33,372 bases of DNA from the NCBI GenBank assembly GCA_029856125.1, contig JAHQWJ010000068.1, positions 1 through 33,372 on the forward strand, written 5' to 3'. Within the stretch, counting starts at the first letter, position 1. The number at the start of each line of letters is the position of its first letter. Position numbers and translations under genes: made by a program. This stretch comes from Promethearchaeia archaeon (GTDB taxonomy: Archaea; Asgardarchaeota; Lokiarchaeia; Sigyniarchaeales; SOKP01). This document shows, piece after piece, positions 1 to 33,372 of the stretch. The notes under the pieces were generated by a model. It had not been told where the DNA came from. It was given only the letters and a program-made list of their open reading frames with translations, and ran no database searches.

Positions 1-409
1 TCTTATTTTCCATATTATATCCTTCCCTATATACAAGTCTTTTAATTCCTGCGTTAATAATTAATTTCAAACAACTCATACAAGGAAAATGCGTACTGTA
101 AAGGATAGTATTGCCTAATATTGAAGTACCATGAATAGCTGCTTGAATAATACAATTAATTTCAGCATGAACGCCTCGACATAATTCTGGCTTTTCACCA
201 CTTTTTAAATTCTGTCGTACACAGGTTTCTGGAGTACAATGATTAAATCCAGAAGGAGCGCCATTATATCCTGTCGATAGAATATGAGAATCCTTAACTA
301 AAACTGAACCTACCTTTCGCTTTATGCAAGTACTTCTCTCGGATACAAGTCCTGCAATTTTTATGAAATACTCGTCTTTTGATATCCTAAATTCGTTTTC
401 TTGTTTCAT
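1..409 (-). CDS. dCMP deaminase / cytidine-deoxycytidylate deaminase family protein (3' end runs off the window)
   Basis: Not in the ORF track. Manual translation from ATG at 409 gives [54 protein letters not shown]...[13 protein letters not shown]...[17 protein letters not shown], with the HAE and PCxxC zinc motifs and the TGYNG motif. Confidence 0.93.
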
Positions 410-550
410 TTTCTTTATATGATTACTGTAAATTTTCTTATAAAAGGTTATTTATGTCCATTGAAATAATATTAATGCGATTTAAGCTACACATTCTTTA
501 GATCAGTTTATTCTATGATTATGGGTTTTAGACTTACACTTTAAAAAAAA

Positions 551-1612
551 TTAGAAATAACTTGGGTCTAATATGAACATAATTAATAGTATAGCCAAAA
601 AGACGCAAATTATTGAAACGATAAAAACGACTAAATTATTATCAATTTTAATCTTGAGTTTAGTAAATCGTAAATTTAGATTTAAGTCAAAGTATTCTTT
701 AGGTTTTAATATTCCAAAAAGGATGAAGGGTTGAAAGTATCTTATGTAAGGATTACTGAAATATATAAAAGATGCCATAACGAATATTGAGAAAAATACG
801 ATTTCAAATGTATCTGCCTTTCTAAATCTAAACCCCAAGTACAGTACGGTTAAAACAGCTGCAGGGATAATTCTAATATAAATCGGCAAATAACCCTCAC
901 CCCTCTGATTCCAAAATGCGTATAATTCCAAATATCCTTCCAAATAAAAAACGGGTGATATTAAAAAGATAAATGCAATTATAACTGTTGTTATAAGAAA
1001 TATCTTTAATTCATCCCAGTTCTTATCATATACCAATTTCAGAAAGAGAAGTCCTATTACCGGTAGAGTATAATACTTTGCGCATACTGAGAGTGCTAAG
1101 AAAGAATAGAATAAATACTTGTGAATTTTTTTAGTTTTAGGAAAATAATACAATGCCACAAAGAAAAGTAAGAAAAAAAACGAGTCTGTTATATGATAAC
1201 CGCAATTAGATAAACTAAAAACATTATTTAAAAAGAGAAATGGATTAATAAAAAATAGGCCATAAACATATAGCCTTTTAGGAATATCGAAGCTTTTTAA
1301 GACATAGTAAAATACAATCATGATTAGCAAGTCAAAGAAAAATGCCCAGAATGCGAAAATTTCAAGCATCCCAAATGATAAGAATTTGAAAATAAATAGA
1401 AATATTTGTGCGAGAGGAGGGTAAATCTCAAAACTTTGGTAATTAATTTCAACATCGCCCCAACTCCTCCCAGGTTCTATAATTTGAATAATATAATAAA
1501 AAATTAACATTACAACCCTAATAAGTATTCCAGCAAAAATAAAAATAAGAGCTTTATTAGATAGAATACGATTAATTAAGCTTAATTCTGACTGTTCTGA
1601 ATTTTCTTGCAT
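551..1612 (-). CDS. GT-C superfamily multi-pass membrane glycosyltransferase (GT87/PIG-M/ALG3-like)
   Basis: About 10 hydrophobic segments. Acidic residues and YPP lie in the first loop after TM1 (SWGDVEINYQSFEIYPPL), and there is an ALSVCAKYYTLP motif. Divergent from a polyprenol-P-sugar synthase. ATG at 1612 preferred; the ORF track extends to GTG 1654. Confidence 0.6.
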   Translation of the reverse strand: MQENSEQSELSLINRILSNKALIFIFAGILIRVVMLIFYYIIQIIEPGRSWGDVEINYQSFEIYPPLAQIFLFIFKFLSFGMLEIFAFWAFFFDLLIMIVFYYVLKSFDIPKRLYVYGLFFINPFLFLNNVFSLSNCGYHITDSFFFLLFFVALYYFPKTKKIHKYLFYSFLALSVCAKYYTLPVIGLLFLKLVYDKNWDELKIFLITTVIIAFIFLISPVFYLEGYLELYAFWNQRGEGYLPIYIRIIPAAVLTVLYLGFRFRKADTFEIVFFSIFVMASFIYFSNPYIRYFQPFILFGILKPKEYFDLNLNLRFTKLKIKIDNNLVVFIVSIICVFLAILLIMFILDPSYF

Positions 1613-1766
1613 GATTATCCCGTAAAACAGTAATTCAACTAAACACCCTAGCACTAAACATGTTTATATTTATAAGGAAATTAAATAATTCTAAAATTTA
1701 ATTAAATTATAAAATTTATTAATCTATATAAACTTGAATTTCTGCTTAAATCGGAATTACTTTATT

Positions 1767-2522
1767 ATGATTAAAATTTTCATTCCTGTTTACAACGAAG
1801 AGGAATTTATAGAACAAAACCTTCGTTACATGGTTCCCAAGTTTTCCAAGCTATTAACAGATGATTATAAGATTTATGTTGTTAATGATGGAAGCACTGA
1901 TCGAACGGGTGATATATTAGATTCTATTAGCATTGATAATGTTATACATTTAAAATGCAATGGCCCTTCAGTTAGAGAAAATCTTGCTAAAATGTTTGTT
2001 AAACAGGGTCAAAAAGGTGACTTAATATTTTTCATGGATGCTGATCTTTCAACTGATATGAGTTCGCTCCCTCAAATGATTACTGAAATGAAAAGAGGGT
2101 TTGATATTGTAGTAGGAAGTCGATATCAAAAAGGAGCAAAACTAAATAGGATTCCATATCGATTTATTGTATCAAAAATTTTTAATACGTTTTTAAATCT
2201 TTATTTTGGTTCTCGTGTTAGAGACCACGAATGTGGTTTTAAATTGTTTAAGTATGAAGTTATTCGTGATTTGGTAAAGGATATGGGAGTGAATTTACAA
2301 AGAAGAGCATTTTGGGACTCTGAAATGTTAATTAGAGCCCAACAAAAGGGATACCGAATAAAAGAGGTTCCAGTTATTTGGATAGAAGGTCCTAAATCCT
2401 ATATTTCAATTAACAAAGAGAAATCTATGGTAAGTTATATACTAATACTGAGATTTAGATTAGTTAATGAAAGAAAGATTAATAGAAAAAAACAAAAGTC
2501 ACTTTCTATAAACTCCAACTAA
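1767..2522 (+). CDS. GT2 dolichyl/polyprenyl-phosphate hexosyltransferase (ALG5/DPM1/AglD-like)
   Basis: IPVYNEE, VNDGSTD, FMDADLS (DxD), GSRY, DHECGFKLF, FWDSEMLIRA and IKEVPVIW motifs. ATG at 1767 preferred over TTG 1734. Confidence 0.88.
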   Translation: MIKIFIPVYNEEEFIEQNLRYMVPKFSKLLTDDYKIYVVNDGSTDRTGDILDSISIDNVIHLKCNGPSVRENLAKMFVKQGQKGDLIFFMDADLSTDMSSLPQMITEMKRGFDIVVGSRYQKGAKLNRIPYRFIVSKIFNTFLNLYFGSRVRDHECGFKLFKYEVIRDLVKDMGVNLQRRAFWDSEMLIRAQQKGYRIKEVPVIWIEGPKSYISINKEKSMVSYILILRFRLVNERKINRKKQKSLSINSN

Positions 2523-3203
2523 GGAAAGACCAAATGGGAGTCGATAATCTCTCGTAATTAATTTATTTTCAATTTTTAAGAAATTTAAAAAGACTTTCTC
2601 TAGTAAATAGGGAAGGTTAAAATAATCTGTTTTTGGTTTTGCTCTTTTTTTTAATAGTCTTAAGATAGAAAGAGGGAGAAATAAAATTGAATTCCAATAA
2701 CTAAGATATTCGTAGTTGAAAACTTTCAATAATTGAAATAATTTCTTTTTGCTATATCTTCGATAATGTAGTAATGCTCTATCGTGTGCACTAAATAAAA
2801 AATTGAAGGCAGGAACCATGAGTAAGAGGAGCCCCCTTTTTTTTAATACTCTATGTGCTTCTAAAACCGCTTTTTTATCATTCTTTATATGTTCAAAAAC
2901 ATCAAATGAACACACGATATCAAAAAAATCATCAGGATAGGGTAAAGCTGTCGCATCGCATAATTTCTTTTCAGAATATAAATTTGACGGGATTAAATCT
3001 AAAGCTTTTTTATTAACATCAATAATATATATATTTCCAAATCGATTTATTATTTCAAGATCGGCACCAGTTCCGGCTCCAATATTTAAGATTTTTAGAT
3101 TTTTACGGCCAATTTTATTCATTAGTATATTAATTAAATCTTTTTTACTCCTAAACCAAAATTGATCTCCAGTTTGTCCGTCTATATAATCCCTGTAATC
3201 CAT
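2499..3203 (-). CDS. Class I SAM-dependent methyltransferase (glycan-cluster associated)
   Basis: ILNIGAGTG motif I, CDATALPY, FDVFEHI, VPAF...HD...HYRRY. The 3' end overlaps the convergent GT2 gene by 24 bp. Confidence 0.88.
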   Translation of the reverse strand: MDYRDYIDGQTGDQFWFRSKKDLINILMNKIGRKNLKILNIGAGTGADLEIINRFGNIYIIDVNKKALDLIPSNLYSEKKLCDATALPYPDDFFDIVCSFDVFEHIKNDKKAVLEAHRVLKKRGLLLLMVPAFNFLFSAHDRALLHYRRYSKKKLFQLLKVFNYEYLSYWNSILFLPLSILRLLKKRAKPKTDYFNLPYLLEKVFLNFLKIENKLITRDYRLPFGLSLVGVYRK

Positions 3204-3248
3204 CTTTACTTAACTAATCTTAATTTCTAATTTTTTATAGAAATGATA

Positions 3249-4298
3249 TTAATTATTGATTGTCTTAATCTTTTTCAAGCTAAAGTTATAATGAAAAATA
3301 GAGTATCCTCCAAAAAATAAGAGATAGGCACTTCTGAATAAGTGATCTATAATAAATATTGACAAAATCTCAGGGAATGTAATTGTGAGAGAATAAAAGA
3401 AGAAAATAAATGCGGCTCCTACATTTTCTGAAATTCCCCAACCTCCAGGAGTAATAGGAAAAGTTTTACTAAAAAATGTAAGTATGATGGCAAGTATCAA
3501 TAAAAGGATGTTTAATTGAAATCCAAGAATGTAAAAAAAGATAATAACAATAGACGCATCAATTATCCAAGTTGGAAAACCCAGTAAGATTATGTAAATT
3601 AATTCTCGTCTATGATCTTTAAATTTTTTCATGCCTTCTTTAAAATTTATCACAAATCGTCCCACATAATGAGCTAGTTTTGGTGATATTTTCTTTAAAA
3701 TATTAATTACGAACTCTGTTTTGTATAGAAGTAAAATAAGGATTACTAATATTCCAATAATAACTATCGCACCAATAGCTAAATAAAATTGAATATTTTG
3801 ACCTAAAATTTGCCCAGAGATCGCTCCACTGAAATTACTAATATAGAGATATATTAACGCAAAGCAGCTAATAATGAAAAGTAGAATTAAATCTAATACT
3901 CTTTCAATCGCAATCGCTGCTACAGATTCGCTAAGAAGGATTTTTTCTTCATCTTTTATCATAAAAATTTTAGCGAAATCTCCTAATTTACCGGGAGTTA
4001 GATCATTTATAACAAATGAAGCTCCAGTAGAGAAAAAAGCGGTTGTATATTTGATATTTAGATTAAGACCTTTAAAAATTAATTTTAATTTATATGCCCT
4101 CAATATAAAAGCAATAGTGTATGTTATTACAAAAATTATTAACCCGAAAAAACCCACAGTGATTAAGTTTTGAATAAATTGCAAAAAATCTACAAAAAAC
4201 AGCATAAAAATTAATAATAAAATGGTTCCTATTCCAATGATTAGCCGTTTTCTTTTTTTTATCCAAACAATGAATTTACTATTTTTTTCTTCACTCAT
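3249..4298 (-). CDS. Lysylphosphatidylglycerol-synthase TM domain / flippase-like membrane protein (UPF0104, AglD2-like)
   Basis: About 8 TM segments; INDLTPGKLGDFAK, IERVLDL and PITPGGWGISE motifs are typical of the family. Confidence 0.85.
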   Translation of the reverse strand: MSEEKNSKFIVWIKKRKRLIIGIGTILLLIFMLFFVDFLQFIQNLITVGFFGLIIFVITYTIAFILRAYKLKLIFKGLNLNIKYTTAFFSTGASFVINDLTPGKLGDFAKIFMIKDEEKILLSESVAAIAIERVLDLILLFIISCFALIYLYISNFSGAISGQILGQNIQFYLAIGAIVIIGILVILILLLYKTEFVINILKKISPKLAHYVGRFVINFKEGMKKFKDHRRELIYIILLGFPTWIIDASIVIIFFYILGFQLNILLLILAIILTFFSKTFPITPGGWGISENVGAAFIFFFYSLTITFPEILSIFIIDHLFRSAYLLFFGGYSIFHYNFSLKKIKTINN

Positions 4299-4466
4299 AA
4301 ATTAAAATTCAAAATTTTCTTTTTATCTTAAATTTATTCAATTTTTATAATATGACAATAAAATAATAGATCTTATTAGGAGAACTATTTTGAAGAAGAG
4401 AATTTACACATTTTCAATAATACAATTATAGATAAATTTTTTGGAAAAGAAATCAAAACATTATAT

Positions 4467-5729
4467 ATGGAAAAGGTTGAATTATTGGCACCTGCTAAAA
4501 ACTTCAAGGCGATAAAAGCTGCCTCAAAATATGCTGATTCCATCTATTTTGGAATTGAAAAGTTTAATATGAGGATGCGTTCTGAAAATATCGCCTTGAA
4601 AGACTTAAGTAAAACAACTAATTTTTGCCACGAACATAATTTAAAAGCATACTTAACTACAAATATTCTAATCTATGATAAAGAATTGGAATTTTTGAGA
4701 ACAATAATTAAAAAAGGAAAAGAATCTAATATTGACGCTGTAATAGTTCATGATATTGCTGCAATAGAAATCGCAAAAGAATTTGATATGCCATTCCATA
4801 TATCAACTCAGTGTAACGTCTCAAATTCATTGTCTGCGAGATTTTATGAGAAGCTAGGTGCTGAGAGAATTATTCTTGCTAGAGAGTTATCGTTGGAAAA
4901 AATAAAAGAGATTAAAAGAAATTTACATAAAGCAGAGATAGAAGTCTTTATTCATGGTGCAATGTGCACTTCTGTTAGTGGGAGATGCTACTTTTCTCAA
5001 GATATATGCGGAACTGAAAAGAAATCAGCTAACCGAGGAAGTTGCATACAACCTTGTAGAAGACGCTGGTGGGTAAGGGAAGAATCTGGGGCAGAATATA
5101 TTTACGATGGAGTGAGATTTATGAATTCACGAGATCTTTGTACTATAGCCTACATCCCAGAATTAATAGAAGCAAAAGTTGATGCTTTCAAAATTGAGGG
5201 TAGGATGAGACACCCACACTATGTCGAGATAGTTACTAAAACTTATCGTGAAGCAATTGAAGCATACTATGATGGTACATTTTCAAAAAAAAAAGCTGGT
5301 AGATGGGTAACTGATTTAAAAAAAGTTTATAATCGTGGGTTTACTCCGGGGTTTTACTTTAAAAGAATGACAGAAGAAGACCATCAACATAAATCACCAG
5401 CAAATTTATCGCATTTTAGATATATAAGATTAGGGGTAGTTGAAGAATATGATCCGAAGAAAAACTCTGCGTTCATATCTCTAAACAATGGTTATTTGAC
5501 GAAAAACGACGATGTTATTATTATGGGCAAAAATACAGACACATACTTGCATCAAAAGGCTAAAAAAATAATTTACGGCGGTAAATCGGTTGACAAAACT
5601 CCGCGAGGCACTACGGAAAATAAGGTTAGTATAGAATTGCGTGTAGATGGAAAAGTAATTGGTAACGGAGAAGATACAATCTATATTTTCACTGATAAAA
5701 CCTATAAGTTGAAAAAATATTCTTTATAA
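4467..5729 (+). CDS. U32 'peptidase' family Fe-S protein (TrhP/RlhA-like RNA hydroxylation protein)
   Basis: ELLAPA, HISTQ, ILARELSL, EVFIHGAMCTSVSGRC, NRGSCIQPCR (four-Cys cluster motif) and FKIEGR. Confidence 0.92.
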   Translation: MEKVELLAPAKNFKAIKAASKYADSIYFGIEKFNMRMRSENIALKDLSKTTNFCHEHNLKAYLTTNILIYDKELEFLRTIIKKGKESNIDAVIVHDIAAIEIAKEFDMPFHISTQCNVSNSLSARFYEKLGAERIILARELSLEKIKEIKRNLHKAEIEVFIHGAMCTSVSGRCYFSQDICGTEKKSANRGSCIQPCRRRWWVREESGAEYIYDGVRFMNSRDLCTIAYIPELIEAKVDAFKIEGRMRHPHYVEIVTKTYREAIEAYYDGTFSKKKAGRWVTDLKKVYNRGFTPGFYFKRMTEEDHQHKSPANLSHFRYIRLGVVEEYDPKKNSAFISLNNGYLTKNDDVIIMGKNTDTYLHQKAKKIIYGGKSVDKTPRGTTENKVSIELRVDGKVIGNGEDTIYIFTDKTYKLKKYSL

Positions 5730-5762
5730 TTAACAATAATTCAATCGTAATTCATAATTATC

Positions 5763-6680
5763 ATGGAGAATAAAATCAAAAAGATTGTTGAGTCTGTTCC
5801 TAATTATAGCGAGGGCACAGATGGAAAAAAAGTCGAACAGATCGTTTCTGAAATTAAAAATACCCCTAAAACTAAAATTGTTGACATTCAATACGACAGC
5901 GACTATAATAGAGCTGTTATTACATTTGTAGGAACACCAGAAGCTGTCTTGATGGCAAATATAGCAGCTGCTAAAAAAGCAATAGAATTAATTGATATGA
6001 ACAAGCATAAAGGTCAACATCCTCGAATAGGCGCAATTGATGTAGTTCCATTTGTTCCCGCTCAGAATGTTTCAATTGAGGAGTGTATTGAATTATCGAA
6101 GCGGTTTGCTGAAGAAATGGCAAAAGAGGGAGTTCCAGTATATTTATACGAAGAATCGGCAAAATTTCTTGAAAGAAAAAATATTGATAAGATAAGAAAG
6201 GGGGAATATGAAGGGTTGAAAGAAAGTATTGAAACAGATTCTGATAGAAAACCAGATTTTGGACCTTCTAAATTTCATCCGACAGCCGGAGCGATTGTTA
6301 CAGGGGCTAGGTACCCTCTTATAAGCTTTAATATCAACCTTGGGACTAAAAATGTAAAAGTAGCAAAAAAAGTAGCTAAAGCGATCCACTTGCAATCGGG
6401 AGGATTGGTGAATGTTAAAGCTATGGGTACGGATTTAAAAGAAAGAGATTGCGTTCAAGTGGGTATTAGCAATATTAATTTCAAAAAGACACCTTTATAT
6501 CGTCAGATGGAGCTCGTGCGAATTGAAGCTGCTCGCTATGGAGTATCGATCGTCGGAACTGAGTTAATAGGAGTATTACCTTTAGAAGCTGTTCTTAATT
6601 CGTTAGATTATTACTTACAACTTGAAAACCCTAAGAAACTTGAACCAAAGCATTTATTAGAAGATTATTTCGATTTCTAG
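5763..6680 (+). CDS. ftcD: Glutamate formimidoyltransferase (stand-alone FT domain of FTCD)
   Basis: VESVPNYSEG, DYNRAVITFVG, HKGQHPRIGAIDVVPFVP, IRKGEYEG, PDFGP, HPTAGA and GAR. 305 aa, with no cyclodeaminase domain. Confidence 0.93.
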   Translation: MENKIKKIVESVPNYSEGTDGKKVEQIVSEIKNTPKTKIVDIQYDSDYNRAVITFVGTPEAVLMANIAAAKKAIELIDMNKHKGQHPRIGAIDVVPFVPAQNVSIEECIELSKRFAEEMAKEGVPVYLYEESAKFLERKNIDKIRKGEYEGLKESIETDSDRKPDFGPSKFHPTAGAIVTGARYPLISFNINLGTKNVKVAKKVAKAIHLQSGGLVNVKAMGTDLKERDCVQVGISNINFKKTPLYRQMELVRIEAARYGVSIVGTELIGVLPLEAVLNSLDYYLQLENPKKLEPKHLLEDYFDF

Positions 6681-6696
6681 TATTTTATTTAACTAA

Positions 6697-8028
6697 TTAG
6701 TTGAAATCTACTACAACCTTACCACTTTTTATAACCTTTGATACTAAATTCACACCAAAATGGTAGGGAAGAAAATTATGATTTGGTACGTCGAAAACTA
6801 TTATATCTGCTTTTTTACCAACTTCTAAGCTACCAATTTCTTCTTGCCTTCCAATCGCACAAGCAGCATTGATTGTGGCTGCTGATAAAGCTTCAGCGGG
6901 TGACATTTTCATGTGATAACAAGCCAATGCGATTATCATTTGCATGGATTCTGTCCAACAATTTGGATTAAAGTCGGTAGCAAGAGCTACAGGAATGCCC
7001 ATTTCAATCATTTTTCTTGCGGGAGCATATTCTTTCAACATTAAACAAAATGGAGTTCCTGGTAATAGCGTAGCAATTGTTATGGTCTCTTTCAATGCTT
7101 TTAACCCTTTATCATTTGATTTCAGCATGTGTCCTACTTGCACTGCATTTAATTCGGCGGCTAATAACGCACCATTAGTGTCAACAATTTCGTCAATGTG
7201 AATCTGCGGTTTCATACCGTATTTAATGGCCGTTAATAATATTTTTTTAGTTTGTTCTGTCGAAAAAATCCCCTTTTCGCAAAAGACATCACAGAACTCT
7301 GCTAATTCTTCCTTTACTATTTTTGGAATCATTTTCGAAACTATTAGTTCTACATATTCGTCTGTTTTGCCTTTATATTCGGGTGGAACTGCATGAGCCC
7401 CTAGAAATGTAGAGACTATATCTATGGGATGCTCAAGATTCAGTTCTTTAGCCGCTAGTAACGACTTGATTTCACTCTCTGTATCTAAACCATATCCAGA
7501 TTTCGTTTCAATTGTAGTCGTACCATATTCCATCATTCTATTAAGAATAGTTTTCCCATTTTTAATTAATTGCGTTAACGGAGCTTTTCTTGTTGCTTTA
7601 ACTGTTTTTAATATTCCCCCTCCAGATTCCAAAATTTCAAGATAAGTCATGCCTGCAAGTTTCATTTCGAGCTCGTTTTCTCTATACCCATCAAAAATAA
7701 TGTGAGTATGAGGATCAATAAAGCCTGGAGTTACCAACTTATTTGTTGCATCGATAATAATTGTCTCTTCATTTGGAGGAAAATTGGCTATTAATTCTTG
7801 AGTAGTTCCTATAAAAATTATAGAATTACGCAAAATGGCTACAGCTCCATCAGGAATAATTGCAAGGTTTTTCATGTCTTTACCCACTCTTGGAACACCG
7901 AAAGCAGTATCCATTGTTACCAGTTCATTTGCGTGAATGATAATTAAATCCACTTGAGTTATTTTATCATTATTGTTTTGATCGCTTCTTTTTATTCTTT
8001 TAGGTGTGGGGGTTGATCTTACAGACAT
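6697..8028 (-). CDS. hutI: Imidazolonepropionase
   Basis: PGFIDPHTH, YLEILESGGGILKTVKATR, GTTTIETKSGYGL, TFLGAHAVP, DVFCEKG and ATDFNP; lies downstream of hutU-hutH. Confidence 0.95.
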   Translation of the reverse strand: MSVRSTPTPKRIKRSDQNNNDKITQVDLIIIHANELVTMDTAFGVPRVGKDMKNLAIIPDGAVAILRNSIIFIGTTQELIANFPPNEETIIIDATNKLVTPGFIDPHTHIIFDGYRENELEMKLAGMTYLEILESGGGILKTVKATRKAPLTQLIKNGKTILNRMMEYGTTTIETKSGYGLDTESEIKSLLAAKELNLEHPIDIVSTFLGAHAVPPEYKGKTDEYVELIVSKMIPKIVKEELAEFCDVFCEKGIFSTEQTKKILLTAIKYGMKPQIHIDEIVDTNGALLAAELNAVQVGHMLKSNDKGLKALKETITIATLLPGTPFCLMLKEYAPARKMIEMGIPVALATDFNPNCWTESMQMIIALACYHMKMSPAEALSAATINAACAIGRQEEIGSLEVGKKADIIVFDVPNHNFLPYHFGVNLVSKVIKSGKVVVDFN

Positions 8029-8041
8029 GATATTCTCTTCT

Positions 8042-9556
8042 CTAATCTTTGTTGGATAAAATAACCAATTCTTTACTCTTCACAATATTTAAAGCATTAT
8101 TAATATATTCAGATAAAATTACATCCTCGTTAAGATGGGGGATTTTTTGGCGAACATAAGCATGACAAGCTTCTAGAATTTCGCTTGATTTTATTGGCCT
8201 TCTAAAATCAAAGGCTTGAGCGGCACATAAAAGTTCGATAGCTAAAATCTTTTCGAGGTTACCAATGATTCGAAGCGTCTTTCTTGCACTAATTGATCCC
8301 ATACTTACATGATCTTCTTGTCCCATTGATGTTGGAATACTATCTGCACTTGCCGGGAAACACATCGATTTATTCTCACTAGCTAATGCTGCTGTACTAT
8401 ATTGAGTTATCATGAAACCCGAATTTAATCCAGATTCTTTTATCAAATAAGCAGGTAAACCCCACTTTCCTTCTAACAGAAGGTAAGTTCTTCTATCTGA
8501 TATATTTCCTATTTCTGAGGCGGCCAATCCAACATAATCTAAAGGTAACGCAAGGGGTTGGCCGTGGAAATTACCACCACTTATTGCTTTCTCTTCGTTA
8601 AAGATTATTGGATTATCAGTTACTGAATTTAATTCACATATTAATACCTCGTTGAAGTGAAAAAAAGCATCTCTAGAAGCACCATGGACTTGTGGTATGC
8701 ATCGTATAGAATAAGGATCTTGAACTCTCCCACAATCTTTATGTGATTCAATAAATTTAGAATCTTTTAGAAATCTCCTAAATTTTTCGGCTACAAGCAT
8801 AGCACCGTGATGGGGTCTTAACTTAATTAATTCTTCATCAAAAGGTTGAGATGAACCTAAATAAGCTTCAAGACTGAGCGCACCAATAATATCGGCGTTA
8901 TCGAGACAATTACTAAACTTTTCAGAGATCATTACAGCATGTGCAGAAATAAATTGTGTCCCATTAATCAGTGCTAAACCCTCTTTAGCGTGCAATTTCA
9001 TAGGAGATAAATCGTATTCTTTTAATATCTTTGCTGCTTTGTGATAATTTTTACCATCTTTTGATAAATAACCTAACCCTATGAGGGGTAGAAACAAATG
9101 GGCTAAAGGAGCGAGATCTCCAGATGCTCCTACGGAGCCTTGTTCTGGAACCAATGGAATTATATTAGTTTCTACATGCCAATTAATACGTTCGATCACT
9201 TGTAGAGAAATTCCAGAAAATCCTTTACATAAAGCATGAATTTTCAAAATCATCATTAATTTTGACAACTCTTGTTTAATAGGCTCTCCAATACCCACGC
9301 TATGACTTTTTAAAAGATTTTCTTGTAATTTACCAGTTTGTTCTTTTGAAATAATGGTAGTACATAGCGATCCAAACCCAGTATTAACACTATATACTAA
9401 TTTTTTACCTTTAGCTATTTTTTGAACTGTTTCGTAGTTCTCTATAACTCTTGATTTAACGGCTTCACTAATTATTCCGTTTACTTCCCCATTAGCAATC
9501 TCTAACGCTAAACTAGGGGTTAAGTGCCCAATTCCATACTTAAACTCTTTATTCAT
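8042..9556 (-). CDS. hutH: Histidine ammonia-lyase
   Basis: GSVGASGDLAPL (MIO-forming ASG), KEGLALINGT, VQDPYSIRCIPQVHGA, SGGNFHGQP and QEDHVSMG. ATG at 9556; the ORF track starts at TTG 9565. Confidence 0.97.
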   Translation of the reverse strand: MNKEFKYGIGHLTPSLALEIANGEVNGIISEAVKSRVIENYETVQKIAKGKKLVYSVNTGFGSLCTTIISKEQTGKLQENLLKSHSVGIGEPIKQELSKLMMILKIHALCKGFSGISLQVIERINWHVETNIIPLVPEQGSVGASGDLAPLAHLFLPLIGLGYLSKDGKNYHKAAKILKEYDLSPMKLHAKEGLALINGTQFISAHAVMISEKFSNCLDNADIIGALSLEAYLGSSQPFDEELIKLRPHHGAMLVAEKFRRFLKDSKFIESHKDCGRVQDPYSIRCIPQVHGASRDAFFHFNEVLICELNSVTDNPIIFNEEKAISGGNFHGQPLALPLDYVGLAASEIGNISDRRTYLLLEGKWGLPAYLIKESGLNSGFMITQYSTAALASENKSMCFPASADSIPTSMGQEDHVSMGSISARKTLRIIGNLEKILAIELLCAAQAFDFRRPIKSSEILEACHAYVRQKIPHLNEDVILSEYINNALNIVKSKELVILSNKD

Positions 9557-9574
9557 TTTAATCAATTTTATTAT

Positions 9575-11584
9575 TTATTTTTTCAATTTCGAATCTACAA
9601 TTTTTCGAACCATGCTCTCGTCTATTTGGAATGGTAAAGTAATTTGCCCTCTCTCCTTATGCTTTACATTCCAATTATAAGCTGTGTCCAAAGCATTTAC
9701 ATTTCTCGCCCAAGCTCTTCTTGCTACGCCACAGGTTACATCCCATTCTATGGCATTTCTTATAATTTCATTAACGCGTTCGGATCCATCCAAAACTAAT
9801 CCAAATCCTCCATTAATAGCCTTTCCAGTACCAACGCCACCTCCATTTGATAACACACACATCGTCATACCTCGAGCGATATTTCCAGCCCAACTATGGT
9901 GAGCCATATCTGCCATAATATTACTACCATCTTTAATATTTGATGTCTCTCTAAAGGGAGAGTCAGTACCAGATACATCATGGTGGTCTCTACCGAGCAT
10001 AATGGGACCAATTTCGCCAGATCTGATTAATTCGTTAAATTGTAAAGCGATATTTACGCGTGTTTCCATGTCAGCATATAATATACGAGCTTGTGAACCC
10101 ACTACTAGTTTATTCATTTCAGCATTTTTAATCCAATACCAATTATCGCGATCTTGAGCTCTACGGTTTGGATCTATACAAGAAAGAGCGACTTGATCTG
10201 TTTTTATTAAATCTGAATGTTCTAAACTTAAGCAAACCCATCGAAAAGGACCATAACCATAATCAAAACACAATGGTCCCATGATGTGCTCAACATATGA
10301 TGGAAAGATGAATCCGTTTTTGGGGTCTCCATCTATTGCAATTTCATTAACTCCAGCATCATAAACAGCTTTAAGAAATGAATTACCATAGTCCCAAAAT
10401 TTCGTTCCCTTATTAACCATAATTTTGATAAGTCTATATTGTTCACGTAATGATTCATTAACTAGTTTTTCGAATTCTTTTCGATTTGTTTTCAACAATT
10501 CTCTACCTTCATCGAAATTTAGGCTAAAAGGAGTATAACCTCCATCGTAAGGAGCGTGACAAGACGTCTGATCCGAGGCAAGCTCAACCTTAATATCGTG
10601 ATCCACTACATATTTCCATATATCAACTATATTACCTTGATAAGCTATAGAAACAGGTTCTTTTTTTGTTCTATATTCTTCCACCCAACTAAAGATTTCT
10701 TCAAGGTTTTTTGAAACTTTACTTACCCATCCTTGTTCATATCGAGTTGTAATACGAGACTTATCAACCTCTGCTATTATACCGATACCACCTGCGATTT
10801 CTATAGCTTTAGCTTGAGCGCCACTCATACCACCTAAGCCAGAGGTAATATATAAAACACCCTTGAGACCTTCATCTTGAGGTATCCCTAAATATAGTCT
10901 TCCAGCGTTAAGTAAAGTTATATATGTTCCATGAACGATTCCTTGGGGACCTATATACATCCATCCTCCCGCAGTCATTTGTCCATAATTCGCAACTCCT
11001 AAAGCTGAAGCTCTTTGAAATTCTTCAGGGGTGTCAAATAAACCAATCATTAATCCATTGGTCATAATTACTCTTGGAGCATCTCTTTTGCTTGGAAACA
11101 AACCAAGAGGATGCCCAGACATAACAACTAATGTTTGATCGTCCTTAATAACTTCGAGGTATTGTTTGATTAATCTATATTGTAACCAGTTCTCGCATAC
11201 TTGCCCACTTTCTCCATATGTGACTAATTCGTAGGGATAAAGTGCTACATCAAAATCTAAGTTGTTATCAATCATGAGTTGTATCGCTCGTGCTTCAAGA
11301 ATACCTTTATATTCATTGATGGGCTTAGCTCTTATGTGTTCGGATGGTCGATAACGGTAAGCGTAAATTCTTCCTTTATTAGTTAACTCACTTAAAAATT
11401 CGGGCGCAAGTTGGTCATGTAAGCTTTCAGGAACGTATCTTAACGCATTTTTTAGAGCAATAATTGTTTCTTCACGATTTAAGTTGTATCCACGACTTGG
11501 AGCCCTACGAATACCTTGTTCGAACACTGGATCAAGCGGTAATTCATCGTGTAATTTAATTTTCATTGCTTTAGTAATGTCCAT
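9575..11584 (-). CDS. hutU: Urocanate hydratase (long, about 670-aa form)
   Basis: MIDNNLD, YPYELVTYG, YGQMTAGGWMYIGPQGIVHGT, GLGGMSGAQ, SDQTSCH, DYGN, GRDHHDVSGTDSPFRET and NGGGVG. Confidence 0.97.
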   Translation of the reverse strand: MDITKAMKIKLHDELPLDPVFEQGIRRAPSRGYNLNREETIIALKNALRYVPESLHDQLAPEFLSELTNKGRIYAYRYRPSEHIRAKPINEYKGILEARAIQLMIDNNLDFDVALYPYELVTYGESGQVCENWLQYRLIKQYLEVIKDDQTLVVMSGHPLGLFPSKRDAPRVIMTNGLMIGLFDTPEEFQRASALGVANYGQMTAGGWMYIGPQGIVHGTYITLLNAGRLYLGIPQDEGLKGVLYITSGLGGMSGAQAKAIEIAGGIGIIAEVDKSRITTRYEQGWVSKVSKNLEEIFSWVEEYRTKKEPVSIAYQGNIVDIWKYVVDHDIKVELASDQTSCHAPYDGGYTPFSLNFDEGRELLKTNRKEFEKLVNESLREQYRLIKIMVNKGTKFWDYGNSFLKAVYDAGVNEIAIDGDPKNGFIFPSYVEHIMGPLCFDYGYGPFRWVCLSLEHSDLIKTDQVALSCIDPNRRAQDRDNWYWIKNAEMNKLVVGSQARILYADMETRVNIALQFNELIRSGEIGPIMLGRDHHDVSGTDSPFRETSNIKDGSNIMADMAHHSWAGNIARGMTMCVLSNGGGVGTGKAINGGFGLVLDGSERVNEIIRNAIEWDVTCGVARRAWARNVNALDTAYNWNVKHKERGQITLPFQIDESMVRKIVDSKLKK

Positions 11585-11784
11585 ACTTTAACCTAACATA
11601 AATATGTATATATATTTTAGAGTAAATGTTTCATACCACTAAAAAATGTTTCAAATGGAATTCAAATTTTATAAAACTTTTTCTTTTTCTAACCCGAAAA
11701 ATAGCCATGAGATAAAGGCAAAAGATAAAATGAAGGGAACTATTTTCCTATTAAAATAAACCTACAAATACTTGAGCAATTAAA

Positions 11785-11988
11785 TTGAAGGGAACAAAGC
11801 GAGCAGACATCAAATTAGGTATCCGAGTTTTAATCGTATTAAAGAAAGACCAGCGATCTGGTAAGTTAACCGAGGGTATAGTCAAAGATGTGCTTACAAA
11901 TTCTCCTAATCACCATCATGGAATTAAAGTTCGGTTGAGGAGCGGTGAAATTGGGCGAGTAAAAAAAATAATTAGCTCTAAGCAATAG
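11785..11988 (+). CDS. YwbE family small protein (DUF2196)
   Basis: IVLKKDQRSGKLTEGIVKDVLTNSPNHHHGIKVRLRSGEIGRV matches the YwbE pattern; TTG start. Confidence 0.88.
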   Translation: MKGTKRADIKLGIRVLIVLKKDQRSGKLTEGIVKDVLTNSPNHHHGIKVRLRSGEIGRVKKIISSKQ

Positions 11989-12036
11989 GGTAGTAAAAAC
12001 TAATCCAGAACTATAAAAAAAGAAAAAGTAAAAAAA

Positions 12037-13875
12037 CTATAAATTATCTAAACCTAAGGATTTAAGTTTTTTTTGATTTGGATAACCAGATTCTTTATCG
12101 AATTGTCGAAATTCATAATAGGCGTTTTTTAATTTTTGAAAATTTGGTGTTTTTCCAGCGGAGCCTCCTTCTTTAACGGGATTAAGTACGATCTTTGGCA
12201 ATCTATCATCTGCTGCTGTAAGTCCCATTTTTAAATTAAACATTCTTTTAATCATGTATATACGTTCCCCTAACAGCTTAAAATCCTCCATGGCTAATTT
12301 TAACCCAGTTGCTTTATTTACCAATTCTAAAATCATCTCAGAAGGAGGATTGGCAAAAGAACAGATAATTAATGACGCATATAATGCTCGATAATTTTGA
12401 AGACGAGCGCAAAATTCTGCCATAGGTTCATCATCTTGATACCAATCGACATTTAATTCGATTCCAAATTCTTTAAAGGGTAATCCAAGTATTGCCATAT
12501 AAGCATCACACGATGTATGGCAAGGTCCCCGAGGAGTAGCTAAAGCATAACCAGCTGCCATGCCGTACATGCGTCGTAAATCGTGGTATGGAATTTCCAT
12601 CCCGTAAACCGTAGCGATATCATCTTGAGGAATCTTGAATTTTTTTCCAACATAATCGGAACCTTCAGCCATAACCTCGCCAATGCCTTCCCTTAGCGCA
12701 ATTTTTTTTAATAATTCGAGAGCAGGAGTGATTTCACCCCATTTTGGTTCTAATCCGTTCAGATCTTCAGAATTAATTCTACCTGTATCGAAAAGATCAT
12801 ATATAAACGATATTGTACTACTTCCGCTTATCGTATCGATTCCGTAATCATTACATAAGTAATTTGCTCTTTGAATCCCTCCGAGATTATCCACCAAGAG
12901 CATAGATCCAAATCCAGCTACGGTTTCGTATTCAGCTGCTTCTATTTCACCATCAGTTTTATATTCCCCTTCATCAATTTTCACCCTCTTTGAACAACCT
13001 ATAGGACATGAATAGCAGGGATAACTTCCCGTGAACATCGTTTCGAATGCGGTAGAGCCCGATATGTTGAAAGCACCTTCCCAAGTTCCTTGTTTCCAGT
13101 ATTTAATTGGTAGTTCGCCTGAAGCATTATACATATCAACCCCACTTGATGTACCTAAATCCCCAAACATTTGTGTTGCAAAAGCGGAATTAATGGTGTC
13201 TGTTGTTAGTTTAGTAGCTTGTTTAAAACCTTCAGGTTCAAAAGCATTATATTTCCTTTTTGTTCCTCTAACTGTAATTGCTTTCAATTTTTTTGAACCC
13301 ATAACGGCTCCCATACCTGTTCTTCCAGCAGCTTTATCTTCGGAAGCAATTATAGCATATTTTACAAGATTTTCACCTGCTTGCCCTATACATGCAACGC
13401 GTGTTAGTTGGGATCCTGATTTTTCCTTCAATATTTTGGATGTCTCAAATATACCCTTCCCCCACAAGTCCGAAGCATCCTTAATTTCCGCTTTATTCTC
13501 ACTTATTTCTAAGAATACCGGACTCTCCGATGACCCTTTAAATACAATCCCATCGTAACCTACCTTTCTTAATTCTGGGCCGAAAAATCCTCCGCAATTC
13601 GATTCCCCCCATATTCCTGTGAGGGGTGATTTAGCACAAACTACGAATCTACCACTTGTAGGAGCGTTTGAACCGCACAAAAGACCAGTCATAAACATTA
13701 ATATGTTGTCTGGTGAAAGAGGGTCAGTATCTTTATCAATCTTGTCAAATAAATATTTACAAGCATATCCAGCGCCCCCAAGAAAATTAGTAGCAATAGT
13801 ATCGTCAATTTCTTCTTCACTAATCTCTTTATTGGATAAATTAACTATTAAAAGCTTACCTTCAAATCCTTTCAT
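12037..13875 (-). CDS. aor: Aldehyde:ferredoxin oxidoreductase (W/Mo-pterin)
   Basis: KSPLTG, ESNCGG, GYDG, CIGQAGE, AGRTGMGAVMGSKKLKAI, CYSCPIGC Fe-S motif, EYET, GIDTIS and DDRLP. AGGTG SD upstream. Confidence 0.95.
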   Translation of the reverse strand: MKGFEGKLLIVNLSNKEISEEEIDDTIATNFLGGAGYACKYLFDKIDKDTDPLSPDNILMFMTGLLCGSNAPTSGRFVVCAKSPLTGIWGESNCGGFFGPELRKVGYDGIVFKGSSESPVFLEISENKAEIKDASDLWGKGIFETSKILKEKSGSQLTRVACIGQAGENLVKYAIIASEDKAAGRTGMGAVMGSKKLKAITVRGTKRKYNAFEPEGFKQATKLTTDTINSAFATQMFGDLGTSSGVDMYNASGELPIKYWKQGTWEGAFNISGSTAFETMFTGSYPCYSCPIGCSKRVKIDEGEYKTDGEIEAAEYETVAGFGSMLLVDNLGGIQRANYLCNDYGIDTISGSSTISFIYDLFDTGRINSEDLNGLEPKWGEITPALELLKKIALREGIGEVMAEGSDYVGKKFKIPQDDIATVYGMEIPYHDLRRMYGMAAGYALATPRGPCHTSCDAYMAILGLPFKEFGIELNVDWYQDDEPMAEFCARLQNYRALYASLIICSFANPPSEMILELVNKATGLKLAMEDFKLLGERIYMIKRMFNLKMGLTAADDRLPKIVLNPVKEGGSAGKTPNFQKLKNAYYEFRQFDKESGYPNQKKLKSLGLDNL

Positions 13876-14010
13876 TTAATTAGCACCTTATTATTATATG
13901 AAAAATTAATTTTTTACTATTTATAGATTTAATCGTAGATTTTTATCTACCAATTCAAGTTTAGAATTAATAAGGCGAAATTTATATTTTCCTAAATAAA
14001 AAAGCTTAAG

Positions 14011-15741
14011 CTATTTAAAAATTTTAACTTCACGAGCTTCTAATGTTTCGAGTGAAGAAGGAAACTTCTTGAGATTATTACGCTCTATATTTAAGTACTG
14101 AAGAGAAGAAAGTGATTCTATTGATTTTGGTATATGGTTAATGAAATTTGTTCTTAAAAATAAATATTTCAAGGATTTGAGATTTCCAATAGAATCAGGT
14201 ATCTCTGTGAGCTTGTTGTTACCTAAATAAAGATATTTTAGATTTTTTAAATCCCCGATTGTATCTGGAATCTCTGTCAAATTATTATAATATAGATAAA
14301 GCCTTTTAAGAGATTGTAAAGATCCAATCGTATCGGGAATTGTACTGATTGTATTTTTACCTAAATCTAAATTTTCTAAAGATGTTAAAGAACCAATGCT
14401 ATTTGGTATCGTTACGAGTCGATTAAATCCTAAAACTAAGTTTTTTATTACGGGCAACTTTCCTATGGATGGTGTTAATTCCCTTAATTTATTAGTAGAA
14501 ATATCTAACTCTTTTAATGCTTCCAACGAGCCTATTGAACTTGGCAAAATTGTCAATTGATTTTTACTTAAATCTAATATTTCAAGAGATTTTAAGTTCC
14601 CAAGAGATTCAGGAAGAGATTTTAATTTGTTATCATATAAATCTAACTCCTTTAATGATGAAAGATCTCCAATCGAGTCGGGCAACTTCTCAAGCTCGTT
14701 ACGATCTATCTTTAATGTTTCAAGAGTATTTAATTTACAAATTGAATCTGGTAATTGTTTAAGCATATTTCTGTCCGACTTTATTGTTTTAATCGCGCTT
14801 AGGGCCTCGAGCTCAGGCAGTGAAGTTAATTGATTATTTATTAGCTCTAATTTAATAAGGGATTTAAGTGAATTCATGGATTTTGGTAGCTCAGTAAGGT
14901 AATTGGAAGAAACATTTAAGTTTTCTAATAATTCAAGAAATCCTATCGACTCCGGGAGAATAGGAAGCTTATTAGACATTAATCCTAAATATTTAAGGTT
15001 TACTAAGTCCCCTATAGAATCTGGTAGATAAGTAAGACTATTTCCTTTTAAGAAAAGAGACGATAAAGAAGTTAGATTACCTATTGAGTTAGGTAATTTG
15101 CTTAACTTATTGTTTCTCAAATTTAATCTCTTTAAAGAACTCAGAAATCCTATAGCTTCAGGTAAAATATCAAGGTTGTTACTTCCTAAATATAACATTT
15201 TTAGAGATTTTAATTCTTTAATAGAGTCTGGGAGTTCGTCTATCTTATTATGACTTAAATCTAAAGATACTAGGTTTTTCAATGCTCCTATAGTATCAGG
15301 AATTTTGCACAGAGAGTTTTCACTCAGATCTAATAGAGTAAGGCAAGATAATGAGCTAATAGTATCCGGTAATAAAGTTAAACGATTGGTTTCTAAATGT
15401 AATTCTTTTAATGAGGAGAGAGAATAAATCGCTTTTGGTAATTTTATTAACTTATTTTCACTTAAGTCTAAAGTATCAAGCGAAGAAATAAAACAAAGCT
15501 CTTCCGGAATAACTTTTAACTTGTTGCCTCTCAGTAGAATTTTTTTTAAACGAGTTAGAGTTGTAATTTTCTCGGGTATAATAGTTAATCCACAGGAAAA
15601 TAGACTTAAGCCCTCTACATGGTTATCTTTAACAGTATATCCAAAAGTATAACTTTGAAGATCTGAAACTTCTGGTATAGATAAGCCTATTAGTTTTTCT
15701 AAGTAATTAAGAAATTTATGTTCTTCTTCACTAATTGGCAT
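14011..15741 (-). CDS. Stand-alone leucine-rich repeat protein (about 23 repeats of 23 aa)
   Basis: Consensus LxxLxLxxNxLxxLPxSIGxLxx runs from about aa 45 to the C-terminus, after a short N-cap. ATG at 15741; the ORF track starts at TTG 15753. Confidence 0.95.
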   Translation of the reverse strand: MPISEEEHKFLNYLEKLIGLSIPEVSDLQSYTFGYTVKDNHVEGLSLFSCGLTIIPEKITTLTRLKKILLRGNKLKVIPEELCFISSLDTLDLSENKLIKLPKAIYSLSSLKELHLETNRLTLLPDTISSLSCLTLLDLSENSLCKIPDTIGALKNLVSLDLSHNKIDELPDSIKELKSLKMLYLGSNNLDILPEAIGFLSSLKRLNLRNNKLSKLPNSIGNLTSLSSLFLKGNSLTYLPDSIGDLVNLKYLGLMSNKLPILPESIGFLELLENLNVSSNYLTELPKSMNSLKSLIKLELINNQLTSLPELEALSAIKTIKSDRNMLKQLPDSICKLNTLETLKIDRNELEKLPDSIGDLSSLKELDLYDNKLKSLPESLGNLKSLEILDLSKNQLTILPSSIGSLEALKELDISTNKLRELTPSIGKLPVIKNLVLGFNRLVTIPNSIGSLTSLENLDLGKNTISTIPDTIGSLQSLKRLYLYYNNLTEIPDTIGDLKNLKYLYLGNNKLTEIPDSIGNLKSLKYLFLRTNFINHIPKSIESLSSLQYLNIERNNLKKFPSSLETLEAREVKIFK

Positions 15742-15915
15742 GAAAATCTCCAAATATGTTATTCATTCATAAAATTATTAATAAATAATCTAAAAAAATA
15801 ATAGAAAATGGAATATTTATGGTTTAACATTTCGACAATTTTGAAGTAGAAATAACAATTTAAGAAAAAAACAAAAAAAAATAGTTGTTATAATTGAATT
15901 AAAAATAATCTAAAC

Positions 15916-17118
15916 TTAGAAATCAACATCTTTTCCTTCATAAGCGTATTGGTATAATTTAGCAAAATGCTTTTGTTCACTACTCGTTGATCTCGGAGTG
16001 AGAACAGAACTCGCGTCTTGATAACACAAATTAACTAGATTATCCAAATCTTTTTCAAAGTCCTCTTTTGAAACACCAGTTTCTTTAAGAGTTAAAGGAA
16101 AATTAACTTCCTTTTGAAGCTCAACCAATTTTTCTATAACTTTGTTAGCAGCTTTTTTAGAATCTTCGGTCCAAGGAACCCATCCTAATTGTTTTGCAAG
16201 TTTTGCATAAATTTCAATCGCATCAAATTTATCTGGATCATTTAAAATAAACTGAGTAACATATTTCAACACAATTCCTACACTTTTTCCGTGATGGACA
16301 TGATACATCGAGCCCCACGAATGCCCAAGTGTGTGTCCTATATGTACTTGTCCATTTCCAAAAGCTAGCCCTGCAATAGTAGCAGCCTGGTGAAGAAAAT
16401 TTCTCGCTTCTTGATTTTTTCCGTCCTTATAAATTATAGGTAAATATTTAAAGATTAATTCGATTGCTTTTAGTGCTAAAGCATCACTAAATTCATTTCT
16501 CCATAAAGTTCCTAAACCTTCGATAGCATGAGCAAGAGCATCAAAAGCTGTGTCAACTGTGAGTTCTGTAGGCATGCCAATTGGAAATATTGGGTCTACT
16601 ATAGCGTAGGTTGGTATTAGACCTCTATGAAGATAGAAGTACTTCTTCCATATCTCATCTTCATAGCGAGAAATTACAGTTACAAACGTTGTTTCTGCTC
16701 CCGTTCCAGAAGTCGTAGGAATCGCAACCATCTTTGCTTTTTTGCCCATATCATATAGATCATTTCTAAATGTATGAATGTCATCCAGAACAAAATCAGG
16801 AAATTCGTATAGACACCAAACCACTTTAGCAGTATCCATAACTGAGCCACCACCTAACGCAATAATAATATCAGGAGAATAATTTAAACACTGTTCTCGA
16901 GCTTTTAGAACGCCTTCTTCTCTTGGATCTGGGACAACATCGTCAAAAACTTCATATTGCTTTCCAGATTTATCAAGGGTGTCAGTTAGAATTTTTAAAT
17001 AGCCTAAATCTTTAACAACTTTATCAGTAATAATAAAACATTTATCCCCTGAAATATTCTCCATGAAATCTAGGGAATCAGGTCCATAAATTATATTAGG
17101 GGAAAAGAAAAACCACAT
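15916..17118 (-). CDS. Iron-containing alcohol dehydrogenase
   Basis: IIALGGGSVMDTAK, AIPTTSGTGAE, AIVDP, DALAHAIE, HTLGH and HHG metal ligands. Confidence 0.94.
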   Translation of the reverse strand: MWFFFSPNIIYGPDSLDFMENISGDKCFIITDKVVKDLGYLKILTDTLDKSGKQYEVFDDVVPDPREEGVLKAREQCLNYSPDIIIALGGGSVMDTAKVVWCLYEFPDFVLDDIHTFRNDLYDMGKKAKMVAIPTTSGTGAETTFVTVISRYEDEIWKKYFYLHRGLIPTYAIVDPIFPIGMPTELTVDTAFDALAHAIEGLGTLWRNEFSDALALKAIELIFKYLPIIYKDGKNQEARNFLHQAATIAGLAFGNGQVHIGHTLGHSWGSMYHVHHGKSVGIVLKYVTQFILNDPDKFDAIEIYAKLAKQLGWVPWTEDSKKAANKVIEKLVELQKEVNFPLTLKETGVSKEDFEKDLDNLVNLCYQDASSVLTPRSTSSEQKHFAKLYQYAYEGKDVDF

Positions 17119-17272
17119 ATTATAGATTCACCATCTAATTATCAAATATTTTTAAAAATTAAATTTCTATTTTGATAGATTAATAATACTTATATTTTTT
17201 TAGATTAAATAAATTATTAACGGTTAATGAAAAATAAAACCTCTAAGGTCTTAAAGAAAATAATATAAAATC

Positions 17273-17698
17273 ATGGAAGATTCTGAAAAAGAAAACTTAT
17301 TTTTTACTTTTAAGGGCGTTATCGAAAGTATAATCCTAGATAAACGCAGAAATCCAAAGAACAATAAAATACTTGATACTTTTCAAGCAAAGTTAAATAT
17401 GGGGCTTCAAACTGAAGAGGAATTTTATCTATGGGTTAATCTTACCGCCAAGAAAGGAAAATACACCCTTGAGAAAGGAAAATTGGAACAATACGATTTA
17501 GAGATAAGGGCAACTCCAGAAGATTTGATGGGGTTTTCTAGCGGCGAAAACTCAACTCTCCATATGATGTTGAAAAAGAATAAATACGGATTTAAGAAGT
17601 TAAGATATGATAAAAGCAGTGACGGAAAAAGAAATTTTGGTATATTGTTGAAACTACCGAAAGTCCTTGTGTTAGACAAGGTTAAAGCGCCAAAATAA
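17273..17698 (+). CDS. SCP2-like (sterol carrier protein 2 fold) protein
   Basis: Pattern of beta strands followed by EKGKLEQYDLEIRATPEDL...GENSTLHMML...KL resembles SCP2 (DxxIxxxxEDxxxxxxGxxxxxxxxxxGKL). Divergent from the ADH gene. Confidence 0.55.
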   Translation: MEDSEKENLFFTFKGVIESIILDKRRNPKNNKILDTFQAKLNMGLQTEEEFYLWVNLTAKKGKYTLEKGKLEQYDLEIRATPEDLMGFSSGENSTLHMMLKKNKYGFKKLRYDKSSDGKRNFGILLKLPKVLVLDKVKAPK

Positions 17699-17735
17699 GA
17701 AAAATTACTACGAATTATTATTATTTTTTTTTAAT

Positions 17736-18362
17736 TCAATATTTATATCGAATTTTGTTGTTTTCAAAAACAAAATAGGATTTTAAATCCTCAAATTTCG
17801 TAGCTCTTATATCATACTGATGTAAAACCACATTAATCTCTCCCGTTTTTTCAACTATACTTAAAGTAATAAAAGAAGGGTTACCGCTTGCTATAAAAGA
17901 CCATGCTCCAGTAACGCTACCAGGATTCAACAGTAAAATATCTTTCTGAAGAAAAATCTCTTCTTTATGCGTATGTCCAGATATTAAAATGTTAAAACTT
18001 TTTTCGATACCAATCAATTCAAGTTGAGAATGATCTCCCCTAGGAGATACTTGATGGCCATGAGTTAACCCTACAATTAAATTATCATTATTTCCTATAG
18101 AAATATTTAAGTTTTGAAAGACGGGAGCATCTCGATTCCCCCCGTAATAATCCATATTCCCAATTACAACAAAAGGATTTTTCTTTGTGATTAAGTTTAA
18201 AAAATTCATGAATTTTGGAGCATTTACTACGTCGCCAGTAAAAAAAGTGTAATCAAATTTTTCAGTTTCAACTAATTGCTCTAACTTTTTGATAATTTGA
18301 TCTGGAACACTTTTAGCCCTACGAGGTAAGTGAGAATCGCCAATTGCTAATAACTTAATCAT
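17736..18362 (-). CDS. Vps29-like / MJ0936-YfcE family metallophosphoesterase
   Basis: IGDSHLPRRA, TGD, GNMD, GLTHGHQVSPRGD, ILISGHTH, NPGSVTGAW and PSF motifs. Confidence 0.9.
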   Translation of the reverse strand: MIKLLAIGDSHLPRRAKSVPDQIIKKLEQLVETEKFDYTFFTGDVVNAPKFMNFLNLITKKNPFVVIGNMDYYGGNRDAPVFQNLNISIGNNDNLIVGLTHGHQVSPRGDHSQLELIGIEKSFNILISGHTHKEEIFLQKDILLLNPGSVTGAWSFIASGNPSFITLSIVEKTGEINVVLHQYDIRATKFEDLKSYFVFENNKIRYKY

Positions 18363-18363
18363 G

Positions 18364-19470
18364 TTATTTTTTCGTATCTTTCTTTGTATATACTCTTTCT
18401 ACAAATGAATAAAGTTCTCTAGCTTTTTCGTCTTTCTCAAAATGTTCCCTTATAGGTAACAGAAGTTGATTTAGATATTTTATCACTGCTGGTTTTAAAT
18501 CGGGGGGATTTAGCTTACCTTTAGCGTAATCTTTTGCCATCTCTTCGTAGTTTTTGTATTCTATATTTCCTCCATACTTATCGGGTCTTTTTATTTCAAA
18601 CGTATCTATGAGCTCAAATATTATATATTTGCAATATTCTAATACAGGATTTTCAACTATTTCTTTTGGAGGGCAATACGCCTTATTAATCTTACGTTTT
18701 ACATCTGTGGGATTATCTAACATAAAAATAGCTGAGTCTGGGTCTGATTTTGACATTTTGAGTTTTACAGTTCTATCAATTCCCGTCAAATTAGTATCGG
18801 GTGGTTTTCCTAATCCCATTAACATATGATGGCTAAGTGAAATTGGTTTTGGTTTATTTATCTTTGGTGCAACCTCTCTCGCCAACATATTTACTTTACG
18901 TTGATCTAATCCCAATTGACAAATATTACCGGGAAGATAAAAAATATCTGCTGCCTGCATTAAAGGATACATTATTTGAGAAGCTGTTAATGCATCGCCG
19001 TCGTCTCTTCCCATGATTTGGGTACATCTTTTTACTCTATTTAAAGAACTGTTGATTGCTATATTTAAAACTAATTCCCAGTAGGCAGGATCTTTCACTA
19101 ATTCTGAAGCATAAATAAATTCTACTTTACTTAGGTCCATGTTGCAGACTTTCCAAACTTCAATGAAAAAATCGCCAACTTTCTTAATTACATCTAAATC
19201 TCCACCAAATTTATGGTTCGCAGCTGCGTGCCAATCTGCAACTAGAAACTTAAATCTAACACCCGCTTTAGTTATCTTATTTACATTAATCGCCCTTAAA
19301 AGACCTTGAGCGATATGAATATTCCCCGATGGTTCAAAACCATCGTATGCGTAAACTCTTTCGTTATTATCGTCTTTCCATTTAAGTAATTGTCTTAATT
19401 CGTCTACACTTATTATTTCTTCTCCTACTTCTTTTAATAACGAAATTCTCTCATCTATAGTTAAGGTCAT
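18364..19470 (-). CDS. tyrS: Tyrosine--tRNA ligase (archaeal/eukaryotic type)
   Basis: AYDGFEPSGNIHIAQG (HIGH variant), ADWHA, YPLMQAADIF, GLDQRKVN and KMSKS. AGGTG SD before ATG 19470; the ORF track starts at GTG 19476. Confidence 0.96.
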   Translation of the reverse strand: MTLTIDERISLLKEVGEEIISVDELRQLLKWKDDNNERVYAYDGFEPSGNIHIAQGLLRAINVNKITKAGVRFKFLVADWHAAANHKFGGDLDVIKKVGDFFIEVWKVCNMDLSKVEFIYASELVKDPAYWELVLNIAINSSLNRVKRCTQIMGRDDGDALTASQIMYPLMQAADIFYLPGNICQLGLDQRKVNMLAREVAPKINKPKPISLSHHMLMGLGKPPDTNLTGIDRTVKLKMSKSDPDSAIFMLDNPTDVKRKINKAYCPPKEIVENPVLEYCKYIIFELIDTFEIKRPDKYGGNIEYKNYEEMAKDYAKGKLNPPDLKPAVIKYLNQLLLPIREHFEKDEKARELYSFVERVYTKKDTKK

Positions 19471-19635
19471 TTTCACACCTACAAGTTATATTGTATCTTA
19501 ATCAATCATTAAGATATATTTTTTATGGAACAATTGCGTAAAATTATGTTATCAGTTTAATTTTAAAACAAATAGGAATTAGAAATTATAAAAATGAATT
19601 CATAGTAATGAAGAATAAAGTACATCCCATAAATT

Positions 19636-20301
19636 CTAATTTTTCTGTATAATATAAATGATTACAAATTTACCTGGGATGGTTTCTACTGATAGATTAC
19701 TAGTTTTTAAGTAATTCCTCGGGTCTACGTAATCAATTTCATAACCATAAGTTTTATTCTCATATTCAATGGTTTCTTTACTCCATTCTATCACACATAT
19801 TACCCCATCAGGAGCTAAAACCCGCAAACATTCTTTTAGAGCAATGCCTCTATTATTAACATGCTGTAAAGTATCATACATAAATATTCCATCAAATGAC
19901 TCACTAACAAAGGGCAGTTTTTCAACATTGAAATGTTGATATTTAATCCTATTTAATACACCCAGTTTTTTAGCAGACACTTTCCAATCTCCCCAATGTT
20001 CCCAATTTTCCTTCACAGTGTCTTCATGATGTCCCTCATGACATGCCTTGTTATAGTTTCCATGGTTATGGCTGTGATTTTGGCTATTCGAGTGATCTTT
20101 TTCTAGGTTTATCTTGGGTTCTCCAGTTAAAACATTCAAATTATTGAGCGCAAGTAATATTGACATAGCTCCAATCCCGGTGCCAATATCAATTATCCTA
20201 GAATCAGGTTGCAAGTGTAATTTTTTAATGGCTTTATCGATAAAATCAATATCTTTAAGAAAATCTTTATGAATGACTTCTTTGTATTTTTTTAAAGTCA
20301 T
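19636..20301 (-). CDS. Class I SAM-dependent methyltransferase with His-rich insertion
   Basis: IIDIGTGIG, NVEKLPFVSESFDGIF, LQHV and ECLRVLAPDG motifs. Confidence 0.88.
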   Translation of the reverse strand: MTLKKYKEVIHKDFLKDIDFIDKAIKKLHLQPDSRIIDIGTGIGAMSILLALNNLNVLTGEPKINLEKDHSNSQNHSHNHGNYNKACHEGHHEDTVKENWEHWGDWKVSAKKLGVLNRIKYQHFNVEKLPFVSESFDGIFMYDTLQHVNNRGIALKECLRVLAPDGVICVIEWSKETIEYENKTYGYEIDYVDPRNYLKTSNLSVETIPGKFVIIYIIQKN

Positions 20302-20368
20302 ATTATATTCAAAGTAAGGTTTAATGTTTAATAATAGGAAGATAAATAGAAGAAAGAGTTATTAGTTC

Positions 20369-23068
20369 TTATAATTCCTTATTTTTTTCTTTAATTACGG
20401 CTTGTGCTGCTGATATTCTCGCAACAGGTATCCTAAATGGTGAACATGACACATAATTTAAACCAATCCTGTGAAAGAACTCTACGCTTTTTGGCTCGCC
20501 ACCATGCTCCCCGCATATTCCGATTTTTAAATCGGGTCTAGTCTCCCTCCCCAATTTGACAGCTATTTGCATTAATTTTCCTACTCCATCTTGATCAAGT
20601 GTTTCAAACGGATTTCGCTCAAGAATTTCCTTATTCAAATAAACTGGAATGAACTTACCTTCAGCGTCGTCTCGACTGAAACCAAATGTCATTTGCGTTA
20701 AATCGTTAGTTCCAAAGGAGAAAAATTCCGCTTCCATAGCAATCTCGTCTGCGGTGAGAGCTGCCCTCGGAATTTCAATCATCGTTCCAAACTTGTACTT
20801 TAAATCCACGCCGTAATCTTTAATTGTCTCTTCTGCTATTTCAAGTAATTGAGCTTTCACGTACTGAAGTTCTGATATCATGCCAATAAGGGGGATCATT
20901 ACTTCAGGTTTGACCTCAATGCCTTGAAGTTTGAGTTCGCAAGCTGCTTGAAAAATAGCCTTAACTTGCATTTCGTTGATTTCTGGCCAGACAATTCCAA
21001 GACGGCAACCTCTAAGACCCATCATGGGATTTTCCTCCGATAAGGAGCGGATTAATTTGATAACTTTCTTCTTCGTTTTTATTTCTTTATCAAGAGGGCT
21101 TGTTTCTAGTAGAGATTTTGATAGAGAATTAGTCATTTTCAATTCTTGATACTCTAATAAAACGGTGGATAATTCGGGCAAGAACTCATGCAAAGGGGGA
21201 TCAAGTAACCGAATTGTCACTGGTTTACCTTCCATAATTTTAAAGATTTCTAAGAAATCTCCTTTTTGCATTGGCAAAATTTTATTTAATGCGTCTTGAC
21301 GTTCTTCCATGGTTTGAGCCATTATCATCTTCTGAACAACAGGTAATCTCTCTTGTGACATGAACATATGTTCCGTTCTCGTTAATCCTATACCTTCGGC
21401 GCCGAATTCTAACGCTTTCTTAGCGTCTATAGGAGTATCGGCATTTGCTCGAACACCCATGGTTCGAACTTCGTCAGCGATTTCTAATAATTCTAAGAAT
21501 TCACCCTTTATCTCGGGTTCTATTAATGGAACTATTCCTTCTATTACGCGTCCCGTTGTTCCATCAATTGTAATATATTTGCCTTCTTTAATAGTAGTCT
21601 CTGCAACCTTAAATTCTCTAGCTTCCTCATCAATTTCAATATCTTGAGCTCCAACAATTGCTGGTTTACCCATTCCTCTTGCAACAACGGCGGCATGAGA
21701 TGTTTTTCCTCCAAATTGAGTCAAAACGCCACTAGATGCATATAAACCGTGAACATCCTCAGGTTTAGTTTGAGGTCGTACTAAAATTATCTCTTTTTCT
21801 TGAGAATTAGCCAACTCTTCAGCGCGATCAGAATCAAATATAGCGATCCCAGACACAGCACCTGGTGAAGCGTTAATTCCTTTTGCTAAAACACGCACTA
21901 TAGCATTCTCATCTATGCTTTTAAATAGAAGTTTCGATATTTTATTTGGATCGATACTCATAATTGCTTGTTCCCGAGTTATTAAACCTTCTTTAACCAT
22001 ATCTACTGCGATTTTAACTGCTGCTGAAGGCGTGCGTTTTCCATTTCTAGTTTGTAGTATGTAAAGGACTCCATTTTCTATTGTGAACTCAATATCTTGC
22101 CTATCTTTATAGTGGTTTTCGAGTTTAACCATTGTTTGCTTCAAATCTTTATAAATTTCTGGAAATTCTTTGGCAAGTTCTTCAAGCTTCTTAGGGGTTC
22201 GAATTCCTGCGACTACATCTTCTCCCTGTGCATTGGTTAAATATTCTCCAAACTTTATATTATCTCCATTGGAAGGATCCCGCGTAAATGCAACTCCTGT
22301 GGCGGAATTCTCTCCTTTATTTCCAAATACCATAGCTTGTATATTAACGGCTGTTCCTAAATTAGGAATATTAGAAATCTTTCGATATGTAATTGCTCGC
22401 TTATTGTTCCAAGATTTAAATACTGCTTCTATTGATATAAATAGCTGTTTAAAGGGATCTTGTGGGAATCGTGAACCAATTTCCTTTTCGTATAAGGCTT
22501 TATAATCAGTAATCACTTTTTGTAAATCCTTGTCTTTTAAATCTGTATCTTGAGCAGTTCTAGAGATCGCACGCTTATATTTATCAAGTATTCTTTCAAA
22601 TTTCTCATCCCCGATCCCCATGCAAACGTCACCAAACATTTGAATAAATCGTCTCCAAGAATCATAGGCAAATCGCGTATTACCTGTCAGTTTTGCCATT
22701 CCTTTAATGGATTCATCGTTTAACCCTAGATTTAAAACGGTGTCCATCATGCCCGGCATTGAAAAGGGCGCCCCGCTTCTTATGCTTAACAATAACGGAT
22801 TATTCTTATCGCCAAAAATCTTTCCCGTGGCTTTTTCTAGGCTTTTCAAATGTTCTAAAACCATAGGCTTAATTTGTGCCATTATTTTTTCAGGATCTTT
22901 AAAATAAAGCAAGCAAGCTTCTGTGGTTATAGTAAAACCCGGAGGAATATTTAACCCCAAATGAGTCATTTCTCCGAGATTTGCACCTTTTCCTCCAAGT
23001 AAGTTCTTTAACTCTTTTCTACCTTCGCTAAAATCGTAGATATACTTGGGTGTATCAGTAGAGGTCAT
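20369..23068 (-). CDS. ppdK: Pyruvate, phosphate dikinase
   Basis: LGGKGANLGEM, RSGAPFSMPGMMDT, AQGEDVVAG, GGKTSHAAVVARG (catalytic His), GTMIEIPRA, FSFGTNDLTQ and GICGEHGG. Confidence 0.98.
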   Translation of the reverse strand: MTSTDTPKYIYDFSEGRKELKNLLGGKGANLGEMTHLGLNIPPGFTITTEACLLYFKDPEKIMAQIKPMVLEHLKSLEKATGKIFGDKNNPLLLSIRSGAPFSMPGMMDTVLNLGLNDESIKGMAKLTGNTRFAYDSWRRFIQMFGDVCMGIGDEKFERILDKYKRAISRTAQDTDLKDKDLQKVITDYKALYEKEIGSRFPQDPFKQLFISIEAVFKSWNNKRAITYRKISNIPNLGTAVNIQAMVFGNKGENSATGVAFTRDPSNGDNIKFGEYLTNAQGEDVVAGIRTPKKLEELAKEFPEIYKDLKQTMVKLENHYKDRQDIEFTIENGVLYILQTRNGKRTPSAAVKIAVDMVKEGLITREQAIMSIDPNKISKLLFKSIDENAIVRVLAKGINASPGAVSGIAIFDSDRAEELANSQEKEIILVRPQTKPEDVHGLYASSGVLTQFGGKTSHAAVVARGMGKPAIVGAQDIEIDEEAREFKVAETTIKEGKYITIDGTTGRVIEGIVPLIEPEIKGEFLELLEIADEVRTMGVRANADTPIDAKKALEFGAEGIGLTRTEHMFMSQERLPVVQKMIMAQTMEERQDALNKILPMQKGDFLEIFKIMEGKPVTIRLLDPPLHEFLPELSTVLLEYQELKMTNSLSKSLLETSPLDKEIKTKKKVIKLIRSLSEENPMMGLRGCRLGIVWPEINEMQVKAIFQAACELKLQGIEVKPEVMIPLIGMISELQYVKAQLLEIAEETIKDYGVDLKYKFGTMIEIPRAALTADEIAMEAEFFSFGTNDLTQMTFGFSRDDAEGKFIPVYLNKEILERNPFETLDQDGVGKLMQIAVKLGRETRPDLKIGICGEHGGEPKSVEFFHRIGLNYVSCSPFRIPVARISAAQAVIKEKNKEL

Positions 23069-23219
23069 AATTCAATTCACAATTTAGTATAATATGATAA
23101 ATTTTTTATTTACATCATTCCGCTTTTTCGTTGAATAATGATATTGTACTATAATTTCTCTTCTGAAATAAAATTATCTATATATAGAAAGGTTTGGAGA
23201 TATAAGGAAGGATGATTCT

Positions 23220-24023
23220 TTAAGAGAAAATCTCCAAAACATCCCAGATACCATTGATTATAAAATCAGGTCTTTCTGATTTGCTTTTATTAATCATTTC
23301 TAAAGTTGTCTCTCCAGAAAGCACGCAACAAGTAGTAACTCCAGCGTCTAGTCCCATCTTTATATCTGTGTACAATCTATCTCCAAACATCACTGCATCT
23401 TGAGGCTTTACTTTGATTTCTTTAAGTTTAAACAAGAGCATTTCTTTGTTTGGTTTTCCAAAAACAACTGGCATTCTTTCTGTTGTTTTATATAAGAGGG
23501 CGGCAATACCTCCAGCATCAGGTATAAATCCATCCTCTGTAGGACATTTATCGTCCAAATGAGTGGCGATATAAGGAAGACCTTTTTGGAGTAAATATGA
23601 TGCCTTTGTCAACCGATTATAGGTTAATTCTTGATCAAAAGCGAGAACAATAATTTCTGGGTTACTCTCGCTTAAAATGAACCCTTCTCCAATAAACTCT
23701 TTTTTAAGAGACTCATTTCCTAGTAAAAAAACAGTATTATAGTTATTTTGCTTTAGATAACTGATGGTAGGATGTTGAGAGAGTATTACATTCTCTCGGG
23801 TTGCATTCAAGTTTAATTTATTTAATTTCTTAAGGTAATCAGAGGTTGATTTGCTTGAATTGTTTGAAAGAAAAAAGTAACGTTTCCCTTGCTCTTTAAG
23901 AGCTTTTAGTAGTTCAATCACACCATCAAAAAGTTTATTACCTAAATAAAGTGTCCCATCCAAATCAAAGAAAAATACTTCTTTTCTTTTTAATTCAGTG
24001 ATACTTCTATTTACGGAGCTCAT
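23220..24023 (-). CDS. HAD-IIA family hydrolase (NagD-like)
   Basis: FDLDGTLY, LSNNSSK, GKP, GDRLYTDI and VLSGET motifs. Confidence 0.93.
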   Translation of the reverse strand: MSSVNRSITELKRKEVFFFDLDGTLYLGNKLFDGVIELLKALKEQGKRYFFLSNNSSKSTSDYLKKLNKLNLNATRENVILSQHPTISYLKQNNYNTVFLLGNESLKKEFIGEGFILSESNPEIIVLAFDQELTYNRLTKASYLLQKGLPYIATHLDDKCPTEDGFIPDAGGIAALLYKTTERMPVVFGKPNKEMLLFKLKEIKVKPQDAVMFGDRLYTDIKMGLDAGVTTCCVLSGETTLEMINKSKSERPDFIINGIWDVLEIFS

Positions 24024-24107
24024 ATAAAATACTCAAAGAATTTCTAAGGAGAATTTGACAAATAACTTAAATTAATAAGTTAACCGTTTTAAATAAATTA
24101 GATCTTT

Positions 24108-24794
24108 CTAATTACGATAAGGAACTGTTTGTATTTTCTCATCACATAATGTTAGCCAAGCTTTATATTTAAAAGTATATTTACCTTTAACTAATGGGCT
24201 ATAACCCGTTACTTCTTCAAATAGAATTCGTTTTATCTCAGAATCTATTTGTTTGTACCACATATTACTAGATCTCCTATCTACCAATATGCAAAGTGTT
24301 ATTAATGAAATAACTACAACCAGAATTATTACAAATGTCTGCAAAGAAGTTAAGAACATGCTAGAATAAATAGTAATTATAATGATTGGAACAAGACTGA
24401 AATAACAATAAATGCAATAATCACCCATATCACTGATAAAAGATTGTGTTTTTCCTATGCTGTTATTATTTTCGGTTATTGTAAGTAATAGCCATTTTCG
24501 ATAACCGGTCTTTAACTTCCTTTTTCTAGATGCTTCTAAACCAGTCTCCTCGTAATATTTCTTTTGATTTAACTTTGTATCTGCTATAGTACAAATCTTT
24601 TTTTCTTTGAGTTCTAAATAGAGAAGTAAAGAGAATATACAGCTAATGATACTAGCTACATATGTAAGTGGATGAATATCAAATCGTTTTTCGAGAAATA
24701 CTATTACAAACGCGAAGATAAGTGTGAAACAGATATAAGAGAAGATTTTTTTTAGTTTTGATTTAAAGAATAATCTTAAAAATAATCGAAGCAT
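24108..24794 (-). CDS. Hypothetical 4-TM membrane protein with internal duplication
   Basis: 228-aa ORF; two pairs of hydrophobic helices, each followed by an ExTG...YxxWL motif. Confidence 0.7.
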   Translation of the reverse strand: MLRLFLRLFFKSKLKKIFSYICFTLIFAFVIVFLEKRFDIHPLTYVASIISCIFSLLLYLELKEKKICTIADTKLNQKKYYEETGLEASRKRKLKTGYRKWLLLTITENNNSIGKTQSFISDMGDYCIYCYFSLVPIIIITIYSSMFLTSLQTFVIILVVVISLITLCILVDRRSSNMWYKQIDSEIKRILFEEVTGYSPLVKGKYTFKYKAWLTLCDEKIQTVPYRN

Positions 24795-24860
24795 TTTTTC
24801 TTGTTTATTTCTTCTATATTGCTGGTTTAAAGTAAAGAAAAAAAAGTAAAAATTTAAGAA

Positions 24861-24890
24861 TTTTGGTTTTGGTTTTGGTTTTTTTTTTTT
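24861..24890. repeat. Simple sequence repeat (TTTTGG)3 followed by T12
   Basis: Sequence reads ttttggttttggttttggtttttttttttt. Confidence 0.85.
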
Positions 24891-24915
24891 GAAAGCAGTG
24901 AATTTTATATAGCGA

Positions 24916-26367
24916 TTATGGTTTTGCTTGCTCTACTTCTGTTCCGCACCATTTACAAAATTTATCGTCCTGTGTTAATTTACTACGACAAAATGAACAT
25001 GTTTTCGACTTTATCGGAGTTATTATGGTTGATTCCTTAGTGCTCCTTCCTTCAATTTTACCTCCACAACTCGGACAAAAGTGAGCGTCAGGTCGGAGAG
25101 AATTTCCACAACGAATGCAGTTAGTATCTACTTTACTAGGTTTTTTTATAGCTGATTTTGCGGGAGCTACTTTAGACGATGGTTTTGCTTTTAATTTCTT
25201 CTGTCCTCTTCTGGCCAAGAGAGCAACAACAATCACGATTCCAACAACAACTATGAGAACAATTAATATAGGTTGAATATCTATCCATCGATCAATAGAG
25301 GTAATTCCCGTATCGTAGGTCACATCAAAAGTAATTGTAGTTGATTCTTCTGGAGAAAGCATCGGGTCAAAATATACGAAGAAATACCACGTTCCATCAC
25401 TTGTAACGGTAAATGTATTTTCAGGGATTGAATCCGCTCCTTCAATATAAAAATCTGCGGCTGATAAGTCAATCACATTCGCAGCAGAATAGTCAATTGT
25501 AAAATTAACTACGACTGTGGATACTCCTTCGTTGTACCACACAACGTAATAATCTTTCGCGGAATCCACATTATGTACTCCAGTATCTGATAACACATCG
25601 TTTTCATCGATATAAAATGAAGGACTACCACCTTGATTCCACTCGTAAAGAGCTTGGCCGCTTGCTATAAAGAAATCAACTTGCCCTGATGCGTTAAAAT
25701 CGTAATTTATTGTTGATCCTGGTTTTAAATAATATCCAACGTATTCGTATTGATTTTGCAGAAGATTAAGCTGATCAGAATCGCTCCCAACTTTCGTAGT
25801 AGTAGGTAAGGACTCAAAAGGTCGATCCCAGATAGCAAAGCTAATTAAGCTATGTGAGGATTGTATGGAATATGTTATGTCATTCCCACCATTTATATCT
25901 TCGTATTCGTACCAATATTCGTTAAAGTATAGGGTTTCAGTCGAGCGATAATTCACAGTACCATTTGCATCTACATTGCTAAAAGGAAACCACATCGCAA
26001 CTCCAAAAAGAGGTAGCAATATTAGTCCTAAGACGATTGCTATCGTTATTCCACCTCCAACATAGACAGGGGAATAGTACCACGGTCTATACCACCGTCC
26101 AGCCCACCAGGGGTTATACCACCAGTGTCTATACCACGGATACCCATACCCGTAGTACCTCCTTCGAGGTCTATAGTACGAGTGACGGTAGGGTCCACTT
26201 GGTGCTCTTGAGGTTACTCGCCTTGCTCCAGTTCTTCCAAAGGGCGTTCCTGAAGATCTTGTACCACCCATTCGGAATGCTGCTGAGCCTCCGCGAAAGC
26301 CTCCTCCGCGAAATCCACCCCCACTAAACCCTCCGCCTCTAAAACCACCGCCACCACCGCGAGGCAC
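24916..26367 (-). CDS. Uncharacterised two-TM protein: RGG/aromatic low-complexity N-terminus, beta-rich ectodomain, two C-terminal zinc ribbons
   Basis: G3FR repeats at aa 1-35; Y/W/R/P-rich aa 60-103; TM about aa 105-128; acidic beta-rich aa 130-362; TM about aa 365-385; two CxxC-x10-CxxC motifs at aa 417-474. GTG start with GAGGTG SD inside the upstream gene. Confidence 0.85.
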   Translation of the reverse strand: MPRGGGGGFRGGGFSGGGFRGGGFRGGSAAFRMGGTRSSGTPFGRTGARRVTSRAPSGPYRHSYYRPRRRYYGYGYPWYRHWWYNPWWAGRWYRPWYYSPVYVGGGITIAIVLGLILLPLFGVAMWFPFSNVDANGTVNYRSTETLYFNEYWYEYEDINGGNDITYSIQSSHSLISFAIWDRPFESLPTTTKVGSDSDQLNLLQNQYEYVGYYLKPGSTINYDFNASGQVDFFIASGQALYEWNQGGSPSFYIDENDVLSDTGVHNVDSAKDYYVVWYNEGVSTVVVNFTIDYSAANVIDLSAADFYIEGADSIPENTFTVTSDGTWYFFVYFDPMLSPEESTTITFDVTYDTGITSIDRWIDIQPILIVLIVVVGIVIVVALLARRGQKKLKAKPSSKVAPAKSAIKKPSKVDTNCIRCGNSLRPDAHFCPSCGGKIEGRSTKESTIITPIKSKTCSFCRSKLTQDDKFCKWCGTEVEQAKP

Positions 26368-26369
26368 TT

Positions 26370-27380
26370 TTATTTAGGCACCTCGTTAGCAGATTCTTTT
26401 TGACGAAAAAAATAATCCCTATAAATAGCTGCTATCACTAAAATCATAGATATTATTGAAAATGTCAATCCTACGCCATCAACGGTTACATTCGGAGTTG
26501 GAACAGCGATCGCAAATGCGACACCTAATAGAATCCAGTTAATAATTAGAAACACAACAAATAAAATAGGTAATAAAAATTGTACCAAAAATCCAGTTTG
26601 AATGTTGCGTCCTCGAGAATAACTAGAGAATATTATTGAAAAAAGCGCAAGGATGCCGAATACAACTATCAAAACACTAAAGATAACAATAATTAACCAA
26701 ATTATTCCGTTAGTATTAATAAGATTCACAAAAGGAACTAGAAAATTAATGCCTCTTGCTTCAAACAATCCAAAAAGGACAATTTGTCCCTCAATTTCAG
26801 CTATCCCGAAAAAGCTAAGTAGATCAGCGGGGTTTCCTGAAAAGAAGCCAAATATTCCAACAAGTGGAAAAATCACTCCTAAAACAAATGCAATAATTGT
26901 GCAAACCGTTGCGAACCAAAATTCGGCTGATCTCGTATCAGATACAGGAATTAAGCCTACTTCGTCATAATCTTCATCAGGAATATAACTCCAGCAATCT
27001 TGTATAGTGCATACTCCAACCAGCTTCTCATTCTCTACTACTGGTACGACATTGACATTTAAATCTCGCATTCTTGCAAAAGCTTCAGTCACAGGATCAT
27101 CAAGGGACATGGGTTTAATCTTATACATAGTAGAAATCACCATTTCTTCTTTTGGATCGTCTCCTTTAGCTACAACATTTTGAATTATATCAAAATCAGC
27201 TATGACTCCGAGAACTTTATCAGACTTTTCTTCGACTACAACTAAATCTGGCACACCTAACTCTTTCATTTTTTTTGCTGCTTCTTGAATAGTCGCATTA
27301 GAATTTATTACACCGTATTCATCGTCAATTACCAAATCCTTTATAAAATATTCTTTTTTAGTTAAGCCCAAATTCATCAT
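26370..27380 (-). CDS. CBS-pair domain fused to C-terminal four-TM domain
   Basis: ATIQEAAKKM...VLGVIADFDII and VTEAFARM...VPVVENEKLVGVCTIQD form a Bateman module (aa about 12-132). Four hydrophobic helices lie at aa about 154-178, 226-252, 264-292 and 303-320. Confidence 0.85.
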   Translation of the reverse strand: MMNLGLTKKEYFIKDLVIDDEYGVINSNATIQEAAKKMKELGVPDLVVVEEKSDKVLGVIADFDIIQNVVAKGDDPKEEMVISTMYKIKPMSLDDPVTEAFARMRDLNVNVVPVVENEKLVGVCTIQDCWSYIPDEDYDEVGLIPVSDTRSAEFWFATVCTIIAFVLGVIFPLVGIFGFFSGNPADLLSFFGIAEIEGQIVLFGLFEARGINFLVPFVNLINTNGIIWLIIVIFSVLIVVFGILALFSIIFSSYSRGRNIQTGFLVQFLLPILFVVFLIINWILLGVAFAIAVPTPNVTVDGVGLTFSIISMILVIAAIYRDYFFRQKESANEVPK

Positions 27381-27539
27381 TTTTTATGTTAGATTTGTTA
27401 TTTATAAAACAGATTAAAGTAACTATTAAAATTAACTATAGTCCAATTATTAATTCTTCTAGTAAAATTAAAAATTCTCTAAAGAAAATACATAAGAAAA
27501 TTAATAATATATAAGATTAAAAAAAAAGAGTAGTTTGAA

Positions 27540-27998
27540 TTAATAAAATTCAGTCCCTTCTATTATAGTGGTAGAAACGACTAGTTCCTGCGCGGCCTTA
27601 GTTGCTCGCATGACTTTCGCCATGTTTCCTACGAGTTTAAATTTACCTGCCATTAAACCCTGAATTGGATCGAGTTCTTGTTTCAAAACCTTTACCCAAT
27701 TATCGTATATTCCTGAAAATACAAATTCTGCGCCGATTTTTTCTCCTTCTTTTAAAGGTCGTGGCTCAGAATTAGGGGGTAAAATTTCGAATTCTTCTCC
27801 CTCCTTTAGGACTTTACTGCCTGTGCAGTCTCCTTTAAATAATCCAATAAACATTGTTATTTTATGGTCCAAATTACCGCTAGGTTCAACCAAGAAAATG
27901 AAATCACCCGTCCACCAAGAAGCTGCCGCTTTGTAATTGGCATTATTGTTTAAAGCTTTCACATAGGCTTCAGCCCATTCCTCTGAAAATACTTTCAT
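27540..27998 (-). CDS. SCP2 sterol/lipid-binding domain protein
   Basis: FSEEWAEAYVKALN...W.GDF...AEFVFSGIYDNWVKVLKQELDPIQGLMAGKFKLVGNMAKVMR. Confidence 0.88.
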   Translation of the reverse strand: MKVFSEEWAEAYVKALNNNANYKAAASWWTGDFIFLVEPSGNLDHKITMFIGLFKGDCTGSKVLKEGEEFEILPPNSEPRPLKEGEKIGAEFVFSGIYDNWVKVLKQELDPIQGLMAGKFKLVGNMAKVMRATKAAQELVVSTTIIEGTEFY

Positions 27999-28152
27999 AT
28001 CTCACACTCTCTATTATATTAATAAAATTTACTTCTATTATGATTAGTATTACTTCTTTTTATTTGAAAGTAATTAAATCTAAAATTGAGTGAAATGATA
28101 AAGAATAGTTATAGATGGATGTTTATTAAGATAAGTTATAAAAAAAAAGAAA

Positions 28153-29307
28153 TTATACTCCTACGCCAATGGTATTTCCTATACCAGCAACTATAATCTT
28201 TGCTCCTTTCTCAGTACGCTTCCGAATCCCCATTTTAATATTTTCTACAATAGGATGAACGCTTTTGGTAATTGGTCGCGACATTGTTGTTATCGCATTT
28301 TCTAATGATTGCCTGCAGATAACAGCGTCAATAGGAATAGCTTTTTTGCTTGAAGATTCCTCGATATAAAACTTTTCAACGCCAATTCCTCCAATAGCGG
28401 CACCAACTCCTATTGCGATTGACCCAGTTTTATCTCCAGAAAATTTAAGACCAGCATCGATCATTATTATTCGAGATATGGATTCTCCATGTTCTTCGAT
28501 TAATTTTTTAATTGCAGTACCTGGTTTTCCAACAGTTCCTCCAGGTCCCTCGGCTCGCACAACATATATTGTTCTACCTTCAAAAGCAACCTCTTGATAT
28601 ATTGTATCCTTTGCGATTTCAATGGCTTCAACATCGTCACTATTTGAAACATCTCTTACAAAACTTCCGGCAACTAAAGGTCCAAGGGCGTCTCCAATTG
28701 GGCTTCCTTCAGAAAAAGCTTTTGTAGCGTGGTAGTACGATTTACCCATTGCTAAAATCATAGTCATCTGCATGGAAATCTGCATTAAGACAATGTACGA
28801 TTTAGACTTTTTTCCTAATATTAAGAAGTGTTTGACTAAACGATAAACATAATCAACAGCCATAGTAGCTTCAAGGACATTTTCTAAATTTTGAGCTTCT
28901 TTAGTTCCTGGTTCAACATTTGGAGCTATACCTACTATTTCATCTTTGAATCTTTCATCCCTTACATTAATGATGTGATCAATTTTTGGAATTATGCCAT
29001 AAGGATCAAGACTAACTGGTGTAATAGCGACGAAAGTTAAGAAGTTTTCAAGCTTGAGCATTAAATCCTTATCTGTTTCTTTTTTGTCAGTGTATTTTCT
29101 AAAATTCGAAAGTAAAATCTGTTTACACTCGTCATCCCATTTTTTGAGTTTTTCCAAACCAGTTTCGATCTCTCTTGCTGAGCGCCAGGCTTGGAGTTTT
29201 GTACCATAAAACATAGAAACAAATATTAAGGCAAACCATAACAAATTAAAAATCAATCCGAGAGGATCTGTTTCCGTTTGGCCGAATTGCATTATTTGAA
29301 TAATCAT
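28153..29307 (-). CDS. DUF1512 family archaeal membrane-anchored protein
   Basis: N-terminal TM; PVSLDPYGII, PIGDALGPLVA, AEGPGGTVGKPG, IIMIDAGLK, GVGAAIGGIGVEKF and C-terminal GIGNTIGV. Confidence 0.85.
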   Translation of the reverse strand: MIIQIMQFGQTETDPLGLIFNLLWFALIFVSMFYGTKLQAWRSAREIETGLEKLKKWDDECKQILLSNFRKYTDKKETDKDLMLKLENFLTFVAITPVSLDPYGIIPKIDHIINVRDERFKDEIVGIAPNVEPGTKEAQNLENVLEATMAVDYVYRLVKHFLILGKKSKSYIVLMQISMQMTMILAMGKSYYHATKAFSEGSPIGDALGPLVAGSFVRDVSNSDDVEAIEIAKDTIYQEVAFEGRTIYVVRAEGPGGTVGKPGTAIKKLIEEHGESISRIIMIDAGLKFSGDKTGSIAIGVGAAIGGIGVEKFYIEESSSKKAIPIDAVICRQSLENAITTMSRPITKSVHPIVENIKMGIRKRTEKGAKIIVAGIGNTIGVGV

Positions 29308-29456
29308 TTTTAACTTTTCTCTGTTTTAAATAATATATATAATTGAAATATTAAATCTATTAAGTTTTCATAATAACAAAATTTAATTAATCTTATATTC
29401 TTTTCTATTATAGAGTAAAGTTTACAAGGTATCAATAAGAAAATGGAAAGATATTC

Positions 29457-29894
29457 ATGATTGACGAAGAAGACGATGAAGATATTTTAAATAAAAAGCG
29501 TTCTTTGAAGAGCCTTCTTAAAAATCTTCTATTGATTGGACTTATTGCTATAGGAGTTCTTTTTATGTATATCGGAGGGCCTGATCAAGTTTTCAATATG
29601 GTTGTAGGTTTCGGATTCATTTGTTTAGGGACCACATTATTCCAATTAGGAAAAAATACCAGTGACCCAATAAGACAGACTTTAACCATATTAAAATGTA
29701 AATCCTGTGGTGCGATTAAAGTGAGGAATTACGAGGATGGGGATTTCATTTTTAAGTCTATGGGGTCTTGCGAAAAATGTAACAATTCTGTGGAAATAGA
29801 CCAGATTTATAGCGTTAAACTTAAGAAATCCCGGAAAAAAGACGATAAACTAGAAGAAAGCAAAAAGAAGTTACTGGAAACAATCGAAGTTTAA
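29457..29894 (+). CDS. Hypothetical two-TM protein with C-terminal zinc ribbon
   Basis: Two TM helices followed by CKSCG...RNYEDGDFIF...CEKC, a pattern seen in conserved archaeal hypothetical proteins. Confidence 0.75.
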   Translation: MIDEEDDEDILNKKRSLKSLLKNLLLIGLIAIGVLFMYIGGPDQVFNMVVGFGFICLGTTLFQLGKNTSDPIRQTLTILKCKSCGAIKVRNYEDGDFIFKSMGSCEKCNNSVEIDQIYSVKLKKSRKKDDKLEESKKKLLETIEV

Positions 29895-29918
29895 ATTCAT
29901 CAGTTAGGTGTTTCCCTA

Positions 29919-30365
29919 ATTTTAAATAAAATTGGAATGGGCGGAACTTTTGATCATCTTCATGATGGCCATAAATTTTTGTTAAAAACAGCTTTGAATT
30001 TGTCCAAAACGATAGAGATCGGCTTAACATCTCAACAATTGCTTAAAAACAAAATAGCCCCTTCGAAATTAGAAGATTACGATACTAGAAAGAATAATTT
30101 AAAAGCATTCATCAACACTTTCACGGACATTAAAAGGGTGAATATTGTTGAAATTAGAAATTGGGATGATATGGCTAAATATTCTCAAGATCCAGAGTAC
30201 GAAGGACTAATTGTAAGTCAAGAAACTTATTCAAACGCCATTAAATTAAACGAACAAAGAGAAGCAAAAGGATTAGGACCACTAATATTAATTGTTATTC
30301 CCCTTCTAAAAGATAGAAATAATAAAAGAATAAGTTCTACGGCTATTCGAGAAGAACTAGAGTAG
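29919..30365 (+). CDS. coaD: Phosphopantetheine adenylyltransferase (archaeal/eukaryotic type)
   Basis: GGTFDHLHDGHK, IGLT, LIVSQET, N..R...GL.PL and ISSTAIR. The ORF track starts at ATG 29937, but the in-frame upstream ILNKIG and an AGGTG SD suggest a start at ATT 29919. Confidence 0.9.
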   Translation: MLNKIGMGGTFDHLHDGHKFLLKTALNLSKTIEIGLTSQQLLKNKIAPSKLEDYDTRKNNLKAFINTFTDIKRVNIVEIRNWDDMAKYSQDPEYEGLIVSQETYSNAIKLNEQREAKGLGPLILIVIPLLKDRNNKRISSTAIREELE

Positions 30366-30507
30366 ATAAATTTTTTAGTTAGTAACACTACTAAATATAT
30401 AATTGAATGATTACTTGAGAAGTGTAGATTTTGAATTTATATAACGGTTTAAGATTACCTACTAAAAATTTCATTCGAGTTTCATTTAATTTCAAATTTT
30501 TTATTCT

Positions 30508-30549
30508 GCCAAGAGAATAATACGAACTAATTATAGTTTTTCTCTTGGC
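30508..30549. repeat. 10-bp perfect inverted repeat (GCCAAGAGAA / TTCTCTTGGC) with 22-nt spacer in the coaD-pheS intergenic region
   Basis: Arms at 30508-30517 and 30540-30549; the spacer has an additional AACTA/TAGTT pairing. Confidence 0.7.
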
Positions 30550-30655
30550 TGCGGATTTTGATTTGAAGTATTAGGTCTATATTTAATTTAAATCTGTGTT
30601 TAATTGCTAAATATTGTTCTAATTCATGAAAGAGCAATTTTAAACGATATCCTTC

Positions 30656-30672
30656 ACGAAAGATTTAAAAAT
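30656..30672 (+). promoter_or_regulatory. Candidate archaeal BRE-TATA promoter for pheST
   Basis: Purine-rich CGAAAGA directly followed by TTTAAAAA, about 55 nt upstream of the pheS ATG. Weak evidence given the AT-rich background. Confidence 0.3.
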
Positions 30673-30726
30673 GTTAGAGATTTAGAAAAAATATATTAGA
30701 TAGTAAATAAATTTTGATTTAGAGAT

Positions 30727-32262
30727 ATGACTATTAAATTAAAAAAACCCGTTATCGAAATTCTCACAGTATTAAAGAAAAAGAAAACTGAGCAATTGGC
30801 ATCATCATTTGCAAAAGAATTGAATATTGATTATATTGTCCTCATGACAGCTATTAACGATCTCATAGATTTTGATCTAGGAGGGTTCAGGGAGGAAGAA
30901 ATTAATCAAATTTCTTTAAACGAGGAAGGACGAAATTATTTAGAAAACGGATTACCAGAAAATCAATTATTAAAATTAATGAAAAAATCTGATGTTAAAG
31001 AGATTAACATGAAAGAATTGCTTGTCAAATCTAAGCTAGATAAACAACTTTTTTACGTCGGTCTTTCTAATATGAGGAAAAACTGTTGGATTGCTCAAAG
31101 TAAAGCTACCGGAGAAAATAAGATTTTTCTTGTAGCTGAAGAATTTCCTGAAACTGATGTTGAAAAATTTATGAACACATTTAAGGCAAATCCTACACGT
31201 GATTATTCCAAATTATCAAAAAATGAACAGATACAATTTGATCTATTAAATAGAAGGAAATTATTTACAAAAGAGAAAAAAACTGAACGCTATATTTTTC
31301 TTACAAATAAGGGGAAATCAATCAAAATCTCTACCATTAAGGAATTAGAACAGGTAAGCAAAATAACTCCGGAAATGCTTAGTTCTGGTACTTGGAAGAA
31401 ATACAATCTAAAACCTTTTGATGTAACAAAACCGGGTCCTTCGTTAAAGGCGGGAAGAACGCATCCTCTTATAAATCTGATTAATGAAATTAGAGAAGTC
31501 TTCATTTCAATGGGATTTACTGAAATTAGAGGTCCGATCGTCGAAAGCGCGTTTTTTAACTTTGATGCATTATTCCAACCACAAGATCATCCTGCACGCG
31601 AATTACAAGACACTTTTTATTTAAACAACCCTAAAGTTGCGAGGCTACCAGACAGAGATAGGGTGCTAGCTGTTAAAGCAACACATGAGAATGGAGGAGA
31701 TTCTGGTTCGTTAGGTTGGAGGTATAAGTGGGACGAAGACACAGCAAAGCAAACAGTGTTAAGAACTCATACAACTTCAACAACTATGAGAAGATTAGCT
31801 CAATTTTATAAAAATAACGATAAAACTCCAGTAAAAGTATTCTGTATAGACAGAGTATTCCGAAATGAAAATTTAGATAAATCTCATTTAGCCGAGTTTA
31901 CGCAAATAGAGGGTATCGTTATTGATGAAAATGTTAACTTAAGTAATTTGATAGGATTACTATCTGAATTTTACAGGAAGATGGGCTTTAAAAAAATTGT
32001 AACAAGACCGGGATTTTTCCCATACACTGAACCCAGTATGGAAGTCTCCGTATATTATGATAAAATAGGAGAATGGTTAGAAATGGGCGGTTCAGGCATT
32101 TTCAGACCAGAAGTGACAACCCCTTGGGGCATTAAGAACCCTACAAGAGTTTTAGCATGGGGTCAAGGACTTGAACGTATTGCGATGTTATATTACAACC
32201 GAAAAGATATTAGAGACTTATATATAAATCCAATAAAGTGGTTGCGTCAACAACCATATTAA
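30727..32262 (+). CDS. pheS: Phenylalanine--tRNA ligase alpha subunit (long archaeal/eukaryotic type)
   Basis: GRTHP, FNFDALFQPQDHPARELQDTFY, LRTHTT, DRVFRNE, HLAEFTQIEG, FPYTEPS, GIFRPE and AWGQGLER. Confidence 0.98.
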   Translation: MTIKLKKPVIEILTVLKKKKTEQLASSFAKELNIDYIVLMTAINDLIDFDLGGFREEEINQISLNEEGRNYLENGLPENQLLKLMKKSDVKEINMKELLVKSKLDKQLFYVGLSNMRKNCWIAQSKATGENKIFLVAEEFPETDVEKFMNTFKANPTRDYSKLSKNEQIQFDLLNRRKLFTKEKKTERYIFLTNKGKSIKISTIKELEQVSKITPEMLSSGTWKKYNLKPFDVTKPGPSLKAGRTHPLINLINEIREVFISMGFTEIRGPIVESAFFNFDALFQPQDHPARELQDTFYLNNPKVARLPDRDRVLAVKATHENGGDSGSLGWRYKWDEDTAKQTVLRTHTTSTTMRRLAQFYKNNDKTPVKVFCIDRVFRNENLDKSHLAEFTQIEGIVIDENVNLSNLIGLLSEFYRKMGFKKIVTRPGFFPYTEPSMEVSVYYDKIGEWLEMGGSGIFRPEVTTPWGIKNPTRVLAWGQGLERIAMLYYNRKDIRDLYINPIKWLRQQPY

Positions 32263-32265
32263 ATT

Positions 32266-32272
32266 GAGGTGA
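32266..32272 (+). promoter_or_regulatory. Shine-Dalgarno site for pheT (GAGGTGA)
   Basis: Strong archaeal SD consensus 7 nt upstream of ATA 32280. Confidence 0.7.
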
Positions 32273-32279
32273 AACAATT

Positions 32280-33372
32280 ATACCGACTCTCGAATTGAAA
32301 ATTGATAGGTTAGAAAAATTAGTAGGAAAAAAACTAGATATCGAAGAATTGGAATACGATCTGCAATGGATAGGTTTAGATTTAGAAGATATTAACAAAG
32401 AAGAACAAATACTAAAAGTGGAATATAACCCAAACAGACCTGACTATTCAAGTCCAGAAGGCATTGCAAGAACATTAAAGGGATACTACGAAATCGAATT
32501 AGGAGTACCAACCTTCGATTTACAAAAAAGTGAAATCGTGGTTACAGTAGATCCAAGTGTAAAGAAAGTGAGACCTTATATAGTATGCGGTATCGTGAGA
32601 AACATTGATTTAGACGAAGAAGAAGTTGCTACTTTAATGAATATCCAAGAACACCTTCACTGGGCAGTAGGTAGAGATAGAAAAAAGGTCGCAATCGGTG
32701 TCCACGATTTAGATAAGGTAAAACCACCCTATCGATATACAGCTGTTAAACCAGATTCCGTAAGTTTTATACCCTTGCATGGAGATGGATACGCTATGAA
32801 TTTAGAAGAAATTCTACTTCTTCACGATAAAGGAATTGAATACGCTAAGATTTTAGAAGGAAAAGAGGTTTATCCTATCATTTTTGATAATAATAACGAA
32901 GTTCTTTCATTTCCTCCTATAATAAATGGCATTCTAACTACTGTAACAGATAAAACGAAAAATTTATTCTTAGATTTGACTGGAACAGATTTGAACGCCG
33001 TTAACCTGGCATTAAATATTTTATCTACAACATTATCTGACATGGGAGCAAAGATCGAAACCGTAGAAGTCAGATATGAAGGGGGAAAAGATCTAATAAC
33101 ACCAAATCTCGATCAAAATAAATGGGAAATAGAAATCGATTATATCAATAGTTATCTTGGTTTAAATTTAACTAACGCCGAAATAATTAAATGCTTCCAA
33201 AAAGTTAGATTAGATGCTAAAGAATCCAAAAAGCAAGGTTATTTAGATGTGTATATTCCTGCTTTTAGAGGTGATATTATGCATTCAGTTGATCTTACTG
33301 AAGAGGTAGCTATTGGTTATGGGTATTTTAATTTACCGAAATCGATTCGAGAAGGAGGTATTGGAATGTATC
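32280..33372 (+). CDS. pheT: Phenylalanine--tRNA ligase beta subunit (3' end runs off the window)
   Basis: Not in the ORF track. Manual translation gives (M)PTLELKIDRLEKLVGK...VEYNPNRPDYSSPEGIARTLKG...VRPYI...QEHLH...GRDRKKVAIGVHD...SFPPIING...PAFRGDIMHSVDLTEEVAIGYGY. The frame is open to the window end. Confidence 0.96.
   Translation, partial: MPTLELKIDRLEKLVGKKLDIEELEYDLQWIGLDLEDINKEEQILKVEYNPNRPDYSSPEGIARTLKGYYEIELGVPTFDLQKSEIVVTVDPSVKKVRPYIVCGIVRNIDLDEEEVATLMNIQEHLHWAVGRDRKKVAIGVHDLDKVKPPYRYTAVKPDSVSFIPLHGDGYAMNLEEILLLHDKGIEYAKILEGKEVYPIIFDNNNEVLSFPPIINGILTTVTDKTKNLFLDLTGTDLNAVNLALNILSTTLSDMGAKIETVEVRYEGGKDLITPNLDQNKWEIEIDYINSYLGLNLTNAEIIKCFQKVRLDAKESKKQGYLDVYIPAFRGDIMHSVDLTEEVAIGYGYFNLPKSIREGGIGMY

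Follow-up and report, generated by a model that had tools for sequence, protein, structure and literature searches.

An Asgard gene pair, inherited as a unit, encodes a CBS-containing predicted tetraspan protein and a putative hairpin membrane protein with an ectodomain related to eukaryotic APD proteins

A contig of 33,372 nucleotides from a Promethearchaeia archaeon of the Asgard lineage (GenBank assembly GCA_029856125.1, JAHQWJ010000068.1), which was analysed as a whole and is referred to as the window, carries two adjacent minus-strand genes that are inherited together across Asgard archaea. Their products combine a pair of CBS motifs, a predicted tetraspan membrane domain and an ectodomain that is homologous to the lumenal domains of eukaryotic APD1-4 proteins. 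On balance, we consider it probable that this bicistronic operon encodes a two-subunit membrane complex, in which the product of the upstream gene (A) would serve as regulatory subunit and the product of the downstream gene (B) as hairpin receptor or adaptor of an APD-like superfamily. As proposed in an earlier sequence-only reading of the same DNA, neither protein finds a full-length match to a characterized system in Pfam or NCBIfam, and no report of the pair or of a link between Asgard and APD proteins was found in literature searches. The further claim that both architectures resist assignment did not stand, since the ectodomain of B can be placed with APD proteins and around a GOLD-type core, and the membrane half of A models as claudin/TARP-like. 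The features of the locus are listed below with their positions in the window.

27399-27409, minus strand: TATA-like TTTTATAAATA, about 24 nt 5' of the ATG of A (sequence)
26370-27380, minus strand: gene A, 336 aa, CBS pair and four-helix membrane domain (open reading frame, ATG start)
26976-27353, minus strand: CBS pair (Bateman module) of A, residues ~10-135 (Pfam, PDB profile search)
26406-26945, minus strand: predicted tetraspan domain of A, residues 146-325, four helices, with loops 1 and 3 contributing short extracellular strands (AF2 model)
26379-26384, minus strand: Shine-Dalgarno-like GAGGTG for B within the final codons of A, 11 nt 5' of the start of B (sequence)
24916-26367, minus strand: gene B, 483 aa, predicted hairpin membrane protein with cytosolic N and C termini (open reading frame, GTG start, model)
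26059-26367, minus strand: cytosolic N-tail of B, residues 1-103, MPRGGG at the very start, then FRGGG repeats followed by a Trp/Tyr/Arg/Pro-rich segment (composition, alignment, model)
25300-25989, minus strand: extracytoplasmic all-beta domain of B, residues 127-356, related to the lumenal domains APD1-4_N and APD1-4_M (model, profile search, hhalign, Pfam)
25471-25800, minus strand: predicted GOLD-type beta-sandwich core, residues ~190-299 (VIA-align, Foldseek)
25195-25299, minus strand: second transmembrane helix (TM2) of B followed by the basic stop-transfer sequence ARRGQKK (model helix 357-391; conserved in the alignment)
24943-25119, minus strand: double zinc ribbon (DZR) of the cytosolic C-tail of B, with two C-x2-C...C-x2-C units (PF12773, alignment)
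24836-24852, minus strand: runs of five and eight T, 65-80 nt past the stop of B (sequence)

The organization of the locus confirms the co-oriented genes separated by 2 bp, with GAGGTG inside the end of A, that had been noted from the sequence. The stop codon TAA of A occupies positions 26370-26372 and is followed by the intergenic bases 26368-26369 and the start of B at 26367, with A and B being read in different frames. The TATA-like box ahead of A suggests a short-leader or leaderless transcript encompassing both genes, and the T runs downstream of B constitute a possible archaeal terminator. An orphan membrane gene located further downstream (24108-24794) was rejected as third member of the unit; its homologues are found near 21 of 80 loci, all from close relatives, and are absent from the 23 diverse loci described below.

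Conservation of the gene neighbourhood across Asgard genomes had been proposed as a check of the pairing, and it bears out the adjacency of both genes. In a set of 23 diverse loci, A is located directly 5' of B in 22, with a gap of 0-5 bp, the sole exception being a sequence with masked N, and GAGGTG or GGAGG precedes the start of B by 6-12 nt in 22 of the 23. The proposed translational coupling thus extends to a conserved coupled unit. The same arrangement is found in all 78 further loci with sufficient upstream DNA, and two complete genomes, 4.36 Mb and 6.04 Mb in size, also seem to contain the pair with the gene order maintained. Across the diverse paired loci, identity decreases to 36-41% for B and 38% for A. 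The pairing is thus far beyond chance. Homologues of A, numbering more than 480, are exclusively Asgard, and more than 290 Asgard homologues of B show identities of 52-89%. Full-length B and the tetraspan form of A are present in an identical set of lineages (families f1, f2, f3 and f16), and within f1 they occupy the same genera. Because they are inherited together, A and B very likely act as one unit, as judged from their genomic distribution. Family f15, which does not have the tetraspan form, contains a stand-alone CBS-pair protein of 135 aa (61.6 bits), whose gene ends 0-4 bp 5' of an APD-like paralogue, which identifies the CBS unit as the conserved partner. Most APD-like paralogues are found without a CBS neighbour. 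A candidate for a fused A-B form (P0241, 875 aa) turned out to be a TPR fusion to the ectodomain.

The AlphaFold model of B consists of a disordered tail (residues 1-103), a first transmembrane helix (100-126), an all-beta ectodomain (137-352, pLDDT about 90) and TM2 (357-391). The relationship of its ectodomain to APD proteins emerges from profile searches, where the matches contain the Pfam domains APD1-4_N in 27 of 30 and APD1-4_M in 23 of 30 cases and display a layout with two flanking transmembrane helices as in B. The source organism is known for one of these matches, Pellita catalonica (Amoebozoa), a EukProt entry. An alignment of the B family with the APD-type proteins by hhalign yields a probability of 99.7% and an E-value of 3e-26 over 203 columns, a score that is inflated because the APD-type alignment was drawn from matches of the Asgard profile itself. 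In direct comparisons at E<=0.01, PF16040 detects 19 of the 46 members of the family, with a best E-value of 8.7e-7, and B of the window scores 25.9 bits (E 7.9e-6), below the cut-off of 27. For PF16041 (APD1-4_M), there is no direct Pfam match in B of the window or in the 46 family members, and the match obtained by hhalign continues through A3 column 252 and spans the APD1-4_M region of the partner proteins. A word-based search with the APD-type alignment, whose candidate list was filled by glycine-rich words, recovered 12 metagenome proteins. A PDB sequence-profile search with the ectodomain gave nothing useful, NCBIfam contained no match to B, and the ESM Atlas provided only low-score leads (0.85-0.87), among them an archaeal cluster with EMP24_GP25L at 19%. 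At the level of the predicted structure, the core of the ectodomain is of the GOLD type. It superimposes on p24beta1 (5azw_B) with a Z-score of 13.5 and an rmsd of 1.4 over 87 of 93 residues, with Z-scores of 12.9 for p24gamma2, 12.5 for TMED1 and 12.1 for the SEC14-like SPF (VIA-align), and Foldseek aligns the ectodomain with p24 GOLD domains at TMt values of 0.58-0.83 and a probability of 1.0.

The cytosolic C-tail of B contains the double zinc ribbon PF12773 (46.7 bits; cut-off 27.3), whose eight cysteines are all invariant in the 46 homologues. Zinc ribbons are generic modules, a property that counts against the specific reading of the A-B pair. The homology of the ectodomain to APD lumenal domains, together with the PPxY motifs at which the tails of APD-type relatives end, would be in line with B being a proto-APD adaptor of the ubiquitin type, in which the zinc fingers couple the ectodomain to Asgard machinery for ubiquitin-like ligation or sorting, with A tuning the system to the energy state. 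Longer B homologues of f16 further carry an extra C-terminal cysteine finger that is weakly RING-like, although the respective matches to zf-RING_4 (16-18 bits) are well below the cut-off of 27. However, a Pfam search for a RING in the tail of B of the window retrieved zf-C3HC4_3 at an E-value of 0.012 only; each ribbon is a C4 unit of its own, with about 25 residues between the two, instead of part of a cross-brace, and genes encoding E1 or E2 enzymes are not linked in the loci inspected. We thus regard a role in ubiquitin-type ligation as doubtful. With respect to the two-subunit complex that we favor, the PPxY tails of APD-type relatives and the RING of the plant founders fit a cytosolic tail that would recruit partner proteins.

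Protein A starts with two tandem CBS motifs (PF00571 in two stretches, 55.5 bits; cut-off 24), which match stand-alone archaeal and bacterial CBS pairs in a PDB profile search with E-values down to 3.7e-11. The sequence G-V-C-T-I-Q-D in CBS2 fits the ribose-binding pattern G-h-h-T/S-x-x-D, and CBS1 contains an alanine at the T/S position. The pair probably binds an adenosyl ligand such as AMP, ATP, SAM or similar. This part of the AlphaFold model is of low confidence (pLDDT <50). The tetraspan region is predicted with pLDDT values of 85-95 and includes short strands at positions 180-182, 201-203, 207-210, 213-216 and 298-300. It models as a claudin/TARP-type tetraspan at the level of the fold only. 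VIA-align superimposes it on TARP gamma-3 with a Z-score of 11.3 (159 residues, rmsd 3.8), a value within the chance range of helical bundles, and on MP20 and claudin-15 with Z-scores of 10.6 and 9.8. The best Foldseek matches are all TARP or GSG1L proteins, with TMt values of 0.56-0.65 and E-values of only about 1e-3. Searches with the tetraspan region provided no Pfam match and no useful PDB sequence-profile match, and for A the ESM Atlas gave only low-score leads (0.80-0.82).

Where a CBS pair is fused to a membrane domain, it typically regulates ion transport, and A might accordingly be envisaged as CBS-gated channel or transporter, whose oligomer forms a pore with four helices per subunit as in MgtE, CNNM/CorC or ClC, with B as accessory or gating subunit. 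The strong conservation of its transmembrane domain (72% mean column identity over A) and a ClcB-like entry among the weak and otherwise generic CBS matches in NCBIfam could both be read in this way. Conversely, sequence comparisons link the transmembrane domain to no transporter family, structural comparisons place it closest to auxiliary proteins of the claudin/TARP type instead of channels, and the CBS partner in f15 has no membrane domain at all, which together render a transport function improbable.

A final alternative concerns the N-tail of B, whose first 103 residues comprise 25 Gly, 18 Arg, 13 Tyr and 7 Trp, with four RGG and two FRGGG motifs and not a single Asp or Glu within residues 1-130. 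Eukaryotic GAR regions that bind RNA typically have such a composition, and the sequence-only reading had proposed that the tail binds RNA or drives condensates at the inner face of the membrane under control of an extracellular input and the energy state, a claim that was not supported and that we likewise consider improbable, as many tail positions are invariant in the alignment of 46 homologues, which would not usually be expected where composition alone matters, as no RNA-related genes are linked in the neighbourhoods inspected and as APD-type relatives keep the glycines and aromatics and largely replace Arg by His, so that RGG-type RNA binding is not a conserved property of the tail.

Returning to the two-subunit complex, the GOLD-cored beta-sandwich of B would face outwards and probably bind a protein or glycan ligand, and the RGG/aromatic N-tail and the double zinc ribbon would serve as probable docking surfaces for partner proteins. 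By analogy to TARP and claudin-fold proteins, which reside beside their partners, the tetraspan domain could anchor A next to the two helices of B in a physical complex. Depending on the ligand presumably bound to its CBS pair, A would then act on the cytosolic parts of B, with the direction of regulation running from A to B, and the pair might sense an extracellular input. As a speculative and rather unlikely extension, the pair might descend from a prokaryotic forerunner of the eukaryotic APD/PPxY adaptors that tie a lumenal GOLD-type domain to ubiquitin ligases, acting in Asgard archaea as cargo or quality-control receptor wired to the energy state, with A as first claudin-fold protein outside eukaryotes. 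Should the reading of the pair hold, the Asgard repertoire would gain a further membrane protein of the eukaryotic-signature kind, and the almost unstudied APD family a tractable prokaryotic relative that has a built-in regulatory partner. It would likewise be unexpected if an experimental structure were to confirm a claudin-type fold in archaea.

Compared to known systems, the model of A resembles the claudin/PMP22/TARP superfamily, which is regarded as eukaryotic, in its four helices, in a long first and a short second extracellular loop that add short beta-strands and in the cytosolic location of both termini. Unlike these proteins, it contains a CBS pair fused to its N-terminus and shows no sequence similarity to the superfamily, no W-GLW-C-C signature and no extracellular cysteine pair in loop 1. 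With CBS-regulated membrane proteins such as MgtE, CNNM/CorC, ClC and site-2 protease, A shares the combination of a cytosolic CBS pair and a membrane domain and at least one CBS motif with a ribose-binding signature, whereas Pfam, NCBIfam and PDB sequence searches linked its membrane domain to none of these protein families. The predicted core of B superimposes on p24beta1, p24gamma2 and TMED1 with rmsd values of 1.4-2.1 over 87-102 residues. In contrast to p24/TMED proteins, which are of type I and carry a coiled coil and a COP-binding tail, B embeds this core in a larger beta domain between the two transmembrane helices of a hairpin, and it has no sequence match to EMP24_GP25L (PF01105). 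GOLD domains have also been noted in archaeal adaptin-like loci (PMC10936438).

B is further related to the APD proteins of eukaryotes (Arabidopsis APD1-4, PF16040/PF16041). The plant founders of this family are, going by its name, RING-bearing membrane E3 ligases; other relatives have no RING and end in PPxY tails, and PPxY motifs are docking sites of Nedd4-type ligases. The cytosolic output thus differs between both groups, with two zinc ribbons in B and RING or PPxY motifs in the APD family, as does the N-tail, which is rich in Arg in B and rich in His in APD-type relatives, and the operonic CBS protein of B has no known eukaryotic counterpart. Conversely, both groups share the succession of a transmembrane helix, a lumenal or extracellular beta domain, a second transmembrane helix and a cytosolic tail, and the motifs Y-x-Y..YL..GS, F(F/Y)I..G...W and D-x-YY-x-V-x-x-N. 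In several APD-type relatives, the N-tail is rich in glycines and aromatics and starts with 'MP-x-GGG' as in B. The link between B and the APD family thus exceeds a single domain, since the whole topology and the unusual N-tail are common to both.

The two genes are encoded next to each other on the minus strand of the window, with a Shine-Dalgarno-like motif for the second gene located inside the first:

26370-27380, minus strand: gene A, an open reading frame of 336 amino acids coding for a protein with a CBS pair and a membrane domain of four transmembrane helices (tetraspan).
24916-26367, minus strand: gene B, an open reading frame of 483 amino acids with a GTG start, coding for a protein with an RGG tail, two transmembrane helices (TM1 and TM2) flanking an ectodomain, and a double zinc ribbon.
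26379-26384, minus strand: GAGGTG motif within the last codons of A, 11 nt before the start of B.

The TAA stop of A (26370-26372) is followed by two bases and then by the start of B at 26367. In Pfam searches, A contains a CBS pair (55.5 bits) and B a double zinc ribbon (46.7 bits), with a match of B to the APD1-4_N family remaining just below threshold (25.9 bits vs a cut-off of 27). The first 103 residues of B include 25 Gly, 18 Arg, 13 Tyr and 7 Trp; acidic residues are absent from its first 130 positions. The sequence-only reading had described the two genes correctly. A TATA-like box about 24 nt before the ATG of A and T-runs 65-80 nt past the stop of B would fit a bicistronic unit. An SCP2-like protein (152 residues) and a DUF1512 N+C protein (384 residues) are encoded upstream of the pair (27540-29307, minus strand) and a pyruvate phosphate dikinase-like gene downstream (20369-23068); none of these genes is conserved beside the pair in the other genomes inspected.

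The proposed adjacency of A and B was borne out in other Asgard genomes. We found more than 290 homologues of B and more than 480 of A, and all named ones are of Asgard origin. At 23 loci drawn from diverse genomes, A immediately precedes B in the same orientation, and across these loci the identity drops to 36-41% for B and 38% for A. A gap of 0-5 bp is found at 22 of them, where the start of B is also preceded at 6-12 nt by a motif of the GAGGTG or GGAGG type; the sole exception contains masked N. Among 80 further loci, A precedes B in all 78 with enough upstream DNA, three of which were flagged merely for longer RGG tails. A survey of 400 genomes from this phylum places full-length B and the membrane domain of A alone (profile A5) in the same four Asgard families (f1, f2, f3 and f16) and, within f1, full-length B and the tetraspan co-occur in the same genera; the remaining families match B via generic zinc ribbons alone. 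The genes flanking the pair vary from locus to locus. Our analysis establishes the coupling of the two genes, their co-inheritance and their domain content.

At 53 of the 80 loci, a HAD-IIA phosphatase gene (Hydrolase_6/Hydrolase_like; 23220-24023, minus strand, in the window) accompanies the pair in the same orientation, either about 890 bp downstream of B (27 loci, an arrangement that includes the window) or 180-260 bp upstream of A (26 loci), where its identity to the copy in the window is only about 24%. Of the loci whose sequence extends 1300 bp or more upstream of A, a single one lacks this gene, which may constitute a loosely linked third member. An orphan membrane protein of 228 residues (24108-24794, minus strand), encoded 121 bp downstream of B, is placed outside the conserved unit because homologues are nearby in 21 of the 80 loci, in close relatives alone, and in none of the 23 diverse loci.

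We searched a profile of the TM1-ectodomain-TM2 region of B built from the 23 loci (A3) against 1.84 billion representative proteins, which yielded 200 proteins at E<=1e-3. Beyond the B family, these include paralogues of archaeal type whose tails carry zinc ribbons; a Gly/Arg-rich N-terminal tail is present in some of them and absent from others. Further matches cover profile positions ~70-287 and contain APD1-4_N and APD1-4_M, domains of the eukaryotic APD1-4 membrane ligases, above threshold. In an alignment of 30 such proteins (A4), APD1-4_N is detected in 27 (best E 1e-48) and APD1-4_M in 23 (best E 2e-40). The match of A3 to A4, which spans 203 columns and includes common motifs, is rated by hhalign at 99.7% (E 3e-26), a score that is inflated because the A4 proteins had been chosen by A3. 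An independent check came from the curated APD1-4_N model PF16040, which matches 19 of 46 Asgard members at E values down to 8.7e-7; zinc ribbons apart, no other family recurs among them. As judged from sequence profiles, the ectodomain of B is homologous to that of APD. The APD-type relatives share the two-TM layout of B, and several start with 'MP-x-GGG' and continue with a Gly/His-rich and then a Trp/Tyr-rich stretch ahead of TM1. One of these relatives, from the amoebozoan Pellita catalonica, is listed in EukProt; the others reside on metagenome contigs of 0.3-2.2 Mb. On a 321-kb contig, three APD-type genes (327, 422 and 389 residues; L031:8-6367) with uninterrupted reading frames are clustered with intergenic gaps of 300-900 bp and a GC content of 43%.

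AlphaFold models of both proteins were based on shallow alignments of related sequences. The model of B contains a disordered tail (1-103), TM1, an all-beta domain (137-352, pLDDT about 90), TM2 and the ribbons, and the positive-inside charge distribution places both tails in the cytosol. Residues ~190-299 superpose on the GOLD beta-sandwich of p24 (5azw_B, Z 13.5, rmsd 1.4 Å, 87 of 93 residues), followed by p24gamma2 (Z 12.9), TMED1 (12.5) and SPF (12.1), values that exceed those of the generic jelly-roll matches ranked below; Foldseek likewise retrieves p24 GOLD domains (TMt 0.58-0.83).

The CBS pair of A, modelled with low confidence, resembles stand-alone archaeal CBS pairs and carries a G-h-h-T-x-x-D ribose-binding pattern in its second motif. 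In an exhaustive structural comparison, the membrane half (pLDDT 85-95) matches best to TARP gamma-3 (159 aligned residues, rmsd 3.8 Å) with a Z of 11.3, within the range that helical bundles may reach by chance; MP20, TARP gamma-8 and gamma-7, claudin-15, -19 and -4 and a Cav gamma subunit are also among the top matches. Independently, Foldseek places TARP and GSG1L chains alone at the top (TMt 0.56-0.65, E ~1e-3), and, as in claudins, extracellular loops 1 and 2 of the model contain short strands. Since Pfam and PDB sequence searches gave no match for this half, which also lacks a claudin signature, and in light of the chance range of Z, we treat this likeness as a resemblance of fold and not as membership. 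Weak matches to the tetraspan profile (E 7e-10 to 3e-5) in reading frames of ~200-217 residues (L121:1819-2460, minus strand; G062:C115; G080:C632), too short to also accommodate a CBS pair, may be distant stand-alone tetraspan paralogues.

A second APD-like paralogue family (represented by P0334, APD1-4_N 35.9 bits) is present in f3 and in f15, a family without the A-B pair. In three f15 genomes, this paralogue is preceded by a stand-alone CBS-pair protein (both genes together at L116:2860-4437, plus strand; L118:2509-4203; L115:25-1405). In two of them, the CBS protein is a complete reading frame of 135 residues that scores 61.6 bits with PF00571 and is 35-37% identical to the CBS region of A; in the third, it is cut by the contig end. 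Its gene ends 0-4 bp ahead of the APD-like gene. The latter encodes 365-389 residues with an Arg/Gly/Ser-rich N-terminal tail and, where scanned with Pfam, one zinc ribbon. The coupling of a CBS-only protein to an APD-like paralogue points to a CBS link that predates the tetraspan. The CBS pair would accordingly act on the cytosolic parts of B, with the tetraspan as an added membrane anchor. No CBS neighbour was found beside the other APD-like paralogues inspected. One metagenome contig carries four APD-like/DZR paralogues of 450-487 residues in tandem (L030:2356-8685, plus strand), which lack a CBS neighbour and belong to the group without a Gly-rich tail.

On balance, we slightly favour A and B as a two-subunit receptor or adaptor. 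B would bind something extracellular via its APD/GOLD domain and offer two cytosolic docking tails; the CBS pair of A would read an adenosyl ligand and modulate these tails, and its tetraspan would pack against the helices of B. Physical contact, ligand binding and output are what we infer. A proto-APD adaptor of ubiquitin type is conceivable but rather improbable, and a CBS-gated channel with B as accessory subunit is unlikely. Least probable is the RNA-binding or condensate function put forward in the sequence-only reading. Two observations weaken it: Arg is changed to His in the tails of APD-type relatives, and many positions of the N-terminal tail of B are invariant.

Public databases name A a 'CBS domain-containing protein' and B a 'zinc ribbon domain-containing protein', and our literature searches revealed no publication that describes the pair or links Asgard proteins to APD. 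The pair combines an archaeal APD-like protein carrying a new output domain with a new, obligatory CBS partner. The RING, which is a defining feature of APD, is absent from B; in longer B homologues of f16 (P0242, P0255 and P0277; 550-564 residues if complete), the two zinc ribbons are followed by an additional Cys-rich finger at the C-terminal end, and its RING-like Pfam scores are below threshold (zf-RING_4, 16-18 bits vs a cut-off of 27). Owing to the homology of the ectodomain, the two-TM layout of its relatives and the N-tail start that several of them share, B probably represents an archaeal branch of an APD-like superfamily that differs in its cytosolic output, with zinc ribbons in place of the Pro-rich C-terminal tails with PPxY-type motifs of the APD-type relatives.
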